Source: Actinomycetes bacterium (GTDB taxonomy: Bacteria; Actinomycetota; Actinomycetes; Prado026). From it: a stretch of 64,000 bases of DNA. The notes beneath the pieces were generated by a model. The model had not been told where the DNA came from and did no database searches. It worked only from the letters and a program-made list of their open reading frames with translations. Made by a program: the position numbers and the translations under genes. The stretch covers positions 3,670 to 67,669 of the forward strand of contig JBBSAJ010000009.1 in the NCBI GenBank assembly GCA_038252405.1. The letters are read 5' to 3'. Shown here in pieces: positions 1-64,000 of the stretch (the stretch's first letter is position 1; every line of letters begins with the position of its first letter).

Positions 1-140
1 GGAGTTGTGAGATGACGAAGACCGAGCTGATGGACCACTACACCGAGCGGGTCAACGCGGCGCTGGACGCCGGCCGCGAGGATCTGGTCGAGGACCTGAC
101 CCAGGCCTACCAGGCCGAGCGGTCCCGGCTGGCTGCCTGA
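1..140 (+). CDS. 3' end of an ORF entering from upstream, or a 42-aa small protein (ATG at 12: MTKTELMDHYTERVNAALDAGREDLVEDLTQAYQAERSRLAA)
   Basis: The frame is open from nt 3 to TGA 138-140, with ATG at 12-14 preceded by GGAG. It is too short for the supplied ORF track, and a MITE copy follows immediately. Confidence 0.25.
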   Translation, partial: SCEMTKTELMDHYTERVNAALDAGREDLVEDLTQAYQAERSRLAA

Positions 141-318
141 CCCCACCCCCCGGATCTGCATGAAGGGTCCCTTCTGTGCGTAAGGTCGCACCTTCTTGCC
201 TTTCACTCATGGCGAACATCGGACGCCGGCCCGGCACTGGGGCGGTCGGGACGGCGTGGGTGAAGGGTGGGTTTGTGCGACAGCGCGCACAGAAGGGGCC
301 CTTCATGCGGGTGGGGGG
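141..318. mobile_element. MITE-like inverted-repeat element, copy 1 (diverged left arm, intact right arm ...TGTGCGACAGCGCGCACAGAAGGGGCCCTTCATGCGGGTGGGGGG)
   Basis: It shares the arm consensus CCCCACCCGCATGAAGGGCACCTTCTGTGCGCACTGCCGCACAAACCCACCCTTCACGG and its reverse complement with the six other copies. It lies directly upstream of the GNAT gene at 330. Confidence 0.7.
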
Positions 319-329
319 ATGATCTTCGG

Positions 330-869
330 GTGAAGCTTCCGAGCAGTCCCGGCTTGCGCTTCGTCCCCCTCGACGAGTCGGTTTCGGACGACGTCCTGGA
401 CGGCGTGGTCGCCGTGGCGCTGTCCAACCCGGCCTTCCTGGCCAGCCACGAGGGGTCGGCCGACGGGCCGGGCCGCTTCGACCGTTCGATGCTCGAGCGC
501 GACCTCGCAGGGGCGGCGTTGGACCCTGACCGGCACTGCTACGCCATCGTGCTCACCGCCGGCGGCCCGGTGGTCGGCTGGGCCGACGTCCTCGACCGGC
601 ACCCGCGCGACGGGGTCCCCTGGATCGGGCTGCTGGAGGTCCACGGGGACCACCACCGGCGGGGCTATGGGCGGGCGGCCGCCGACGCGCTGGCCGAGCA
701 GCAGCGGTTCCGTGGCGAGACGCGGCTGCGGGTCGGCGTCGACGAGGGGAACGACTCGGCGTCCGGATTCTGGGCGTCGCTCGGCTACCGGGAGGTCGAC
801 GTCCGGGAACGGTCCAGCCCGTCCGGCCGGCTGTCGGTCTCGGTCCGCGAGCTCGACCTGGACGCCTGA
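330..869 (+). CDS. GNAT family N-acetyltransferase
   Basis: Frame of track ORF 267..869, with GTG at 330 (VKLPSSPGLRFVPLDES...) just past the MITE end. Acetyl-CoA-binding-like motif RRGYGRAA. Confidence 0.6.
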   Translation: MKLPSSPGLRFVPLDESVSDDVLDGVVAVALSNPAFLASHEGSADGPGRFDRSMLERDLAGAALDPDRHCYAIVLTAGGPVVGWADVLDRHPRDGVPWIGLLEVHGDHHRRGYGRAAADALAEQQRFRGETRLRVGVDEGNDSASGFWASLGYREVDVRERSSPSGRLSVSVRELDLDA

Positions 870-974
870 GCCGACTCGCGGTCAGGCAGTGCGCCCGACG
901 ATGTACCCACTCGGACGCGTCCGAGGCAGCCCGACGGTCGTCGAGAGCGCTCATCGCGTCACCCTGGCCCGGCC

Positions 975-1988
975 GTGGCACGATCAGAACGTTGGGACGA
1001 CGACAGGGAGGACGGCGACGTGGAGTACGTCAAGCTGGGCCGGACGGGCCTGGAGGTCTCGCGGCTGTGTGTGGGCTGCATGAGCTTCGGCGACCCGGAC
1101 CGGGGCAACCACTCCTGGACGCTGCCCGAGGCGGACAGCCGCCCGCTCATCAAGCAGGCCCTGGACCTCGGCATCACCTTCTTCGACACGGCAAACGTCT
1201 ACTCCGACGGCAGCAGTGAGGAGATCGTCGGTCGGGCGCTGGCCGACTATGCCCGGCGCGACGAGGTGGTCATCGCCACCAAGGTGCACGGCCGGATGCG
1301 GCCGGGGCCCAACGGTGCCGGGCTGTCCCGCGGCCACATCATGACGGCGATCGACGACAGCCTGCGCCGGCTGGGCACCGACTACGTGGACCTGTACCAG
1401 ATCCACCGGTTCGACCCGACGACCCCGCTCGAGGAGACCCTCGAGGCGCTGCACGACGTGGTCAAGGCGGGCAAGGCACGCTACATCGGGGCGTCGTCCA
1501 TGTGGGCCTGGCAGTTCACCAAGGCGCTGTTCCTCGCCGACCAGCACGGCTGGACCCGCTTCGTCTCCATGCAGGACCACTACAACCTGCTCAACCGCGA
1601 GGAGGAGCGGGAGATGCTCCCGCTGTGCGCGGACCAGGGGATCGGGGTGCTGCCGTGGAGCCCGCTGGCCCGCGGCCGGCTGACCAGGCCGTGGGACGAG
1701 CAGACCGAGAGGACCCGTACCGACGTGTTCGGCCAGACCCTGTACCAGCCGGGCGACCGGGTCATCGCGGACACCGTCGGACAGGTCGCCGGGGCGCGTG
1801 GCGTCCCGCTGGCCCAGGTGGCACTGGCCTGGGTGGCCCAGCAGCCGACCGTCACCGCGCCGATCATCGGCGCGACCCGGCCGCACCACCTGACCGACGC
1901 CGTCGCCGCTCTCGACCTGCGGCTGACCGACGACGAGATGGCCCGGCTCGAGCAGTCCTACGCCCCGCGTCCCGTCGCCGGGTTCTGA
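975..1988 (+). CDS. aldo/keto reductase (alternative GTG start near 1021 after GGGAGGA)
   Basis: 337-aa ORF with typical AKR motifs (GITFFDTANVY, LDLYQIHRFD, IGASSM). Confidence 0.8.
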   Translation: MARSERWDDDREDGDVEYVKLGRTGLEVSRLCVGCMSFGDPDRGNHSWTLPEADSRPLIKQALDLGITFFDTANVYSDGSSEEIVGRALADYARRDEVVIATKVHGRMRPGPNGAGLSRGHIMTAIDDSLRRLGTDYVDLYQIHRFDPTTPLEETLEALHDVVKAGKARYIGASSMWAWQFTKALFLADQHGWTRFVSMQDHYNLLNREEEREMLPLCADQGIGVLPWSPLARGRLTRPWDEQTERTRTDVFGQTLYQPGDRVIADTVGQVAGARGVPLAQVALAWVAQQPTVTAPIIGATRPHHLTDAVAALDLRLTDDEMARLEQSYAPRPVAGF

Positions 1989-2024
1989 CCCCGCCACTGA
2001 CTGCTACCGCGAAACGAGGCCACC

Positions 2025-2915
2025 ATGACCCCCTCCTCGATCCCTCTCGACGACAATTCCAAGATCGCCCAGTACGCGCACCCGGAGCGGCTGGTCACCA
2101 CCGACTGGCTGGCCGCGCACGTCGGCGACCCCGGGCTCGTGGTCGTGGAGTCCGACGAGGATGTGCTGCTCTACGACACCGGTCACATCCCCGGCGCGGT
2201 CAAGGTGGACTGGCACCTCGACCTCAACGACCCGGTCAGCCGTGACTACATCGACAGCGCCGGGTTCGCCGACCTGATGGCCCGCAAGGGGATCAGCCGG
2301 GACACCACGGTGATCGTCTACGGCGACAAGAGCAACTGGTGGGCGGCCTACGCCCTGTGGGTGTTCAGCCTGTTCGGCCACGACGACGTGCGGCTGCTGG
2401 ACGGCGGCCGGGCCAAGTGGGTCGCCGAGGGCCGGCCCATGACGACCGACCCCGTCGTGCGGGAGCGCGCGGAGTACCCGCTGGTGCAGCGGGTGGACGC
2501 CCCGATCCGAGCCTTCCGGGACGACGTGCTGGCGCACCTGGGCAAGCCGATGGTCGACGTCCGCTCGCCCGAGGAGTACACCGGCGAGCGGCTGCACATG
2601 CCGGACTACCCGCAGGAGGGCGCGCTGCGCGGCGGGCACATCCCGGGGGCGAAGAGCGTGCCGTGGGCACGGGCCGCCGCCGAGGACGGCACCTTCCGAC
2701 CGCGGCCGGAGCTCGAGGCGATCTACCGGGACGAGGTCGGGCTGGGTCCGGACGACGACATCGTCGCCTACTGCCGCATCGGGGAGCGCTCCTCGCACAC
2801 CTGGTTCGTGCTCACCCACCTGCTCGGCTACCCGCAGGTGCGCAACTACGACGGCTCCTGGACCGAGTGGGGCAACGCCGTCCGGGTGCCGGTGGCGCAG
2901 GGGAAGGGCGCATGA
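2025..2915 (+). CDS. sseA: thiosulfate sulfurtransferase (tandem rhodanese domains, CysA/SseA-like)
   Basis: 296 aa with two rhodanese domains and the active-site motif CRIGERSSH. Confidence 0.8.
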
Positions 2916-3352
2916 GCGAGTTGGCGCTGCCCGCGGCGCTCGAGGAGGTCGTCGAGGATTTCGCCGCCGTGGGGCCGCAGGACCGGGTGCAGCTGCTGCT
3001 CGAGCTGTCCCGCGACCTGCCGCCGCTGCCGCCGCGCTACGCCGACCATCCCGACCTGCTGGAGCCGGTGCCGGAGTGCCAGTCGCCGCTGTTCCTGGCG
3101 GTCGAGGTCGAGCCGGACCGCACCGTGCACCTGTTCTTCTCGGCGCCGCGGGAGGCCCCCACGACGCGGGGCTTCGCAGGGATCCTGCGTGAAGGGCTGG
3201 ACGGCCAGCCGGCCGACGCGGTGCTGGCCGTGCCGGACGACTTCTACGCCCGGCTCGGGCTGGCCGAGGCGGTGAGCGCGCTGCGGCTGCGTGGGATGGC
3301 CGCGATGCTGGCCCGGATCAAGCGCCAGGTGCGGGAGAAGACGGCCGGCTGA
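2912..3352 (+). CDS. SufE-like cysteine desulfuration accessory protein
   Basis: ATGA overlap with the rhodanese stop, and the rhodanese-SufE pairing is conserved in Actinobacteria. The start is residue 192 of track ORF 2339..3352, and the SufE-like motif PECQSPLFL is present. Confidence 0.7.
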
Positions 3353-4259
3353 TCGGCGCGGTGAGGGCCCGCAGCCGCTGCACCAGCGGGGGCAGGGTCT
3401 GCTCGAGCGCCTCGACGAGCAGCAGGTGCACGTCGACGTCCACCACCAGGAGCTCCTTGGCCGGCGCGACGATCTCGTCGAACACCTGACGGGTGTAGGC
3501 CAGCGGGAACAGCGGGTCTCCTCGGCCGGCCACGACCAGGACGGGGCAGCGGATCGACCCGTCGCGCAGGCCGGACAGGTCGGCCCCGACCAGGCTGCTC
3601 AGGAACCCGAGCGGGTAGCTGCGCAGCCCGAGCGGGTCGGTCCAGAAGAAGTCGGCGTTCATCGGGTCGCTCGTGACCCGGTCCATCGTGAGATAGGCAC
3701 CGAACGGGACCGGCAGGCGTGGCGCCACCCGGCCGCCGAGCCGGAGCGCCGCCCGGAGCGCGGGGAACGCCGGGCCCAGGCGAGGCGGGAACCGGGTGAC
3801 GAGCAGGGAGCCCCGGAGGGTGGGGTCGAGGATGTTGTGGGCCACCACGGCGGTGAGGCGCTGCTCGGTGGCGGCCACGACCATCGCCAGCACGCCGCCC
3901 TGACTGGAGCCGCACACGACCACCTGCCTGCTCACCTCGCGGCGCGCCCACGCGACGGCGTCCCTGGCGTTGGTCACGAGCGTGCCGAAGGTCAGCGGAC
4001 GCCGTACCCGCGGGCTCTTGCCGTGGCCCTGGCCGTGCAGGCCGACGACGGTGAAACCGGCCCGGGCCAGGCCGTCGCAGAACTCCTCGTACAGCAGCGG
4101 GTGGGTCATGGTGCCCGGCAGGAACACCACGGCGGGCGCGCCGGGCTCGGCCCGCCACACCGACAGCACTACTGGAGCGCCGTCCGAGGTGATCACCACC
4201 TCGTCGTAGACGTCCGGACGCTGGACGGCGTTGAGGACGCGCTGGGTGGGGGTGCGCAT
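3318..4259 (-). CDS. alpha/beta hydrolase fold protein
   Basis: Nucleophile-elbow motif GSSQGG. ATG at 4259 (M8 of the track ORF) is preceded by GAGGGAGG. Confidence 0.65.
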
Positions 4260-4354
4260 GGCCGGACCTCCCTCGTCCATCCCAAGCCTGCACCCTGGGC
4301 GGCGGAGCGGGACCTCGGCGCGCGACGGTCACCCGGTCGCGAGACGATAGGAGG

Positions 4355-5611
4355 GTGACCCCCGAGGAGACGCTGTCCTGCGACGTGCTCGTGGTCGGCG
4401 CCGGACCCTCGGGATCGGCGGCGGCCGCCTGGCTGGCGCGCGCCGGCGTCGACGTCCTGCTCGTCGACGCGGCCACCTTCCCTCGGGACAAGCCCTGCGG
4501 CGACGGGCTCACCCCCCGGGCGATCGCTGAGCTGGAGGCGCTCGGGCTGGACGGCTGGCTGGACGGCCGGGTCCGCAGCTGGGGGCTGCGGGCGGACGGC
4601 TTCGGGCAGTCGCTGTACCTGCCGTGGCCGGGGGGCAGCCTGCCCCGCTACGGTGCGGCGGCACCGCGGCTCGAGCTGGACGCGCGGGTGCTCGGCGTGG
4701 CCACCGGCAGCGGCGCCCGGCTGCTGGAGAACGCTCGGGCCGTCGACGTGTCCATGGCCGGGGGACGGGTCGAGCAGGTGATCTTCCGCGACGGCTCGGG
4801 CGCCTACCCGGTGACCTGCCGTCGGCTGGTGGTCGCCGACGGCGCCCGTTCGCAGCTGGGCCGCCTGCTCGGCCGGGAGTGGCACCAGGACACGGCGTAC
4901 GGAGTGGCGGTCCGTGCCTACGCCAGCAGCGGGCGGTCCGACGACCCGTGGATCTCCTCGCACCTGGAGCTGCGCGGCGAGCGGGACGAGGTGCTCTCCG
5001 GATACGGCTGGGTGTTCCCGTTGGGGGAGGGCCAGGTCAACATCGGGGTGGGCACGCTGGCCACCGACCGGCACCCCGCCGACGTGAACCTGCGCCGGCT
5101 GCTGAACCAGTACACGGCCGAGCGGCGCGACGACTGGCAGCTGGACGGCCCGGTGCGTGCGCCGTGGTCGGCGCTGCTGCCCATGGGCGGGGCCGTGTCG
5201 AACGTGGCCGGCCCCAACTGGGTGCTGGTCGGGGACGCCGCCGGGTGCGTGAACCCGCTCAACGGCGAGGGCATCGACTACGGGCTGGAGACCGGCCGGC
5301 TGGCGGCCGAGGTGCTGGCGTCGTCGCGCGGCGGCGACCTGACCGAGGCCTGGCCGGGGCTGCTGCGCAGCAGCTATGGGCCGGCGTTCTCGGCTGCGCG
5401 CCGGCTCGCCGGGCTGCTGACCGTGCCGGGCTTCGTGCCGATGCTGGGGCCGGTGGGCATGCGGTCGCGGGCGCTCATGAAGCTCGCGCTGCGGGTCATG
5501 GGCAACTTCGTCACCGAGGAGGACACCGACGCGCTGGCCAGGGTGTGGCGGGCGGCGGGCCGGCTGTCCATCCGGCTGGACGAGCGCCCTCCCTTCTCCC
5601 CTCCCGCATGA
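4355..5611 (+). CDS. geranylgeranyl reductase family FAD-dependent oxidoreductase
   Basis: N-terminal FAD fold VLVVGAGPSGSAAAAWLA, GTG start after AGGAGG. The stop codon and the last residues (PPFSPPA) are encoded by MITE copy 2. Confidence 0.7.
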   Translation: MTPEETLSCDVLVVGAGPSGSAAAAWLARAGVDVLLVDAATFPRDKPCGDGLTPRAIAELEALGLDGWLDGRVRSWGLRADGFGQSLYLPWPGGSLPRYGAAAPRLELDARVLGVATGSGARLLENARAVDVSMAGGRVEQVIFRDGSGAYPVTCRRLVVADGARSQLGRLLGREWHQDTAYGVAVRAYASSGRSDDPWISSHLELRGERDEVLSGYGWVFPLGEGQVNIGVGTLATDRHPADVNLRRLLNQYTAERRDDWQLDGPVRAPWSALLPMGGAVSNVAGPNWVLVGDAAGCVNPLNGEGIDYGLETGRLAAEVLASSRGGDLTEAWPGLLRSSYGPAFSAARRLAGLLTVPGFVPMLGPVGMRSRALMKLALRVMGNFVTEEDTDALARVWRAAGRLSIRLDERPPFSPPA

Positions 5612-5658
5612 AGGTGCCCTTCTGTGCGTACTGCCGCACCAACCGCACCTTCATGAGG
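5598..5658. mobile_element. MITE-like element, copy 2 (solo left arm)
   Basis: CCCCTCCCGCATGAAGGTGCCCTTCTGTGCGTACTGCCGCACCAACCGCACCTTCATGAGG, with no partner arm. It lies between two convergent genes. Confidence 0.65.
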
Positions 5659-5680
5659 ACGGTGAGACGGACCGGGGCGC

Positions 5681-6373
5681 TCAGCCGCTTTCGAGCACCG
5701 GGTGCTCGCTGAGCCCGAGGACCCGCCAGCCACGGTCGGGGAAGCCCGCCGCGTCCGCCACGCGCGCGGAGGCCACGTTGTCCGGGGCGTGCAGGTAGGT
5801 GGGCACCGCGCCGAGGTCGAGCACGTGCCGGGCGGCCTGCGCGACGAGCCGCCGGGCCAGCCCCTGGCCGCGGCCGCGCGGCTCGGTGACGACGGCCAGC
5901 TCGTGCCCGGCCGCGTCGTGCCGCTTGATCCCGACGCCAGCCAGGTAGCGGTCGTCGTCGTCGAAGGCCATCAGCACCTGGCCACCGAACGGATGCAGCC
6001 ACTCGGGCACTCGCGGGTTGTCGACGTCCACCCAGACGCCTGCGTCGGGTAGGGAGGCCGGCTCGGTCGTCCAGCGGAAGACCCCGTGGTAGACGACGTG
6101 GCCCGGCTGGTCGACCAGGTCGGGCAGCGTCCGACGCACGTCGTCCAGGCTGGTGAGGCGGCCGTCGGCGAGCGCCGCGGCCACCGGTTCGGCGAACGCG
6201 GGCGGGACGCCGATCACCGCCTGCCCCCGCGGGTCCTGCACGCCGGTGACCGGGTGCGGCTGGCCGTCCCAGCCGGGCGCACTGTTACGCGGGTTGCCGA
6301 CGATCGTGAGGGGACCGGACGGCGGCCACCGGCCGACCCAGCCGGCCAGGTGCTCGGCCAGCCGCCCCGGCAC
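5681..6373 (-). CDS. GNAT family N-acetyltransferase (C-terminal GNAT domain)
   Basis: The lower half of track ORF 5681..7438. Candidate starts are GTG 6373 and GTG 6385; ATG 6415 lies inside the MITE arm. The upper part of that long ORF is antisense to corA and is spurious. Confidence 0.55.
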   Translation of the reverse strand: MPGRLAEHLAGWVGRWPPSGPLTIVGNPRNSAPGWDGQPHPVTGVQDPRGQAVIGVPPAFAEPVAAALADGRLTSLDDVRRTLPDLVDQPGHVVYHGVFRWTTEPASLPDAGVWVDVDNPRVPEWLHPFGGQVLMAFDDDDRYLAGVGIKRHDAAGHELAVVTEPRGRGQGLARRLVAQAARHVLDLGAVPTYLHAPDNVASARVADAAGFPDRGWRVLGLSEHPVLESG

Positions 6374-6518
6374 CCCACCCCCCACCCCTGCATGAAGGGC
6401 ACCTTCTGTGCGCATAGTGGAAGTTTCCTCCCCTTCACGCCCGGACGGCGACAGGCGTGCCGTCGTCCATGAAGGTGCGGTTTGTGCGGCAGTGCGCACA
6501 GAGGTGCCCTTCATGCGG
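6374..6518. mobile_element. MITE-like element, copy 3 (full: left arm, about 30 bp core, right arm)
   Basis: Both about 60 bp arms are present as inverted repeats. It occupies the divergent promoter region between the GNAT (-) and corA (+) genes. Confidence 0.75.
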
Positions 6519-6532
6519 AATAGGGTGGCGCG

Positions 6533-7525
6533 GTGGGCGAGCCGCGGGAGCAGGGGGCGCGGACCCGGCTGTACCGGAGCGGGGTGCTGGCCGGGGAGAA
6601 CTTCGCAGTCGAGCAGATCAGCGAGTACCTGGCCGAGCCGGACACGGTGGTGTGGGTCGACCTGTGCGCGCCGGACGACGCCATCGTCGCGCTGGTGGCC
6701 GACGAGCTCAACCTGCACGACCTGGCCGTGGCCGACGCGGTGGCCCCCCTGCAGCGGCCCAAGCTCGACCGGTACGCCAACCACGCGTTCCTGAACGTCT
6801 ACGCGGTGAAGCTGGACCGGGTGACCGGGCGGCTGGCGCAGGCCGAGCTGTCGGCGTTCATCACGCCGAAGGCGCTGGTCACGGTCCGCAAGGACCCGGC
6901 GTTCGACATGGACGGCGTGGTGGAGCGATGGGACCAGTCTCCGGACCTGGCCCTCCACGGCGTCGGGTACCTGCTGCACGGGCTGCTGGACCACGTCGTC
7001 GACGGCCACTTCGAGGTCGTGCAGAGCCTGGACGAGGAGATCGAGAAGCTCGAGGACCTGCTGTTCGACGACGGGTCGCGCTCGAACGACGTGCAGCGGC
7101 GCAGTTTCGAGCTGCGCAAGAGCCTGGTCACCCTGCGCCGGGTGGTGCTGCCGATGCGCGAGGTGGTCAACTCGCTGATGCGGCGCGACCTCAAGGTGAT
7201 CAACGAGCCGATGGTCCCGTACTTCCAGGACGTCTACGACCATGTGCTGCGAGCGACCGAGTGGACCGAGTCGCTGCGGGACATGGTCACCACGATCCTG
7301 GAGACCAACCTGACCATCCAGGGGAACCGGCTCAACGTCATCACCAAGAAGGTCACCAGCTGGGCGGCGATCATCGCGGTCCCCACGGCGATCACCGGGT
7401 TCTACGGGCAGAACCTGCCTTACCCGGGGTTCGCGCACCAGAGCGGCTTCGTCGTCTCCAGCCTGCTCATCGTGGGGATGTCCGTCGGCCTGTACGTCAC
7501 CTTCCGGCGCAAGGACTGGCTGTAG
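6533..7525 (+). CDS. corA: CorA-family divalent cation transporter (GQN variant of the GMN motif)
   Basis: 330 aa with two C-terminal transmembrane helices and YGQNLPYPG at the CorA signature position. Confidence 0.75.
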   Translation: MGEPREQGARTRLYRSGVLAGENFAVEQISEYLAEPDTVVWVDLCAPDDAIVALVADELNLHDLAVADAVAPLQRPKLDRYANHAFLNVYAVKLDRVTGRLAQAELSAFITPKALVTVRKDPAFDMDGVVERWDQSPDLALHGVGYLLHGLLDHVVDGHFEVVQSLDEEIEKLEDLLFDDGSRSNDVQRRSFELRKSLVTLRRVVLPMREVVNSLMRRDLKVINEPMVPYFQDVYDHVLRATEWTESLRDMVTTILETNLTIQGNRLNVITKKVTSWAAIIAVPTAITGFYGQNLPYPGFAHQSGFVVSSLLIVGMSVGLYVTFRRKDWL

Positions 7526-7537
7526 GGACGGCGTCCG

Positions 7538-7993
7538 CTAGGAGACGGTGCCCTCGAAGAGCGCCGAGAGGTCCAGCGACGGCACGTGGCGTTGGCTGGC
7601 CAGGGACACATAGGTGCGGGCCAGGGCGTCCTTGCCGGCACCCAGCACGGTGCTGAGCAGGCCGATCGCCTCGGCCAGCTCCGCCTGCGGCACGATCTGG
7701 AGGAGGTGTCGCCACATGGCCTCCTCCAGCGCGTTGTAGGCGGTCTGCACCTCACCGATGTCGAAGCCGGCCTCGAACCGTTCGGTGGCCACCTTCTCCG
7801 AGTAGCGCACGATGCTGGCCAGCTCGCGGTCGTGGATCCCCGCGACCACCAGCTCGAACAGGTTGGCCAGGCAGCGGCGGGTGGTCTCCTCGCCGAACGC
7901 CTCGTAGTGGACCGGGTGCGAGCGCTCGAGCGCCGCGTACGACTCCGACAGGACCTGGTCCCGGGCATCCCCCAGGACGACGTCGACATCCAT
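7538..7993 (-). CDS. stand-alone RsbR-N (non-heme globin-like sensor) domain protein
   Basis: ATG at 7993 (M33 of the track ORF) follows GGGAGG. The sequence resembles the N-terminal sensor domain of the stressosome protein RsbR. Confidence 0.4.
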   Translation of the reverse strand: MDVDVVLGDARDQVLSESYAALERSHPVHYEAFGEETTRRCLANLFELVVAGIHDRELASIVRYSEKVATERFEAGFDIGEVQTAYNALEEAMWRHLLQIVPQAELAEAIGLLSTVLGAGKDALARTYVSLASQRHVPSLDLSALFEGTVS

Positions 7994-8127
7994 CAGTCCG
8001 ACCTCCCGCATCAGGTGGATCCCAGCATGCCACCTCGCGCACGGCGGGCCGGAACGCGGGGCAGGCAACAGTTGCTCTAACCTAAGCAACTTCCAACGTC
8101 ACCACTGTCACCGGAGACCCCCTGACC

Positions 8128-9882
8128 ATGACCGTGAACTCAGCCGAGCCCGCCACCGATCGCGGTCGATACGACCAGAGCCACCCGCACTACAAGTGGG
8201 TCGCGCTGTCCAACACGACGATGGCCATGCTCGCGGTCACGATCAACTCGTCGATCGTGATCATCAGTCTGCCGGCCATCTTCCGGGGCATCGGCCTGGA
8301 CCCGCTCGGGGCCGGGAACGTGAGCTACCTGCTGTGGACGCTCATGGGCTACCTGCTGGCCACGGCGGTGTTCGTCGTCACGTTCGGCCGGCTCGGGGAC
8401 ATGTACGGGCGGGTGCGGATCTACAACCTCGGGTTCGTGGTGCTCACCGTCGCCTCGATCGCGCTGTCGGTCGACCCGTTCCACGCCGGTGCCGGCGGGC
8501 TGTGGCTGATCGGCTGGCGGGTGGTCCAGGGAATCGGTGGGGCGATGCTGTTCGCCAATGCCACCGCGATACTCACCGACGCGTTCCCGGCCACCCAGCG
8601 GGGCTTCGCCCTCGGAATCAACCAGATCGCGGCCATCGCCGGTTCGTTCCTGGGGCTGGTCATCGGTGGCGTGCTGTCCGAGTGGGACTGGCGGGCGGTC
8701 TTCTGGGTCAGCGTGCCGGTCGGGCTGTTCGGCACGGTCTGGTCCTACCGGTCGCTGCACGACACCGGACGGCGCCGTCCCGGCCGGCTGGACTGGCCGG
8801 GCAACCTCACCTTCGCGGTCGGGGTGAGCGTGCTGCTGGCCGCGATCACCTACGGCATCCAGCCCTATGGCGGTCACACCATGGGCTGGACCAGCCCGGC
8901 GGTGCTGACCGGGCTGATCGGTGGCGTGGCCCTGATCGTGGCGTTCGGGATCATCGAGACCCACACCGCCGAGCCCATGTTCCACATGGGGCTGTTCCGG
9001 ATCCGGGCCTTCGGGCTGGGCAACCTGGCCGGGCTGCTGGCCAGCATGGGCCGCGGCGGCCTGCAGTTCATGCTGATCATCTGGCTGCAGGGGGCCTGGC
9101 TGCCCCTGCACGGCTACGACTACTCCAGCACCCCGCTGTGGGCCGGCATCTACCTGCTCCCACTGTCCGCGGGGTTCCTGCTCGCCGGGCCGGCGTCCGG
9201 GTGGCTGTCCGACCGCTACGGCGCGCGCCCGTTCGCCGTCCTCGGGCTGCTGGTGGTGGCCGCGTCGTTCCTAGGGCTGGCCATGCTGCCGGTGGACTTC
9301 CCCTACTGGGCCTTCGCCCTGCTCATCGCCCTGAACGGGATCGGCTCCGGGCTGTTCTCCTCGCCCAACGCCAGCGCGATCATGAGCAGCGTGCCGGCGA
9401 GCGAGCGCGGAGCCGCGTCCGGCATGCGGGGCACATTCTTCAACTCCGGGTCGGCGCTGTCGATCGGGATCTTCTTCTCGGTGATGATCGTCGGGCTGGC
9501 GTCGGTGCTGCCCGACGCGCTGCGGACCGGCCTGACCGCCCAGAGCGTCCCGTCCACCGTGGCCGACCAGGTCTCCGGGCTGTCGCCCGTGGGCAGCCTG
9601 TTCGCGGCCTTCCTCGGCTACAACCCGATGCGGACGCTGCTGCAGCCGTTCGGCGTCCTCGACACGCTGCCGCACCAGGACGTCGCCACGGTGGACGGGA
9701 CCCGGTTCTTCCCGCAGCTCATCGCCGAGCCGCTGCACCACGGACTCGTCGTGGTCTTCGCCGTGGCTGCGCTGATGATGGTCATCGCCGCGATAGCGTC
9801 ATGGTTGGCGGGTGGGCGTTTCGTGTACGAGGAGGCGCTCTCCACCGGTTCCTCTACAGCACTAGCAGGGAGCGCCTCATGA
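8128..9882 (+). CDS. MFS transporter, DHA2/EmrB-QacA family (14 transmembrane segments)
   Basis: 584-aa polytopic protein with MFS motifs. Confidence 0.8.
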   Translation: MTVNSAEPATDRGRYDQSHPHYKWVALSNTTMAMLAVTINSSIVIISLPAIFRGIGLDPLGAGNVSYLLWTLMGYLLATAVFVVTFGRLGDMYGRVRIYNLGFVVLTVASIALSVDPFHAGAGGLWLIGWRVVQGIGGAMLFANATAILTDAFPATQRGFALGINQIAAIAGSFLGLVIGGVLSEWDWRAVFWVSVPVGLFGTVWSYRSLHDTGRRRPGRLDWPGNLTFAVGVSVLLAAITYGIQPYGGHTMGWTSPAVLTGLIGGVALIVAFGIIETHTAEPMFHMGLFRIRAFGLGNLAGLLASMGRGGLQFMLIIWLQGAWLPLHGYDYSSTPLWAGIYLLPLSAGFLLAGPASGWLSDRYGARPFAVLGLLVVAASFLGLAMLPVDFPYWAFALLIALNGIGSGLFSSPNASAIMSSVPASERGAASGMRGTFFNSGSALSIGIFFSVMIVGLASVLPDALRTGLTAQSVPSTVADQVSGLSPVGSLFAAFLGYNPMRTLLQPFGVLDTLPHQDVATVDGTRFFPQLIAEPLHHGLVVVFAVAALMMVIAAIASWLAGGRFVYEEALSTGSSTALAGSAS

Positions 9883-10334
9883 GCACCTCAAGTGGCCGAC
9901 GGTTGCCGACCAGGAAGGTGGACCTGGAGACGGCGGCCCGGCTGGACACTGCCATCGGTCGCTGGGTGCGCTGGACGCGCCGCAACCAGCCGGCCCCGTT
10001 CGGACCCGGCGTGCTCTCGGCGCTTGCCTCGATCATGGACGTCGGACCGATCCGGCTCGGTGACCTGGCGGCCCGTGAGGGCGTCACGCCGGCCACGCTG
10101 TCGCGGATCGTGGCCACCCTGGAGAAGGAGAAGCTGCTCAAGCGGCGGACCGACCCCGAGGACCGCCGGTCCGCGTTCGTCGAGATCACCGAGGCCGGCC
10201 GCTCGATGGTGGTCGGGCTGCGGCAGGCCCGCGGGCAGGCGCTGATGGACCGGCTGCCCGCGCTGACCGCCGAGCAGCGGGCCCTGCTGAAGACCGTGGT
10301 CGAAGCGGTCGAGCGGATGGACATCGAGGGGTAG
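9879..10334 (+). CDS. MarR family transcriptional regulator
   Basis: ATGA overlap with the MFS stop, and a winged-HTH MarR signature (LGDLAAREGVTPATLSRIV...DPEDRRS). Confidence 0.8.
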   Translation: MSTSSGRRLPTRKVDLETAARLDTAIGRWVRWTRRNQPAPFGPGVLSALASIMDVGPIRLGDLAAREGVTPATLSRIVATLEKEKLLKRRTDPEDRRSAFVEITEAGRSMVVGLRQARGQALMDRLPALTAEQRALLKTVVEAVERMDIEG

Positions 10335-10349
10335 TCGACCCCCTCGTAG

Positions 10350-10517
10350 CGCGTGCCCGCACGGGACGAAGCGCCCCTGACCTGGGCCCAGAGCACCAAG
10401 GACCGGGTGGAGCGACTCATCGCGTCGGGCCGCCTGACCGCCGCCGGGCTGGCCGCCATCGAGCGGGCCAAGGCGGACGGCTCCTGGACGGCTCCTGGAC
10501 GGCGCTGGATCCGGTAA
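10350..10517 (+). pseudogene. C-terminal fragment of a YdeI/OmpD-associated family gene (APLTWAQSTKDRVERLIASGRLTAAGLAAIERAKADGSW...), with an 11-bp tandem duplication near the 3' end
   Basis: Only about 45 residues of a family that normally has about 190 aa. The frame is closed by TAG at 10347. The direct repeat GACGGCTCCTG x2 lies at about 10476-10497. Confidence 0.45.
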
Positions 10518-10609
10518 GCGGCGACGAGCCGCTGGTGCGCTGAGCAGACGGCTCCGGAAGGACCTTCGGCTCATCACCCGAGCCCGGCCCAGGCAGCAGG
10601 CTGGACGGC

Positions 10610-12901
10610 GTGAAGAGGCTGTGCAGCCACTTCGAAATGCTGCTGTTCGCGCTCTCGCTGCTGCTGCTGGCCGCGGGAGCGCTGGCACACGCCGTCAGGG
10701 CGGCCCGGCTGGGCGACGCGTGCTGGACGGCCGACGCCACGCTCGGACTGGTCGTCTCGACGGGGTGGATGCTGGCCAGCCTGTGGCGCCACCAGCTCGG
10801 CGTCGACCTGATCGCCGTCCTGGCGCTGGCCGGGGCGCTGGCCGTGGGGGAGCCGTTCGCCGGTGCGGTCATCACCGTGATGCTGGCGAGCGGACGGCTG
10901 CTGGAGGCCAGGGCCGAGGCCAGGGCGCGCCGGGACCTCAGCCTGCTGGTCGAGCGGGCGCCGCGCACGGCGCGGCGGCTGCGGGACGGGACCATCACCG
11001 AGGTCCCCGTCGAGGATGTCGCCAGGGGGGACCAGGTCGTCGTCGGCCCCGGCGAGGTCGTCCCGGTGGACGGCCGGCTGCAGCAGCCGGGCGTGCTCGA
11101 CGAGTCGATGCTCACCGGCGAGTCGCTCCCGGTGGAGCGCGAGCCCGGCGAGGAGGTCCGCAGCGGTGCGGTCAATGCCGGGCCACCGGTCATCCTGGTG
11201 GCGACCGCGGTGGCCGCCGACTCGACCTACGCCCACATCGTGCGCCTGGTCGAGCAGGCCCAGGCGTCCTCAGCGCCGTTCGTGCGCACGGCCGACCGGT
11301 TCGCGGTCGCCTTCGTGCCGTTCACCCTGCTGCTCGCCGGGGCCGCCTGGCTGGCCGCGGCGGACCCGGTCCGGGCGGTCGCCGTCCTCGTCGTCGCGAC
11401 GCCGTGCCCGCTGCTGCTCGCGGCCCCGATCGCGATCATGTCCGGACTGTCCCAGGCCGCCCGGGTCGGGGTCGTGGTCAAGGGCGGCGGCGCGCTCGAG
11501 CGGCTGGCCGCCGGGCGGGTGCTGCTGTTCGACAAGACCGGGACGCTGACCCGCGGGCAGCCGGTCGTCGTCGAGGTGGTGGCGCCCGACGCGGCGACCC
11601 CGGCGGCTGAGCTGCTCCGGGTGGCGGCCTCGCTCGACCAGGTGTCTCCGCACCTGCTGGCCGGGGCCATCGTCGCCGCGGCCGGCGCGCGGGAGCTGCC
11701 CCTCGTCCTGCCGGAGCAGGTGGTCGAGCGGGCCGGCTACGGCATCGAGGGCGTCGTCGAGGGCCGCCGGGTGCGGTTGGGCAAGGTGAGCTGGGTGCTG
11801 CCGGGGGAGCTGCCCGGCTGGGCCCGCCAGGTGCGGCGCCGGGCCGCGCTGGACGGCTCGCTCACGGTGTTCGCCGCGCTGGAGGGGCAGCCGGCCGGAG
11901 CGTTCGTGCTCGAGGACCCGATCCGAGGCGACGCCCCACGGATGGTCCGGGCGTTGCGGCAGGCGGGGATCACCCGCACGGTGCTCGTCACCGGCGACCG
12001 CGCGGACGTGGCCGAGTCGGTTGGCCGGATGGTGGGCGTGGACGCCGTCCAGGCCGACCGAGACCCCGCGGACAAGTTGGCCGTCGTCGTGGCGGAGCGC
12101 GTGCACGGGCCGACGATCATGGTGGGGGACGGCGTCAACGACGCTCCGGCGCTGGCCGCCGCCGACGTGGGCGTCGCGCTGGCGGCGCGGGGGGCCACGG
12201 CATCGTCCGAGGCGGCCGATGTCGTCCTCACGGTCGACCGCATCGACGGGCTGGCCGACGCGATCCTGATCGCGCGTCGCTCCCGACGGATCGCACTGGA
12301 GAGCGTGCTGCTGGGCATGGGGCTGTCCCTCGTGGCCATGATCGCGGCGGCGCTGGGCCACCTCCCGCCGGCCGCCGGGGCGCTGCTGCAGGAGGTCATC
12401 GACGTGCTGGCGATCCTCAGCGCGCTGCGCGCGGTGCTGCCGGGGCAGCGGCACACGGTACGGATGGCGGTGGCCGACGCGGAGCTGACCGCCCGGCTGC
12501 AGGCCGAGCACCTGGCCACCCGGCCGATCGTGGAGGGGCTGCGGGACGTCGCCGACTCACTCGACCGCAGGGCAGGCGACCTCGCGCCGGTGCACGCTCT
12601 GATGGCCAGGCTGGACGCCGAACTGCTGCCGCACGAGTACGCCGAGGAGGCCGAGCTGGTGCCGCTGATGGCCCGGCTGCTCGGCGGGCCGGACCCGGTG
12701 GGCTCGCTCAGTCGCACCCACGCCGAGATCGACCACCAGGTGGCGCGGCTGCGCCGGCTGCTGGACGAGCTCGGGGACGCCGAGCCCGAACCGGAGGACG
12801 TGCTGGAGCTGCGCCGGGTGCTGTACGGGCTCTATGGCGTCCTGCGGCTGCACAACGCGCAGGAGGAGGAGAGCGTCTTCAGCCTGCTCGCCGATGCCTG
12901 A
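10610..12901 (+). CDS. P1B-5-type heavy-metal P-type ATPase with a C-terminal hemerythrin-like (HHE) domain
   Basis: DKTGTLT, TGD and GDGVNDAPAL motifs, with TPCP in the TM4-equivalent helix instead of CPC. There is no N-terminal metal-binding domain. The C-terminal ~150 aa carry H...HxxxE repeats. Confidence 0.75.
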   Translation: MKRLCSHFEMLLFALSLLLLAAGALAHAVRAARLGDACWTADATLGLVVSTGWMLASLWRHQLGVDLIAVLALAGALAVGEPFAGAVITVMLASGRLLEARAEARARRDLSLLVERAPRTARRLRDGTITEVPVEDVARGDQVVVGPGEVVPVDGRLQQPGVLDESMLTGESLPVEREPGEEVRSGAVNAGPPVILVATAVAADSTYAHIVRLVEQAQASSAPFVRTADRFAVAFVPFTLLLAGAAWLAAADPVRAVAVLVVATPCPLLLAAPIAIMSGLSQAARVGVVVKGGGALERLAAGRVLLFDKTGTLTRGQPVVVEVVAPDAATPAAELLRVAASLDQVSPHLLAGAIVAAAGARELPLVLPEQVVERAGYGIEGVVEGRRVRLGKVSWVLPGELPGWARQVRRRAALDGSLTVFAALEGQPAGAFVLEDPIRGDAPRMVRALRQAGITRTVLVTGDRADVAESVGRMVGVDAVQADRDPADKLAVVVAERVHGPTIMVGDGVNDAPALAAADVGVALAARGATASSEAADVVLTVDRIDGLADAILIARRSRRIALESVLLGMGLSLVAMIAAALGHLPPAAGALLQEVIDVLAILSALRAVLPGQRHTVRMAVADAELTARLQAEHLATRPIVEGLRDVADSLDRRAGDLAPVHALMARLDAELLPHEYAEEAELVPLMARLLGGPDPVGSLSRTHAEIDHQVARLRRLLDELGDAEPEPEDVLELRRVLYGLYGVLRLHNAQEEESVFSLLADA

Positions 12902-12927
12902 GCAGGCGGTGCGCGGGGGGAGTCGGG

Positions 12928-13431
12928 TCAGGCCTGGACGGCCGGGCGCGGGCGGGCGTCCGGCACGGCGGCCGGGTCCACGTCGAACCGGTCGAGCATG
13001 GCATCGCAGGCGCGTTCGAGCTCGTCGAGCTGGGCGCCGGACAACGCGTCGACCACCAGGTGGCGCACCATGTCGACATGCCCGGGCGCGGTCTCGACGA
13101 GCTTGGCGTAACCGGCGTCCGTGAGCACGGCGACGAAGCCCCGACGATCCTCCGGGCACGGGTCACGGCGCACCCAGCCGCGCTCCTCCAGCTTGGCCAC
13201 GGCGTGCGAGATGCGCGACTGCGAAGCGCTCGCGCGGGCAGCCAGCTCACTCATCCGCAGCTTGTGGTCGGGGGCCTCCGACAGCATGGCCAGCGTCCAG
13301 TACCCGAAGTGGGTCAGCTGCGCGTCCCGCTGCAGCTGGGCGTCCAGCGCCGACGGCAGCAGCGTCATGAGCGCGGCGAGCTTGCGCCAGGCCCTCTGCT
13401 CGTCGTCGGTGAGCCACTGGGTGCGCGTCAT
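12928..13431 (-). CDS. MarR family transcriptional regulator
   Basis: ATG 13431 is M13 of the track ORF, and the motif DPCPEDRRGFVAVLTDAG is present. It is divergent from the dioxygenase gene. Confidence 0.75.
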   Translation of the reverse strand: MTRTQWLTDDEQRAWRKLAALMTLLPSALDAQLQRDAQLTHFGYWTLAMLSEAPDHKLRMSELAARASASQSRISHAVAKLEERGWVRRDPCPEDRRGFVAVLTDAGYAKLVETAPGHVDMVRHLVVDALSGAQLDELERACDAMLDRFDVDPAAVPDARPRPAVQA

Positions 13432-13452
13432 GCTGGCCAGCGTAGCGTATAT

Positions 13453-13470
13453 TACTTGATTGTTCAAGTA
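13453..13470. promoter_or_regulatory. Perfect 7-4-7 palindrome TACTTGA-TTGT-TCAAGTA in an AT-rich island; candidate MarR operator
   Basis: It sits in the 95-bp divergent spacer between the marR-like gene and the LigB-type dioxygenase gene. This is the only AT-rich stretch in the region. Confidence 0.5.
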
Positions 13471-13525
13471 TCAGTCCGTACGGTGGTCGATGTTCTGCAC
13501 GAGGAGGCGCACACTGAGCCAGCCG

Positions 13526-14293
13526 ATGCCAGCCCTGTACCTGGGGCACGGGGCTCCGCCGCTGCTGGACGACGCGCTGTGGACCGCCCAGCTGGCTGCC
13601 TGGGCTGGCGCGCTGCCGCGGCCCACCGGGATCGTCATCGTGTCGGCGCACTGGGAGTCGGCGCCGCTGACCCTGAGCGCACCAGCCGCCGGGACGCCGC
13701 TGGTCTACGACTTTGGCGGCTTCGACGCGAAGTACCACCGGATGACCTACCGGACGCCGGACGCGACGGGGCTGGCCCGGCGGGTCGCCGCGATGATGCC
13801 GGACGACGAGGCGGTGCACGCGCACCCGAGCCGCGGCCTGGACCACGGGGCCTGGGTGCCGCTGAAGGTGATGTACCCCGACGCTGACGTCCCGGTGCTG
13901 CAGGTGTCGATGCCGACGATGGACCCGGCCCGGCTGATGGAGCTCGGCCACAGGCTGCGCCCGCTGCGCGCGGAGGGGGTGCTGGTCATCGGGTCCGGCT
14001 TCCTCACCCACGGCCTGCCGTTCCTGCGTGACTTCCGGGTGGACGCCGCCGCGCCCGGCTGGTCGGCGGACTTCGACGCATGGGCCGCGGACGCGTTCGC
14101 TCGCGGTGACGTGGACGAGGTCGCGGCGTTCCGCACCCGGGCGCCGGGCATGCCGTACGCCCATCCGACGGTGGAGCACTTCGCCCCGCTGTTCGTGACC
14201 CTCGGCGCCGCCACCGACCCGGGGGCCCCGCCGGCGCAGGTGATCGACGGGTTCTTCCTGGGGCTGGCCAAGCGGTCCGTCCAGGTCGCTTGA
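13526..14293 (+). CDS. extradiol ring-cleavage dioxygenase, class III subunit B (LigB/DODA/YgiD-like)
   Basis: ATG 13526 follows GAGGAGG. A LigB-family histidine-containing motif is present (SAHWES...HG). Confidence 0.7.
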   Translation: MPALYLGHGAPPLLDDALWTAQLAAWAGALPRPTGIVIVSAHWESAPLTLSAPAAGTPLVYDFGGFDAKYHRMTYRTPDATGLARRVAAMMPDDEAVHAHPSRGLDHGAWVPLKVMYPDADVPVLQVSMPTMDPARLMELGHRLRPLRAEGVLVIGSGFLTHGLPFLRDFRVDAAAPGWSADFDAWAADAFARGDVDEVAAFRTRAPGMPYAHPTVEHFAPLFVTLGAATDPGAPPAQVIDGFFLGLAKRSVQVA

Positions 14294-14341
14294 CCTGAGC
14301 GAAACACCGGTTGCATAGGCTGCGGCCATGGGGCCGAAGGC

Positions 14342-15853
14342 ATGACGGGGACGACGTCGGGTGGCGTGGGGCTGCGCTCGGAGCGGGGGCCGGTGCTGGC
14401 CGCCCTGATGCTCTCCATCGCGTTGGTGGCGCTGGACAGCACCATCATCGCCACCGCCATCCCGTCCATCGTGCGCGACCTGGGTGGCTTCTCCCGTTTC
14501 CCGTGGCTGTTCTCGATCTACCTGCTGACCCAGGCAGTCACCGTCCCGCTGTACGGCAAGTACGCCGACGTGATCGGCCGCAAGCCGGTGCTGCTGTTCG
14601 GGATCGGCCTGTTCGTGCTGGGGTCGGTGCTGTCCGGGTTCGCGTGGAGCATGACGGCGCTCATCGTGTTCCGCGGCCTGCAGGGGCTCGGAGCCGGTGC
14701 GGTGCAGCCGATCAGCATGACGATCGTGGGTGACCTCTACTCGGTCGCCGAGCGGGCCAAGGTGCAGGGCTACATCGCCAGCGTGTGGGGAGTCGCGTCG
14801 GTGCTCGGGCCCGCCCTCGGCGGGCTGTTCGCCCAGTACGGCTCCTGGCGCTGGATCTTCTTCGTCAACGTGCCGGTGGGCGCGCTCGCCGTGTGGATGC
14901 TGGTGCGCAACTTCCACGAGAACGTCGTCCACCGGGAGCACACGATCGACTTCCTCGGCGCGGCGATGCTCACCCTCGGGTGCTCGCTGCTCATCCTCGG
15001 CCTGCTCGAGGGCGGTGTCGCCTGGGGGTGGGGGTCGCCGCAGAGCCTGCTGGTGCTCGGCGGAGGGCTGGTCGCCGTGGTGGCCTTCGTCCAGGTGGAG
15101 CGGCGCGCGGTCGAACCGGTGCTGCCGCTATGGGTGTTCCGGCACCGCACCCTGGTCAGCGGCAACCTGGCCGCGATGATGGTCGGTGCCCTGCTCATCG
15201 GGCTCAGCTCCTACGTGCCGACCTACGTGCAGGGCGTGCTGGGCACCGGCGCGTTGGTGGCCGGGTTCGCGCTGGCCGCGCTGACGGTCGGCTGGCCGAT
15301 CGCCGCTGCGTTCTCCGGGCGGATCTACCTGCGGATCGGGTTCCGGGACACCGCTGTCATCGGCGGGGTCGTGGTCATCCTGGGCGCGGTGCTCGTGGCC
15401 CTGCTGACGGCGTCGTCGGCGGTGTGGCAGGTCGGGGCCGCCTGTTTCGTCGTGGGGGTGGGGCTCGGGCTGTCCAACGCGCCCATCGTCGTGGCGGTGC
15501 AGTCGGTGGTCGGGTGGGAGAGCCGCGGTGTGGTGACCGGCACCAACATGTTCAGCCGCTCCATCGGCAGCGCCGTCGGGATCGCGGTGCTGGGTGCCAT
15601 CGCCAATGCGACGCTGGCGAACCGCCTCGAGCACGTGCCGGCAGCCCTGCACGGCCGGCTGCCGGCCAATCCGGACGCCACCAGCCTGGTACTCGGTGGG
15701 CACACCGGGGAGCCGACGGCGGTGGCCGCCTTCCTGCGCGCGGCGCTGTTCGACGCCACCCATCACGTCTTCCAGTCCCTCGTGGTGGTCGCCGTCCTGA
15801 TGATGCTCGCGGTGCTGACGATGCCCCGCCGCACCCGCGAGATCGTCACGTAG
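14342..15853 (+). CDS. MFS transporter, DHA2 family (14 transmembrane segments)
   Basis: 503-aa polytopic MFS protein. Its TAG stop lies about 10 bp before MITE copy 4. Confidence 0.8.
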   Translation: MTGTTSGGVGLRSERGPVLAALMLSIALVALDSTIIATAIPSIVRDLGGFSRFPWLFSIYLLTQAVTVPLYGKYADVIGRKPVLLFGIGLFVLGSVLSGFAWSMTALIVFRGLQGLGAGAVQPISMTIVGDLYSVAERAKVQGYIASVWGVASVLGPALGGLFAQYGSWRWIFFVNVPVGALAVWMLVRNFHENVVHREHTIDFLGAAMLTLGCSLLILGLLEGGVAWGWGSPQSLLVLGGGLVAVVAFVQVERRAVEPVLPLWVFRHRTLVSGNLAAMMVGALLIGLSSYVPTYVQGVLGTGALVAGFALAALTVGWPIAAAFSGRIYLRIGFRDTAVIGGVVVILGAVLVALLTASSAVWQVGAACFVVGVGLGLSNAPIVVAVQSVVGWESRGVVTGTNMFSRSIGSAVGIAVLGAIANATLANRLEHVPAALHGRLPANPDATSLVLGGHTGEPTAVAAFLRAALFDATHHVFQSLVVVAVLMMLAVLTMPRRTREIVT

Positions 15854-15863
15854 CCCGCCGCCG

Positions 15864-15979
15864 CCACCCCCCACCCGCATGAAGGGTCAGCCAGCGACCG
15901 GCAGGCCGTCGTCCGCCGGTAATGAGAAGGGTGGGTTGTTGCGGCAGTGCGCACAGAAGGGGCCCTTCATGCAGGGGGG
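15864..15979. mobile_element. MITE-like element, copy 4 (truncated left arm plus full right arm)
   Basis: CCCCACCCGCATGAAGGGTC...GGTGGGTTGTTGCGGCAGTGCGCACAGAAGGGGCCCTTCATGCAGGGGGG. The TGA stop of the GNAT gene 15967..16614 lies inside the right arm. Confidence 0.7.
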
Positions 15980-16614
15980 AGGCCGAAGAGGGGGCGGCAG
16001 CGGTCGAAGCCGCTGATGGTCACGTCGGGCCGGTCGCTGCGCGCCAGCCACGCCTCGCGGGTCAGCCGCAGGTGCACCATGACGTCGACGTCCGTGCCGC
16101 GGCGGTGCAGTGACTCGCCGTTGGGCAGGTACCCAAGGGACCGGGAGACGCCGAGCGAGGCCTGGTTGTCGTGCCACGCCTCGGTGATCGCTGCGTGCGC
16201 GGCCAGCGGACCGAACGCCAGGGCCAGTACTGCGGCGCGCATCTGCTTGCCGAGCCCCCGCCCCCGCGCCGACGTCACCAGGAACGACGACGTGTCCACC
16301 GTGCGCAGCGTGGGGAAGTCGTTCCCCTCCAGCTCCTGGGCTCCGATCAGCTCGCCGCCGGCCAGCACGGCGAAGTTCAGCCGCCACGCCTCAGGTCGCC
16401 AGCCCCCGTACCCGTGCCAGTACGCCTGGTGGACGACGGCGGCTCGGGTGGCACGCTCGTCCAGCCCCGGGTAGGTGGTGGCCGCCGGGTCGAGCTCGAC
16501 GTCGTCCGGCAGCAGGCGGGCCACGGTGGACTGGTCGGCCTCGGTCATCGGGCGCAGCACCAGGTCGGGTGTGGTCAGCAGCAGGTCGAACAGCGGCCAA
16601 TAGGGATGGGCCAT
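15967..16614 (-). CDS. GNAT family N-acetyltransferase (RimJ/RimL-like)
   Basis: 215 aa. It is flanked on both sides by MITE copies 4 and 5. Confidence 0.7.
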   Translation of the reverse strand: MAHPYWPLFDLLLTTPDLVLRPMTEADQSTVARLLPDDVELDPAATTYPGLDERATRAAVVHQAYWHGYGGWRPEAWRLNFAVLAGGELIGAQELEGNDFPTLRTVDTSSFLVTSARGRGLGKQMRAAVLALAFGPLAAHAAITEAWHDNQASLGVSRSLGYLPNGESLHRRGTDVDVMVHLRLTREAWLARSDRPDVTISGFDRCRPLFGLPPA

Positions 16615-16667
16615 GGGACGACGCTACGCACCGGTCGAAGTCTCACGCAGCCACTCGGCTGAGCGGA

Positions 16668-16733
16668 CCGTGAAGGGCGGGTTGTTACGGCCACACGCAC
16701 AGAAGGGTCCCTTCATGCGGGTGGGGGGTGGGG
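16668..16733. mobile_element. MITE-like element, copy 5 (solo right arm)
   Basis: CCGTGAAGGGCGGGTTGTTACGGCCACACGCACAGAAGGGTCCCTTCATGCGGGTGGGGGGTGGGG. It directly abuts the stop of the methyltransferase gene at 16734. Confidence 0.65.
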
Positions 16734-17561
16734 TCAGCGGAGGCGGGTGGCCTGCAGGGTGTAGCTGAGCGGCAGCCGCCACGGGCGGTCCAGCAGCCGG
16801 TACTCGCCGTCGTCGCCGCGCTGCATCCGGCCGGGCAGCGCGTCCCAGGGCACGCTGTCGTGCTCGACCAGCGTGGTCAGCTGTAGGCCGGCGTCCCGCA
16901 GTGCGGTGACGGTCTCGCCGAGCCCGTGGTTCCACTCGTGGGTCTCGTTGTGCTCGAAGGTCGTGTCGGTCTCGACGTAGGTGCCCGGCTCGTCGAGGAC
17001 CAGTGGCTCGGGCCGCTCGAAGTAGGGGTAGTCGACGACGAGCAGACCGTCCGGGCGGGCGTCGTCCAGGGCCCAGAGCATCGGGTGGCCCTCGCGGAGG
17101 AACAGCCGCCCGCCGGGCCGCAGCAGCGCGGCCACGACGTCAGCCCACCGCCGCACCTCGGGCAGCCAGCACAGCGCGCCGATCCCGGTGAACACCAGGT
17201 CGAACGACGACGGCTCCAGCGCCTCGGCCGCCGCGTACACGTCGGACTCCACGAAGTCGACGTCCGCACCGCAGTCCTGGGCGAGCCGGCGGGCTTGGGC
17301 CAGCGAAGCCGCGGAGAAGTCGAGCCCGGTCATCCGCGCGCCCAGCCGGGACAGCGACACGGTGTCGGTGCCGATGTGGCACTGCAGGTGCACCCCGCGC
17401 AGGCCGGTGAGGTCCCCGAGGCGCGGCAGGTCGAAGCGCACCACGTCACTGACGAACGTCGGGTCCTCGACGAAGCGCGCGAAGGCGTACTCGGGGGACG
17501 CCGCGTGGGCGGGCGCGCGCTCGTCCCAGCTGGCCCGGTTCACCGCTCGGTAGTCGCGCAT
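16734..17561 (-). CDS. class I SAM-dependent methyltransferase
   Basis: ATG 17561 is M102 of the track ORF, and the SAM-binding motif LDFSAASLAQARRLA is present. Confidence 0.65.
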   Translation of the reverse strand: MRDYRAVNRASWDERAPAHAASPEYAFARFVEDPTFVSDVVRFDLPRLGDLTGLRGVHLQCHIGTDTVSLSRLGARMTGLDFSAASLAQARRLAQDCGADVDFVESDVYAAAEALEPSSFDLVFTGIGALCWLPEVRRWADVVAALLRPGGRLFLREGHPMLWALDDARPDGLLVVDYPYFERPEPLVLDEPGTYVETDTTFEHNETHEWNHGLGETVTALRDAGLQLTTLVEHDSVPWDALPGRMQRGDDGEYRLLDRPWRLPLSYTLQATRLR

Positions 17562-17601
17562 GAGCCCACCGTGCCACTTTCGTTCCCCGAGCGGACTCCC
17601 T

Positions 17602-17640
17602 GGGAACGTTATGCCCCCCGCAGGCGCCATAACGTTCTCC
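17602..17640. promoter_or_regulatory. Inverted repeat GGGAACGTTATG-N14-CATAACGTTCTCC in the hydrogenase operon leader; candidate operator
   Basis: It lies about 200 bp upstream of the first hydrogenase gene, inside a 280-bp leader that is shared divergently with the methyltransferase gene. Confidence 0.35.
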
Positions 17641-17841
17641 CCGCGTCCACTCGCGAGCGTGCTCCTCGAGGACTGGCCGCGTATCTGTGCCCGTCGGCTC
17701 GGGGGGCCCGTCACGCTCACTGGTGCTCCATTCGAGCCGGGTGCCGCAGGGGTGACGGGGGTCTCGTCGCCGCTGGGACCATTGGCACTCCCTGCGCCCC
17801 GCAGCCCCACCGAGGATGGAGCGCAGGAGGGCGAGGAGAGA

Positions 17842-18996
17842 ATGCCGACAGCGAGCGCACGCACCGGAGACCAGGTCGTTCTCGACGTGAGTGGCCTTCA
17901 GTCGCTGATCGACATCCTGCTCGCCGACGGCCGGACCGTGGTCGGCCCCACCGTGCGCGACGGCGCCGTCACCTATGCCGCGATCGAGAGCATCGAGGCG
18001 CTGCCGCGTGGGGTCGGCGACGAGCAGGACGCCGGCCACTACCGGCTGCGCGAGCGGGGCGACGGCGCCCTGTTCGGCTACGCCAGCGGCGCCCAGTCGT
18101 TCAAGCCCTGGCTGTTCCCGGCCCGGCAGCTGCTCTGGAGCGGGCAGCGCACGGCCGACGGCTTCACCATCGAACCCGCTGACACGACGCCACCGCGGCT
18201 GGCCCTGCTCGGGGTCCGCGGCTGCGACCTGCGGGCGATCGCCGTCCACGACCGGGTGCTCGGCTCGGCCGACCGGCCGGCCGCCGACGCCCACTACACG
18301 GCGGCCCGCGCAGACCTGCTGGTCGTCGCGGTGGCCTGCGCCGAGCCCTCCGGCACCTGCTTCTGCGCGTCGATGGGCACCGGTCCGCACCCCGGCGAGG
18401 GCGCCGACCTCGTGCTCACCGAGCTGGACGTCGGAACCGACCACCGCTTCCTCGTCGAGGTGGTCACCGAGCGCGGTGCCGCCGTCCTGGCCGCCGGTGT
18501 CCCTGTGCGGGGGGCCACCGACGGCGACCGCAGTGCGGCCGCGGCCGTCGTGGCCGACGCCACCGACCGGATGGGCCGCCAGCTTGACACCGACGGCCTG
18601 CGCGACCTGCTCTACGACCAGGCCGAGTCCCGGCAATGGGACGAGGTCGCGAGCCGTTGCCTGTCCTGCACCAACTGCACGCTGGTCTGCCCGACCTGCT
18701 TCTGCACGAGCGTGCGCGACGTCTCGGACCTGTCCGGCGAGAAGGCTGAGCGGTGGCGGGTCTGGGACTCCTGCTTCACCGGGGGCTTCTCCTACATCCA
18801 CGGCGGCAGCGTGCGCGAGACGCCGCGCGCCCGGTACCGGCAGTGGATGACCCACAAGCTGGGCGCCTGGCAGGACCAGTTCGGCTCGTCCGGGTGCGTG
18901 GGCTGCGGCCGCTGCATCGCCTGGTGCCCGGCCGCCATCGACATCACTGCGGAGGCCGCGGTCCTGCGGTCGGCCGCGCAGCCACGGGAGGGCTGA
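17842..18996 (+). CDS. hyhB: group 3b [NiFe]-hydrogenase beta subunit (AsrA-like iron-sulfur protein, two 4Fe-4S clusters)
   Basis: ATG 17842 follows GGAGGGCGAGGAGAG. Cys clusters CLSCTNCTLVCPTCFC and CVGCGRCIAWCP are present. Confidence 0.75.
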   Translation: MPTASARTGDQVVLDVSGLQSLIDILLADGRTVVGPTVRDGAVTYAAIESIEALPRGVGDEQDAGHYRLRERGDGALFGYASGAQSFKPWLFPARQLLWSGQRTADGFTIEPADTTPPRLALLGVRGCDLRAIAVHDRVLGSADRPAADAHYTAARADLLVVAVACAEPSGTCFCASMGTGPHPGEGADLVLTELDVGTDHRFLVEVVTERGAAVLAAGVPVRGATDGDRSAAAAVVADATDRMGRQLDTDGLRDLLYDQAESRQWDEVASRCLSCTNCTLVCPTCFCTSVRDVSDLSGEKAERWRVWDSCFTGGFSYIHGGSVRETPRARYRQWMTHKLGAWQDQFGSSGCVGCGRCIAWCPAAIDITAEAAVLRSAAQPREG

Positions 18997-18998
18997 CC

Positions 18999-19472
18999 AT
19001 GCGCACCATCGAGCAGCTGCTGCCCGACCACCCGTTCTTCACCGGGCTGGAGGAGCCGGAGCTCCGGCTGGTCTCCGGGTGCGCGACCAACGTGCACTTT
19101 CACCCCGGCGAGTTCCTGTTCAAGCAGGGCGGGTCCGCCGAGAGGTTCTTCATCGTGCGGCACGGGTCGGTCGCCATCGAGGTGCACAGTGCCGAGCGCG
19201 GCACTGTCGTCATCGACACCGTGGGGGACGGCGAGGTCATCGGCTTCTCCTGGCTGGTACCCCCGTACCGCTACGTGTTCGACGGCCGCGCGGTGGTGGA
19301 GACGAGCGCGGTCGCGTTCGACGGCACCTGCCTGCGCGGCAAGTGCGAGGACGACCCCCGGCTCGGCTACGCGCTCATGCAGCGGGTGTCCTCGGTGATG
19401 TACGAGCGCATGCAGGCCGCCCGGGTCCGGATGCTCGACATGTACGGGTCCCCCCGTGACCGCGCCCACTGA
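18999..19472 (+). CDS. cyclic nucleotide-binding domain protein (no DNA-binding domain) embedded in the hydrogenase operon
   Basis: 158 aa with a cNMP-binding fold (GEFLFKQGGSAERFFIVRHGSVAI). ATG 18999 follows GGGAGG. Confidence 0.65.
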   Translation: MRTIEQLLPDHPFFTGLEEPELRLVSGCATNVHFHPGEFLFKQGGSAERFFIVRHGSVAIEVHSAERGTVVIDTVGDGEVIGFSWLVPPYRYVFDGRAVVETSAVAFDGTCLRGKCEDDPRLGYALMQRVSSVMYERMQAARVRMLDMYGSPRDRAH

Positions 19473-20316
19473 CACCGCCGTCCAGCGGTCGGCCGGCCCG
19501 GCGCCGGACGCGATGGTGCCGCGGCCGTTCCGGGTGGTCGGCAACCGCCAGGACACCCGCGACACGGTCACCTTGACCCTCGAGCCGGTCGGTGGACGGC
19601 GGCTGGGCCACGAGCCCGGCCAGTTCACCATGCTCTCCGCGTTCGGGGTCGGCGAGGTGCCCATCTCGATCAGCAGTCCGGTGAGCGGGCCGCTGGAACA
19701 CACCGTGCGCGACGTCGGCGGGGTCACCCACACCCTGGTCCAGGCCCGCGAGGGCAGCATGCTCGGCGTCCGCGGCCCGTTCGGCACCGGCTGGCGGGCC
19801 GGCGACGGCAGGGGTGGCGACGTCGTGTTCGTGGCCGGCGGGATCGGGCTGGCCCCGCTGCGGCCGGCCGTGCTCGAGGTGCTCGCCGACCGCGACGCCT
19901 ACGGCCGGGTGGTGCTGCTCTACGGCACCCGTACCCCGGATGAGGTGCTGTACGGCCGCGAGCTCGAGCAGTGGCAGCAGCACGGGGTCGACGTCGAGGT
20001 GATCGTCGACTACGGGCCGCCGTCCTGGCACGGTCGGGTCGGCCTGGTCACCAAGCTGGTGCCCCGCGGCGGCTTCGACCCGGAGCGCACGCTGGCGCTG
20101 GTCTGCGGGCCCGAGGTCATGATGCGGTTCGTCGCCATCGCGCTCACCGACCGCGGGGTCGCAGCCGGTCGGATCCGGCTGTCCATGGAGCGCAGCATGG
20201 TCTGCGGCATCGGGCTGTGCGGGCACTGCCAGCTGCGCGAGCTGTTCGTCTGCGCCGACGGGCCGGTCTTCGACTACGACCGGCTGGTCCCGCTGCTCGA
20301 CCTGCGGGAGGTGTGA
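19456..20316 (+). CDS. hyhG: group 3b [NiFe]-hydrogenase gamma subunit (FAD/NAD(P)-binding, AsrB-like, C-terminal 2Fe-2S)
   Basis: GTG start overlaps the previous gene. Ferredoxin-reductase-type FAD/NAD fold with C-terminal CGIGLCGHC. Confidence 0.75.
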
Positions 20317-20317
20317 C

Positions 20318-21160
20318 ATGACAACCACCGCCGGCACCGGTTACAGCGGCTACGCCGGGCCCACCGACCACCGACCCACCCTGGCGGTCTGGAAGTTCGC
20401 CTCGTGCGACGGCTGCCAGCTGTCGGTGCTGGACTGCGAGGACGAGCTGCTCGCCATCGCCGACGCCGTGCACATCGCCTACTTCCCTGAGGCCACCCGG
20501 GCGGTGGTCGCCGGGCCGTACGACCTGTCCCTCGTCGAGGGGTCGATCACCACGGTCGGGGACGCCGAGCGGATCCAGGAGATCCGCAAGGTCTCCAGGA
20601 CGCTCATCACCATCGGGGCCTGCGCCACCAGCGGCGGCATCCAGGCGCTGCGCAACTTCGCCGATGTCGAGCAGTACCGCTCGATCGTGTACGCGCACCC
20701 GTCCTACATCTCCACCCTGGAGCGGTCCACCCCGATCGTCGACCACGTCCAGGTGGACGCCGAGCTGCGCGGCTGCCCGGTCGACAAGGGCCAGCTGCTC
20801 GAGCTGCTGGCCGCCTTCCTGCAGGACCGGCCGGCCCGGCTGGTCACCGACAGCGTGTGCACCGAGTGCAAGCGCCGCGGCGCCGTCTGCGTGGCAGTGG
20901 CCCACGGCACGCCCTGCCTCGGCCCGGTCACCCACGGTGGGTGCGGGGCGCTGTGCCCGGCCTTCAACCGGGGCTGCTTCGGCTGCTTCGGTCCGGTGCG
21001 CTCGGCCAACACGGCCTCGCTCGCCGACCGGCTGGTCGACCTGGGCATGCCCCAGCGGGACGTCGTCCGGTTCTTCCGCACCTTCAACGCCGGGGCCGAG
21101 GCCTTCAAGGACGAGAGCACCAGGCACGAGCAGCGCGAGGCGGAGGGGATCAGGCCGTGA
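20318..21160 (+). CDS. hyhS: group 3b [NiFe]-hydrogenase small (delta) subunit
   Basis: Cys ligands for the proximal, medial and distal clusters. RBS GGGAGG precedes ATG 20318. Confidence 0.75.
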
Positions 21161-22464
21161 CGCACAAGCTGACCGGCGACGGCCGGGTGCTGTCCGTCGA
21201 CACGCTGGCCCGGGTCGAGGGTGAGGGCGCGATGCACGTGCAGGTGCACGGCGGTGAGGTGACCGACGTCCAGCTGCAGATCTTCGAGCCGCCGCGGTTC
21301 TTCGAGGCGTTCCTGCGCGGCCGGGCGTACACCGAGCCCCCGGACATCACCGCGCGCATCTGCGGGATCTGCCCGGTGGCCTACCAGATGTCCGCCTGCA
21401 ACGCGATCGAGCAGGCCTGCGGGGTGGTCGTCCCCGAGGAGATCCGCCAGCTGCGCCGGCTGCTGTACTGCGGTGAGTGGATCGAGAGCCACGCCCTGCA
21501 CGTGTACCTGCTGCACGCCCCCGACTTCCTCGGCTACCCGGGTGTCGTGGAGATGGCCCGCGACTACCGTGAGCTGGTCGAGCAGGGGCTGCGGCTGAAG
21601 AAGGCCGGCAACCAGCTGCTCGAGCTGATCGGCGGCCGGGCGATCCACCCGGTGAACGTGAAGATCGGGGGCTTCTACCGGCTGCCCACGCCGGCCGAGC
21701 TGCGCGACTTCCGCCCCGTCCTCGAGCAGGCGCTGGCCGACTCGATCGCGACCGTCCAGGCGGTGGCCGGGTTCGAGACACCGGACTTCGAGCAGCCGTA
21801 CACCTATCTGTCACTGCGCCGCGAGGACGGCTACCCGCTGGAGTCCGGCTCGGTCGTCACGAGCACGGGGCTCGCGTTCCCGGTCGAGCGGTTCGACGAG
21901 CACGTGGCCGAGCAGCACGTCGAGCACTCGAACGCGCTGCACGCCTGGCTGCGCGGCTCCGGCCCGTACGTCGTCGGCCCGCTGGCCCGGTACTCGCTCA
22001 ACCACGACGTGCTCACCGACGTGGCCAAGGAGGCCGCGGCGGCGGCCGGGCTCGGCGACACCTGCCGCAACCCGTTCCGGTCCATCGTGGTGCGGGCCGT
22101 CGAGCTGGTGGAGGCCTGCCAGGTCGCGCTGCAGGTCGTGGACAGCTGGCGGGGCGCGCCGGCCGCGGCGGTGCCGGTCGAGCCGCGGGCGGGGGTCGGC
22201 TACGGCGGCACCGAGGCGCCGCGCGGGCTGCTCATCCACCGCTACCGGCTGGCCGAGGACGGCACCATCGAGGACGCCGTCATCATCCCGCCGACGTCAC
22301 AGAACCAGCCGAGCATCGAGGCGGACCTGCGCGGCTTCGTGCAGGACCGGCTGGACCTGCCCGACGACGAGCTGACCCGCCAGTGCGAGCAGGCCATCCG
22401 CAACTACGACCCCTGCATCTCCTGTGCGACCCACTTCCTCGACCTGCACGTGGACCGCGCATGA
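21157..22464 (+). CDS. hyhL: group 3b [NiFe]-hydrogenase large (alpha) subunit
   Basis: N-terminal L1 motif RICGICP and C-terminal L2 motif [13 protein letters not shown] overlap with the small-subunit gene. Confidence 0.8.
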
Positions 22465-22934
22465 CCCTCGTCATCGGTGTCGGCAACCCCGACCGCGGCG
22501 ACGACGGCGTCGGCCCGGCGGTGGCGGCCCGGGTGGCTGCGCTGGGGCTGTCCGGCGTCCGGGTGGCGCCGACCGTCGACCCGGCTCGGCTGATCGACGC
22601 GTGGGACGGCGAGTCGGACGTGGTCGTCGTCGACGCCGTCCGGGTGGGCCTCGGCGACGGCCCCCGCGTGGTCTCGCTGCGGGTCGACGAGCAGCCGCTG
22701 CCGGGCTGGGCCGCCTGCGGAGGCACCCACGCGTTCAGCGTGGCCTCGGCGATCGAGCTGTCCAGGGCACTGGGCCGGCTGCCCGAGCACCTCGTGGTCG
22801 TCGGGGTGGCCGGCTGCGACTTCAGCACCGGCCACGGGCTGTCGTCGGACGTGCGGGGCCGGATGGATGCCGCCATCGAGTCCGTACGGGCCGCCGTCCA
22901 CGGGGCCCACCCGACCCAGGGCGGGCCGGGCTGA
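22461..22934 (+). CDS. hydrogenase maturation endopeptidase (HyaD/HoxW family)
   Basis: ATGA overlap, and the N-terminal motif LVIGVGNPDRGDDGVG. Confidence 0.75.
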   Translation: MTLVIGVGNPDRGDDGVGPAVAARVAALGLSGVRVAPTVDPARLIDAWDGESDVVVVDAVRVGLGDGPRVVSLRVDEQPLPGWAACGGTHAFSVASAIELSRALGRLPEHLVVVGVAGCDFSTGHGLSSDVRGRMDAAIESVRAAVHGAHPTQGGPG

Positions 22935-23164
22935 TGTGCCTGGGCCGGATGTGCCGCGTCGTCGAGGTGCCCGGCGACGGGACGGTGGTCGTCGACGACG
23001 CCGGCCGGTCGCACCGGGTCGCCGCGGTGGCGCTGGCCCAGCCGCCCGTGGTGGGGGAGTGGCTGCTGGTCTACGCCGGGATCGCCCTCGAGCGGCTCGG
23101 CGAGCAGGAGGTGCGCGACACGCTCGCGCTGCGGAACGGCGAACGAGGAGAGGGACCGACATGA
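22934..23164 (+). CDS. hypC: HypC/HupF-family hydrogenase assembly chaperone
   Basis: 76 aa starting MCLG. ATGA overlap with the protease stop. Confidence 0.6.
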   Translation: MCLGRMCRVVEVPGDGTVVVDDAGRSHRVAAVALAQPPVVGEWLLVYAGIALERLGEQEVRDTLALRNGERGEGPT

Positions 23165-24078
23165 CGCGTCGAGCCGGGGTCGTCCTGGCGCTGGTCGCCG
23201 CCGCAGTCAGCGGCGTGGCGGTGTTCATCAACGCCTACGGGGTCAAGGCCGTGGGCGATGCCACCGTCTACACCACCGCCAAGAACCTGGTGGCGGCACT
23301 GCTGCTGGGCGCGGTCTTCGCCGTGTCGGTCGGCCGGCGTGAGCCGTCGGCTCGGCGGGCGCCGCGGACACCGCTGACCCGTGCGCAGCTGGCCGGGCTG
23401 GTTGCCATGGGCATCGGCGGCAGCGTGCCGTTCGTGCTGTTCTTCGAGGGGCTGCTGCGTGCGTCGTCGGTGCACGCCGCGTTCCTGCACAAGACGCTCG
23501 TGCTGTGGGTGGCCCTGCTCGCCGTGCCGCTGCTGAGGGAGCGGCTGACCTGGGCGCACGGGGTCGCGATCGGGCTGCTGCTGGTCGGGCAGACCGTGCT
23601 CGTGGGCGGCGTCGCCGAGTCGTTCGGCCCCGGCGAGGCGATGATCCTCGCGGCGACCATGCTCTGGGCCCTGGAGACCGTGCTGGCCAAGTGGCTGCTC
23701 GGCGGGCTGTCCTCGTGGACCGTCGGCGTGACCCGGATGGGCCTGGGCTCGCTCGTCCTGCTCGCCTGGGTCGGGGTGACCGGCCGGTTGGGCGCCCTGG
23801 TCGCCCTGGACGCCGCCCAGTGGGGCTGGGTGCTGCTCACGGGGGCAGTGCTGGCCACCTACGTCGGGCTGTGGCTGGCCGCGCTGGCCCGGGCGCAGGC
23901 CGTCGACGTGACCGCCGTCCTGGTGCTGGCCGCCGTCATCACCGCCGTCCTCGCGGCGCTGGTCAACGGGACGACGTTGCAGCCGGTCGGGCTGCTGCTC
24001 GTGCTGGCCGGTGGCGCGCTGGCCGCCGCCCGGCTGCGCCCGGCCGCCGGCGTCGCGGTCGACACGGCTGGGGCCTGA
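23161..24078 (+). CDS. DMT superfamily (EamA-like) transporter, 10 transmembrane segments
   Basis: ATGA overlap with hypC. Polytopic membrane protein. Confidence 0.6.
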   Translation: MTRRAGVVLALVAAAVSGVAVFINAYGVKAVGDATVYTTAKNLVAALLLGAVFAVSVGRREPSARRAPRTPLTRAQLAGLVAMGIGGSVPFVLFFEGLLRASSVHAAFLHKTLVLWVALLAVPLLRERLTWAHGVAIGLLLVGQTVLVGGVAESFGPGEAMILAATMLWALETVLAKWLLGGLSSWTVGVTRMGLGSLVLLAWVGVTGRLGALVALDAAQWGWVLLTGAVLATYVGLWLAALARAQAVDVTAVLVLAAVITAVLAALVNGTTLQPVGLLLVLAGGALAAARLRPAAGVAVDTAGA

Positions 24079-24084
24079 GCGGCC

Positions 24085-24849
24085 ATGGAGTCCGGCCCGC
24101 TGCTGTTCGCGCGTTTCGCCTACCCGCCGAACGCACTGGGCTACTGCGGTCCGGACGGCTCCGGCGAGCTGCTCGAGCGGACGGCGTCCGCGGACGGCGG
24201 CCAGGACATGCGCCGGCTGGCCCGCGGGTTCGAGGGCGCCTGGCCGTACCTGGAGCTGATCGCGCACGAGAACGGTCTGGGCGACCCACTCGACCCGCGC
24301 GTGGTGGAGGCGTACTGGATCGGCAACGGGCTGCTGGACCGGGTCCGCGGCCCGGCCTTCCGCGGCTCGCTCGAGGACCGGTTCCGGCCACGGGTGGGGC
24401 GTGCGGTGGGCCACGTGCTGGACCCGGTGGCCGGCGGCGGCGTGCCGCACCACGCGTTCCACGTGTTCGGGGTGTTCCCCTGGGTCGGGCTGCTGCGCGG
24501 CGGTGTTGTCGACGAGCCGCTGCGGGTGCTCGACCGGTGCCGGATCCGGTGGGCCCGGGTCGACGCGGTCGTCGGTGACCGCGCGGTGGTCCGGTCCCGG
24601 CCGCTGGAGTGGCGCGACGGGCGGCTGCTGCTCGGCGCGCCCGCGGTGGAGGAGGTCACGGTGGCCGAGGCGGGCCGCTCCCTGGCCGCGGGGCTGGCGC
24701 CCGGGGACCTGGTGGCCTGCCACTGGGACTGGGTGTGCACCCGGATCACCGTGGCCCAGGCCACCCAGCTGCGCCATCGGACCGCCCAGGTTCTCGCCGC
24801 CGTCCAGCCGGTCAGGGTGACGACGGCGTATACATCGTCGTCACCCTGA
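24085..24849 (+). CDS. conserved hypothetical protein (MESGPLLFARFAYPPNALGYCGPD...), a type I recall as associated with hydrogenase clusters in Actinobacteria
   Basis: 254-aa ORF. Its last codons and TGA stop lie inside palindrome P1. Confidence 0.4.
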   Translation: MESGPLLFARFAYPPNALGYCGPDGSGELLERTASADGGQDMRRLARGFEGAWPYLELIAHENGLGDPLDPRVVEAYWIGNGLLDRVRGPAFRGSLEDRFRPRVGRAVGHVLDPVAGGGVPHHAFHVFGVFPWVGLLRGGVVDEPLRVLDRCRIRWARVDAVVGDRAVVRSRPLEWRDGRLLLGAPAVEEVTVAEAGRSLAAGLAPGDLVACHWDWVCTRITVAQATQLRHRTAQVLAAVQPVRVTTAYTSSSP

Positions 24850-24850
24850 C
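24811..24850. terminator. Palindromic hairpin P1 (GTCAGGGTGACGACG-loop10-CGTCGTCACCCTGAC); bidirectional terminator that contains the stop codons of both convergent genes
   Basis: 15-bp perfect stem. The TGA of the + gene lies at 24847-24849 and the TCA (TGA on the minus strand) of the - gene at 24841-24843, both inside the stem. Confidence 0.6.
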
Positions 24851-26052
24851 AGGCTGCTGTCGAAGAACGCGGTGACCCGCGCGGTCCACGCGTCCCGGTG
24901 CTGGGCCAGGCCCGCGGTGTGCGGGGTGTCCGGCAGCTCCCACAGGCTCACGGTCGACGGCGCCACCGCCTGCAGCGCCCGGGCCGCCGAGACCTCTCCC
25001 TCACCCGCGATCAGCAGCAGCGGCCGGGGGGCCACGGCGGCGACGGCCTCCCGCTGGGGCAGCGGGGTCGGCGCCCGGGTGAGCAGCCGGGCGGTCGCGA
25101 AGCTGATCACGTCGACGGCCCGCTCGGTGAGCCCCTCCAGCCGATGTGGCCGCTGCGAGGTGTCGGCGGGCAGCTTCGGCTGCACCCCCTCCGCGACGAC
25201 GGCGCGGATCCGGGAGTCGGTCGCGGCGGCGTTGATCGCCTGCTCGCCGCCCATGGACAGCCCCAGGACGCCGATCCGGCCGGGCTCGACGTCCGGCCTG
25301 GACTCCAGGTAGGAGACGGCCGCGGCCACGTCGAGGTCGCCCCACCAGCCGAAGTCCATGCCCGCCCCGCCGCTGCGCCCGTGCCCGCGGTCGTCGTAGA
25401 GCAGCACGCCGTAGCCGTGCCCGGCGAGCACGGCGGCCTGGTCGAGGACGCCGGAGCGGGTGGAGCCCGACCCGTGCAGCACGGCGACGGCGGCACCGTT
25501 CGTGGAGGGGATGTACCAGCCGGACAGCGGCACCCCGTCGGCGGTCGTGAAGGAGGCCTCGGCGAAGGGCAGGTCGAGATAGGCCGGGGTTCGGTTGCCT
25601 ACGTCGGTCGGTGCCGGGTTGGTCCCGGCGACCGCCGGCGTCACCGGGACGAGCACGAACTGGAACAGCAGGAACGCGACGGGTAGTGCGGCCAGCCGCC
25701 ACCAGCCGGGCAGCAGCCGGGTCAGCCGCCACCCGCCGATCCCGAGGAGCACCAGCCCGCTGGCCAGTGCCGCGAGCCCGGCCGCCGAGCTGAGGACCAG
25801 CCCGGCCTTGGCCAGGTGCACGGCCCCGATCCCGACACCGGCCACTGCGCCGAGCACGCCCAGGGCGAGGGCGACCGCTCCGACGACGGCGTCACCGGCC
25901 CGGCGGACCAGCAGGACGACGCCGAGCGTGAGCAGCCCCACCACGGCCAACCGCAGGGCCAGCCAGGCCCAGCTGCCCTGACGACCGACGAGCACGGCCA
26001 GGCTCACACCCAGCACCTCGCTGGCTCCCTGCACCCACCCGCGGACCGTCAC
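24841..26052 (-). CDS. membrane-anchored alpha/beta hydrolase (dienelactone hydrolase/peptidase S9-like)
   Basis: N-terminal transmembrane helices plus the nucleophile elbow GLSMGG. Confidence 0.65.
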   Translation of the reverse strand: MTVRGWVQGASEVLGVSLAVLVGRQGSWAWLALRLAVVGLLTLGVVLLVRRAGDAVVGAVALALGVLGAVAGVGIGAVHLAKAGLVLSSAAGLAALASGLVLLGIGGWRLTRLLPGWWRLAALPVAFLLFQFVLVPVTPAVAGTNPAPTDVGNRTPAYLDLPFAEASFTTADGVPLSGWYIPSTNGAAVAVLHGSGSTRSGVLDQAAVLAGHGYGVLLYDDRGHGRSGGAGMDFGWWGDLDVAAAVSYLESRPDVEPGRIGVLGLSMGGEQAINAAATDSRIRAVVAEGVQPKLPADTSQRPHRLEGLTERAVDVISFATARLLTRAPTPLPQREAVAAVAPRPLLLIAGEGEVSAARALQAVAPSTVSLWELPDTPHTAGLAQHRDAWTARVTAFFDSSLSG

Positions 26053-26143
26053 CCCAGGCTCGCCGTCCCTTCGCGCCCGGCGGGCCGGACGCCGCGTGCG
26101 GCCAGCCTGCCAGCCCGGACGACGTAGCGGCGAGGGTCCAAGG

Positions 26144-26686
26144 TCATGGGGCCAGCCGGCGGTACCCGATGGTCACGTCGTGCACGTGGTGGGCGGGGTC
26201 GTGCAGCAGGTACCGGGCGAACGACTCGACCGTGAAGTACGCGCCGTCGCTGCGGCGACCGGTCCGCTGCCACGCGGCTCCGGTCACCTGGGCCAGCCGG
26301 GCGGCCAGCGCCGTGGCAGCGGCGGTGAGCTCGGCGGCGACGGTGGCCGGGTCCTGGCGGGCGTAGTCGTCCTCGACGGCGGTGGCGTCCTGGTCCCAGT
26401 TGGCGAGCAGCGGGTCGCCCTCGGCCAGCATCCGGGCCAGCCGATGGTCGAACAGCCGGTACACGTCGCGCACGTGACAGGCGTACTCCAGCCCGGACCA
26501 CACGTCCGGGGCCGGCCGCCGGCGGGCCCGGTCGGTGTCGGCCAGCAGGTCCGGCCACGCCTCGGCGGTCTGCCGCAGGGCGCCGACCAGCCGCTTCCGG
26601 GGGACCGCGCCGACGTCCGCGCCACACTCGGGGCAGGGCCGGTCCAGCACCCAGGTCCAGTCCTTGGTGTCGGGAGTGACCGCCAT
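26144..26686 (-). CDS. DinB/YfiT-like (mycothiol maleylpyruvate isomerase N-terminal domain) protein
   Basis: 180 aa. CPECG motif and a DinB_2-like histidine pattern. Confidence 0.5.
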   Translation of the reverse strand: MAVTPDTKDWTWVLDRPCPECGADVGAVPRKRLVGALRQTAEAWPDLLADTDRARRRPAPDVWSGLEYACHVRDVYRLFDHRLARMLAEGDPLLANWDQDATAVEDDYARQDPATVAAELTAAATALAARLAQVTGAAWQRTGRRSDGAYFTVESFARYLLHDPAHHVHDVTIGYRRLAP

Positions 26687-26710
26687 GGCCCGCGACCCTA
26701 GCGCTGTCCG

Positions 26711-27006
26711 TTGCTCGGCCCCGCCCCGGGAGCCGGCTGGCTAGGGTGGCCCGCGGACGACGTCGACCTTGACTTCCCCGCCGTCGTGGGCTCCCGCGAG
26801 CGGCTCTGGTCGGTCTACGGGGCGGTCTGGGGCTGGCCGCCCGAGACCGTGACCCTGGAGCAGGACCGCGCGGACCTGGCCCACCATGAGGCCGAGATCG
26901 CCGCTCGGCAGTCGTCAACTACGCGCTGTTCGACGCCGCCGAGACCGTCCTGCTGGGCTGCGTGTACCTCGACCTGGTCGGCTCCGACGTCGATCTGTCA
27001 GGGTGA
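26711..27006 (+). pseudogene. GNAT-like acetyltransferase disrupted by a 1-nt deletion (frameshift near 26905-26915); the stop lies inside palindrome P2
   Basis: Frame A reads ...DLDFPAVVGSRERLW...WGWPPETVTLEQDRADLAHHEAEIAARQS. The +2 frame continues VNYALFDAAETVLLGCVYLDLVGSDVDLSG*. Inserting one T (TCGTCA to TCGTTCA) restores RQSFNYALFD. The only upstream start is TTG. Confidence 0.45.
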
Positions 27007-27037
27007 CGACGGTCCATAGGTCGTCGTCACCCTGACA
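26996..27037. repeat. Palindromic hairpin P2 (TGTCAGGGTGACGACG-loop9-TCGTCGTCACCCTGACA)
   Basis: Same stem sequence as P1. It is flanked by the short inverted sequences CGATC and GGTCGATG. Confidence 0.6.
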
Positions 27038-27214
27038 GGTCGATGGGCGTTGCGCTGGTGGCTCGGGGTCGGCGAATGAGGCACAGTAGGAACCGGACAA
27101 ATACCCCATCGCCCGCTGGGCCGCGCACGCACCAGGAGCCCCGTCATCGCCACCGCCGCCCCGGCCCGGGACAGGGTCCCCGAGCCGGGGACGGCGACGC
27201 GTGGGCTGCGCCGG

Positions 27215-29077
27215 ATGCCGGCCCTGGACGGCCTGCGGGCCCTCGCGGTGGTCGCCGTCCTGCTGTACCACGCCGACGTGTCGTTCGTGCCCGGCGGCTT
27301 CCTGGGCGTGGACGTGTTCTTCGTGCTCAGCGGGTTCCTGATCACCGCGCTGCTCCTGCGCGAGCTGGGTCGCCGGGGCCGGATCGGGTTCGGGGCGTTC
27401 TACCTGGGCCGGGCCAGGCGGCTGCTGCCCGCCCTGTCCGTGCTGCTGTTGGTGGTGGCGCTGGCGGCCGCGTTCGTGGTGCGAGACGCCGCGAGCACGG
27501 TGCGCACCGACCTGCTGGCCGCCGTCGGCTATGTCGCCAACTGGTGGTTCGTCGTCAAGGAGTCGTCGTACTTCGAGGGTCTGGGCCGGCCCCCGATGCT
27601 GCAGCACCTGTGGTCGCTGTCGGTGGAGGAGCAGTTCTACCTGCTCTGGCCGGTGGCCGCCCTGCTGGCCCACCGCTGGCGGCGGGCGCGCGGCGTGCTC
27701 ATCGTGGCCGGGGGCGGAGCGCTGGCCTCGACGCTGCTCATGGCCTGGCTGTCGGTACGCGGCGGGTACCCGGTCCCCAACGACCCGAGCCGGGTCTACT
27801 TCGGCACCGACACGCACGCCATGGGGCTGCTCGCCGGTGCCGCGCTGGCCTGCGTGTGGCAGACCTGGCAGCCGGACGGCGTGCGGCTGACCGAGCGTGG
27901 CCGGATCGCGCTGGAGGTCGCCGGACTGGTCGGCCTGAGCGGGGTGGTGGCGGCGTTCCTCGCCGTCGACGCCTACTCGACCGCGCTGTACCGGGGTGGG
28001 TTCCTGGTGCTTTCGGTGGGGACCGCGGCCCTGGTGGCGGCGATCAGCCAGCCCGAGACGCAGCTGTCCCGCCTGTTCGCCTGGGCGCCGCTGCGCTGGG
28101 TGGGGGAGCGCTCGTACGGGATCTACCTGTGGCACTGGCCGGTGTTCCTGGTCACCCGCCCCGGCCTCGACCTGCCGTGGGACGGTGGCTGGCTGCTGGC
28201 AGCGCGCATCGGGCTGGTCGTGGGGATCGCCGAGCTGTCCTACCGCTACGTCGAGATGCCGATCCGACGCGGTGCGCTGGCACGGGCGTGGCGGTCGTGG
28301 ACGCAGCGCCCGGCGGCCGAGGCCCGGCGGCGGGGGATCGGTGCGGCGCTGGGCGCGGTCACCGCTGCCGTGCTGCTGGCGGCCACCGTGAGCGGCCTGG
28401 TGCACGCGCCGTCGGCGGACAGCAGCGCCCTGGCCCGCGAGCTGCAGCGGATCGGCTCCACGCTGCCGACCGGCGACCCGACGGACGGCCCGCCGGGCAC
28501 CGCCCAGCCCACCCCGACGCCGACCAGCACCGCGCCGGCCGGGGCCGGTCCGGCGGCTCCCACCCCGGTGGCCCGCACCCTGATGGCCGCCCCTCCGGCC
28601 GTGCCGGTCGTCGTGCAGCCGGTCACCGCCGTGGGGGACTCGGTGCTGCTCGGCGCCGCACCCGCGATGCTGGCCCAGTTCCGGGCCGTGGTCATCGACG
28701 CCCACATCAGCCGCCAGCCGCGCGAGGTGTTCGACGAGGTGCGGGCCCTCAAGAAGGCGGGTCGGCTGGCGGCCGTGGTCGTCGTGCACGCCGGCACGAA
28801 CGGCCTGGTCACCACCAAGGACCTCTCGGCGCTGCTCACCGACCTCAAGGACCGAGGTCGGGTGGTCCTGGTGAACACCGCCGCCGACCGCAGCTGGCGC
28901 GCCTACAGCGACCGCAGCTTCGCCCTGGTCGTGCCGCATTTCCCGAACGTGGTGCTGGTCGACTGGAACGCCCTGTCGGCGGGGCACCGGGACTGGTTCG
29001 TCTCGGACGGCGTCCACCTCACCAAGGACGGCGCCCGCGCCTACGCCGCCGCGATCGCCGCGGCCGTCACGGGCTGA
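27215..29077 (+). CDS. acyltransferase family 3 (OatA-like, 10 transmembrane segments) with a C-terminal SGNH hydrolase domain
   Basis: N-terminal LDGLRALAV...GVDVFFVLSGFLIT, and a C-terminal domain joined through a Pro/Thr-rich linker. Confidence 0.75.
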   Translation: MPALDGLRALAVVAVLLYHADVSFVPGGFLGVDVFFVLSGFLITALLLRELGRRGRIGFGAFYLGRARRLLPALSVLLLVVALAAAFVVRDAASTVRTDLLAAVGYVANWWFVVKESSYFEGLGRPPMLQHLWSLSVEEQFYLLWPVAALLAHRWRRARGVLIVAGGGALASTLLMAWLSVRGGYPVPNDPSRVYFGTDTHAMGLLAGAALACVWQTWQPDGVRLTERGRIALEVAGLVGLSGVVAAFLAVDAYSTALYRGGFLVLSVGTAALVAAISQPETQLSRLFAWAPLRWVGERSYGIYLWHWPVFLVTRPGLDLPWDGGWLLAARIGLVVGIAELSYRYVEMPIRRGALARAWRSWTQRPAAEARRRGIGAALGAVTAAVLLAATVSGLVHAPSADSSALARELQRIGSTLPTGDPTDGPPGTAQPTPTPTSTAPAGAGPAAPTPVARTLMAAPPAVPVVVQPVTAVGDSVLLGAAPAMLAQFRAVVIDAHISRQPREVFDEVRALKKAGRLAAVVVVHAGTNGLVTTKDLSALLTDLKDRGRVVLVNTAADRSWRAYSDRSFALVVPHFPNVVLVDWNALSAGHRDWFVSDGVHLTKDGARAYAAAIAAAVTG

Positions 29078-29084
29078 CCCGGCA

Positions 29085-29125
29085 CTTGTCAGGGTGAGGA
29101 CGGACTCACCGCCGTCCGTTCCGCG
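29085..29125. repeat. Palindromic hairpin P3 (degenerate: intact left arm CTTGTCAGGGTGAGGACGG, eroded right arm)
   Basis: 18 nt are identical to the left arm of P4. It lies 8 bp after the acyltransferase stop. Confidence 0.45.
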
Positions 29126-29191
29126 ACGACGCGGCCCGGCCACAAGGGACGAGTGATCCGATTTCGGCCGGTCAGGCGGCAGGATGCCCCC

Positions 29192-30313
29192 ATGACCGCC
29201 GTGCACTGGGCCGCCGGACTGGCCGGGCTCGTCACCATCGTGGGGACGACGTCCAGCGTGCTGCGCACCCTCGTCGTCCCACGCCAGCTCCGGTCCAAGC
29301 CGTCGGTGCTGGTGGCGCGCGCCGTGTCGGCGCCGTTCCGGCTGGTCGCCGACAGCCGTGGCTACGTCACTCGCGACCGCATCCTGGCCTGGACGGCGCC
29401 GGTGACGATCATCGTCCAGCTGAGCATGTGGCTGCTGATGTTCCTGGCCGGCTTCGGGCTGCTCGTCTACGCGGTGAGCGGCCTGGGGCTTGGCACGTCG
29501 CTGCGGGAGGCAGGGTCCAGCCTGTTCACGCTGGGCTTCGCCTCGACCGACCGCAGCCGGCTCACGGTGGTCGACTTCGTCGCAGCCATGGTCGGGCCGA
29601 TCGTCATCGGCCTGCAGATCGGGTACCTGCCCTCCCTGTACGCGGCCTACAATCGGCGGGAGGCCGAGGTGACCATGCTCGACTCGCGGGCCGGCGAGCC
29701 CAACTGGGGGCCGGAGATCCTGGCCCGGCACGCCTCGATCGCCTCGTTGGCGAACCTCAACGACATGTACCGCGACTGGGAGCGCTGGGCGGCCGACGTG
29801 TCGGAGAGCCACTCCAACTACCCGGTGCTGATCTCGTTCCGGTCGCAGAAGCCGACCCGCAACTGGCTGGTCGGGCTGCTGTCGGTCATGGACTCGGCGG
29901 CCCTGCACCTGGCCTTCAACCCCTCGGTGCCGCAGGGGCAGCCGCGGCTGGCCCTGCGCATGGGTTTCGTCTGCGTCCGTGACCTGGCCCGCACCACCGG
30001 GCTCCGGTTCGACCCGGACCCGTCGCCGGACGACTCGATCGAGCTGACCTACGACCAGTTCCTGGTGGGGGTCGGCCGGCTCGAGGCCGCCGGGTACCCG
30101 ATGGAGCGCACCCCCGAGGAGGCCTGGCCACACTTTCGGGGCTGGCGGGTGAACTACGAGGCGAACGTGTACCAGCTGGCCCGGGTGATCGACGCGGTCC
30201 CCGCGCCGTGGAGCGGCCGCCGGCGCGGTGCCGTCGCCGTCCTCGAGCCGACGTCCCCGGTGGACCGCCGGCCCGGCGAACGGCGCGATCCGGCCCCCGG
30301 TCGGGGAGACTAG
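29192..30313 (+). CDS. hypothetical membrane protein (N-terminal transmembrane helices plus a cytoplasmic domain)
   Basis: ATG 29192 is M14 of the track ORF. I recognise no known domain. Confidence 0.4.
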   Translation: MTAVHWAAGLAGLVTIVGTTSSVLRTLVVPRQLRSKPSVLVARAVSAPFRLVADSRGYVTRDRILAWTAPVTIIVQLSMWLLMFLAGFGLLVYAVSGLGLGTSLREAGSSLFTLGFASTDRSRLTVVDFVAAMVGPIVIGLQIGYLPSLYAAYNRREAEVTMLDSRAGEPNWGPEILARHASIASLANLNDMYRDWERWAADVSESHSNYPVLISFRSQKPTRNWLVGLLSVMDSAALHLAFNPSVPQGQPRLALRMGFVCVRDLARTTGLRFDPDPSPDDSIELTYDQFLVGVGRLEAAGYPMERTPEEAWPHFRGWRVNYEANVYQLARVIDAVPAPWSGRRRGAVAVLEPTSPVDRRPGERRDPAPGRGD

Positions 30314-30339
30314 CCGGACCGAGCGGACAGGAGGCCGGC

Positions 30340-31086
30340 GTGCCGGACGACGAGGAGCAGGACGGCGCAGCGATCGTCGAGCTGCCGGCGCACACCCGGC
30401 AGTGGATTGCGCTGTTCGTGCCCAGCGGTAGCGCCCCCGGGTGGCTGCGGGTGACGGAGGTCGAGCAGCGCGGGGCCGCCGCGCTGTCGGTCGTGGTGGC
30501 CATCGTGCTGCAGCTCGCGCTGCCGGACACGCTGACCTTCGGGCCGCACTGGCTGCTGCCGGCGCTCGAGGCGGTGCTGCTGGTGGCCCTGGTCGGCAGC
30601 CAGCGGGTCCTCGGCCACGCGGTCGCTTCCCGCCTGCGTCCGCTGGCGCTCACCCTGGCCGGGACGGTGGCCGCGGCGAACCTGACGTCGACCGGGCTGC
30701 TCGTGGTCACCCTGGTGAGCGGCACGGCGCTGAGCGCCCAGCAGCTGCTGTCGACCGGGCTGCTGGTCTGGGTCACCAACGTCATCGCGTTCGCGCTGAT
30801 CTACTGGGAGCTGGACCGAGGCGGGCCGGTGTCCCGCGCGATGATGTCGGACAGCTACCCGGACTTCCTGTTCCCGCAGATGGCCACGCCGGGGGTGGCG
30901 GCCATGGACTGGGAGCCGCGGTACGTCGACTACGTGTACGTGTCGTTCACCAACGCTACGGCGTTCAGCCCGACCGACACGATGCCGCTGTCCCGCTGGG
31001 CGAAGGCCCTCATGCTGGTCCAGTCAGCGGTCGCGCTGGTCACCGTGGGGCTGGTCTTCGCGCGGGCGGTCAACATCCTGCACTGA
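30340..31086 (+). CDS. DUF1345-like membrane protein
   Basis: GTG 30340 follows GACAGGAGG. The sequence resembles DUF1345 (YVDYVYVSFTNATAFSPTD). Confidence 0.45.
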   Translation: MPDDEEQDGAAIVELPAHTRQWIALFVPSGSAPGWLRVTEVEQRGAAALSVVVAIVLQLALPDTLTFGPHWLLPALEAVLLVALVGSQRVLGHAVASRLRPLALTLAGTVAAANLTSTGLLVVTLVSGTALSAQQLLSTGLLVWVTNVIAFALIYWELDRGGPVSRAMMSDSYPDFLFPQMATPGVAAMDWEPRYVDYVYVSFTNATAFSPTDTMPLSRWAKALMLVQSAVALVTVGLVFARAVNILH

Positions 31087-31695
31087 CGGCGCCTGGCAGG
31101 TCGCGGCCGGCTCCTCCCGGCGGCTGAGCCGGGCCTGCAGCGAGGTCACGGCGCGGGCCAGCCGTCGCCACAGCGCCACCACGGCGACCGTGCCCGCGAC
31201 CAGCACGGCGGCTGCGACCCCTGCGGCGATCCACGGGTGCCGGGTGGCGAGCAGGACGACGACGGCGACCAGGCCGTCCTCGGTGGTGCTGGTGGCCACG
31301 GTGGTGACCGGCTCGGGGGAGGCGTTGACGGCCAGCCGGAACCCCGACTTGAGGCTGTGGCTCGCCAGCGCGGTGCCACCGCCGAGCACGGCCGCCCACC
31401 CCTGGCTGATGTCCCCAGCCTGTCCCGCGAGCAGGGCGCCCAGCCAGGCACCGACGGCCGGCCGGACGAGGGTGGAGACGCCGTCCCAGATGCTGTCCAG
31501 GTAGGGGATCTTGTCAACCACGAACTCGACGGCGAACAGCACGCCGGAGACGACCAGGACCGGGGTCGACTGCAGCGTCGCGGGGACCCCGTCGATCCCG
31601 CCGTACCGGCCGAGCAGCCCGGTGAGGAGCACGACCAGGTAGGCGTTGAGCCCGCTGGCCCAGCCGCCGGTGAAGACCAACGGGAGCGCTTCCAC
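31024..31695 (-). CDS. DUF4126-like membrane protein
   Basis: A GTG at 31695 gives the N-terminus VEALPLVFTGGWASGLNAYLVVLLTGLLGRY, typical of DUF4126. It overlaps the previous gene convergently by 63 bp. Confidence 0.45.
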   Translation of the reverse strand: MEALPLVFTGGWASGLNAYLVVLLTGLLGRYGGIDGVPATLQSTPVLVVSGVLFAVEFVVDKIPYLDSIWDGVSTLVRPAVGAWLGALLAGQAGDISQGWAAVLGGGTALASHSLKSGFRLAVNASPEPVTTVATSTTEDGLVAVVVLLATRHPWIAAGVAAAVLVAGTVAVVALWRRLARAVTSLQARLSRREEPAATCQAPSVQDVDRPREDQPHGDQRDR

Positions 31696-31759
31696 GGGCC
31701 CGACGCTATCGGCCACCGCCCGCTGCGGGTCGGCCGGACCGGTGTGGCAGGCTCGCCCG

Positions 31760-32368
31760 GTGAGCTCCATCACCAACGCGCTGAGCCACCTGCACGGCTG
31801 GCCCGCGTACCTGATCGTGGCCGCCCTGGTGTTCGTGGAGGATGCGTTGTTCGTCGGCTTCGTCGTCCCCGGGGAGACCGCGGCGGTGGTCGGCGGCTTC
31901 CTGGCCTACACCGGCCGCGTGCAGCTCGGGCCGATGATCGTGACCGTCGTCCTCGCGGCGATCGTCGGGGACAGTGTGGGGTTCGAGGTCGGCCGGCTCC
32001 TGGGACCGCGGCTGCTCGCGGTGGAGCGGCTGCAGCGGCACCAGCACCGGCTGGACAAGGCGCAGGACCTGCTGCGTCGCCGCGGCGGCCCGGCCGTCTT
32101 CCTGGGCCGCTTCGTGTCGTTCTTCCGCGCGGTGATGCCGGCGCTCGCGGGCACCTCGCGGATGCACTACCCGACCTTCCTGGCCTACAACGCGGCCGGC
32201 GGTCTGATCTGGGGCACCGGGTTCGTGCTGATCGGCTACCTGGCCGGCCACTCGTACGCGGCCGTCGCGAGCGTGGTCGGCAGGGACCTCGCGCTCGCGA
32301 TCGGCGTGCTGGCCGCGATCGCCGTCGGGGTGGTCGTGCTCAGGAGGCGTCGGGCCGCGAGCGACTGA
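31760..32368 (+). CDS. DedA/VTT-domain family membrane protein
   Basis: GTG 31760. DedA signature GFVVPGETAAVVGGFLAY ... FLGRFVSFFRAVMPALAG. Confidence 0.65.
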   Translation: MSSITNALSHLHGWPAYLIVAALVFVEDALFVGFVVPGETAAVVGGFLAYTGRVQLGPMIVTVVLAAIVGDSVGFEVGRLLGPRLLAVERLQRHQHRLDKAQDLLRRRGGPAVFLGRFVSFFRAVMPALAGTSRMHYPTFLAYNAAGGLIWGTGFVLIGYLAGHSYAAVASVVGRDLALAIGVLAAIAVGVVVLRRRRAASD

Positions 32369-33116
32369 CCCGCTCGGCAGCAATCTTGCGGTGCACCCGG
32401 ACCGACTCGGGGGCGGCCGCGATCCGCTCGGAACGCCACTGGTCCACGAGCGGGTCGGCCAGCGGTGCCATCGGACCGGCGGCCCAGGAGAGCAGCAGGT
32501 CGGCCAGCGCCGGGTTGCGGGCCAGCACCGGGCCGTGCAGGTAGGTGCCGAGGGCGTGCCCGGCCAGCACCCCCTCGGTGCCGTGGTCGTCGTTGCCGAA
32601 CCCGACCCGGACCCGGCCCAGCGGGACGGCGGAAGGGCCGAGGACGGTGCGACCGCCGTGGTTCTCGAACCCGGTGAGCACGGGCAGTCCGAGCTCGGCG
32701 GCCGGGTCGGTGACCAGCTCGCCGATGGCCCGCCAGGGGCCGGGGCTGGTCACCAGGTCGAAGACCTCGAGGCCGGCTACGGGCGCGCCGTCCGGCCCGG
32801 GGAACTCCCGGCCCAGCATCTGCATCCCCGCGCACACCGCGAGCAGGGGGGCGCCCCTGCCGACGGCGTCGGCGAGGGCGCCGTCGGCGCGCATCATGGC
32901 GGTGGCGGCGACCTGCGCGGCGTCCTCGGCGCCACCGATCAGGTAGACGTCGCCCTGCCGGGGCAGCGGCTGGCCGGGGGCCACCGACACCGTCTCGACG
33001 GCCACCCCGTGCCGTCGGGCCCGTTGCGCGAGCACCAGCAGGTTGCCGTGGTCGCCGTAGGTGCCCAGCAGCGCGGGGTACACCTCGATGATCCGCAGGG
33101 CCGAGGGGCCGCTCAC
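32340..33116 (-). CDS. gatD: lipid II isoglutaminyl synthase glutaminase subunit GatD (CobB/CobQ-like glutamine amidotransferase)
   Basis: GTGA overlap with the murT stop. Motif LLAVCAGMQMLG with the catalytic Cys. Confidence 0.7.
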   Translation of the reverse strand: MSGPSALRIIEVYPALLGTYGDHGNLLVLAQRARRHGVAVETVSVAPGQPLPRQGDVYLIGGAEDAAQVAATAMMRADGALADAVGRGAPLLAVCAGMQMLGREFPGPDGAPVAGLEVFDLVTSPGPWRAIGELVTDPAAELGLPVLTGFENHGGRTVLGPSAVPLGRVRVGFGNDDHGTEGVLAGHALGTYLHGPVLARNPALADLLLSWAAGPMAPLADPLVDQWRSERIAAAPESVRVHRKIAAERVSRSRPDAS

Positions 33117-34366
33117 CGGCGGGCCTCCTGGCTCCACGGCGGGCTGGCCAGCAGGTCCTGCAGCGCGGTGTAGCTGGCCACGACGTCCACCGGGCCGGCG
33201 GGCAGCCCGGCCAGAGCGTCGTCCAGGCTCTCGGCCAGCCGCGGCCGGGCGCCGGCGGTCTCCAGCCGGATCGCCATGTCCAGCCGGCGCTCGCCGAACA
33301 CCCGCACCTCCCGACCGGCCAGCGACTCGAACGGGACGTCGTACAGCCAGGACAGGTCCCGGCCGTCCGCGGCGCGCCCGTTGCTGGCGAAGACCAGGGG
33401 GCGCCCGCCGCCGGCGAGCATGTCCAGCACCTCCGACCAGCTGGCCGGGTTCTTGGCCAGCAGCAGCCGCACCTCGTGCTCGCCCCTGCGCACGGTGGAG
33501 AACCGCCCCTCGACGCCGCCGACCTTCGCCGCGGCGGCCAGCGCGGGCTCGGGGGCGACCCCCAGCTCGCCGGCGGCGACCACGGCCAGCGCGGCGTTGC
33601 CGAGGTTGGCCCGGCCCGGCAGCGACAGCTCGATCCGTCGCCGCACCCCGGACGGGTCGACCAGCTCGTCGCCGTCCACCCGCCAGTCCGGCTCGGGGCG
33701 GGCGAAGCCGCAGCCGGTGCACCACCAGTGGTCCCCGTCGCGGGACAGCAGCGCCCCGCAGGCCGGGCACAGCGTGGAGTCCAGGGCCCACCGGTACGGC
33801 GTGCCCACCCAGACGGCGCGCGGTGCGGCGGCCGCGGCGTAGGTGGTCAGCGGGTCGTCGCAGGTGGTGATCGCGACGGTCCCGGCCGGCGCCTGGGCGA
33901 GCATGCGCCGCCAGCTCTCGACCAGGTCGGCCACCCCTCCGTACCGGTCCAGCTGGTCCCGGCTCAGGTTGGTGAGCACCACGACCCGCGCGTCGGTCGC
34001 GGCCAGCGTCGCCGGCAGGTAGTACTCGTCGACCTCGAGCACGGCCGTGGGGGAGCGGTCGTCGAGCAGCGCCGTGGCGATGCCGGTGGTCATGTTGGAG
34101 CCGGTGGAGTTGTTGGCCACCGGCACCCTGCTGCGGACCGCATCGGTGAGGAACCTCGTGGTGGTGGTCTTGCCGTTGCTGCCGCTGACCAGGGCGCAGG
34201 TGCGCCCGGCGGCCAGCCGGCGGACGGCGTCCGGCGCCAGGCGCAGCAGCACCTGACCGCCGATCACGGTGCCGCTGCCCCGGCCCAGGGCGCGGGAGGT
34301 GACGGCCGCCGTCCGCGCAAGCGTGGCGGCCGCCCAGAAGGGCAGCACGAGGGTCGATCCTGCCAT
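33113..34366 (-). CDS. murT: lipid II isoglutaminyl synthase MurT (Mur ligase domain plus C-terminal DUF1727 with a Cys4 motif)
   Basis: ATG 34366 is M31 of the track ORF. The motifs GSNGKTTTT and CPACGALLSRDGDHWWCTGCGFARP are present. Confidence 0.75.
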   Translation of the reverse strand: MAGSTLVLPFWAAATLARTAAVTSRALGRGSGTVIGGQVLLRLAPDAVRRLAAGRTCALVSGSNGKTTTTRFLTDAVRSRVPVANNSTGSNMTTGIATALLDDRSPTAVLEVDEYYLPATLAATDARVVVLTNLSRDQLDRYGGVADLVESWRRMLAQAPAGTVAITTCDDPLTTYAAAAAPRAVWVGTPYRWALDSTLCPACGALLSRDGDHWWCTGCGFARPEPDWRVDGDELVDPSGVRRRIELSLPGRANLGNAALAVVAAGELGVAPEPALAAAAKVGGVEGRFSTVRRGEHEVRLLLAKNPASWSEVLDMLAGGGRPLVFASNGRAADGRDLSWLYDVPFESLAGREVRVFGERRLDMAIRLETAGARPRLAESLDDALAGLPAGPVDVVASYTALQDLLASPPWSQEARR

Positions 34367-34421
34367 CTCCGCGCGGCGATGCCGGCAGCCAGGGCGCCCC
34401 TTGTGCTGCCACAATCGCGGG

Positions 34422-35147
34422 ATGAGCGAACGACCGCCGCTGCCCCCGCTGGACATCGAGGTGGGCCGGGTGCTCGCCGTCGTGGCCCACCCGGACGACC
34501 TGGAGTACGGCGCCGCCGCGGCGGTGGCCGCCTGGACGGACGCCGGTCACGAGGTGGTCTACCTGCTGGCCAGCCGGGGCGAGGCCGGGATCGACGGGAT
34601 GCCCCCGCAGGAGGCGGCCCGGGTGCGCACCGCCGAGCAGGTGGCCGGTGCCGCCGTCGTCGGGGTCTCGACCGTGGAGTTCCTGGACCACCCCGACGGC
34701 GTGATCGAGTACGGGCTGCCGCTGCGGCGGGACATCGTCGACGCGATCCGCCGGCACCGTCCGGACACCCTACTGCTGTTCAACCACACCGACACGTGGG
34801 GCCCCGGACGGCTGAACTCGCCGGACCACCGCAACGTGGGGCGGGCGGCGCTGGACGCGGTCGGGGACGCCGGGAACCGGTGGGTGTTCCCCGAGGCGGG
34901 GCCGCAGCCGCACGGCGGGGTACGGCACGCCGTGGTCACCGGTACGCCCACGCCGACGCACGCGATGGACGTCTCGGCGAGCGTCGACCGGGCCGTCGCG
35001 TCGCTGGCCGAGCACCGGGCCTACCTGGACGGGCTGGGCGACCACCCGATGGCCGACCCCGAGTTCGTGCGGGCCTGGCTGGAGACGGCCGCGGAGCGGC
35101 TGCCCGGCGCGCGGGCCGCGCTCAGCGTCGAGCTGTACAGCTTCTGA
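34422..35147 (+). CDS. PIG-L/LmbE family N-acetylglucosaminyl deacetylase
   Basis: AHPDDLEYG motif near the N-terminus. It is divergent from murT. Confidence 0.7.
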   Translation: MSERPPLPPLDIEVGRVLAVVAHPDDLEYGAAAAVAAWTDAGHEVVYLLASRGEAGIDGMPPQEAARVRTAEQVAGAAVVGVSTVEFLDHPDGVIEYGLPLRRDIVDAIRRHRPDTLLLFNHTDTWGPGRLNSPDHRNVGRAALDAVGDAGNRWVFPEAGPQPHGGVRHAVVTGTPTPTHAMDVSASVDRAVASLAEHRAYLDGLGDHPMADPEFVRAWLETAAERLPGARAALSVELYSF

Positions 35148-35154
35148 GCAGCGG

Positions 35155-37218
35155 CTACGGCACGCCCATGGTCGCGGCGTGCGTGCCGAGCAGGCCGTAC
35201 GGCGCGAGCAGGTCCATGCCGTCGGGCGTGTTCAGGTAGCCGGCCCCGGAGCCGGCCACCCCGGTGTGCCCGTACTGCCACACCACCGTGTTCGTGGCCG
35301 GGTCGATCACGATGACCCGGTCGTTCCTGTCGTCGTTGACCATGACCATGCCGTTGGGCAGCGGCAGCGCGAGTGAGGGGTGCGACAGCCGCTTGGCTCC
35401 GGCGGGCTTGTACCGCCACAGCGGCCGGCCGGACCGGTCGAAGATCAGCACCTGGCCCGGCGTGGAGTAGTCGACGGTGAGGTACCGGCCCGCGCTGATC
35501 TCGTTGGTGTCGGACGGGTAGGCGACGTCGGGGACGTGCACCGACCAGCTCGACGTGCCGTCCAGGCCCAGCTCGGAGACGTACGCCCCGCCGATCTCGG
35601 TGACCAGGTAGTGGCCGTTGGCCATCGGGAAGGCACCGTTCGGGCTGCTGTAGCGGGTGGGTGGGGCGTGCCGACAGCTGCCCGGCAGGCCGTAGGACCG
35701 CTCCGCGGTGTGCGCTCCGGGGGCGACCAGCAGCACCCGGCAGTTCTTGATGTCGGCGATCAGCAGCTGCCCGTCCGGCAGCATCATCGCGTCGTCGGGG
35801 TTGTTCAGGTGGTTCGGTCCCGACCCGGGCGTGCCCGGGGTGCCGTAGCGGTAGACGATCCGGTGGGTCGCGATGTCGATGACCGAGACGACGTAGTCGT
35901 CCTCCTCGGTCGCGATGATCTCGCGGCCATCGGGGCTGAAGAACGCGTCGTCCGGGATCAGGAAGGTCTGCCCGGGGGCCAGGTCACCCGGCCGGGGGAA
36001 CTGCCAGCGGAGCCGGCCCTGCGGGTCGACGATGATCACCCGGTTGTTCGCCTTGTCGGCGATGAGGATCGGCCCGGGCAGCACCGACGGGTCGGAGCCG
36101 GCGGCCAGGTGGCCAGGGCCGGTCGCGGCCGGCAGCCAGTCGGGAGAGCCGACCGAGGCGCCGGCCGCGGAACCGGTCGTGGTACCGGTTGAGGACGACG
36201 CCACGGGAGCCGGAGCCGGCTCGACCAGCCGCAGGGTGACGACCGACGCCAGGGTGGTCGGGGTCTCCCCGCCCAGCAGGTAGCCGACGCCGTCGACGAC
36301 CGACGCGCCCGAGTCGGAGACCCCCTGCGGCAGCCGGCCGGCCGAGGTGACGGTGCGGTGCGCGGGGTCGAAGGCGAGCACGTCGGCGCTGCGCTGCTCG
36401 CCCTGGCCGGTGCGCCCACCGGCCAGGTAGATCCGGTCGCCGAGGGCCAGGGCGGAGGCGTGGGCGACCGGGTGCGGCAGGTGGGCGACCACCGTGGCGG
36501 CCCCGGTCGACACGTCGACCAGCTGGACGTCGTCCACCGTCGTGCCGTTGTGCTCACCGCCGAACACCCACAGCTGGTTGCCGCTGACCGCCACCGCGGG
36601 GTAGCGGACCGTCACGGGCAGGGTGGCCGTGACCGTGAAGTGCACGCCGTCCGTCGTGCGCAGCACGGCCGGCAGGTCGTGGCTGCCGTCGTACCCGCCG
36701 ACCACGTACGCGGCGCCGTCCACGGTGGCTGCGGCCAGGTCAGCCCGCGGCTGGGGCAGCCGGCCGACCACGCTGCCGGTGCCCCCGGCGACGACCGACT
36801 GCACGGACGCCGTGGGCCCCGAGGTCCCGCCGCCGAAGACGAACCGGTGGCTCCCCACGGTCGACCCGCCGGCGTCGTGGCCGGCCTCGGCGAGCTGGCC
36901 CGGCTCGCTGGCCCGGCCGGTCACCGGGTTGACCGCGTAGACGCTCGCGGTGGAGTGGTTGGCCGCGTCGAGGCCCCCCGCGACGAGCAGCAGGTGGCCG
37001 TCCGGCTGGACGACGGAGCGGGACACGGCCGCGGGCAGCTGCCAGTCGGCCGTGGCCACCTGCAGGACGAGCGGCCGGGCCGCCGTCGTGGCCGCCGGCC
37101 GGCTGGCTGACCGGCTTCCGGTCGTCGTCGGCGTCGAGGACCCGGCGCACGAGGTGAGCAGCAGCGCCGCGCCGACTGCGAGAGCGGGGCCGGCGGGGCG
37201 GAGGGAGGGCACGCGCAC
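35155..37218 (-). CDS. secreted lipoprotein with N-terminal Kelch/beta-propeller repeats and a C-terminal NHL/arylsulfotransferase-like beta-propeller
   Basis: A GTG at 37218 gives the signal peptide VRVPSLRPAGPALAVGAALLLTSC (lipobox LTSC). The protein shows repeated GG/YVVGG/LLGG propeller blades. Confidence 0.5.
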   Translation of the reverse strand: MRVPSLRPAGPALAVGAALLLTSCAGSSTPTTTGSRSASRPAATTAARPLVLQVATADWQLPAAVSRSVVQPDGHLLLVAGGLDAANHSTASVYAVNPVTGRASEPGQLAEAGHDAGGSTVGSHRFVFGGGTSGPTASVQSVVAGGTGSVVGRLPQPRADLAAATVDGAAYVVGGYDGSHDLPAVLRTTDGVHFTVTATLPVTVRYPAVAVSGNQLWVFGGEHNGTTVDDVQLVDVSTGAATVVAHLPHPVAHASALALGDRIYLAGGRTGQGEQRSADVLAFDPAHRTVTSAGRLPQGVSDSGASVVDGVGYLLGGETPTTLASVVTLRLVEPAPAPVASSSTGTTTGSAAGASVGSPDWLPAATGPGHLAAGSDPSVLPGPILIADKANNRVIIVDPQGRLRWQFPRPGDLAPGQTFLIPDDAFFSPDGREIIATEEDDYVVSVIDIATHRIVYRYGTPGTPGSGPNHLNNPDDAMMLPDGQLLIADIKNCRVLLVAPGAHTAERSYGLPGSCRHAPPTRYSSPNGAFPMANGHYLVTEIGGAYVSELGLDGTSSWSVHVPDVAYPSDTNEISAGRYLTVDYSTPGQVLIFDRSGRPLWRYKPAGAKRLSHPSLALPLPNGMVMVNDDRNDRVIVIDPATNTVVWQYGHTGVAGSGAGYLNTPDGMDLLAPYGLLGTHAATMGVP

Positions 37219-37320
37219 GAGCCAAGAGTGTCGCCGTCGGCGGGTCAAGGCCAGGTAAACCGGCGACCTCACCGGCGCGTCGCCCTGCAGGGCGACCGCT
37301 CCGGCGCCGATACGTCCGGC

Positions 37321-37701
37321 ATGAGCCTGTTGCGACCCGTCGGACCGGTGCTGGTCGCCGGCTGCCTGCCCCTCCTCGCCGGCTGTGGGGGGAACCCCGC
37401 CCAGCAGGTGGCGGACACCGTCGTGTCCCAGGTGTCGACGGCCCACCGGACCGAGGTCGTGGCGGCGCTGGCGGGGGATGCGCAGGCGCTGGCCGGCTAC
37501 CAGGCGACGAACGGCACGCTGCCCGCCGGCCAGGCCGAGTTCGCGGCCATCCCGGGGGTGGAGCGGCCGGGGGTGAGCGTCACCTACACGGCATCCGGCA
37601 GTGGCTGGTGCCTCGTCGGGACCTCCACCGCCCAGCCGCCGTCCACCGTGGTGTGGACCCAGAACGGGCCGCAGCCGGCCGGGGTGACGCGCTGTCCCTG
37701 A
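37321..37701 (+). CDS. small lipoprotein (126 aa)
   Basis: N-terminus MSLLRPVGPVLVAGCLPLLAGCGG with lipobox LAGC. Confidence 0.5.
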   Translation: MSLLRPVGPVLVAGCLPLLAGCGGNPAQQVADTVVSQVSTAHRTEVVAALAGDAQALAGYQATNGTLPAGQAEFAAIPGVERPGVSVTYTASGSGWCLVGTSTAQPPSTVVWTQNGPQPAGVTRCP

Positions 37702-38110
37702 GCAATTGGAAAGATCTTGGGAGAACCGCTTGCGCGGCGCCCCCAGGCCCGATAGACATCTCCCACGTCACCGGCGAAATCGGTGAGCGAGCAAGGGGAG
37801 ACCCGAGCAACCGCAACGGCTGAGGAGACTCGGCTGGCGTGGGCGAAGCGCGAGCAGGTGACGTGCCGGACGGAGACCGGGGCACCACGCCGAAGGGGCA
37901 ACCCGACGGCCTGCGGATGACGACGCAGCCGGTGCAGACGGACCGCGAGGCGCAGGCTGTGAAGCCGCGAAGCACCTGGGTGACCAGGAGCGACGCGAAC
38001 CGGACGTCATGTCGGTGCCACGCACGGCTGGGCAACCGGTCGTCTGAGGCGAAAGCGGCCGCGACAAGGCCCCGCGAACTCATACTTCGCGGGGCCTTGT
38101 TGATGTTCTA
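37702..38110 (+). ncRNA. candidate structured RNA of about 400 nt, family unknown (not RNase P RNA, tmRNA or SRP RNA by motif inspection)
   Basis: A 445-bp spacer between convergent genes with no credible ORF and locally lower GC. It shows local hairpins with GNRA-type loops (TCACCGgcgaaaTCGGTGA) and possible long-range pairing of 37733-37742 with 38050-38059. It ends in a strong terminator. Confidence 0.3.
38066..38109 (+). terminator. Intrinsic terminator hairpin AAGGCCCCGCGAA-loop7-TTCGCGGGGCCTT followed by GTTGATGTTCT
   Basis: 13-bp GC-rich perfect stem followed by a T-rich tail on the + strand. Confidence 0.6.
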
Positions 38111-38146
38111 CCGGTTCGGGTGGGCGCGGTGTGGCAGCGACACGCC

Positions 38147-39067
38147 TCACCCGTCGGTGGAGTCGCCCCGCTCGTGCCGCTCGGACAGGAACCGCTCGAG
38201 CTCGGCGCCGAGCTCGTCGGCGGTCGGCAGCCGGGTGGACGGGTCGGCCAGCAGGTCACGGTGGTCGGACGTGAAGCTGTCGTACTGCTCCTCCAGGCCC
38301 TGGACCACAGCGGCGACCTCGGGCGACTGCGCCACCTGCGCGTCGATCTCCCCGCGGACCGTGTCAGCGGCCGTGCGCAGCACGTCGGTGGGCAGGGACA
38401 GCCCGCTGACCGCGGTCACGGACTCCAGCAGGACGGCGGCGGACAGCGGGTAGTCCAGCTGGGCCACGTAGTGCGGCACGTGAGCGGCAAAGCCGACGGC
38501 GTCCAGCCCGTGCTGGCCGAGCCGATACTCCAGCAGGTGCCCCACGCTCGCCGGGACGGTCACCGTGTTGACCCACGGCTGGAACCCGGAGACGAGCTGC
38601 TTGCGGGTCGCGTGGGCGGTGACCCCGACCGGCCGGGTGTGCGGCACCGCCATCGGGATCGCGTTCAGGCCGACCGTGAGCCTGACGTTCAGCTGCGCGA
38701 CAACGCCGCGGACGGCGGCGATGAACCGCTCCCACTGGACGTCCGGCTCGGGACCGTCGAGCAGCAGGAACGGGACGCCGACCGAGTCCCACACCAGCCG
38801 GACCACCAGCTGGGGCTCCTCGTAGTGCTCCCAGTGGTCCTCTACGAACAGCATGGGCGGACGCCGGGAGCGGTAGTCGATCAGCTGGTCCACGTCGAAG
38901 GTGGCGACCACCCGGTGGTCCAGCGTCGCGAGCAGGTGCTCCCGGACCAGCCGAACCGCGCCCCCGGCGTCGATGAAGCCGCTGAGGGCCTGGACCAGGA
39001 CCGGCCGGTCCAGCTCGGGTCGGTCCGGCTCGAGTCGGTACAGCTCTGCTGGTGCCATGTCGGCCAT
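38147..39067 (-). CDS. PAC2 (proteasome assembly chaperone 2-like) family protein
   Basis: ATG 39067 (or 39058). Its neighbour is the sigma factor gene. Confidence 0.6.
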   Translation of the reverse strand: MADMAPAELYRLEPDRPELDRPVLVQALSGFIDAGGAVRLVREHLLATLDHRVVATFDVDQLIDYRSRRPPMLFVEDHWEHYEEPQLVVRLVWDSVGVPFLLLDGPEPDVQWERFIAAVRGVVAQLNVRLTVGLNAIPMAVPHTRPVGVTAHATRKQLVSGFQPWVNTVTVPASVGHLLEYRLGQHGLDAVGFAAHVPHYVAQLDYPLSAAVLLESVTAVSGLSLPTDVLRTAADTVRGEIDAQVAQSPEVAAVVQGLEEQYDSFTSDHRDLLADPSTRLPTADELGAELERFLSERHERGDSTDG

Positions 39068-39132
39068 CCAACCAGCAGCGGCGGACCGATGGCGGCGCCG
39101 GCCGAGCACCGCTCAGCCGGCCCGTGCCGGTC

Positions 39133-40110
39133 TCAGCTCGCCCAGGCGAGCAGGCCGGCGTTGAGCGCCGGGTCTCGCAGCTGGCGCATCGCCTCCCGCT
39201 CCAGCTGACGCACCCGTTCCCTGGACAGCCCGAGCACCTCGCCGATCTCGGACATGGTCCGCGCCTTGCCGTCGGTCAGCCCGTAGCGCAGCCGCACGAT
39301 GGTGGCCTCCCGCTCCGGCAGCCGCTCGATGGCGCGGGACAGCTCGGCCAGCATCTGCTGGCTCTCCAGTGCCGCAGTCGGCGGGGTGTCGTCGCCGGGG
39401 ACGACCAGGTCGGCCAGCGCGGTGTCCCCGTCGTCCCCGACCGGGGTGTCCAGGCTGACCGTCTCGCGACCGACCCGGCGCAGCTCCTCGACCCGGGTCA
39501 CCTCGTGGCCGGTGGCCTCGGCGATCTCCTCGACCGTCGGGGTGCGGCCGAGCGACTGCAGCAGCTCGCGCTCGGCCCGGCCCACCTTGGCGACCTCGGT
39601 GGCGATGTGCACGGGCAGCCGGATGGTGCGCCCGTTCTCGGGCAGCCCGCGACCGATGGCCTGCCGGACCCACCAGGTCGCGTACGTCGAGAACTTGTAG
39701 CCCTTGCGGTAGTCGAACTTCTCCACGGCGCGGATCAGACCCAGGTTGCCCTCCTGGACGATGTCCAGGAACGGCACCCCGCTGTGCCCGTACCTCTTGG
39801 CGATCGAGACCACCAGCCGGAGGTTGGCCCGGACCATGCGGTTCTTCGCGGCGTCGCCGTCGACGACCAGCAGGTCGAGCTCGGCCCGGCGCTTGGCGGT
39901 GGCCTTGATCTCGCCGGCCGCGGCCTGCCGGAGCAGCTCGGCCGCGTAGACGCCGACCTCGATCCGCTGGGCCAGCTCGACCTCCTCCTCGGCGGAGAGC
40001 AGGGGAGTGCGGCCGATGCCGTCCAGGTAGACGCGGACGAGGTCAGCGGTGGGGGCGGGTTCGTCGAGGTCGCTGGTGGAGACGGCGGTCGGGGCGTCGA
40101 GGGTCGACAT
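39133..40110 (-). CDS. sigB: principal-like (group 2) RNA polymerase sigma-70 factor, SigB/HrdD-like
   Basis: 325 aa. Regions 1.2, 2, 3 and 4 are present (YKFSTYATWWVRQAI, GRTPTVEEIA, TMSEIGEVLGLSRERVRQLE). RBS GGAGGGG. Confidence 0.8.
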   Translation of the reverse strand: MSTLDAPTAVSTSDLDEPAPTADLVRVYLDGIGRTPLLSAEEEVELAQRIEVGVYAAELLRQAAAGEIKATAKRRAELDLLVVDGDAAKNRMVRANLRLVVSIAKRYGHSGVPFLDIVQEGNLGLIRAVEKFDYRKGYKFSTYATWWVRQAIGRGLPENGRTIRLPVHIATEVAKVGRAERELLQSLGRTPTVEEIAEATGHEVTRVEELRRVGRETVSLDTPVGDDGDTALADLVVPGDDTPPTAALESQQMLAELSRAIERLPEREATIVRLRYGLTDGKARTMSEIGEVLGLSRERVRQLEREAMRQLRDPALNAGLLAWAS

Positions 40111-40220
40111 CGCGGGAAGGACCCCTCCTCACGGGGTAGTCGTGCTGTGCTCGGTGAAACGCCACGACCCCGCGAAACGTTCCGTCCGACCCCTCGCTCA
40201 GTGATCTTCTTAGCGCTCTC

Positions 40221-41057
40221 TCAGGTCCGGGTTGCTCCCGTGGTGGGGACCGACCGCCCGTGGAACTGGTCCATCGAGGCGTGCACACCCAGCGTGTGGG
40301 CGATCGCGTCGAACCAGCGGGGCGGCAGCAGCTGCGCGGCGAAGGCGGCCCGCGCGAGCGGCGGCAGGATCACCCGCGGCTGGTTGCGCTCGACCGCGCT
40401 GATCACCCGTTCGGCGACCCGCTCCTCGCTGAGGATGGGCAGCAGCCATGGCAGCCGGGTGCTGGCCCCCTCGAACATGCCGGTGTCGATGAAGAACGGC
40501 AGCACCACGGTGGTCTGCAGCTTCGGTGCGGTGCGGGCCAGCTCCACCCGCAGCGACTCGGCGAAGCCGTACGCCGCGTGCTTGCTGGCGGCGTAGTCGA
40601 CCAGCCGCGGGACTCCCATCGCGGCGGCTATCGACGCGATGGTCACGATGTGTCCGCGGGAGCGGGCCACCATGCCCGGGAGCACCGCCCGGGTGCACCA
40701 GAACGGGGCCAACGCGTTGACCGCCATGACCCGCTCGATCTGCTCGTCCGTGAGGTCGAGCAGGTCGGCCCCGGCCACCACGCCGGCGTTGTTGACCAGG
40801 ACGTCGACGCCGCCGTGCCGCCGTTCGGCCGTGGCCGCGGCCGCGGCGACCGCCCGCCGGTCCGTGACGTCGACCACCTGGACGGTCGCGGCCGGCCCGG
40901 CCCGTCCGGAGTCGTCGACCAGCCGGTCCAGTCCGGCCGGGTCGAGGTCCCAGCCCTCGACCCGGGCGCCGCGCTCGGCGGCGAGCAGCGCCATCCGGCG
41001 CCCGATCCCCGACGCGGCCCCGGTGACCAGCACGACTCGGTCTCTCAGCTCGGACAT
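40221..41057 (-). CDS. SDR family oxidoreductase
   Basis: TGAASGIGR Rossmann motif and the YAASK catalytic motif. Confidence 0.8.
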   Translation of the reverse strand: MSELRDRVVLVTGAASGIGRRMALLAAERGARVEGWDLDPAGLDRLVDDSGRAGPAATVQVVDVTDRRAVAAAAATAERRHGGVDVLVNNAGVVAGADLLDLTDEQIERVMAVNALAPFWCTRAVLPGMVARSRGHIVTIASIAAAMGVPRLVDYAASKHAAYGFAESLRVELARTAPKLQTTVVLPFFIDTGMFEGASTRLPWLLPILSEERVAERVISAVERNQPRVILPPLARAAFAAQLLPPRWFDAIAHTLGVHASMDQFHGRSVPTTGATRT

Positions 41058-41087
41058 CGGGGCTGCCTCCTGGGTGGTGGGTCCGGC

Positions 41088-41117
41088 GGGTCAGGCGGGT
41101 CAGGCGGGTCAGGCGGT
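41088..41117. repeat. Tandem decamer GGGTCAGGCG repeated three times (plus a partial copy)
   Basis: Direct repeat at the 3' end of the hypothetical gene 41109..41411. The stop codon lies in the first unit. Confidence 0.5.
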
Positions 41118-41407
41118 CGGGCCGAGCTCGTCGTCGAGCCGCTGCGGCCAGTCCGGGTGGGCCAGCTCGGCTTCGACGAGCAGCTCCCCGGGGTGGTCGT
41201 TGGCCAGCTCGACGGCCCGCACCAGCCCGGACAGCTCCCCGCCGGCGGCCAGCACGACCGCGGCGACGATGCGCTCGGGGTCGGGGTCGTCGGCCCGGAG
41301 CCGGGACAAGATGTCGTCCACCAGCTGGAACTCGCCGGGGAAGTCCTGCTGCACCCGGTGCTCCACCCGTGGGGTGAGGCCGGTCCGGTGCATCGGCTGC
41401 TCGGTGC

Positions 41408-41411
<4 letters not shown>
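41109..41411 (-). CDS. hypothetical protein (100 aa, acidic)
   Basis: Translationally coupled downstream of pgm (pgm stop TGA 41408-41410 overlaps this gene's ATG at 41411). Confidence 0.4.
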
Positions 41412-43072
<1,661 letters not shown>

Positions 43073-43110
43073 CCGGTCATCCTGGGTGGGTGCGCGCCCG
43101 GATGTCCACG

Positions 43111-43270
43111 CCCCCCTCCCGCATGAAGGTGCCCTTCTGTGCGTGTGCTCGCACAAGTACGCCCTTCATGGACGCCGGGGGTGCCGCGCTGCTCGTCGTC
43201 CCCGACGGCTTCGCCGACAGTGAAAGGCGTGTTGCTGCGACGATGCGCCCAGAAGGTGCCCTTCATGCGG
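43111..43270. mobile_element. MITE-like element, copy 6 (full)
   Basis: Left arm CCCCCCTCCCGCATGAAGGTGCCCTTCTGTGCGTGTGCTCGCACAAGTACGCCCTTCATGG and right arm ...GTGAAAGGCGTGTTGCTGCGACGATGCGCCCAGAAGGTGCCCTTCATGCGG. It sits between the pgm start and the aldolase stop. Confidence 0.75.
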
Positions 43271-44212
43271 TCAGCTGGGCCGGGTCGTGGCATGGATGTC
43301 CATGACCGCGTGCAGCAGGTCGACGGCCTCGTCGTGCGGACGCTGGAACGAGTTGCGCCCCATGATCGTCCCGAAGCCGCCGCCCAGGGCGGTCTGCCGG
43401 TTCTCCTCGAGCACCTGCTCGGTGCCCTTGGCGGCGCCGCCGGAGAAGATGACGATGCGGCGTCCGGCGAAGGCGGACTGGACGACGTGTCGGACCCGGT
43501 CGGCGAGGGTGTCGAGGGGGACGCCGGCGGCCTCCAGCGCGGTGCGCGCGGCGTCGGACTCGATGTGCGCGGCCGGCGGCTTCACCTTGATGATGTGGGC
43601 GCCGAGCTGCGCGGCGATCTGGGCGGCGTAGGCGACGACGTCGACAGCGGTCTGGCCCTCCTTGGACACACCGGAGCCGCGCGGGTAGGACCACACGACG
43701 ACGACCAGCCCGGCGGCCTTGGCCTCGGCGGCGACGGCACGCAGCTCCTCGTACATCGCGTTCCGCCCGGCCGACCCCGGGTAGATGGTGAAGCCGACCG
43801 CGCTCGCACCCAGTCTCAGCGCGTCGGCGACGCTGGCGTTCAGGGCCGGCACCGGGTCGGGGCCGGAGTACAGCGAGTCGGAGTTGTTCAGCTTGAGGAT
43901 CAGCGGCAGCTGGCCGGCGTACTCCGCGGCGGCCGCCTCGATCGACCCGAGCGGCGCCGCGTGGGCGTTGCAGCCGGCGTCCAAGGCCAGCTGGAAGTGG
44001 TAGCGCGGGTCGTAGCCGGCCGGGTTGGGCGCGAAGCTGCGACCGGGACCGTGCTCGAACCCCTGGTCGACCGGGAGGATGACCAGTTTGCCGGTGCCGC
44101 CGAGCCGGCCGTGGCTCAGGATGCGGTGCAGGTTGGCCAGGGTCCCCGGCGTGTTGCCGTCGTACCAGGACAGGATCTCGCGGACGCGGTCGGTGGTCAT
44201 GTCTCTCAGCAT
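43271..44212 (-). CDS. class I fructose-bisphosphate aldolase (FbaB/DhnA type, DeoC/LacD family)
   Basis: Motifs LVILPVDQGFEHGP and IIKVK with the Schiff-base Lys. The stop abuts the MITE right end. Confidence 0.7.
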   Translation of the reverse strand: MLRDMTTDRVREILSWYDGNTPGTLANLHRILSHGRLGGTGKLVILPVDQGFEHGPGRSFAPNPAGYDPRYHFQLALDAGCNAHAAPLGSIEAAAAEYAGQLPLILKLNNSDSLYSGPDPVPALNASVADALRLGASAVGFTIYPGSAGRNAMYEELRAVAAEAKAAGLVVVVWSYPRGSGVSKEGQTAVDVVAYAAQIAAQLGAHIIKVKPPAAHIESDAARTALEAAGVPLDTLADRVRHVVQSAFAGRRIVIFSGGAAKGTEQVLEENRQTALGGGFGTIMGRNSFQRPHDEAVDLLHAVMDIHATTRPS

Positions 44213-44321
44213 CGGCCGCCGACGCCGCCCGGGCATGAGGCCAATGTCCCTACGGCCGTGGCGAAGGACGGCCGTCGCGTGGTAGTCCGGTGGGAGTGCC
44301 CGTGCACCGACCCGATGGAGG

Positions 44322-44732
44322 ATGCCGATGAGCCCCAGCCTCCCCCCGCCGGCTCAGGGCCGTGACGACCTCGGCCACCTGATCCTGCTCGCCGCCGCCG
44401 ACGTGGCGGCGATGCCCTGGGAGCCGCTGCGCGGGCTCGCGGGGGTGCACCACAAGGTGGTGTGGCAGTCCGGGGACACCGTGCTCGGCTTCATCCGGGT
44501 GGACCCGGGGGCGGTGAAGCCCGAGCACAGCCATCACGGCGCCCACCACCACATCCTGATCACCCAGGGCTCGGCGACCATGCTGGGTCGGCCGTTCACC
44601 GCGGGGGCGTACCTGTACATCCCGCCGGGCACCCTGCACGAGGTGGCCGACGTCGGGCCCGAGGGCTGCACCTTCTTCTACACCTACCGCCCGGTGGAGA
44701 TCGCCACAGCCAAGCCCCCCCGTCCCGCATGA
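44322..44732 (+). CDS. cupin domain protein
   Basis: HSHHGAHHHILI cupin metal motif. The last residues and the stop (KPPRPA*) are encoded by MITE copy 7. Confidence 0.6.
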   Translation: MPMSPSLPPPAQGRDDLGHLILLAAADVAAMPWEPLRGLAGVHHKVVWQSGDTVLGFIRVDPGAVKPEHSHHGAHHHILITQGSATMLGRPFTAGAYLYIPPGTLHEVADVGPEGCTFFYTYRPVEIATAKPPRPA

Positions 44733-44861
44733 AGGGCACCTTCTGTGCGCACTGCCGCACAAACCCACCCTTCACGGACGCCGTCAACCCGCGACCCGCC
44801 GTCCGATGAAGGGTAGGAAGGTTCGGCCACGCGCACAGAAGGTGCCCTTCATGCGGGTGGG
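44715..44861. mobile_element. MITE-like element, copy 7 (full; closest to the consensus)
   Basis: CCCCCGTCCCGCATGAAGGGCACCTTCTGTGCGCACTGCCGCACAAACCCACCCTTCACGG...GATGAAGGGTAGGAAGGTTCGGCCACGCGCACAGAAGGTGCCCTTCATGCGGGTGGG. Confidence 0.75.
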
Positions 44862-45482
44862 TCAGGCGGGGAGGGTGGCCAGGACGAGGCAGTCCAGCGC
44901 GTGCCGCTCACCGGTGTCGCTGCTGACCGCGCGGGTCACCGTCTCGGCCCGCACCACCTCCAGCGGTCCACCGTGGAGGTCCTCGACGACGTCGTCGGCC
45001 GTGTAGAGCGCGGCCGGGTCCTGCGGACCGCCGACGCCCTCGGTGAGGTTGCGGCTGTCGTGCGCGATGACCAGCAGGTGCCCGCCGGGGGCCACCCCGC
45101 GAGCCGCCGCCCGCAGCACGGGTCGCCGCTCGTCCGCGGCCACCTGCAGGTAGACGACCAGCACCAGGTCGAACGCCTGGGCCGGCGGCTGGTAGGACAG
45201 CAGGTCGGCCTGCACCACGTGCAGCCGGTCGGCCGCCAGCTCGCCGAGCCGCTCCCCGGCGATCCGCTGGGCCCGCGCGAGGGCCACCCGGGAGAAGTCC
45301 ACCGCGGTGGACGCCCAGCCCTGCTCGGCCAGCCAGATGGCGTTGCGCCCCTCGCCGGCTGCCAGGTCGAGCGCCCGTCCCGGCGTCAGCCGCGCGGCGA
45401 CCTGCTCGACGAACACGTTCGGCCCGGCCGACCACACCAGGTCGCGCTCGGCGTAGCGGGCATCCCAGGTGGTGCTGTCCAC
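44862..45482 (-). CDS. class I SAM-dependent methyltransferase
   Basis: SAM-binding motif LDLAAGEGRNAIWLA. Confidence 0.7.
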   Translation of the reverse strand: MDSTTWDARYAERDLVWSAGPNVFVEQVAARLTPGRALDLAAGEGRNAIWLAEQGWASTAVDFSRVALARAQRIAGERLGELAADRLHVVQADLLSYQPPAQAFDLVLVVYLQVAADERRPVLRAAARGVAPGGHLLVIAHDSRNLTEGVGGPQDPAALYTADDVVEDLHGGPLEVVRAETVTRAVSSDTGERHALDCLVLATLPA

Positions 45483-45601
45483 GGTGGCTCCCTTCGCTGT
45501 CGGCCCCCGATGGCCGCGGCACGCTCGACGATATCCGCGGCGTCGGCCCCGCGGGTGGCCCGCTGCCCTAGGGTCACCTGGACGACCGCAGAGGAGCAGC
45601 C

Positions 45602-46609
45602 GTGGCCAAGCCCTCGATCCGCCCGCAGGTCTGGCGGCCCCCGCCCGCGCCCGCCATGAACGGCGCGTACGCGCCCAACCGGCTGCTGGCCGGGCTGGAG
45701 CGCCTCGAGGTGCCCGGCAGCGGACCCGAGGACGTCGCCGTCGACCACGCCGGCGCCGTCTACACGGGCACCGCGGACGGCACGATCCTGCGGCTGTCCG
45801 CGGACGGGCGCCGGATCGAGCGGGTGGCCACCACCGGGGGCCGTCCGCTTGGCATCGAGGTGGACCCGGACGGCCGGCTGGTCGTCTGCGACGCCGAGCG
45901 CGGGCTGCTGCGGCTGGACCCGCGCACCGAGGTCGTCGAGACGCTGCTCGACGCGGCCGCCGGCGTCCGGCTGGCCAACAACGCGGCCATCGGCTCCGAC
46001 GGCTCCATCTACTTCAGCGACTCGTCCCAGCGGTTCGCGCTCGAGCACTACAAGGCCGACCTGATCGAGCACAGCGGCACCGGCCGGCTGCTGCGACGCC
46101 ACCCGGACGGCGAGGTCGAGACGCTGCTCACCGGCCTGCAGTTCGCCAACGGGGTGGCCCTGGCGCCGGACGAGTCCTTCGTCCTGGTCGCCGAGACCGG
46201 CGGCTACCGGGTCCGCCGGTACTGGCTGAGCGGCCAGCGGGCAGGGACCGACGACGTTTTGGTGGACAACCTGCCGGGCCTGCCGGACAACCTGTCCACC
46301 GGCCCCAGCGGGGTGTTCTGGCTGGCCATGCCGTCGACCCGCAACGCCACGTTGGACTGGCTGCTGCCCCGGCCCGGGGTGTTGCGCAGGGCCGTGTGGG
46401 CGCTGCCGGACGCCGTCCAGCCGGACGCGGCCCGGGTCACCTTCGTCCTCGGCCTGGCCGCCGACGGCACGGTCGTGCACAACCTCCAGGACGACGGTCA
46501 GCGCTACCACTACGTGACGGGTGTCCGGGAGCACGACGGTTGGCTGTACCTCGGCAGCCTGGTCGAGGCGGCGGTCGCGAGGGTCCGGCTCCCGGGAGCC
46601 GGGGCATGA
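45602..46609 (+). CDS. SMP-30/gluconolactonase/LRE-like (strictosidine synthase-like) beta-propeller protein
   Basis: GTG start after GAGGAG. SGL-family repeats are present. Confidence 0.6.
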   Translation: MAKPSIRPQVWRPPPAPAMNGAYAPNRLLAGLERLEVPGSGPEDVAVDHAGAVYTGTADGTILRLSADGRRIERVATTGGRPLGIEVDPDGRLVVCDAERGLLRLDPRTEVVETLLDAAAGVRLANNAAIGSDGSIYFSDSSQRFALEHYKADLIEHSGTGRLLRRHPDGEVETLLTGLQFANGVALAPDESFVLVAETGGYRVRRYWLSGQRAGTDDVLVDNLPGLPDNLSTGPSGVFWLAMPSTRNATLDWLLPRPGVLRRAVWALPDAVQPDAARVTFVLGLAADGTVVHNLQDDGQRYHYVTGVREHDGWLYLGSLVEAAVARVRLPGAGA

Positions 46610-47424
46610 GGCTGCTGCTGCTGGGGGTCCGCGGCTCGGTGCCCGCCCCCGGAGCCGACTTCGTGCGGTACGGCGGGCAGACCTCCTGTGTCGCCATCAC
46701 CGCGGACGGCGCCGACGCGCCCACGCTGGTCCTGGACGCCGGGACCGGGCTGCGTGCCCTCACCGCCCGGCTCGGCGGGGCGCCCTACCGGGGGGCGATC
46801 TTGCTGAGCCACCTGCACTGGGACCACCTGTGGGGGCTGCCGTTCTTCGCCGCGGGCGACCGCGAGGGAGCCGCCGTCGACCTCTACCTGCCGGCGCAGG
46901 ACGGCGTCTCGGCCCGTGACCTGCTGGCCCGCCCGATGGGCCCGCCGATCTTCCCGATCACCCCGGAGGGGCTGCTCGGCCGGTGGGCGTTCCACGGGCT
47001 GGAACCCGGCCGGCACGAGATCGCCGGGTTCACGGTGACCGCCGCCGAGATCGAGCACAAGGGCGGCCGGGCCTATGGCTACCGGGTCGAGGACCGTTCC
47101 GGATCGGTGGCGTACCTGCCCGACCACTCGCCCTCCGCTGGGGTGTCGGCGCAGACCCGGGCCGTGCTGGACGGCGTGGACGTGCTGCTGCACGACGCGC
47201 AGTTCCTGACCCCCGAGCGGGCGGTGGCCGACCTGTACGGGCACGCCACGGTCGAGGATGCGGTCGCCCTCGCCCAGCAGGCCGCCGTAGGACGGCTGGT
47301 GCTGTTCCACCACAGCCCGACCCGCACCGACGACCAGCTGGACGCGATCGGGGCCGGGCTCGACCAGGCGGTGCCGACGTCGGTGGCCAGGGAGGGCGAC
47401 GAGATCACGGTCGGACGGCCCTAG
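46606..47424 (+). CDS. MBL-fold metallo-hydrolase
   Basis: HLHWDH zinc motif. ATGA overlap with the previous gene. Confidence 0.75.
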   Translation: MRLLLLGVRGSVPAPGADFVRYGGQTSCVAITADGADAPTLVLDAGTGLRALTARLGGAPYRGAILLSHLHWDHLWGLPFFAAGDREGAAVDLYLPAQDGVSARDLLARPMGPPIFPITPEGLLGRWAFHGLEPGRHEIAGFTVTAAEIEHKGGRAYGYRVEDRSGSVAYLPDHSPSAGVSAQTRAVLDGVDVLLHDAQFLTPERAVADLYGHATVEDAVALAQQAAVGRLVLFHHSPTRTDDQLDAIGAGLDQAVPTSVAREGDEITVGRP

Positions 47425-47455
47425 CCGCGGCCCGGCCGGCCGGAAGACTGGCGTC

Positions 47456-48142
47456 ATGACCGCAGCAACGGCGGGTGTCGTGGTGCTGCTGGTCGTCCTG
47501 AACCTGGCCACCAACGTCTGGTGGCCCAGGGCCTACCTGGCGGTGTGCATCGTGGGCGCCGCCGCGCTCCTCGCGATCGGCCGGCTCGCGGGGTTGACCT
47601 GGACCGACATGGGGCTGGGCCGGGCGGCGGTGCTGGCCGGGGTGCTGTGGGGGCTCGGCGCGGTGGCCGTGGTGGGTGTGGGGTACCTCGCCGTGGGCGC
47701 CGTGCCGGCCGGTCGCCGGCTCCTGCACGACGACCGGGCTCCCGAGGCGTGGCGCCCGCTGTTCTACCGGGCCGTGCTGCACGTCCCGCTGGGCACGGTG
47801 CTGCTCGAGGAGGTGGCTTTCCGCGGCGTCCTGCTCGGGCTGGTCGCGAAGGAGCACGGCATGGTCGTCGCGGTAGCTGTGTCCTCGGCGCTGTTCGGGC
47901 TGTGGCACGTGCTGCCGACGCTCGAGGCCGTGCGCTCGTCGACCGTCGTGGCGACGGCGATGGGTGGCCGGGGACCACTGCGTGCGGTCCTCGCCGCGGT
48001 GGCCTTCACCGCTGCCGCCGGCGTCCTGTTCAGCTCGCTGCGGGTGGTCAGCGGCAGCCTGCTGGCCCCGGCGGGGCTGCACGTGGCCACCAACTCCGGC
48101 GGGTACCTGGCCGGTTTCCTGGTGCGTCCGCGCGCCCGCTGA
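47456..48142 (+). CDS. CPBP family intramembrane metalloprotease (CAAX protease-like)
   Basis: EEVAFRG and FGLWH motifs. Confidence 0.7.
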   Translation: MTAATAGVVVLLVVLNLATNVWWPRAYLAVCIVGAAALLAIGRLAGLTWTDMGLGRAAVLAGVLWGLGAVAVVGVGYLAVGAVPAGRRLLHDDRAPEAWRPLFYRAVLHVPLGTVLLEEVAFRGVLLGLVAKEHGMVVAVAVSSALFGLWHVLPTLEAVRSSTVVATAMGGRGPLRAVLAAVAFTAAAGVLFSSLRVVSGSLLAPAGLHVATNSGGYLAGFLVRPRAR

Positions 48143-48167
48143 CGCGCCAGCCGACCACAATCGTCGG

Positions 48168-49424
48168 GTGGTCACTCTCGCGCTCACCGACGAGGACCGG
48201 CGCCGCGACCTGGTCCGGATGAAGTCCATCGCGACCGGCCTGCTGCTGCTGGCCGCTGTCGTCTACCTGGTTGCGAACTCGGCGGTCAACGCGGGCGCCC
48301 CCGGCTGGGTCGGGTACGTCCGGGCGGCCGCCGAGGCCGGGATGGTCGGCGGGCTGGCCGACTGGTTCGCGGTGACCGCACTGTTCCGCCGGCCGCTCGG
48401 GCTGCCGATCCCGCACACGGCGATCATCCCCACCCGCAAGGACGACCTCGGCCGCGGGCTGTCGGACTTCGTCGGCTCCAACTTCCTGTCCGAACAGGTC
48501 GTGCGCGACCGGATCACCGCGGTGGGTCCGGCCGGCCGGGCCGGTGGCTGGCTGGCGCAGCGGGGCAACGCCGAGCGGGTGACCGCTGAGGTGGCCGCCG
48601 TCGTCCAGGGGGCCATCGGGGTGCTCCGGGACGACGACGTGCGCGCGGTGCTCGAGCATGCCGTCGTCCGGCGGCTGGTCGCCGCGCCGGTGGGGCCGCC
48701 GCTGGGCCGGCTGCTGGCCCGGGTGGTGGCCGACGGGGCGCACGTGGGTCTGGTCGACCTGGTCGTGGACAACACCAACGTCTGGCTGGCCGCGAACCGG
48801 GCCATGGTGGTCGACGTCATCGCCAAGCAGGCGCCGCCCTGGTCGCCCCGCTTCGTCGACGAGCGGGTGGCCGAGCGGCTCTACGCCGAGCTGGTGCGGG
48901 TGGCGGCGGAGGTCCGCGACGACCACGCGCACCCGCTGCGCGGCTCGCTCGATGGATTCCTGCTGCAGTTCGCCGCGGACCTGCGGGAGGACCCCGCGGT
49001 CATGGCCAGAGCCGAGGGTCTCAAGCAGCAGCTGCTCGACCACCCCGACGTCCGCCGGGCCTTCGGCGGCCTGTGGACGACGGTCCGCACGATGATCGTG
49101 GAGGCCGTCGAGGACCCGGACAGCGAGCTGCGTCGGCGGGCCACCGCTGCGCTGGCCGAGTTCGGCCGCCGGCTGGCGGGGGAGCCCGAGCTGCGGTCGA
49201 AGGTCGACGGCTGGGTCATCGCCGCCGTCGTCCACCTGGTGACGAACTACCGCGACGAGCTCACCACGACCATTACCGACACCATCGACCGGTGGGACGG
49301 CAAGGAGACGGCCCGCAAGGTCGAGCTCGCGGTGGGGCGGGACCTGCAGTTCATCCGGCTGAACGGCGCTGTCGTGGGCGCGTTGGCCGGGCTGGCGATC
49401 TACACGGTCACCCAGCTGCTCTAG
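48168..49424 (+). CDS. DUF445 family membrane protein
   Basis: GTG 48168 (alternative ATG 48219). DUF445-like sequence. Confidence 0.5.
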   Translation: MVTLALTDEDRRRDLVRMKSIATGLLLLAAVVYLVANSAVNAGAPGWVGYVRAAAEAGMVGGLADWFAVTALFRRPLGLPIPHTAIIPTRKDDLGRGLSDFVGSNFLSEQVVRDRITAVGPAGRAGGWLAQRGNAERVTAEVAAVVQGAIGVLRDDDVRAVLEHAVVRRLVAAPVGPPLGRLLARVVADGAHVGLVDLVVDNTNVWLAANRAMVVDVIAKQAPPWSPRFVDERVAERLYAELVRVAAEVRDDHAHPLRGSLDGFLLQFAADLREDPAVMARAEGLKQQLLDHPDVRRAFGGLWTTVRTMIVEAVEDPDSELRRRATAALAEFGRRLAGEPELRSKVDGWVIAAVVHLVTNYRDELTTTITDTIDRWDGKETARKVELAVGRDLQFIRLNGAVVGALAGLAIYTVTQLL

Positions 49425-49446
49425 CCCGCTGGCTCCAGTCCGTCCT

Positions 49447-49462
49447 TGTGACGCCGTTCACA
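49447..49462. promoter_or_regulatory. Perfect CRP/GlxR-type box TGTGA-CGCCGT-TCACA inside a 9-6-9 palindrome TCCTTGTGA-N6-TCACAAGGA
   Basis: It lies about 60 bp upstream of the HTH-PocR regulator gene and the sulfur-oxidation cluster. Confidence 0.55.
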
Positions 49463-49522
49463 AGGACCAATGACCCTTTCTGCACAGGCAGCATCGGACC
49501 TAGCGTGTTCAGCGTGCAGGAG

Positions 49523-50209
49523 ATGCAGAACAGGCAGGAGCGGGCGCCGCGGGGCCTGCTCACGGCCGACGAGGTTCAGCAGCTCCTCGACATCGACCGC
49601 TCCACCATCTACCGGATGGCCGGCGACGGCCGGCTGCCGGCCGTGAAGATCGGCCGTCAGTGGCGGTTCCCGGCCGACCGGATCGCCGCGCTGCTCGAAG
49701 TCGGCACCCAAGCCCCGGCCGCGAACCCCGCGTTCGACACGACCTCGTCGCAGCCCCTGAGCCCGCCGCTGTCGGCCGAGCTCGCTGAGTCGGTGCTGGA
49801 CGTGGCCGCCGGTGCGCTGGACGTGATGATGGTCGTCACGGACATGACGGGGCGGCCGGTGACGAATGTGGTCAACCCGTGCGCCCGATTCGTCCACGAG
49901 TCCAGCGACCCCGCGACCCTGGCTGTGTGTATCGAGGAGTGGCGGCAGCTGGCTGACGACGTCCACTTCGAGTCCCGGTTCCGCCTCGGCCGCCTCGGTT
50001 TCGAGTGCGCCCGGGCGTTCATCCGGGTCGGCTCGGAGCTGGTCGGCATGGTGCTGGCCGGCGGTGTGGCCCCGGTCGGTGATGAATCCGGCGACCTGTT
50101 CCAGCTCGACCCCGGACGGCGCCAGCAGGTGCTGTCCACGCTACCCAAAGTGGCTGCGGCACTGTCTCGCGTTGCCACCCCGACGAAGGACCTAAGGAGC
50201 GCAGGATGA
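49523..50209 (+). CDS. transcriptional regulator: N-terminal excisionase/MerR-type HTH plus a C-terminal PocR-like sensor domain
   Basis: HTH LLTADEVQQLLDIDRSTIYRMAGDGRLPAVKIGRQWRFP. The C-terminal ~170 aa are PocR-like and carry 3 Cys. Alternative start GTG 49505. Confidence 0.55.
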   Translation: MQNRQERAPRGLLTADEVQQLLDIDRSTIYRMAGDGRLPAVKIGRQWRFPADRIAALLEVGTQAPAANPAFDTTSSQPLSPPLSAELAESVLDVAAGALDVMMVVTDMTGRPVTNVVNPCARFVHESSDPATLAVCIEEWRQLADDVHFESRFRLGRLGFECARAFIRVGSELVGMVLAGGVAPVGDESGDLFQLDPGRRQQVLSTLPKVAAALSRVATPTKDLRSAG

Positions 50210-51441
50210 AGCGACTGCTCGTGCTCGGCGGTGGAACCGCAGGCACGATGGCCGTGAACAAGCTGCGGCCGCGGCTGGCCCGCGACGAGTGGCAAATCAC
50301 TGTTGTCGACCCGAGTGACACGCACTACTACCAGCCCGGTTACCTGTTCGTCCCGTTCGGCATCTACCAGCCCGAGGAGATCGTGAAGCCGCGCAAGCGC
50401 TTCATCCCCGAGGGCGTCGACCTGGTCCAGGCCGAGGTCGACAAGGTCCTGCCGGAGGACAACAAGGTCCTGCTCGTCGGTGGCCAGGAGCTGCCGTACG
50501 ACTACTTGATCATCGCCAGCGGCACCACGCCGCGGCCGGACCAGACCCCCGGTATGGCCGATGACATGGGCGGCAGCGTCCACGAGTTCTTCAGCTACGA
50601 GGGCGCCAAGCGGCTGGCCGAGAAGCTGAAGACCTGGGAGGGCGGCAAGCTGGTCGTCCACCTGACCGAGATGCCGATCAAGTGCCCGGTCGCCCCGCTG
50701 GAGTTCAGCTTCCTGGCCGAGGCCTTCTTCACCGAGAAGGGCATGCGGGACCAGGTCGAGATCACCTACGTGACCCCGCTCGAGGGCGCGTTCACCAAGC
50801 CGGTGGCGTCCAAGCACCTGGGCGGCATGTTCGACGAGCGCAAGATCCAGCTCGAGGCCGACTTCATGATCGAGTCGATCGACCCCGAGGCCAAGAAGCT
50901 GGTCTCGTTCGACGAGCGTGAGGTGCCCTACGACCTGCTGGTCACCATTCCGATCAACATGGGCGCCGACTTCGTGGCCCGGTCCGGCCTCGGCGACGAC
51001 CTGAACTACGTCCCGGTGGACAAGGAGACGTTGCTCTCCAACGCCTACGACAACATCTTCGCGATTGGCGACGCGTCGAACATCCCGGCGTCCAAGGCCG
51101 GCTCGGTGGCGCACTTCTCGATGGACCTGTTCCCGGACAACTTCGTCAACCACATCAACGGCCGTCCGATGACCGAGAAGTTCGACGGGCACGCCAACTG
51201 CTTCATCGAGAGCGGGCACGGCAAGGGTCTGCTGATCGACTTCAACTATGAGACCGAGCCGCTCCCCGGCAAGTACCCGCTGCCCGGCGTCGGCCCCTTC
51301 AGCCTGCTGAAGGAGACCGAGATCAACCACTGGGGCAAGATGATGTTCCGCTGGATGTACTGGAACCTGCTGCTCCCCGGCAAGGAGCTCCCGCTGCCCG
51401 CCCTGATGTCGATGGCCGGGAAGCAGACGGAGGGCGAGTGA
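50206..51441 (+). CDS. sqr: sulfide:quinone oxidoreductase-like FAD-dependent pyridine nucleotide-disulfide oxidoreductase
   Basis: N-terminal LVLGGGTAGT FAD motif. Candidate redox cysteines lie in KCPVAPLE and HANCF. ATGA overlap with the regulator gene. Confidence 0.65.
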   Translation: MKRLLVLGGGTAGTMAVNKLRPRLARDEWQITVVDPSDTHYYQPGYLFVPFGIYQPEEIVKPRKRFIPEGVDLVQAEVDKVLPEDNKVLLVGGQELPYDYLIIASGTTPRPDQTPGMADDMGGSVHEFFSYEGAKRLAEKLKTWEGGKLVVHLTEMPIKCPVAPLEFSFLAEAFFTEKGMRDQVEITYVTPLEGAFTKPVASKHLGGMFDERKIQLEADFMIESIDPEAKKLVSFDEREVPYDLLVTIPINMGADFVARSGLGDDLNYVPVDKETLLSNAYDNIFAIGDASNIPASKAGSVAHFSMDLFPDNFVNHINGRPMTEKFDGHANCFIESGHGKGLLIDFNYETEPLPGKYPLPGVGPFSLLKETEINHWGKMMFRWMYWNLLLPGKELPLPALMSMAGKQTEGE

Positions 51442-52142
51442 TGACCGAGGTCGTCTCGGCCCCGTCGCTGGACCAGCGGCTCGACCTGCTCAGCGAGCAG
51501 GTCGGGGCCATCGCCGAAGAGCTGCGCCGGCAGCGCCAGAGCCGGGAGCAGTGGTCGGAGCTGGTCACCGACCTGACCCCGGTCACCAAGGGCGTCATGG
51601 ACGTCGCCACCCGTGAGCTGGCGGACCTGAGCGAGGACGTCAGCCTCGAGGATGCCGTTCGGTTCCTCAAGACGACGGCCCGCGAGCTGCCCCGGCTCGA
51701 GGCTCTGATGGCGCAGCTGGACTCGATGAGCCAGCTGGTCAGCGAGGTCATGCCCCTGGTCGGACCGGGGGTGGGCAAGCTCACCGACGTGATGCAGCAG
51801 CTGGACGACAAGGGCTACTTCATGTTCGCCCAGGGCGGCATGGAGATCGCCGACAAGGTCGTCACGTCCTTCGACCACGACGACGTCGTGGCGCTGGGTG
51901 ACAACGTCGTCCTGATCCTCAACACGGTCAGGGAGATGACCCAGCCTGAGGTGATGGGGATGCTCAAGCGCACCTTCGTCACCGTGCAGGAGGTCGAGGA
52001 GGCGCACGTCGAGCCCCCGTCCATGTTCGCGCTGATCAAGGAGATGCGCGACCCGCAGACTCGCCGCGGGCTGTCCCGCGTGGTGAGCATGCTCCGCACC
52101 GTCGGTGCCGAGCAGCCCGAATCGTCAACCCCAACCAGCTAG
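51438..52142 (+). CDS. DUF1641 domain protein (commonly partnered with SQR-type oxidoreductases)
   Basis: ATGA overlap with the SQR-like gene. Confidence 0.5.
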   Translation: MMTEVVSAPSLDQRLDLLSEQVGAIAEELRRQRQSREQWSELVTDLTPVTKGVMDVATRELADLSEDVSLEDAVRFLKTTARELPRLEALMAQLDSMSQLVSEVMPLVGPGVGKLTDVMQQLDDKGYFMFAQGGMEIADKVVTSFDHDDVVALGDNVVLILNTVREMTQPEVMGMLKRTFVTVQEVEEAHVEPPSMFALIKEMRDPQTRRGLSRVVSMLRTVGAEQPESSTPTS

Positions 52143-52158
52143 GAAGGTTCGAACCACC

Positions 52159-52473
52159 ATGCCCGTGACCACGATGAACGGCCGGGAGATCCACGTCGAC
52201 GACGAGGGCTTCCTCACCGCGTACGACGAGTGGGACGAGGACCTCGGCAAGGTCCTCGCCGCCAACATCGGCGTCGACATGACCGACGAGCACTGGAAGG
52301 TCATCAAGTTCCTGCGGGACGACTTCAAGGTGACCGGCGAGACCGCGACCACCCGCCGGGTGCAGTCCGTCGGCGGCTTCTCCACCAAGGACCAGTTCAC
52401 GCTGTTCCCGAAGAAGCCGGCCAAGAAGATGTCCTACATCGCCGGGCTGCCCAAGCCGCACGGCTGCGTCTGA
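52159..52473 (+). CDS. TusE/DsrC/DsvC family sulfur-relay protein
   Basis: C-terminus ...PKPHGCV matches the conserved DsrC/TusE penultimate-Cys tail. RBS AGGAAGG. Confidence 0.65.
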   Translation: MPVTTMNGREIHVDDEGFLTAYDEWDEDLGKVLAANIGVDMTDEHWKVIKFLRDDFKVTGETATTRRVQSVGGFSTKDQFTLFPKKPAKKMSYIAGLPKPHGCV

Positions 52474-52497
52474 CCACCGAGGACGGAGAAACAGACT

Positions 52498-53019
52498 ATG
52501 AGTGCACCCATCGTCCCGAGTTTCGGCGACGACGAGGAGACCGACCGCAAGTTCGTCCTCATCTGCTCCAAGGGCAACCTGGACATGGCCTACCCGGCCC
52601 TCGTCTTGGCCAACGCCGCCCTGGGTGAGGGCATCGAGACCCACCTGTTCTTCACCTTCTGGGGCTTCGACATGATCACCAAGTCCCGGATGAACGACCT
52701 GAAGTTCACGCCCACCGGCAACACCGCAATGCACCTGCCGATCGGCGGGATCCGGATGCCGCAGGCACTGGCGCCGCTCCCCGGCGTCCAGGCGGTGGCG
52801 ACGAAGATGCTCAAGGACCAGATCGCCGAGCTCGGTATCCCCGAGGTCCCGGAGTTCCTGGACCAGATCGTCGCGGCCGGTGGCCACCTGTGGGCCTGCC
52901 GGATGTCGGCGGACATGAACCACCTGACCGAGTCGGACCTGCGCGACGACGTCGAGGGCATCATCAACGCCTCGGACTTCATCGAGATGACCGACGGCGC
53001 CCAGCTGCTCTTCATCTGA
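52498..53019 (+). CDS. DsrE/DsrF-like family sulfur-carrier protein
   Basis: 174 aa with the LWACRMS conserved-cysteine motif. Confidence 0.55.
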   Translation: MSAPIVPSFGDDEETDRKFVLICSKGNLDMAYPALVLANAALGEGIETHLFFTFWGFDMITKSRMNDLKFTPTGNTAMHLPIGGIRMPQALAPLPGVQAVATKMLKDQIAELGIPEVPEFLDQIVAAGGHLWACRMSADMNHLTESDLRDDVEGIINASDFIEMTDGAQLLFI

Positions 53020-53032
53020 CCCCCGCCTGAAC

Positions 53033-53076
53033 TTGTCAGGGTGAGGACGAGCTATAGCTCGTCCTCACCCTGACAA
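53033..53076. terminator. Palindromic hairpin P4 (TTGTCAGGGTGAGGACGAGC-TATA-GCTCGTCCTCACCCTGACAA), 20-bp perfect stem
   Basis: It lies 14 bp after the dsrE-like stop and shares the TGTCAGGGTGA core with P1-P3. Confidence 0.65.
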
Positions 53077-53111
53077 CTGTGCGGGGGCGGGCGGCTGAGA
53101 TAGTGAGCGCC

Positions 53112-53432
53112 ATGCCCAACGTCCTCACTCGCTACCGGATCATGGCCTACGTCACCGGCGTCGGTCTGGTCCTGCTCGTCTGCGTCGCCATGCCGCTGAA
53201 GTACTTCGCCGACTCACCGGGCATGGTCCACGTCATCGGGATGCTGCACGGCTACCTCTACATCCTGTACATCATCGCGACGTTCGACCTCGGGTCCCGG
53301 CGGCGCTGGCCGCTGCTCAAGATGCTGCTCGTCATGCTGTCCGGCACGATCCCGTTCGCCGTCTTCTTCGTCGAGCACCGGATCGTCAAGGAGGAGCTCG
53401 CCCGGACTGGCAGCCCCGGCAGCGCCGCCTGA
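53112..53432 (+). CDS. DUF3817 family small membrane protein
   Basis: ATG 53112 is M12 of the track ORF. Three transmembrane helices; the protein is typically genome-adjacent to SURF1 in Actinobacteria. Confidence 0.55.
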   Translation: MPNVLTRYRIMAYVTGVGLVLLVCVAMPLKYFADSPGMVHVIGMLHGYLYILYIIATFDLGSRRRWPLLKMLLVMLSGTIPFAVFFVEHRIVKEELARTGSPGSAA

Positions 53433-54167
53433 GCCGGTGGCTGCCTCCTTGCGGACGGCGGCCGCCCACATCCACACCGTGGCCGCGGCGAACAGCCACC
53501 ACTGCAGCGCGTAGGTCAGGCTCTGCACCGACCAGTGGGTGGTCGTCGGCGGCAGCGGGGGAGGCACGGTGTCCAGCGCGGGTGTCGTGGGCGGCTGCTG
53601 GTCGGCGAGCAGCACCGAGCCGTCGTAGAGCCGGTACGGCCACCGGTTGACCAGGTCAGCGGTGGTGACCCGCTCCACCTGCCCGGCGGGCAGCACGCTG
53701 GTCATCCCGGCTGGCAGGGGGGTCTCCGAGGGCGCCAGGTAGCCGCGCACGGTCACCGGACCGGCCGGCGGTGCCGAGACGGTGACGTCCGGCTGTCCCT
53801 GCCCTGGCACCCAGCCGCGGACCACCGTGGCTGCCTGCCCCGCGGACGTCACGAGCGGGGTCACCACGTAGAAGCCGCCCTTGCCCTGCAGGTCGTGGCC
53901 TGGGGAGAGCAGCTGATGGGCCACGTCGTACCGGCCGGTCACGGTCACCGCGGCCCCGCGGTTGTCCGCCGTGACCAGGTTCTGCGCGCCCACCGCCACG
54001 GCCAGCGGCCGGGCCGTGCTCAGCGCTGGGGCGGTCGCCGGGGGGCCCGAGTCACGGGTGCGGGCCCGGTCCCACTGCCACCCGCCGAGCGTCACGAAGG
54101 CGGCGATAGCGAGCAGCGCCCCGACGTGGACGGCGAGCCAGCGGGGCTGCAGCAGGAACCGGTACAT
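53214..54167 (-). CDS. SURF1 family (cytochrome oxidase assembly) protein; the annotated 3' 219 bp overlap DUF3817 antisense
   Basis: ATG 54167 gives MYRFLLQPRWLAVHVGALLAIAAFVTLGGWQWDRA. The second transmembrane helix ends near 53432, yet there is no in-frame stop until 53214. Confidence 0.55.
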   Translation of the reverse strand: MYRFLLQPRWLAVHVGALLAIAAFVTLGGWQWDRARTRDSGPPATAPALSTARPLAVAVGAQNLVTADNRGAAVTVTGRYDVAHQLLSPGHDLQGKGGFYVVTPLVTSAGQAATVVRGWVPGQGQPDVTVSAPPAGPVTVRGYLAPSETPLPAGMTSVLPAGQVERVTTADLVNRWPYRLYDGSVLLADQQPPTTPALDTVPPPLPPTTTHWSVQSLTYALQWWLFAAATVWMWAAAVRKEAATGSGGAAGAASPGELLLDDPVLDEEDGERDRAGQHDEQHLEQRPAPPGPEVERRDDVQDVEVAVQHPDDVDHAR

Positions 54168-54212
54168 CGGGGACCACGGTACGTCCCACACCGCAGGTGA
54201 CTGCGCAGTAAC

Positions 54213-54887
54213 GTGCACAGCAGGACTGAGGAAGGGGCACCGTGGCCACTTCGGGGACCTCTGCGGTCGAGGTCCGCCTTTCGCGGGCCGTCGGTGGCTG
54301 TGCTGGACTCGCTGACCGGGCTCGGTGGCCAGCTCACCGCGCCGTACCCGGAGAAGCTGATCTACGACGTCGTTGGGCTTCCGGCGATCCGGGGTCAGGC
54401 GCTGGTCGACAACGTGGTCCAGCAGGCCGAGGAGCTGGAGGTCGCCAAGGACCACGTCGTGGTCCGCACCGAGCCCACGAGGGGACGGTCGCCCGGGTGC
54501 TGTCGTCCTCGGTGAAGGTGCTGACGCCGTTCGAGGTCGCCGCCATCCACGGCGCCGACCGGGCGGAGTCGGTGAACCTCTCCAACAACAAGACCGACGA
54601 GCACCAGGCGCTCGAGGTGCAGGACGTGGTCGCCGCCCTGGGCCTCACCGCAGACGTGGGCCCGTCCACCCGCTGGGGGCTCGAGCAGCGCAGTGGGCCC
54701 ATCGATGTGGACAGCGGGATGCGAACCTCGCTGCCGCGAGTGTTCTCCGCCGGTGACATCACCGAGCACGATGGAAAGGTCCAGCTGCTCTTGATCGGGC
54801 TGGGCGAGGCGGCCACCGCGGTGACCAACGCGACGGCGGTCGTGCACCCCGGCGCGAAGCTGTTCCCCGGCCACTCCTCAGAGTTCC
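54213..54887 (+). pseudogene. ferredoxin-NADP+ reductase (thioredoxin-reductase-like, YumC type) remnant with internal deletions and a frameshift
   Basis: One frame retains SVAVLDSLTGLGGQLTAPYPEKLIYDVVGLPAIRGQALVDNVVQQAEE. The C-terminal segment HEGTVARVLSSSVKVLTPFEV...VFSAGDITEHDGKVQLLLIGLGEAATAVTNATAVVHPGAKLFPGHSS sits in a different frame. The GxGxxG FAD segment and about 170 aa of the NADP domain are missing. Confidence 0.55.
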
Positions 54888-54966
54888 CCTGGCCGGGTCG
54901 CAAGCCCCCGACCCGCGTCTGTAAGACTCAGCTGCAGCAGGCGCGGCAGCTATGGAAAGGATCACC

Positions 54967-56250
<1,284 letters not shown>

Positions 56251-56270
56251 GGGACGGTCCTGGTCGTCCG

Positions 56271-57299
56271 TCAGCGGGCGAGGCGCTGCGCTAGCCAGGT
56301 GAGTGACAGCGGGTAGCGGTAGTCGATGCCGCCGTGTTTCGCGTCGAACAGCTCGAAGTGCACCCGTTCGTCGGGGACGCCGACGGCGCTGAGCTGGCCG
56401 CGGAACGCCTGGGCACCGACGTCCAGGAAGTACTCGTCCGACGTCCCTGCGTCGATCCAGATCGCGCGCATCGAGCGCAGCGCGTCGGCGTGGAGCGGGG
56501 CCATCCGGACCGGGTCGACGTCCAGCCAGCGCTGCCACAGCTCGGGGACCAGCTCGCCGGTGACCGGGTCGAACGGCAGCCGCGGGGTGCCGTCCGGGTC
56601 CGCGGAGAAGCAGGCGGCCACGCCGTAGATCCCGAGGATCGTCTGGTCGCCGGGGCTGGTGAAGGACGTGCGGGTGGTGAAGTCGGCCCACCAGCGGGCC
56701 GGGTCGCCGTCGTAGGCGCGCAGGGCGCGGACCACCTGGCCGAACTCGGGGACGTAGCACAGCTCGTACAGCGAGTCGCCCGCGTGCGTGGCCAGGGCGC
56801 CGAACAGGTCCGGCCGCAGCATGGGTGTGATCATCGCGCCGAAGCCGCCGCTCGACTTGCCGGTGATGGCGCGCGACTCGCGGTCCGGCAGGGTGCGGTA
56901 CCGGGCGTCGACGAAGGGGACCACCTCGTCGCACAGGTAGGAGTGGTAGCGCCCGGTGCCGGGCGAGTCGACGAACTGCGAGCCGCCGTACGCCGTCCAC
57001 GCGTCGACGTAGACGACGATGCACGGCGGCGCCTCGCCGCTGGCGAAGACGGCGTCCGCAGTCTCGATGAACGGCTGCCGGAACGGCATCCGGTTGCGCC
57101 ACATCTGCAGGTGCCCGGTGTAGCCCTGGATGACGTACACGGTCGGGTACCGGACCTGCGGCGCGTCGTCGTAGCCGGGCGGCAGGTAGACCCACAAGGG
57201 CCGTTCGTGCGGGTCACCGAGCGGGTTGTCGGCCAGCAGGGCCGAGTCGATGACGAGCTCGTCGAGGCGGCCGGCCAGCGGTTGGAACCAAGGCAGCAT
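56271..57299 (-). CDS. esterase family protein (enterochelin esterase/S-formylglutathione hydrolase-like alpha/beta hydrolase)
   Basis: ATG 57299 is M420 of the track ORF. Motif GKSSGGFGA. Confidence 0.65.
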   Translation of the reverse strand: MLPWFQPLAGRLDELVIDSALLADNPLGDPHERPLWVYLPPGYDDAPQVRYPTVYVIQGYTGHLQMWRNRMPFRQPFIETADAVFASGEAPPCIVVYVDAWTAYGGSQFVDSPGTGRYHSYLCDEVVPFVDARYRTLPDRESRAITGKSSGGFGAMITPMLRPDLFGALATHAGDSLYELCYVPEFGQVVRALRAYDGDPARWWADFTTRTSFTSPGDQTILGIYGVAACFSADPDGTPRLPFDPVTGELVPELWQRWLDVDPVRMAPLHADALRSMRAIWIDAGTSDEYFLDVGAQAFRGQLSAVGVPDERVHFELFDAKHGGIDYRYPLSLTWLAQRLAR

Positions 57300-57380
57300 G
57301 CCTGCGACCCTAGCCCTCGACGCTCGGCCGTCCGTAACGTCTGGTTCGTCGACGGCGGTGGCGCTCCCTACGATCAGGGC

Positions 57381-58568
57381 GTGGACGCCGACCACCCGTG
57401 GGACGAGATCACGCTCGCCGAGCTGCGGGAGCGACGCAGCGCCAAGTGGGGTCGCTACCCCGCAGATGTGCTGCCGGCCTGGGTGGCGGAGATGGACCTG
57501 CCACTGGCCGGGCCGGTGACGGCGGCCCTGGCGGACCTGGTCCGCAGGTCGGACACCGGCTACATGGACCCGTTCAGCGACCGGACGGCGCGGGCCTGGG
57601 CCGACTTTTCCACGCGCGCCTGGGGCCACCAGGTCGACCCGTCGTTGGCCCGTGTCGTGCCGGACGTCGTCCGCGGGCTGGAGACGGTGCTGGCGGTCAC
57701 GGCACCGACCGGCGCGCCGGTCGTGGTGGACTCGCCCAGCTACCCGCCGTTCGTTGATGTGCTCGCCGTCACCGGCCGGCCCATGGTGCGGGTGGCCCTG
57801 GTCCGAGGGGCCGACCAGCGGTGGGTGCCGGACCTGGAGGCCGTCGAGGCCGCCTACGCGTCCGGGGCCCGGGTGCACCTGCTCTGCAACCCGCACAACC
57901 CCACCGGCACCGTGCTGCGCGTCGACGAGCTTCTGGCCCTCGCCGACCTGGCCGATCGCTACGGCGTGCTGGTGGTCGCCGACGAGATCCACGCTCCCCT
58001 CGTGCGCGAGGGCGTGCGGTTCAGCCCGTTCGCCTCGCTGGACCACCCGGTGGCCCGTCGGGCCGTCACCTTGGCGTCGGCGTCCAAGGCCTGGAACCTG
58101 GCCGGGCTGAAGTGTGCGCTGGTGCTCGGCGGCGCGGACGGGGGAGCCGATCTGCTCGCAGCTCTCCCGACGGAGCTGACCCTGGGTGCGTCGCTGTTCG
58201 GCCAGGTGGCCACGGAGGCGGCGCTGGAGTACGGAGGCCCCTGGCTGGCCGAGCTGCGCGGCTACCTGGACGTGGGCCTGGACCGGCTCGACGAGCTTCT
58301 CAGCGAGCACCTGCCAGACGTCCGCTGGACCCGCCCGGAGGGCACCTACCTGGCCTGGCTGGACTGCCGTGCCCTCGGGCTCGAGGGGGACGAGGAGGTC
58401 GACCCGGCCACCGCGTTCCTGCAGCGGGGGCGGGTGGCCCTCGGCGTCGGCACCGACTTCGGACCGCAGGGGGCGGGGCACGTGCGGCTGACCGCGGCGG
58501 TGCCGCACCCGTTGCTCGAGGAGGTCGTGCGTCGGATGGCGTCCGCGCTGCCCCACCGTCCCCGCTAG
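57381..58568 (+). CDS. PLP-dependent aminotransferase class I/II, MalY/PatB-type C-S lyase
   Basis: PLP-lysine motif ASASKAWNLAGLKCA. GTG start (alternative 57339). Confidence 0.7.
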   Translation: MDADHPWDEITLAELRERRSAKWGRYPADVLPAWVAEMDLPLAGPVTAALADLVRRSDTGYMDPFSDRTARAWADFSTRAWGHQVDPSLARVVPDVVRGLETVLAVTAPTGAPVVVDSPSYPPFVDVLAVTGRPMVRVALVRGADQRWVPDLEAVEAAYASGARVHLLCNPHNPTGTVLRVDELLALADLADRYGVLVVADEIHAPLVREGVRFSPFASLDHPVARRAVTLASASKAWNLAGLKCALVLGGADGGADLLAALPTELTLGASLFGQVATEAALEYGGPWLAELRGYLDVGLDRLDELLSEHLPDVRWTRPEGTYLAWLDCRALGLEGDEEVDPATAFLQRGRVALGVGTDFGPQGAGHVRLTAAVPHPLLEEVVRRMASALPHRPR

Positions 58569-58993
58569 TCGGGGGCGCCGGGCCGCCGCAGCCGTTTGAC
58601 CTCGGACCGCCGCTTCTTGCCGGCCATGCGCCTTTCGACGGAGGCCTTGCTGGCCCGGGTCGGTCGCCGTGCTCGTGGGGGAGGAGCGATCGCCGCGGCC
58701 AGCTCCTCGACCAGGCGACGCTCGGCCGCCTCGCGGTTGCGCAGCTGGGAGCGGTGCTCGGACGCCGTGACCGACAGCACGCCGTCCACCAGCCGCCCGG
58801 CCAGCCGGTCGAGCGCGCGCTGACGCAGCAGTGGGCTGAGCGCCCGCGAGTGCGCGACGTCGTACAGCAGCTCGACTCGCGAGTCGGTCGTGTTGACGCC
58901 CTGGCCGCCCGGGCCTGAGGACCGGGAGAAGCGCCAGGACAGCTCGGCCTCGGGGATGACGACCGAGCCGCGGACGCGCAGGTCGCTGGGCAC
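58565..58993 (-). CDS. arfB: alternative ribosome-rescue factor ArfB (peptidyl-tRNA hydrolase, GGQ family)
   Basis: SGPGGQGVN motif and a basic C-terminal tail. Confidence 0.75.
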   Translation of the reverse strand: MPSDLRVRGSVVIPEAELSWRFSRSSGPGGQGVNTTDSRVELLYDVAHSRALSPLLRQRALDRLAGRLVDGVLSVTASEHRSQLRNREAAERRLVEELAAAIAPPPRARRPTRASKASVERRMAGKKRRSEVKRLRRPGAPD

Positions 58994-59052
58994 GCGCCCA
59001 GTCTGCCGGGCCGGCCCCGGGTCGCGCTGGAGGGTCCTGTCAGACTCGGGGG

Positions 59053-59826
59053 GTGCCGGACCGGAGCTGGGACAGCTACGTCGCGCTGGGGGACTCGTTC
59101 ACCGAGGGGCTGGACGACCCGAGCGGCGACGGCGGCTACCGGGGCTGGGCCGACCGGGTCGCCGAGTCGCTCGCGGACCAGCAGCCCGGGTTCCGGTACG
59201 CCAACCTGGCCGTGCGTGGGCGGCTGCTGGGCGACGTCCTCCGTGACCAGGTACCCGCGGCGGTCGAGATGCGGCCCGCGCTGGTCAGCCTGGTCGGCGG
59301 AGTCAACGACATCCTGCGGCCCCGGGTGGACCTGGCCCTGGTGGGCCTGCAGCTCGAGGACGCCGTCCGCCGGCTGCGCGAGTCGGGGGCGGAGGTGCTG
59401 CTGTTCGTCGGGGTGGACCCCTCCCGGCGATCCCGACTCATGCAGCGGCTGATGCCGCGCATCCACGCGCTGAACGAGATCGTCGAGACGACGGCATCGG
59501 TCTACGGGTGCCGGGTCGCCTCGCTGTGGCAGGCGGAGGTGTTCGACGACGAGCGGCTGTGGAGCCCGGACCGGCTGCATCTTTCGATCGAGGGTCACCG
59601 CCGGGTGGCTGGCGCCGTCCTGGAGTCGCTCGGCTACGGGGACGACGCGTGGCGCGCACCGCTGCCGGTGACCGGTGCGAACGGTCCGCCGTCGCGCGCC
59701 CAAGCGCTGCGCGAGGACGCCCGGTGGGTGCGCCAGCACTTCGGGCCGTGGCTGGCCCGGCGCGTCCAGGGCAAGTCGTCCGGTGACGGCATCAGCGCCA
59801 AGCGCCCCGACCTGACCCCGCTGTGA
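59053..59826 (+). CDS. SGNH/GDSL hydrolase family protein
   Basis: GDSFTEG block I near the N-terminus. Confidence 0.7.
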   Translation: MPDRSWDSYVALGDSFTEGLDDPSGDGGYRGWADRVAESLADQQPGFRYANLAVRGRLLGDVLRDQVPAAVEMRPALVSLVGGVNDILRPRVDLALVGLQLEDAVRRLRESGAEVLLFVGVDPSRRSRLMQRLMPRIHALNEIVETTASVYGCRVASLWQAEVFDDERLWSPDRLHLSIEGHRRVAGAVLESLGYGDDAWRAPLPVTGANGPPSRAQALREDARWVRQHFGPWLARRVQGKSSGDGISAKRPDLTPL

Positions 59827-59837
59827 CCCCAGCCCGG

Positions 59838-60476
59838 TCAGTCGATGCGGACGACGCCGTGGGGGGTGCTGAAGTGGACGGCGACCAGGCCGGGCTCCTC
59901 GTCGTCCACCCACTCGATCTGCTGGTCGTCCACGACCGAGCTGGTCGGACCACCGAGCCACAGCTCGACGGCGTCCTCGTCCCCGCACAGGTCCAGCCGG
60001 TCGATGGCGATGTCACGGTTGGCCCCGGCCGACGGGTGGTGCTCGGCGTCGGTGAGCCACTGGATGAAGAACGGCAGCTGCGGGTCGGCCAGCAGGCCCT
60101 TCACCCCGATCTGCCGCCAGCGCAGGTCGAAGCCGTCCGGCCGGTGCCGGTTGCCCTCGACCGCCGGCCGGCCGAGCCGCTGCTCCAGCAGGCTCAGGTC
60201 GTCGACCGCGACCACCCAGCCGAGCCAGCCGCCGCCGAGCTCGGCCCGCTTTCGCACGGCCTGCCCGAACGGGGCCCGGTCGGCCGCCGGGTGGTCGAGC
60301 GCGGCGACGACCTCGAGGTACGTCCCGTGGGCCAGCGGAAGCACGAAGTTGCGGGTGCCGAAGCGGGGGTGCAGGCCACCGTCGGTGAGCGGCGCCCCCA
60401 GCAGTGCCCCGATGCGCTGTACGACGTCCGCGAGGTGCTCGGGGCTGGTGGCGTACGAGACGTGATCGAGGCGCAT
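59838..60476 (-). CDS. VOC family (glyoxalase/bleomycin resistance-like) protein
   Basis: ATG 60476 is M79 of the track ORF. Confidence 0.5.
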   Translation of the reverse strand: MRLDHVSYATSPEHLADVVQRIGALLGAPLTDGGLHPRFGTRNFVLPLAHGTYLEVVAALDHPAADRAPFGQAVRKRAELGGGWLGWVVAVDDLSLLEQRLGRPAVEGNRHRPDGFDLRWRQIGVKGLLADPQLPFFIQWLTDAEHHPSAGANRDIAIDRLDLCGDEDAVELWLGGPTSSVVDDQQIEWVDDEEPGLVAVHFSTPHGVVRID

Positions 60477-60523
60477 ACCCCGATCCTTCACCACCTTCCT
60501 GGAGCCGGTGCCCCCGGGGGTGC

Positions 60524-61158
60524 TCAGTGCACGGCCCGGACGGGGTACCGGCTGGACGACTGCACGCCGTCGAAGGCGACCTCCACGACCAGCTCGGGCT
60601 GAACCCGCACCAGGGACCGGTCCTGGTCGACCGCCCGGGCGGTGCCCTCCGGGTCGGGTGCGCCCAGGTGCAGGTTGGACAGCACCCCCGTGCGCCGGCC
60701 GTGTCCCCACTCGGCCGCGAGCACGACCAGGTCGAGCGTGTGCACCGGCTTCACCTTCACCCAGCCGGCGCCTCGCGGCCCAGCGCGTACGGCATGCTCA
60801 GCGACTTCGCCACCACGCCCTCGTGGCCGCGTGCCACCGCTGTCGCCAAGAACCGCTCGGCCTCCTCGGCCACCAGGTCGTCGCCGTCGACGTGCAGCGC
60901 GTCGGACGCCGACCCGGCGGACTGCGCGAGCATGGGTCGCAGCGGCTGCCCGGGACGCAGCCGGAACCGGGCCAGCCCGGCGCGGCCCTCGGCGAGCACG
61001 GCCGCGCACCCCGCTGCGCCGCTGAGGTAGGCCACCAGGACGGGCACGTCGCCAGGGCTGGCCCGGCGCAGCAGGTCGGCCACCAGCCCGACCTTGGCTG
61101 ACCTCGACGCCGTGCCAGCGACCAGCTCTGACGTCTCGGCGACCGCTGCGAGCAGCAT
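60524..61158 (-). pseudogene. ATP-dependent DNA ligase (LigB-like) remnant lacking the adenylation domain, with a frameshift and an OB-domain deletion
   Basis: N-terminus [47 protein letters not shown] and the PMLAQS segment are retained. The KxDG adenylation core is absent (DALHVDGDD joins directly to [24 protein letters not shown]). Then comes a frameshift near 60775-60790 before [39 protein letters not shown]...[19 protein letters not shown]. The remnant has about 211 codons against about 510 for intact LigB. Confidence 0.55.
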
Positions 61159-61299
61159 GCGCCGATTGTGTCGGGCGCCGGTGACAGCCAAGGTCCGGCG
61201 CCGGTCACCCAGGGCGATTACTCCATTCGGGTGATACGGGACCCGTGCGAACCGGTCGAACCGGACAGGAGCCTGTCCCTCGACCGAACGGATCCCACC

Positions 61300-62175
61300 G
61301 TGCGCCGCTCCCGACTCGGCACAGTCGTACTGGCCCTGGCGATCGCCCTGCTCGGATCTTTGGTGGTGGTCCCGTCCGCGCAGGCGGCACCCGGGGACAC
61401 GATGGTCGCCTCGGTCAACGCCTCCCGCCGGGCCGCCGGGCTGGCGCCGTACGCCGTCCGGGCCGACCTGGTCGCGGTCGCGCTGGGACAGGCGCAGCGG
61501 ATGGCCGCCTCGAACCGCCTCTACCACAACCCGAACCTGGCCACAGATGTGAAGGACTACGCGTGGGCCGGCGAGAACGTGGGCTACGGGCCGGACCTGG
61601 TGACCCTTCACCAGGCCTTCATGAACAGCCCCGCGCACCGGGCCAACATCCTGTCGGCCCGGTTCACCGAGATCGGCATTGCCGTGGTCGCCAAGGACGG
61701 CGTGCTGTGGGTGGCCGAGGTGTTCCGGCGTCCGTGGTCGGTCGGCAGCACCGCGAGCACCGCGGCCAAGACGACGACCAAGACGACGACCACGACGACC
61801 GCGCCCCGACCGGCCGCGACCAAGACGGCCGCCAGCAAGGCGGCCGCCACCCCGGTCAGGAGCGCCACGCCGAGCCCCAAGCCGGTCGCGGCGAAGCCGA
61901 CCCAGCCGCCGGTCGTGCCGGTGGCCGCGTCAACGGCCCCGAAGCCGACCGCCGCGCCGCCGGCGCCGACTCCGACCCCGGCCCCGGACGTCACCTGCGC
62001 GGCCACCCCTCAGGTGGCCATCAGCATCCAGCAGCTGGTCGACGAGGAGCACACCGTGCGTCAGGTCGAGCAGCTGCAGCGGCTGGTGACCGGCTTCCAG
62101 TGCGGCTCGGGACTGGCGCCCAGCGGGGTCCTCGACCAGGACACGCTCACCGCGCTCGCGCAGTCAGCGGCCTGA
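61300..62175 (+). CDS. secreted CAP (SCP/PR-1-like) domain protein with a Thr/Pro-rich linker and a C-terminal peptidoglycan-binding-like domain
   Basis: A GTG at 61300 gives a signal peptide (...ALAIALLGSLVVVPSAQAAPG). CAP motif GENVGYG...HRANIL, and C-terminal ...GFQCGSGLAPSGVLDQDTLTALAQ. Confidence 0.6.
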   Translation: MRRSRLGTVVLALAIALLGSLVVVPSAQAAPGDTMVASVNASRRAAGLAPYAVRADLVAVALGQAQRMAASNRLYHNPNLATDVKDYAWAGENVGYGPDLVTLHQAFMNSPAHRANILSARFTEIGIAVVAKDGVLWVAEVFRRPWSVGSTASTAAKTTTKTTTTTTAPRPAATKTAASKAAATPVRSATPSPKPVAAKPTQPPVVPVAASTAPKPTAAPPAPTPTPAPDVTCAATPQVAISIQQLVDEEHTVRQVEQLQRLVTGFQCGSGLAPSGVLDQDTLTALAQSAA

Positions 62176-62224
62176 CTCCCACCGGCTGAGACCCTCCTGA
62201 CACACTGCGGGTATGCAGGAGGAG

Positions 62225-62494
62225 ATGGCGGAGCGTGTGGTGGAGCTGCTGCGGGAGCGTGACGTGTTCGCCCACGTGGCGCGCCCGACGGCCTTCCGGT
62301 TCGGCGTCCGGATCGTCCTGCCGGACGGCCGGGAGGCACTCTGGGACACCGACGGCGCGGCCGGCCTGGAGGCCCAGGTGATGCTCGACGGCGTGCTGGT
62401 CGGCTTCGTCCCCACCATCCCCGGCTCGGAGGACTTCGACGAGGACGCCGTCGTCGACGCAATCGCCGGAGCCGACTACGGAAACGGCGGCTGA
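62225..62494 (+). CDS. hypothetical small acidic protein (89 aa)
   Basis: ATG 62225 follows CAGGAGGAG. Confidence 0.4.
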   Translation: MAERVVELLRERDVFAHVARPTAFRFGVRIVLPDGREALWDTDGAAGLEAQVMLDGVLVGFVPTIPGSEDFDEDAVVDAIAGADYGNGG

Positions 62495-62515
62495 ACCAGT
62501 CGTAGGGTGAGGGCC

Positions 62516-63718
62516 ATGGACCGCACTGCGCAGATCATCGCGTCGGAGGAGGCGCACGGCGCCCACAACTACCACCCGCTGGGTGTGGTCGTGTCCGAGG
62601 CGGAGGGCGCCTGGGTCACCGACGTCAACGGCAAGCGCTACCTGGACATGCTCTCGGCGTACAGCGCGCTGAACTTCGGGCACGGGCACCCCCGCGTCGT
62701 CGCCGCGCTGGAGGCGCAGCTGCACCGGGTGGCCCTCACCTCGCGGGCGTTCCACCACGACCAGCTCGGCCCGTTCTGCGAGGAGCTGGCGGACCTGTCC
62801 GGCCTCGACATGGTGCTGCCCATGAACACCGGCGCCGAGGCGGTCGAGACCGCCATCAAGATCGCCCGTGCCTGGGGGTACCGGGTCAAGGGCGTCCCGA
62901 GGGACCGGGCCCGGATCATCACGTGTGCGGGCAACTTCCACGGCCGGACGACGACCATCGTGTCCTTCTCCACCGACCCGACCGCCCGGGACGACTTCGG
63001 GCCGTACACGCCCGGGTTCGACACCGTGCCGTACGGCGACCTGGAGGCGCTGCGGGCGGCGCTGACCGACGACGACGTGGTGGCCTTCCTGGTCGAGCCG
63101 GTGCAGGGCGAGGCCGGCGTGATCGTGCCGCCGGCGGGGTACCTCACGGCCGCCCGTCAGCTGTGCGACGAGCGCGGCGTGCTGCTCGTGGCCGACGAGG
63201 TCCAGTCCGGGCTCGGCCGCACCGGCAAGACCTTCGCCTGCGAGCACGAGGGCGTGCAGCCCGACCTCTACGTGCTCGGCAAGGCGCTCGGGGGCGGGGT
63301 GCTCCCGGTGTCGGCCGTGGTCGGACGCCGTGAGGTCGTCGGGGTGATCCGCCCCGGTGAGCACGGCTCCACGTTCGGCGGCAACCCGCTGGCCGCCGCG
63401 GTAGGACGTGAGGTGATCGCGATGCTGCGGACGGGGGAGTTCCAGCAACGTTCCGCCGAGCTGGGGGAGCACATGCTTTCCCGGCTGCGCGACGAGGCCC
63501 CGGACACGGTCAAGGAGGTTCGCGGCGTGGGGCTGTGGGCCGGTATCGAGCTGCTCCCGGGCGCCGGGGAGGCCCGGGCCCGGTGCGAGCAGCTCCTCCA
63601 GGCGGGGGTGTTGGTCAAGGACACCCACCACACGACGCTGCGGCTGGCTCCGCCACTCGTCATCGGCGAGGCAGACCTGGACTGGGGCATCGACCAGGTG
63701 CTGACCGCGCTGCGCTGA
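62516..63718 (+). CDS. rocD: ornithine--oxo-acid aminotransferase (class III PLP aminotransferase)
   Basis: Motifs AHNYHPL, LVADEVQSGLGRTGK, and GKALGGG with the PLP Lys. Confidence 0.8.
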   Translation: MDRTAQIIASEEAHGAHNYHPLGVVVSEAEGAWVTDVNGKRYLDMLSAYSALNFGHGHPRVVAALEAQLHRVALTSRAFHHDQLGPFCEELADLSGLDMVLPMNTGAEAVETAIKIARAWGYRVKGVPRDRARIITCAGNFHGRTTTIVSFSTDPTARDDFGPYTPGFDTVPYGDLEALRAALTDDDVVAFLVEPVQGEAGVIVPPAGYLTAARQLCDERGVLLVADEVQSGLGRTGKTFACEHEGVQPDLYVLGKALGGGVLPVSAVVGRREVVGVIRPGEHGSTFGGNPLAAAVGREVIAMLRTGEFQQRSAELGEHMLSRLRDEAPDTVKEVRGVGLWAGIELLPGAGEARARCEQLLQAGVLVKDTHHTTLRLAPPLVIGEADLDWGIDQVLTALR

Positions 63719-63802
63719 GACTCGCCGTCCACAGCCCCGGTTCGTCCACAGCGCGGATCGGGGGCCGGCGCACCGGGCGGTACCGCCCGCAGGCTCGTCG
63801 GC

Positions 63803-64000
63803 ATGACTTCCGACATGCAGTCTCCTGACGGTTCCAGCGCTGTCCGGCTGGCACCCGAACGGGTGCGGATCAGCAGCCCGGGCGAGCTCATCGCCGCGGT
63901 GCCCTACCTGCTCGGCTTCGTCCCGGCCGACAGCCTCGTCGTCGTGGTCCTGGCCGGCGCCCGCCACGAGGTGGTGCTCGTCCAGCGGGGCGACCTGGGT
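63803..64000 (+). CDS. DUF4192 family protein, 5' partial (runs off the window end)
   Basis: N-terminus ...PGELIAAVPYLLGFVPADSLVVVVL is typical of DUF4192. Confidence 0.45.
   Translation, partial: MTSDMQSPDGSSAVRLAPERVRISSPGELIAAVPYLLGFVPADSLVVVVLAGARHEVVLVQRGDLG

Follow-up and report, generated by a model that had tools for sequence, protein, structure and literature searches.

Gene Content and Organization of the Locus

Five genes on the forward strand, reg-sqr-duf1641-tusE-dsrE2, lie between an apparently composite promoter and a 3' RNA hairpin within the window, the whole 64,000-nucleotide stretch of actinobacterial DNA that was analyzed (Table 1). Successive reading frames overlap or nearly abut, with junctions of -4, -1, +16 and +24 nt, and the overlap of the regulator gene, REG, with sqr recurs in 56 of 72 related loci (4 nt in 40/72, 1 nt in 16/72). 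REG stands directly 5' of sqr-(DUF1641)-tusE (dsrC)-dsrE2 in approximately 68 of 80 related loci, while in non-SQR loci it is found 5' of tusA, an FlpD-like gene, DrsE_2 and an HdrA-like gene. Because REG adjoins sqr-carrier or tusA/dsrE2/HdrA-like genes across these loci, it is, judging from gene neighborhoods, a regulator dedicated to operons for sulfur trafficking, and one for which the literature searches yielded no earlier account. Gene identities and synteny were established, as were the conservation and geometry of the promoter motifs described below.

Table 1. Coordinates of the genes and regulatory features in the window.
Feature	Position	Strand	Description
Palindrome	49442-49467		Perfect 10-6-10, GTCCTTGTGA-CGCCGT-TCACAAGGAC
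CRP-like box	49447-49462		TGTGA-N6-TCACA, TGTGACGCCGTTCACA; palindrome core; centre ~-59.5 from inferred transcription start
DosR/DevR-like box	49460-49479		20 bp; core AGGACCAATGACCC at 49463-49476; overlaps right arm of palindrome
Upstream repeat pair	49481-49493		TGCA 49481-49484 and AGCA 49490-49493, 9 nt apart; -35 region
-10-like hexamer	49501-49506	+	TAGCGT; 7-nt spacer, then GTG at 49514
Four-unit 9-bp array	49505-49540	+	Putative REG operator; TGTT 49506, TGCA 49515, TGCA 49524, GGCA 49533
REG	49514-50209	+	HTH_17 (BldC/excisionase-like winged helix) and PocR-like GAF/PAS-type sensor
SQR	50206-51441	+	Type III sulfide:quinone reductase; start overlaps REG stop codon (ATGA)
DUF1641 protein	51441-52142	+	HucM/ForE/Ncp superfamily; proposed quinone-delivery, membrane-docking partner of SQR
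TusE/DsrC-family carrier	52159-52473	+	Single Cys, penultimate in C-terminal PKPHGCV
DrsE_2 (DsrE2-like) carrier	52498-53019	+	Cys23, Cys134
3' RNA hairpin	53020-53087	+	20-bp inner stem, 4-nt loop (53033-53076), 7-bp outer stem

The sqr product scores 642 bits against the NCBIfam model for type III SQR (NF049943; cut-off 525). Cys160 and Cys332, the redox cysteines whose absence was to speak against the first-pass reading, correspond in alignment to those of human SQOR; both are conserved among related loci. As a member of its family, the enzyme would oxidize sulfide and deliver the electrons to menaquinone, and the resulting sulfane sulfur would move to the DsrE2-like and TusE-like carriers. 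The cysteine of the TusE/DsrC-family protein is conserved in 65/65 loci and the two cysteines of DrsE_2 in 65/65 and 63/63 loci with the position aligned.

The intervening 233-aa protein matches DUF1641 at 30.2 bits (cut-off 21) and ForE weakly (E = 0.039), and the AlphaFold model of its monomer is poor (mean pLDDT 51). Taken as a plain unknown in the first-pass annotation, it belongs to a family whose members HucM, ForE and Ncp are quinone-transport tubes or scaffolds (PMC13524794). The mean net charge of the SQR C-terminus is 0.0 where DUF1641 is present (n = 55) and +6.6 where it is absent (n = 9), a difference (p = 1e-5) that is uncorrected for phylogeny. Since DUF1641 proteins are known quinone-delivery scaffolds, analogy suggests an SQR-DUF1641 complex in which the latter would be the probable quinone-delivery and membrane-docking scaffold; a literature search retrieved no paper describing SQR paired with DUF1641.

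REG comprises an HTH_17 domain (54.7 bits) followed by a PocR-like domain whose own match, 22.4 bits, falls slightly below the 23.9 cut-off; PocR is nevertheless matched at E<=0.01 by 18/18 aligned members of the REG family (best 2.6e-8), and three cysteines of this domain (Cys126, Cys142 and Cys168) are invariant across the 18-member alignment. The nearest solved structure to the HTH is DNA-bound BldC (6ama; 33% identity, TM-score 0.78 over the target, rmsd 1.4 Å), although the NCBIfam BldC model yields just 18.5 bits against a cut-off of 77. Structure comparison likened the whole REG model to the IclR two-domain architecture, and residues 1-15, encoded by the TGCA array, are disordered in the model. 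Besides 49514, alternative in-frame starts lie at 49505 and 49523.

It is possible that PocR domains in general carry these three cysteines, which perhaps form a metal or Fe-S site instead of a persulfide switch. REG could in that case sense oxygen, redox state or a metal through a three-Cys site, or a small organic ligand, rather than sulfane sulfur; the placement of the invariant cysteines inside a GAF/PAS-like pocket domain and the association of PocR domains with small-molecule sensing in the literature agree with such a role. We nevertheless consider it rather unlikely, as the REG family is confined to sulfur-carrier operons (SQR or TusA-DsrE2-Hdr-like) and, to our knowledge, all known SQR regulators work through cysteine persulfidation or polysulfide bridges.

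Beyond the operon, the hairpin has perfectly complementary 22-nt arms (53033-53076), a free energy of -60 kcal/mol (z = -9.4) and no U tract; in relatives at 87% identity the stem survives A-U to G-C and G-C to U.G changes, and no Rfam family was matched. Its probable role is that of a terminator or of a 3' stabilizer of the operon transcript.

Much of the first-pass annotation of these genes stands. Its five-gene inventory (regulator, SQR-like flavoprotein, DUF1641, TusE/DsrC and DsrE/DsrF-like protein) was confirmed, its single operon is upheld by the REG/sqr overlap here and among relatives, and the 20-bp-stem hairpin that was said to close the cluster is indeed present. The proposed persulfide-handling module fits the conservation of the SQR redox pair, the TusE cysteine and both DrsE_2 cysteines, just as the HTH_17 score, the family-wide PocR matches and the invariant cysteines bear out an HTH fused to a three-cysteine PocR-like sensor. 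The idea that this regulator type lies outside the known SQR regulators gains from the linkage to sqr-carrier genes and from the literature searches noted above.

A Putative Composite Promoter and Its Possible Ligands

The promoter (49442-49540) was modeled from a comparison of 81 loci and, conserved across Actinomycetota, seems from its sequence to combine three control sites. Downstream, the TAGCGT hexamer, the 7-nt spacer and the GTG that follows imply a leaderless mRNA starting at ~49513-49514, an arrangement echoed in 68/81 loci, where TAnnnT is followed after 6-8 nt (7 in nearly all) by the in-frame (A/G)TG of REG.

The first control site is an array of 9-bp units that stretches from the -10 across the transcription start into the first REG codons. 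In the window the array is weak, with two exact TGCA units and degenerate flanking units; the upstream TGCA/AGCA pair is kept in close relatives. REG promoters contain 33.5 TGCA copies per kb, compared with 2.8-5.3 for controls, and the copies are spaced at 9, 18, 27 and 36; chains of at least three GCA cores at 9-nt spacing are found in 70/81 loci and 0 controls. Within 870 kb of related loci, chains of at least three exact TGCA units are restricted to REG promoters and REG-adjacent tusA promoters. By analogy with BldC, for which head-to-tail binding to direct repeats of 9 bp has been described (PMC5859096), the array is probably the REG operator. As it lies in frame with REG, it may owe part of its conservation to the peptide, and the periodicity might even reflect selection on an N-terminal (M/V)(Q/H)x repeat rather than on DNA, in keeping with an open frame free of stop codons and N-termini such as MQEMQNRQ. 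This explanation is very improbable: the same arrays also precede the TusA domain by ~190 nt in four loci (L030, L068, L074 and L077), many units lie 5' of the start codon or out of frame (spacings of 16, 19, 25 and 28 nt), the letters T-G-C-A stay constant whatever the first codon base (A/C/G) or second codon (Q/H), and the encoded residues are modeled as disordered.

The second site, the DosR/DevR-like box, is the one zero-mismatch match to RGGACYWWNGRCCC in the window, with its centre at ~-44.5 and its 3' edge 34 nt from the inferred start. The consensus is met with <=3 mismatches in 40/81 upstream regions and in 1-2/81 controls, and in 38 of 60 promoters the distance between the box edge and the predicted start is 33 or 34 nt. 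Base frequencies at this fixed position give a family consensus of G4G5G6A7C8...G13.C15C16C17, of which the window box, AGGACCAATGACCC, is a divergent variant that agrees at 10/20 positions with what we take to be the M. tuberculosis consensus. One box only is recognizable in the window promoter. In M. tuberculosis, DevR contacts GGGACT half-sites; every one of its promoters has two to four boxes in tandem, and in 7/7 mapped promoters a distance of 33-34 nt separates the proximal box from the start (PMC3177182).

The box could instead be REG's own operator. A REG dimer would then bind the GGGACC...GGCCC inverted repeat without any relation to DosR, leaving the TGCA array to another factor or to promoter context. 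The repeat does accompany REG genes, second promoters included, sensor-domain regulators usually dimerize on inverted repeats, and the IclR resemblance of the REG model points the same way; we still regard this assignment as unlikely, given that the box matches DevR in contact motif and in a spacing specific to that regulator and that the closest relative of the REG HTH, BldC, uses 9-bp direct repeats.

The third site is the CRP-like box. The exact TGTGA-N6-TCACA reported by the first-pass annotation is present at 49447-49462, and the embedding palindrome is likewise real, although its arms are 10-6-10 and not 9-6-9 as had been stated. TGTGACGCCGTTCACA, with zero mismatches, is the sole match in the window (0.04 expected) and remains so with one mismatch allowed (0.89 expected). 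Five relatives with REG identities of 87-94% retain its GTGAC-N5-TCACA core, whereas the outer left arm of the palindrome varies even among these. In distant loci, boxes at >=8/10 positions occur in 10/79 (12.7%, against 1.8% of background windows), an approximately 7-fold enrichment (Fisher p = 3e-6), and similar boxes reappear at the second promoters of the four TusA-domain loci named above, within a repeated three-part module.

The annotation had the palindrome as a cAMP-CRP (Crp/GlxR) site and main operator, with transcription integrating Crp and the PocR-type regulator. The exactness of the match, the conserved core, the enrichment together with the second-promoter boxes, and a centre near the class I activator position are in its favor, and the box and its enrichment do stand. 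The role of main operator does not fare as well and appears doubtful: few distant loci carry the box, its centre shifts between promoters (~-59.5, -66.5 and -76.5) without helical phasing, the outer arms are unconserved, and the TGCA array and the DevR-like box, both overlooked in that annotation, are conserved far more strongly. With just 10/79 distant loci having it, the CRP-like box is, on this comparative evidence, a minor promoter part and not the main control element. Sequence alone cannot tell the binding protein, and a pattern search of the window found neither a DosR-type nor a Crp gene.

As the site also fits, with one mismatch, an operator for Rex, which senses NADH/NAD+ and represses respiratory genes, cAMP-CRP is left as one candidate binder, not a conclusion. 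Against the Rex consensus, which we take to be TTGTGAA-N4-TTCACAA, TTGTGACGCCGTTCACAA is the sole window match even at three mismatches (0.16 expected), and the entry of SQR electrons into the respiratory chain would suit a Rex regulon. That the palindrome is a Rex operator instead of a CRP site is nonetheless quite improbable: the flanking T/A that distinguishes Rex from CRP is lost in relatives (TGGTGAC in L081, CTGTGAC in L087), the second-promoter counterparts read AGTGAG/GTCACAG, position 7 is a conserved C and not A, and the site lies upstream of the core promoter, not over it. Lastly, the palindrome begins 18 nt past the stop codon of a same-strand DUF445 gene (ending at 49424) and folds at -16.3 kcal/mol (z = -4.2), as a mere terminator hairpin of that gene might; this is exceedingly improbable considering that left-arm changes in close relatives (TTGTGA to TGGTGA/CTGTGA) go uncompensated while TCACAA stays constant, that there is no U tract, and that the conserved right arm forms part of the DevR-like box.

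Proposed Regulation

Taken as a whole, the best explanation, to which we give an even chance, is an autoregulated, leaderless sulfide-oxidation operon of a high-GC actinobacterium with a composite promoter, an SQR-DUF1641 pair and sulfur carriers; the pairing of proteins with sites, the direction in which each regulates and the signal are all inferred. REG would bind the 9-bp-spaced TGCA units head to tail, as BldC does, repressing the operon, and would leave the DNA once its PocR-like domain, with the cysteines, has reacted with sulfane sulfur derived from sulfide or with a different redox signal. A NarL-family response regulator would probably bind the DosR/DevR-like box, which would end 34 nt before the transcription start and overlap a weak -35 region, activating the operon in hypoxia or when sulfide is present; H2S is a ligand of M. 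tuberculosis DosS (PMC9062744). The CRP-family box, directly upstream at ~-59.5, would supply an input limited to some lineages.

Comparison With Known Systems

The HTH fold of REG (6ama) and an operator of a variable number of 9-bp units are shared with Streptomyces BldC (PMC5859096). BldC is nevertheless a 68-residue single domain devoid of a sensor, whereas REG has a PocR-like domain with three cysteines; likewise, the BldC repeats are asymmetric and AT-rich (AATTnnnnC), whereas the units here are near-symmetric with a palindromic TGCA core. With M. tuberculosis DevR/DosR promoters, the locus shares the GGGAC(T/C) half-site in an inverted repeat and the distance of the proximal-box 3' edge from the transcription start (33-34 nt), and the signals sensed by DosS (hypoxia, NO, CO and H2S) would fit (PMC9062744). 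It differs in having one clear box in place of 2-4 in tandem and in a consensus that favors C at position 9 and G at position 14, and Table 1 of PMC3177182 names no SQR operon among its DevR promoters.

Like CstR, SqrR/BigR and FisR, REG is a dedicated regulator with conserved cysteines beside sqr/sulfurtransferase genes; unlike these CsoR-like, ArsR and sigma-54 enhancer-binding proteins, it combines HTH_17 with a PocR-like putative sensor and is the first gene of the operon, translationally coupled to sqr. The H2S-induced type III SQR-TusA-DsrE2 operon of Methylacidiphilum fumariolicum (PMC10205796) also places sulfur-carrier genes after a type III SQR, although TusA replaces TusE/DsrC and the operon, as that paper describes it, has neither a DUF1641 gene nor an HTH_17-PocR regulator.

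Finally, in Ndh-Ncp, Huc (HucM) and ForCE (ForE), as here, the DUF1641 gene lies directly 3' of the gene for a quinone-reducing enzyme; the partner in the present case is SQR, the DUF1641 protein is longer (233 aa) and the complex is putative. The parallel with Ndh-Ncp extends to the membrane interface, as Ndh lacks key membrane-interaction residues and the C-terminal membrane-binding region of SQR is less positive when DUF1641 is present.

Composition of the Sulfur Operon

The cluster consists of five plus-strand genes whose junctions (-4, -1, +16, and +24 nt) are as tight or overlapping as the first-pass annotation had described them (see table). It opens with the gene of a regulator, here called REG, that joins an HTH_17 domain to a PocR-like domain. 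The second gene encodes a type III sulfide:quinone reductase (SQR), as judged from its NF049943 score and its redox cysteine pair. In alignment, Cys160 (IKCPVAP) and Cys332 (HANCFIE) correspond to the redox cysteines of human SQOR, and in the 71 loci examined cysteine is found at these positions in 68/68 and 63/63 alignable cases, respectively; the conserved cysteines, whose absence had been named as a refutation of the first-pass reading, are thus retained. The top NCBIfam model for this protein describes the "selenoprotein subtype" of type III SQR, so that close homologues elsewhere carry selenocysteine, presumably at one redox position; here, both positions are cysteine.

The first-pass label TusE/DsrC for the fourth gene can be narrowed. 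DsrC in the strict sense has two spaced C-terminal cysteines (CysA and CysB); the protein does end in the PKPHGCV motif that had been reported, yet only the next-to-last cysteine is present, and it is therefore TusE-like rather than a strict DsrC. The DrsE_2 protein falls under the DsrE2 equivalog cut-off (NF047629, 102 bits vs. 210). An H2S-induced operon of type III SQR, TusA, and DsrE2 has been described in Methylacidiphilum (PMC10205796), which makes the present metabolic module a variant of a type already known.

The cluster is closed by perfectly complementary arms of 22 nt with a 7-bp outer stem, for which an RNA fold of -60 kcal/mol (z = -9.4) is predicted. In relatives at 87% identity, the stem is preserved via A-U to G-C and G-C to U.G changes, the latter pairing in plus-strand RNA only; these stem-preserving changes point to an RNA hairpin, acting as a putative terminator or stabiliser, and not to a DNA site. 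With Rfam, 49300-53300 yielded no match at E<=1, and no similar hairpin occurs elsewhere in the whole window, this being its sole long perfect one. Farther downstream, a DUF3817 gene (Pfam, 101 bits) shows an apparent overlap of ~219 nt with the 3' end of a convergent SURF1 gene; in two near-identical contigs (L092, L093), the gene caller reports SURF1 without DUF3817.

Features of the operon and its surroundings (window positions)
Feature	Position	Strand	Description
Palindrome	49442-49467		Perfect 10-6-10
CRP-like box	49447-49462		TGTGACGCCGTTCACA
DosR/DevR-like box	49463-49476		AGGACCAATGACCC; weaker variant
TGCA array cores	49506, 49515, 49524, 49533; upstream pair 49481, 49490		Spans -10, start site, and first codons
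Predicted leaderless start	TAGCGT 49501-49506, GTTCAGC, GTG 49514	+	
REG	49514 (or 49505/49523)-50209	+	HTH_17 54.7 bits; PocR 22.4 bits vs. cut-off 23.9
SQR	50206-51441	+	NCBIfam type III SQR NF049943, 642 bits vs. 525
DUF1641	51441-52142	+	PF07849 30.2 bits vs. 21, C-terminal (residues 187-222)
TusE/DsrC	52159-52473	+	Pfam DsrC 106.7 bits; single cysteine, within C-terminal PKPHGCV
DrsE_2	52498-53019	+	PF13686 98.4 bits vs. 25
3' hairpin arms	53033-53076	+	
DUF3817	53112-53432	+	
SURF1	53214-54176	-	

The Regulator Family and Its Genomic Context

REG is a two-domain protein of 231-234 aa, both domains of which are predicted with confidence behind a disordered N-terminus. PocR (PF10114) is matched at E<=0.01 by 18/18 aligned homologues (best 2.6e-8), so the assignment holds at the family level, and structure comparison of the predicted model gives the sensor domain a GAF/PAS-like fold. 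The closest structure to the HTH domain is DNA-bound BldC (6ama; 33% identity, TM-score 0.78 over the target, rmsd 1.4 Å), and the entire model resembles the two-domain IclR architecture. Membership in the BldC family itself was rejected on the NCBIfam HTH_BldC score (18.5 bits vs. a cut-off of 77). CstR, SqrR/BigR, and FisR have CsoR-like, ArsR, and sigma-54 enhancer-binding domain architectures, respectively; as Pfam and NCBIfam assign REG HTH_17/excisionase and PocR domains alone, the first-pass view that it belongs to none of these types is upheld.

REG homologues fill more than 1,100 protein clusters, none of which bears a functional name from any source among the matches listed, and at least 430 relatives occur in species-representative genomes; the literature searched, including that on PocR with sulfide/SQR or with excisionase, yielded no description of the family. 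The best 80 of these 430 loci (L-numbers below denote related loci with REG homologues) are nearly all from Actinomycetota or unclassified, with Nanopelagicales, Kineosporiaceae, Acidimicrobiia, Nitriliruptorales, Demequinaceae, Dermatophilaceae, and Jiangellales among the taxa represented. The co-occurrence of PocR-HTH genes with sqr, for which a survey had been proposed, is extensive: at ~68 of the best 80 loci, REG stands directly before sqr-(DUF1641)-dsrC-dsrE2. The stop codon of REG and the start of sqr share 4 nt in 40/72 loci and 1 nt in 16/72, with gaps of <=37 nt at all but two of the remaining junctions; on the strength of this arrangement, REG opens the operon and is translationally coupled to sqr. 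In Nitriliruptoraceae, L080 and L078 have spacers of 259 nt (~2740-3040) and 61 nt, respectively, in place of the overlap, the former composed of tandem CCCCGACCTCGACCACC-like repeats.

Loci that lack SQR (L014, L030, L074, L077, and probably L068, which is truncated) place REG at the head of another sulfur-carrier operon. In L030, L074, and L077, it is followed by tusA, an FlpD/MvhD-like gene, and DrsE_2, and HdrA-like genes are present in both loci checked for them (L014 and L030). Since REG precedes either SQR or TusA-type carrier operons, the family is tied to sulfur trafficking in general. The operons of this sub-clade, in which tusA, the FlpD/MvhD-like gene, DrsE_2, and one or two HdrA-like genes follow REG in place of sqr, lie at L030 2560-6633, L077 6840-11104, L014 7012-12437, and L074 1325-2668.

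Promoter Architecture

A scan of 49000-53500 for sigma-70 promoters and intrinsic terminators gave no match, as expected for a high-GC actinobacterium, and the operon promoter was located by locus comparison instead, with 81 upstream regions aligned on the HTH domain. TAnnnT followed after 6-8 nt (nearly always 7) by an in-frame ATG or GTG, the customary arrangement of leaderless actinobacterial promoters, is present in 68/81 loci. Over the 120 nt that precede the HTH domain, TGCA reaches a density of 33.5 per kb, compared with 2.8-5.3 per kb in controls, and spacings of 9, 18, 27, and 36 nt dominate; at least three GCA cores at 9-nt spacing are found in 70/81 loci and in none of the controls. 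Throughout 870 kb, chains of at least three exact TGCA units are confined to REG promoters and to second promoters just before tusA (L030, L068, L074, L077). Over the first codons the array reads as ATGCAG repeats, which explains the conserved N-terminus MQxMQ of REG. BldC assembles head to tail on 9-bp direct repeats, the number of which varies (PMC5859096); by this analogy and the modelled fold, the simplest reading is that REG would multimerise on the TGCA array and repress its own operon.

A second element is a 14-bp inverted repeat (consensus GGGACCTTnGGCCC) that occurs with <=3 mismatches in 40/81 upstream regions, compared with 1-2/81 in controls. Base frequencies taken at a fixed position, with no motif search, return GGGAC...G.CCC (G4G5G6A7C8, 0.70-0.92; G13.C15C16C17, 0.66-0.82), and some loci (L024, L053, L061, L079) have two such boxes. 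The C-terminal domain dimer of DevR makes contact with G4G5G6A7C8T9 in both halves of a 20-bp palindrome, and in 7/7 mapped M. tuberculosis promoters the distance from the proximal Dev box to the start is 33-34 nt (PMC3177182). Measured from the 3' edge of the box to the predicted start in 60 promoters, the distance is 33 nt in 27 and 34 nt in 11 (38/60 combined), and it is 34 nt in the window. Because the DevR contact motif and the 33-34 nt spacing coincide at this box, a DosR-type response regulator at a class II-like position is the best candidate for its ligand. A pattern search found neither a LuxR-type response regulator gene nor a crp gene within the window. The H2S binding of M. tuberculosis DosS (PMC9062744) offers, by analogy, a plausible route by which sulfide might reach the operon.

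The third element is the CRP-like box, the sole match in 64 kb (expected, 0.04 exact and 0.89 with one mismatch). The perfect TGTGA-N6-TCACA site of the first-pass annotation is exact, and the surrounding palindrome, which had been measured as 9-6-9, extends to 10-6-10. Five relatives (87-94% identity) keep the GTGAC-N5-TCACA core and lose the outer left arm, while the outer right arm is conserved as part of the DevR-like box; the symmetry is therefore partly coincidental. That the palindrome might act as an RNA hairpin is argued against by left-arm substitutions that lack compensation. Control by CRP had been proposed for the cluster. The box is exact here and keeps its core in close relatives; only 10/79 distant loci (12.7%) match it at >=8/10 positions, a frequency nonetheless 7-fold above the 1.8% of control windows (p = 3e-6). 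The full three-part module recurs at the tusA second promoters of L030, L074, L068, and L077, in the order AGTGA-N6-TCACA, 8 nt, DevR-like box, ~18 nt, TGCA array. Judged by this conservation, the putative Crp/Fnr-family input is a real, lineage-restricted part of the module.

Two other regulators were considered. The Rex operator consensus is TTGTGAA-N4-TTCACAA, with conserved outer T and A positions, and the window site departs from it by one mismatch; as the Rex-specific flanking positions are unconserved, being lost in L081, L087, and the second-promoter boxes, Crp is ranked above Rex as a candidate ligand. A CsoR/CstR operator was rejected as the conserved element, given that true ATACCC...GGGTAT sites exist near few loci (e.g., L002, L003, L068, L077) and none in the window, with most pattern matches falling in the stretch that encodes the YYQPGY motif of SQR. 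Operators of this type (ATACCC-N-GGGGTAT) do lie near some REG loci: L002 3445-3461; L003 5975-5991; L068 ~1715; L077 ~5846; L023 5509 and 11217; L027 3398; and L064 3083 and 3509. In L002 and L003, one falls inside the promoter of REG, in the gap that separates the DevR-like box from the -10, a hint that a CstR-like persulfide sensor may add further control in such lineages.

Pairing of SQR with DUF1641

The DUF1641 proteins HucM, ForE, and Ncp are membrane-docking tubes that supply menaquinone to Huc hydrogenase, formate dehydrogenase, and NDH-2 (PMC13524794). A scaffold of this kind is a tetrameric, hydrophobic tube in complex with its partner enzyme. In the window, the DUF1641 gene and the stop codon of sqr overlap, and the DUF1641 product matches ForE1 (8rqz) weakly (E = 0.039); its monomer model (mean pLDDT 51) is too poor for comparison with HucM, ForE, and Ncp. 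In a comparison uncorrected for phylogeny, the net charge of the C-terminal amphipathic region of SQR averages 0.0 (-2 to +2, n=55) at loci with DUF1641 and +6.6 (0 to +9, n=9) at loci without it. The latter nine, which lack DUF1641 between sqr and dsrC (L034, L056, L063, L066, L070, L012, L061, L062, L071) and are mostly from Demequinaceae, encode SQRs with strongly basic C-termini, e.g., MSMRGKRRPAGD. This charge covariation is suggestive only, as indirect support for a possible SQR-DUF1641 complex. Beyond Actinomycetota, too, an SQR-like enzyme is paired with DUF1641, as illustrated by Iho_0672/Iho_0673 of Ignicoccus hospitalis (PMC3149612).

Interpretation and Comparison with Known Systems

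Although SQR operons for sulfide detoxification and sulfide respiration have been described, we know of no account of their control in environmental Actinomycetota. The present evidence demonstrates gene identity, synteny, motif conservation, and motif geometry, from which we infer every binding and sensing step. The regulator family, the BldC-like 9-bp array, the DosR-type box placed as in M. tuberculosis, and the SQR-DUF1641 pairing all appear to be new. An ambitious synthesis, which we put forward tentatively and consider rather doubtful as a whole, would make the HTH_17-PocR proteins new and widespread actinobacterial sensors of reactive sulfur and the first head-to-tail polymerising BldC-type regulators with a ligand-sensing domain, each repressing its own leaderless operon via the TGCA array; a DosR-type two-component system responsive to hypoxia or H2S would activate the same promoter, and the operon would also encode an unrecognised SQR-DUF1641 complex that draws quinone from the membrane.

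The REG family offers a readable putative operator and a promoter directly amenable to EMSA, footprinting, and reporter assays. Provided that the DosR-type box is real, the H2S sensing of DosS, hitherto known from M. tuberculosis, would gain a link to a sulfide-oxidising enzyme; likewise, a genuine SQR-DUF1641 complex would add sulfide oxidation to hydrogenase, formate dehydrogenase, and NDH-2 as a setting for the quinone-transport scaffold principle. In the latter respect, the charge covariation of SQR is reminiscent of Ndh, an enzyme that functions in complex with Ncp and is devoid of key membrane-interaction residues. The half-site of the M. tuberculosis DevR box agrees with the family box of the REG promoters (PMC3177182), although DevR promoters carry at least two tandem boxes and the window a single recognisable one. 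Lastly, BldC appears to share with the REG system both its winged HTH fold, as modelled for REG, and its 9-bp operator periodicity, as read from the promoters, but is a single domain of ~68 aa, whereas REG possesses a second domain.

What the first reader, a model, noticed from the sequence alone, without database searches (positions are those of the whole stretch)
53033..53076. Second repeat family: 40-45 bp perfect palindromes with a TGTCAGGGTGA core and compensatory stem variation
Four loci share this hairpin. They lie at 24811-24850, 26996-27037, 29085-29125 (eroded) and 53033-53076, all at gene 3' ends. Stems are 15-20 bp and perfect. Two subtypes differ in the inner stem (GTGACGACG with CGTCGTCAC, against GTGAGGACGAGC with GCTCGTCCTCAC) yet keep perfect complementarity, and the loops are unrelated (TATA, GTCCATAGG, GCGTATACAT). 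That pattern indicates selection on structure, or palindrome-templated repair, and it looks like a REP-like or terminator family rather than a protein operator. At 24811-24850 the stop codons of both convergent genes lie inside the stem (…SSP* and …LSG*).
Basis: seen in the sequence. Interest (0 to 1): 0.6.

Follow-up and report, generated by a model that had tools for sequence, protein, structure and literature searches.

The report
Dispersed palindromes tied to nuclease gene
The four hairpins are copies of a 40-54 bp palindromic repeat family of actinomycetes that sits at gene ends and that, in related genomes, brackets and co-evolves with an uncharacterised DNA-binding nuclease gene, much as REP elements pair with their RAYT transposase but with a different kind of protein.

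Summary
Three intact copies (24811-24850, 26997-27036, 53035-53074) all read GTCAGGGTGA-N20-TCACCCTGAC. A fourth (29086-29125) keeps only the left half. They are 3 of the 4 strongest hairpins in the window (RNA dG -41 to -50 kcal/mol).

The same 40-bp palindrome occurs in Nocardioides, Isoptericola and 'Nanopelagicales' and Propionibacteriaceae MAGs. The inner stems differ by lineage but stay complementary. Copies lie mostly at convergent or tandem gene ends and often supply the TGA stop codon. Close relatives of the window carry an imperfect copy at 53035. All three substitutions in the window create base pairs.

New result: in three genomes, two copies bracket a ~300-aa gene encoding an AbiEi-like DNA-binding domain fused to a DUF559 (Vsr-like) nuclease domain. 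In 80 metagenome loci of this gene family, about 75% of flanks carry a long palindrome against 2% of control windows, and palindrome sequence tracks protein identity.

Best reading: the window copies are solo members of a REP-like family whose partner is this nuclease. They persist at 3' ends as transcript-end hairpins. The termination function and the dispersal mechanism are inferred, not shown. I found no published description of this pairing.

The parts
24805..24856 (.). Copy H1 (CGACG subtype). The core is 24811-24850, with a 15-bp perfect stem plus 5 outer pairs after one mismatch. It lies in the 9-bp overlap of two convergent genes and holds both TGA stop codons.
   Evidence: (dG -41.3 kcal/mol on either strand, z -6.4 and -7.3)
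26990..27043 (.). Copy H2 (CGACG subtype). The core is 26997-27036, and the arms are 22 nt with one mismatch. Its left-arm TGA ends a short frameshifted ORF (...LSG*).
   Evidence: (dG -50.5 kcal/mol, z -9.4)
29086..29125 (.). Copy H3, decayed. The left half TTGTCAGGGTGAGGACGG is intact (16/16 match to the GGACG subtype) and the inner CCGTCC partner is kept, but the right outer arm is lost. It starts 9 nt after the stop of the acyltransferase gene.
   Evidence: (z -1.0)
53033..53076 (.). Copy H4 (GGACG subtype). It is a perfect 44-bp palindrome centred on TA|TA. It starts 13 nt after the stop of the DsrE_2 gene, and the next gene's ORF begins 2 nt after it.
   Evidence: dG -46.8 kcal/mol, z -10.5
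24085..24849 (+). DUF6390 gene. Its last 13 codons and its stop codon are encoded by H1.
   Evidence: the domain ends at residue 241 of 254
24841..26052 (-). Alpha/beta-hydrolase (Peptidase_S15-like) gene. Its last codons (LSG) and stop codon are encoded by H1.
26711..27006 (+). Short ORF with a frameshift near 26900 that terminates inside H2. It is probably a pseudogene and has no Pfam match.
27215..29077 (+). Acyl_transf_3 gene lying between H2 and H3.
52498..53019 (+). DsrE_2 gene upstream of H4. In relatives at 81-86% amino-acid identity, the same position after its stop codon holds hairpins of unrelated sequence.
53079..53432 (+). DUF3817 membrane-protein gene downstream of H4.

Best explanation
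The four loci are solo copies (three intact, one decayed) of a dispersed palindromic repeat. The core is GTCAGGGTGA-N20-TCACCCTGAC, and the full element is about 44-54 bp with a head resembling CGAGTTGTCAG.

The repeat belongs to a wider superfamily of 44-66 bp palindromes in actinomycetes. Their primary location is on both sides of a ~300-aa gene that encodes an AbiEi-like winged-helix DNA-binding domain fused to a DUF559 (Vsr-like, PD-(D/E)XK) nuclease domain. The palindromes are most likely the cis sites that this protein recognises.

In some lineages (the window's, Nocardioides, Isoptericola) copies have also spread to other sites. I infer two possible routes: loss of the gene by recombination between its two flanking palindromes, or nuclease-initiated copying.

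Solo copies survive at gene 3' ends for two reasons. The element carries TGA stops on both strands, so insertion there costs only a few C-terminal residues. When transcribed it forms a hairpin of -41 to -50 kcal/mol that can act from either direction as a transcript-end hairpin, by termination without a U-tract or by protecting the 3' end.

Shown here: the family, its anatomy, its distribution, its pairing constraint, its 3'-end bias and its association with the gene. Inferred: protein binding, the mode of dispersal and the RNA-level function.
For: Family and distribution
- There are 32 copies of exactly 40 bp in Nocardioides sp. TF02-7 (12), two other Nocardioides species, four Isoptericola genomes, a 'Nanopelagicales' MAG (8, with the same two subtypes as the window), a Propionibacteriaceae MAG and one further actinomycete MAG. 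Other spacings look like chance matches scattered across phyla.

Pairing constraint
- 85% of cells are paired, against 74.8% when shuffled and 32-43% when slid. 157 cells carry changes on both sides.
- All three substitutions between the window and its 99%-identical relatives create pairs.
- Between two Isoptericola species the stems have 0 differences, while the 12-nt spacer has 5 and the loop has 2.

3'-end role
- Gene context is 11 convergent, 14 tandem and 4 divergent. A neighbour's stop codon lies inside the element in at least 9 of 35 copies.
- Relatives carry unrelated hairpins at the same position after the DsrE_2 gene.
- The family supplies 3 of the 4 outlier hairpins in the window.

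Gene association
- Two copies 1.02-1.04 kb apart bracket homologous genes in three genomes, each with different neighbouring genes.
- In 80 metagenome loci, strict hairpins occur in 33/67 upstream and 34/72 downstream flanks, against 3 in 158.6 kb of background. With a lenient score the figures are 72% and 75% against 2% of 639 control windows.
- Palindrome-arm identity rises with protein identity, from 0.50 to 0.96 (Spearman 0.63, 0/300 permutations).
- In the two genomes that have both the gene and solo copies, the solos match the gene-flanking palindromes.

The protein
- An AlphaFold model (pLDDT 87) matches the AbiEi antitoxin 6y8q (E 3.6e-5) and Rv2827c.
- The C-terminus matches DUF559 and MTES_1575 REase in Pfam, with invariant acidic and histidine residues.
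- AbiEi proteins bind inverted repeats (PMC7319586).
- The gene is inverted in place between its palindromes in two related genomes. This fits the reported enrichment of DUF559 genes among predicted inversion targets (PMC9881135).
Against: - The window contains no AbiEi-DUF559 gene, so the link for this genome rests on relatives.
- In most loci of the gene family there are no solo copies within 2.5-10 kb. The only 3 background hairpins in 158.6 kb are unrelated. Dispersal is therefore lineage-specific and its mechanism is unknown.
- No target-site duplication was seen by eye at the ends of the window's three intact copies.
- Arm-protein co-variation is partly expected from simple linkage.
- There is no U-tract after any window copy.
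- In M. tuberculosis, predicted terminators of every type, the analogous TRIT hairpins among them, showed minimal overlap with mapped 3' ends. Mycobacterial RNA polymerase needs a U-tract in vitro (PMC3993855 title and abstract).
- The strand-asymmetry test was inconclusive: 8 G-U against 4 A-C mismatches in the sense orientation.
- Some Nocardioides copies carry hybrid arms with tandem A-C/C-A mismatches. This shows that pairing near the apex is not strictly maintained.
Confidence: 0.6

Rival explanations
1. These are ordinary factor-independent ('I-shaped') terminator hairpins. Their sequence similarity comes only from convergent selection for stable GC-rich stems that contain stop codons. 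No mobile origin and no protein partner are involved.
For: - Copies sit at 3' ends.
- Unrelated hairpins occupy the same position in relatives.
- Folding energies are very strong.
- Compensatory changes occur.
Against: - Convergence cannot explain an invariant 10-mer, a fixed 40-bp length and genome-specific inner stems shared by many unlinked loci.
- It cannot explain copies in divergent or promoter positions upstream of the AbiEi-DUF559 gene, for example L044 3750.
- It cannot explain the roughly 35-fold enrichment of palindromes on both sides of one gene family.
Confidence: 0.1
2. These are double-stranded DNA operator sites of a dimeric regulator, which could be the AbiEi-like protein itself. 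They would form a regulon or a set of decoy sites. Hairpin-forming potential would be a by-product of two-fold symmetric recognition, and the RNA would play no role.
For: - The flanked protein has the AbiEi fold, and AbiEi proteins bind inverted repeats to autoregulate (PMC7319586).
- The upstream palindrome lies about 50-120 nt before the gene's start.
- The outer head is the most conserved part of the element.
- Hybrid arms suggest that the half-sites can evolve separately.
Against: - Solo copies lie at gene ends or inside terminal codons, not in promoters.
- Complementarity is maintained over 15-22 bp per arm, including inner positions that differ between lineages. That is more than one winged helix can read.
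- A second palindrome sits immediately after the gene's stop codon.
- Substitutions in the window all restore pairing.
Confidence: 0.15
3. These are classical REP/REPIN elements mobilised by a RAYT (HUH tyrosine transposase), or MITE derivatives of an IS200/IS605-type element encoded elsewhere in the genome.
For: - The elements are short palindromes in multiple copies, extragenic with a 3'-end bias, and their sequences are lineage-specific.
- REPs are also known to supply stop codons (PMC3733652).
Against: - There is no unpaired GTAG or CGTC tag.
- Stems are much longer than the 5-13 bp reported for REPs.
- Copies are single, not doublets.
- The only gene found bracketed by copies is AbiEi-DUF559. 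None of the 40 members scanned gave a Y1 transposase Pfam match.
- No target-site duplication was seen by eye at the ends of the window copies.
Confidence: 0.07
4. These are passive footprints, analogous to solo LTRs. Each solo copy marks a site where an AbiEi-DUF559 unit once inserted and was later deleted by recombination between its two flanking palindromes. The remaining palindrome has no function.
For: - The flanking copies in the GTCAGGGTGA family are identical direct repeats.
- The unit is found inverted in place in related genomes, so its palindromes do recombine.
- Units and solo copies occupy the same kinds of intergenic sites, and palindromes that flank a unit already supply stop codons to neighbouring genes.
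Against: - Stems stay intact across species while adjacent spacers diverge.
- Recent substitutions restore pairing, which argues for an ongoing constraint or correction.
- One decayed copy (H3) shows what neutral decay looks like.
- This rival overlaps with the main explanation on origin. It differs only in denying a present function.
Confidence: 0.08

Closest known systems
REP / REPIN elements with their RAYT transposase (Nunvar 2010, PMC2817692; Bertels and Rainey 2011, PMC3116915; Di Nocera 2013, PMC3733652)
   Same: - Both are short palindromic repeats dispersed between genes, mostly between tandem and convergent genes, and both sometimes supply stop codons.
- In both, a low-copy gene is bracketed by copies of the repeat, and the repeat sequence is specific to the gene lineage.
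- Inheritance looks largely vertical. The unit sits in the same bipA/peptidase intergenic region in two related genomes.
   Different: - The partner protein is an AbiEi-like winged helix fused to a DUF559 PD-(D/E)XK nuclease, not an HUH tyrosine transposase.
- There is no unpaired GTAG or CGTC tag.
- Arms are 15-22 bp and nearly perfect, against 5-13 bp in REPs.
- Copies are single rather than doublets.
- The hosts are actinomycetes, a phylum absent from the tagged-REP survey.
- In most genomes only the two gene-flanking copies are seen.
TRIT, the 'Tuberculosis Rho-independent terminator' motif of Mycobacterium (Gardner 2011, PMC3152330)
   Same: - Both are hairpins of conserved sequence, palindromic and therefore bidirectional.
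- TRIT has 147 copies in an actinobacterial genome.
- TRIT is positioned so that the hairpin overlaps the stop codon (around -8). Here the TGA at motif positions 8-10 is often the stop codon.
- Both account for most of the strongly structured gene ends.
   Different: - TRIT was reported as restricted to Mycobacterium.
- Its sequence or covariance model was not available here, so homology could not be tested.
- No partner gene was reported for TRIT.
- Term-seq in M. tuberculosis found little overlap between predicted terminators of any type, TRITs included, and mapped 3' ends (bioRxiv 10.1101/2022.06.01.494293).
AbiEi antitoxins and their inverted-repeat operators (PDB 6y8q, 1zel; Beck 2020, PMC7319586)
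   Same: - The first ~200 residues of the bracketed protein have the AbiEi fold.
- AbiEi proteins bind inverted repeats upstream of their own gene.
- A palindrome lies about 50-120 nt upstream of the gene here.
   Different: - No AbiEii nucleotidyltransferase toxin gene was listed next to it in the four loci with gene calls, where the neighbours are ordinary housekeeping genes.
- The C-terminus is a DUF559 nuclease domain.
- A second palindrome follows the stop codon.
- Copies are dispersed elsewhere in some genomes.
U-tract-less ('I-shaped') intrinsic terminators of high-GC actinobacteria
   Same: A GC-rich stable hairpin directly after, or overlapping, a stop codon with no T-run. Unrelated hairpins occupy the orthologous position in relatives.
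   Different: Sequence and length are conserved across unlinked loci and across genera, which ordinary terminators do not show. Some copies lie upstream of genes.

Membership tests
REP/REPIN-RAYT | Short palindromic repeat present in many extragenic copies per genome | tested here: met
   The window has 3.5 copies in 64 kb. Whole-genome counts were not obtainable.
REP/REPIN-RAYT | Conserved unpaired GTAG (or CGTC) tag at one end; stems of 5-13 bp | tested here: not met
   The head is (T/C)GTCAG and it is paired. Arms are 15-22 bp. The REP features are taken from PMC3733652.
REP/REPIN-RAYT | Cognate gene bracketed by the repeats is a Y1/HUH tyrosine transposase (RAYT) | tested here: not met
   The bracketed gene matches AbiEi_4, DUF559 and MTES_1575 in Pfam and has the AbiEi fold. 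No transposase family matched in any of the 40 members scanned.
REP/REPIN-RAYT | Repeat sequence co-varies with the lineage of the bracketed gene | tested here: met
   Spearman 0.63 between protein identity and arm identity, with 0/300 permutations reaching it. Solo copies match the gene-flanking copies within a genome.
TRIT (mycobacterial terminator motif) | Palindromic hairpin of conserved sequence that overlaps the stop codon | tested here: met
   A neighbouring gene's stop codon lies inside the element in at least 9 of 35 copies, including both genes at H1.
TRIT (mycobacterial terminator motif) | Match to the TRIT covariance model or consensus | not testable with these tools
   No supplementary file with the model is held, Rfam has no such family, and no mycobacterial genome sequence could be reached.
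TRIT (mycobacterial terminator motif) | Restricted to Mycobacterium | tested here: not met
   The family was found in Nocardioides, Isoptericola, and 'Nanopelagicales' and Propionibacteriaceae MAGs. No Mycobacterium record appeared among the 98 hits.
Canonical intrinsic terminator | GC-rich hairpin followed by a U-tract | tested here: not met
   The hairpin requirement is met. No T-run follows any copy, and the consensus scan reports no terminator at these sites.
MITE / insertion sequence | Terminal inverted repeats flanked by a target-site duplication | tested here: inconclusive
   I saw no direct repeat at the ends of the three window copies by inspection. No empty orthologous site was available to define exact insertion boundaries.
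AbiE toxin-antitoxin operator | Inverted repeats in the promoter of an abiEi-abiEii operon | tested here: not met
   The gene-proximal palindrome fits the upstream position. However, no DUF1814/AbiEii gene was listed next to the gene in the four loci with gene calls (L190-L193). The window copies are not near any such gene.

The most novel reading that the evidence does not exclude
The AbiEi-DUF559 protein is the dedicated enzyme of a previously unrecognised palindrome system in Actinomycetota, a non-HUH counterpart of RAYT-REPIN. In this reading it binds its co-evolving flanking palindromes, cuts or recombines them (causing inversion and excision), and seeds solo copies. The host then keeps those solo copies as bidirectional transcript-end hairpins that also supply stop codons. 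The mycobacterial TRIT motif could be one branch of the same system.
Probability: 0.3. Interest if true: 0.85.

Novelty: new variant of a known kind. Interest (0 to 1): 0.68.

Why it matters
REP-like repeats have been explained mechanistically only through RAYT transposases, mainly in Proteobacteria. High-GC actinomycetes lack canonical terminators, and the one conserved 'terminator motif' known there (TRIT) has no known origin or partner.

This work links a dispersed actinomycete palindrome family to a large uncharacterised protein family. A profile search finds about 900 cluster representatives (50% identity) at E <= 1e-30 and about 8,200 at E <= 1e-10. The proteins combine an AbiEi DNA-binding fold with a Vsr-like nuclease domain.

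If the link is functional, it would:
- assign a role to a large group of DUF559-related proteins;
- provide a second, independent solution to the 'palindrome plus dedicated enzyme' arrangement;
- explain where stop-codon-overlapping hairpins at actinobacterial gene ends come from.

All of this is directly testable with cultured Nocardioides or Isoptericola strains.

Tried and rejected
- **Rfam.** The scan at gathering thresholds gave 0 hits. A permissive scan of H4 gave only generic miRNA-like hairpin matches far below threshold.
- **Literature search for the 10-mers.** It returned only unrelated primers and similar sequences.
- **Searches for 'DUF559' with 'palindrom', 'AbiEi' or 'Actinobacteria repeat'.** No paper describes the association. 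The one relevant item is a table entry showing DUF559 genes enriched among predicted inversion targets.
- **TRIT sequence.** No supplement is held, so homology could not be tested.
- **Strand asymmetry of G-U against A-C mismatches,** used to separate RNA-level from DNA-level constraint. The result was 8 against 4, which is too few to decide.
- **Idea that variable complementary flanks come from insertion into pre-existing hairpins.** Rejected, because the flanks match the conserved extended head of the superfamily (CGAGTTGTCAG).
- **Idea that the H1-H3 cluster marks gene cassettes in the manner of integron attC sites.** Rejected. In Nocardioides, hairpin pairs also flank ordinary core genes such as 3-hydroxybutyryl-CoA dehydrogenase, and gene orientations are mixed.
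- **Plasmid and virus origin.** The protein has no match in 72,556 plasmids, and the palindrome has no match in viral contigs.
- **Exact-protein look-up of the DUF6390 gene.** It found nothing.
- **Sequence-profile search of PDB with 40 family members.** It found nothing, and only the structural comparison gave matches.
Full report
**1. The observation**

Three share the exact form GTCAGGGTGA-N20-TCACCCTGAC, at 24811-24850, 26997-27036 and 53035-53074. The fourth (29086-29125) keeps the left half TTGTCAGGGTGAGGACGG and an inner CCGTCC partner, but has lost the right outer arm.

- The 10-mer occurs exactly 7 times, only at these loci. With one mismatch there are 14 matches against 6.3 expected, and 0 of 100 shuffles reached that number.
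- A 16-nt half-site search with up to 3 mismatches finds nothing else.
- The three intact copies are among the four longest inverted repeats in the window. They are three of only four hairpins scoring above the best hairpin in shuffled sequence. The fourth is an unrelated hairpin at 38064-38100.
- As RNA they fold at -41.3, -50.5 and -46.8 kcal/mol (z -6.4 to -10.5). The decayed copy is indistinguishable from shuffles (z -1.0).

- The length is constant at 40 bp.
- The centres are related (YATA/ATAG) rather than unrelated loops.
- Complementarity extends outward to 24805-24856 and 26990-27043.
- H4 is a perfect 44-bp palindrome.

**2. Gene context in the window**

The window is about 73% G+C. 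Genes were called by third-position GC.

- **H1** lies in the 9-bp overlap of two convergent genes and holds both stop codons. The DUF6390 domain of the plus-strand gene ends at residue 241 of 254, so its last 13 codons are encoded by the hairpin.
- **H2** ends a short frameshifted ORF (...LSG*) and lies 178 nt upstream of an Acyl_transf_3 gene. It is therefore not at the 3' end of an intact gene.
- **H3** follows the acyltransferase stop codon.
- **H4** lies between a DsrE_2 gene and a DUF3817 gene.

No copy is followed by a T-run, and the consensus terminator scan reports nothing at these sites. Rfam has no matching family.

**3. The family beyond the window**

Among total lengths of 30-56 bp, 36 matches are exactly 40 bp, while no other length has more than 8. 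Of the 36, 32 are clearly one family and all come from actinomycetes:
- Nocardioides sp. TF02-7: 12 copies
- Nocardioides sp. BGMRC 2183: 2
- N. panacisoli: 2
- Four Isoptericola genomes: 6
- A 'Candidatus Nanopelagicales' MAG: 8
- A Propionibacteriaceae MAG: 1
- A further actinomycete MAG: 1

The outer 10 bp was fixed by the search, but the inner stems are genome-specific and complementary. They read GAGTGACC in Nocardioides and GCGCGCGG in Isoptericola. The MAG has GGACGGGC and CGACGGGC, the same two subtypes as the window.

On a 37-sequence alignment, 85% of cells pair. That compares with 74.8% when partners are shuffled (0/500 shuffles reach it) and 32-43% when partners are slid. Four inner positions alternate between GC, CG, AU and UA with almost no unpaired cells. 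Mismatches concentrate in the three pairs next to the loop.

Flanks outside the 40 bp are also conserved and complementary (for example CGAGTT...AACTCG and TGAGGTC...GACCTCA), so the element is about 54 bp long.

**4. Microevolution**

Metagenome contigs 99% identical to the window carry H4 as an imperfect palindrome: GTGTCAGGGTGAGGACGAGCCATAGCCCGTCCTCACCCTGACAA. The window differs inside the element at three positions, and each change creates a base pair.

A nearly identical contig (4 differences in 2,822 bp) carries H1 and H2. One of its four differences lies in the apical region of H1.

Between two Isoptericola species about 92% identical in this region, the 36 stem positions show no change. 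The 12-nt spacer before the hairpin shows 5 changes and the loop shows 2.

Pairing is therefore maintained, either by selection or by a correction process templated on the palindrome.

**5. Position and likely RNA role**

Crude gene calls were made around 35 copies. Context was convergent for 11, tandem for 14, divergent for 4 and undetermined for 6. A neighbouring gene's stop codon lies inside the element in at least 9.

In relatives whose DsrE_2 protein is 81-86% identical, the same spot after the stop codon holds hairpins of unrelated sequence. That position is therefore a general slot for a transcript-end hairpin, and in the window's lineage a family member fills it.

A strand-asymmetry test (G-U against A-C mismatches in the sense strand) gave 8 against 4, which does not decide between RNA-level and DNA-level constraint.

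**6. The associated gene**

Five of the fetched 8-kb blocks contain two copies. In three of them, from three different genomes, the copies lie 1.02-1.04 kb apart and bracket homologous ~300-aa genes (37-67% identical). The neighbouring genes differ in each case. Pfam gives weak AbiEi_4 and DUF559 matches.

A metagenome scan with an alignment of the three proteins returned 80 loci. A generic hairpin finder gave these results:
- Strict palindromes were found in 33 of 67 upstream flanks and 34 of 72 downstream flanks, and on both sides in 19 of 59 loci. The remaining 158.6 kb held only 3 hairpins, all unrelated.
- With a lenient score, 72% of upstream and 75% of downstream flanks are positive, against 2% of 639 control windows.

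The palindromes are 44-66 bp long and differ between loci, for example:
- CCGAGTTGTCAGCGTCTCAAAGGGCTATAGCACTTTGAGACGCTGACAACTCGG
- GGGTCGTCCGCCTGAGG...CCTCAGGCGGACGACCC
- GTCGTAGGACTGAGAGTGACCTATGGACCACTCTCAGTCCTACGAC

They nevertheless share a head (CG[AG][GC]T[TC]GT), an internal TGAG and a CTATAG/CCATGG centre. The window's TTGTCAGGGTGAGGACGAGCTATAGC... fits this design.

Arm identity rises steadily with protein identity, from 0.50 at 20-40% to 0.96 above 90% (Spearman 0.63, 0/300 permutations). Linkage alone would give some correlation. However, 73% arm identity at 60-70% protein identity is more than I would expect for unconstrained intergenic DNA (my inference).

The two flanking copies are direct repeats in the GTCAGGGTGA-type and GTCGTC-type families, and mutually inverted in the TTGTCAG-type families.

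Three further loci taken from longer contigs are also bracketed by related, partly imperfect palindromes, with no solo copies within 10 kb. They are:
- an NCBI genome assembly;
- a Cellulosimicrobium isolate;
- a 1.85-Mb contig in which the gene sits between an ABC-F gene and rplM.

One of these occupies the same bipA/S9-peptidase intergenic region as the MAG copy, but in the opposite orientation. The unit has therefore inverted in place between its palindromes. This fits a published enrichment of DUF559 genes among predicted inversion targets (PMC9881135).

**7. The protein**

- Forty members share invariant residues in the C-terminal domain (D, D, E-x-D-G, H, D, R).
- Pfam assigns DUF559 to 14 of 40, AbiEi_4 to 11 and REase_MTES_1575 to 5.
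- An AlphaFold model (pLDDT 87) matches the AbiEi antitoxin of S. agalactiae (6y8q, E 3.6e-5) and Rv2827c (1zel) over about 200 residues.
- The only sequence-level PDB hit is a weak match of the C-terminus to a DUF559 structure (3hrl).
- AbiEi proteins bind inverted repeats in their own promoters (PMC7319586).
- Where sources name these proteins, they are called 'hypothetical protein' or 'very-short-patch-repair endonuclease'. Most are known only from 1-3 kb contigs.
- A profile search of 1.84 billion representatives finds 900 at E <= 1e-30 and 8,181 at E <= 1e-10.
- The protein is absent from the plasmid collection, and the palindrome is absent from viral contigs.

**8. Interpretation**

What is shown:
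- a conserved, constant-length palindromic repeat family;
- a pairing constraint on its stems;
- a bias to gene 3' ends and the supply of stop codons;
- a strong, lineage-specific association of this palindrome superfamily with both ends of the AbiEi-DUF559 gene.

What is inferred:
- that the protein recognises the palindromes;
- that solo copies derive from the gene unit, either by recombination between the flanking copies or by nuclease-initiated copying;
- that solo copies act as transcript-end hairpins.

Points against or unresolved:
- The window has no such gene.
- Most gene loci show no nearby solo copies.
- No target-site duplication was seen.
- There is no U-tract.
- In M. tuberculosis, predicted terminators of every type, TRIT hairpins included, overlap poorly with mapped 3' ends.

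**9. Comparison with known systems**

REP/RAYT systems are the closest in logic. However, three defining REP/RAYT features were tested and not met: the GTAG or CGTC tag, the short stems and the HUH transposase. I therefore do not file this as a REP/RAYT member.

TRIT of Mycobacterium (PMC3152330) is the closest in position and behaviour. It is palindromic, bidirectional, overlaps the stop codon and has 147 copies. Homology could not be tested, and TRIT was reported as restricted to Mycobacterium.

I found no paper that links DUF559 or AbiEi-fold proteins with flanking or dispersed palindromes. The library searched holds only open-access papers and preprints.

**10. Verdict**

The finding is real and more interesting than a terminator family. 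It is best described as a new variant of the 'dispersed palindrome plus cognate enzyme' theme.

My confidence in the composite explanation is 0.6. Within it, the descriptive parts are firm, the gene association is well supported, and the mechanism is unproven.

Noticed in passing
L110-L189 (upstream of the gene match); also L044 about 3720-3745, L064 about 1965-1990, L088 about 7895-7920, L190 9975-9990: A TGTGGA/TCCACA motif lies between the upstream palindrome and the gene start in 70 of 72 loci (median position -76), against a background of 0.037 per 160 nt. It is often extended to TTATCCACA or TTGTCCACA, which by my recollection resembles DnaA-box consensus sequences. It is not present near the window's solo copies.
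   Followed up: partly
L064 958-2033 compared with L190 9925-11012: The AbiEi-DUF559 unit occupies the same bipA/S9-peptidase intergenic region in two related genomes (proteins 68% identical) but in opposite orientation. Its flanking palindromes have diverged (TTGTCAGGGTGAGG... against TTGTCAGCC...). This indicates inversion in place between the palindromes.
   Followed up: partly
L044 2713 and 3750, L045 6990 (Nocardioides); L010 4470 and 5230: Some copies have 'hybrid' arms. In Nocardioides, an inner dinucleotide exists as AC/GT or GT/AC, and several copies combine AC with AC, giving tandem A-C/C-A mismatches. Both Propionibacteriaceae copies pair a GGACG left arm with a CGTCG right arm. This suggests exchange between half-sites or between copies.
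   Followed up: no
window 26711-27006: A short ORF with a frameshift near 26900 ends inside hairpin H2. It looks like a pseudogene truncated at the element. It has no Pfam match. By recollection only, its sequence resembles small acetyltransferase-like proteins.
   Followed up: partly
window 38064-38100: This is the only other outlier hairpin in the window (ACAAGGCCCCGCGAA-N7-TTCGCGGGGCCTTGT, 15-bp perfect stem). It is unrelated to the family and is presumably an ordinary terminator.
   Followed up: no
window 50000-54500: A stretch of lower G+C (0.66-0.68 against about 0.73) holds a sulfur-related cluster: HTH_17/PocR regulator, Pyr_redox_2, HMP-like, DsrC and DsrE_2. The cluster is conserved in relatives up to the DsrE_2 stop codon. 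Synteny breaks exactly at the hairpin position.
   Followed up: partly
L108/L109 about 5690-5710 (Actinotalea fermentans): A palindrome ATACCCCGGGGGGTAT lies just upstream of a rhodanese gene next to the DsrE_2 cluster. By recollection it looks like a CsoR/CstR-type operator.
   Followed up: no
proteins P0121-P0240: Most AbiEi-DUF559 homologues are known only from contigs of 1-3 kb, about the size of the unit. This suggests that assemblies break at its palindromes or that the unit is repeated within genomes.
   Followed up: no
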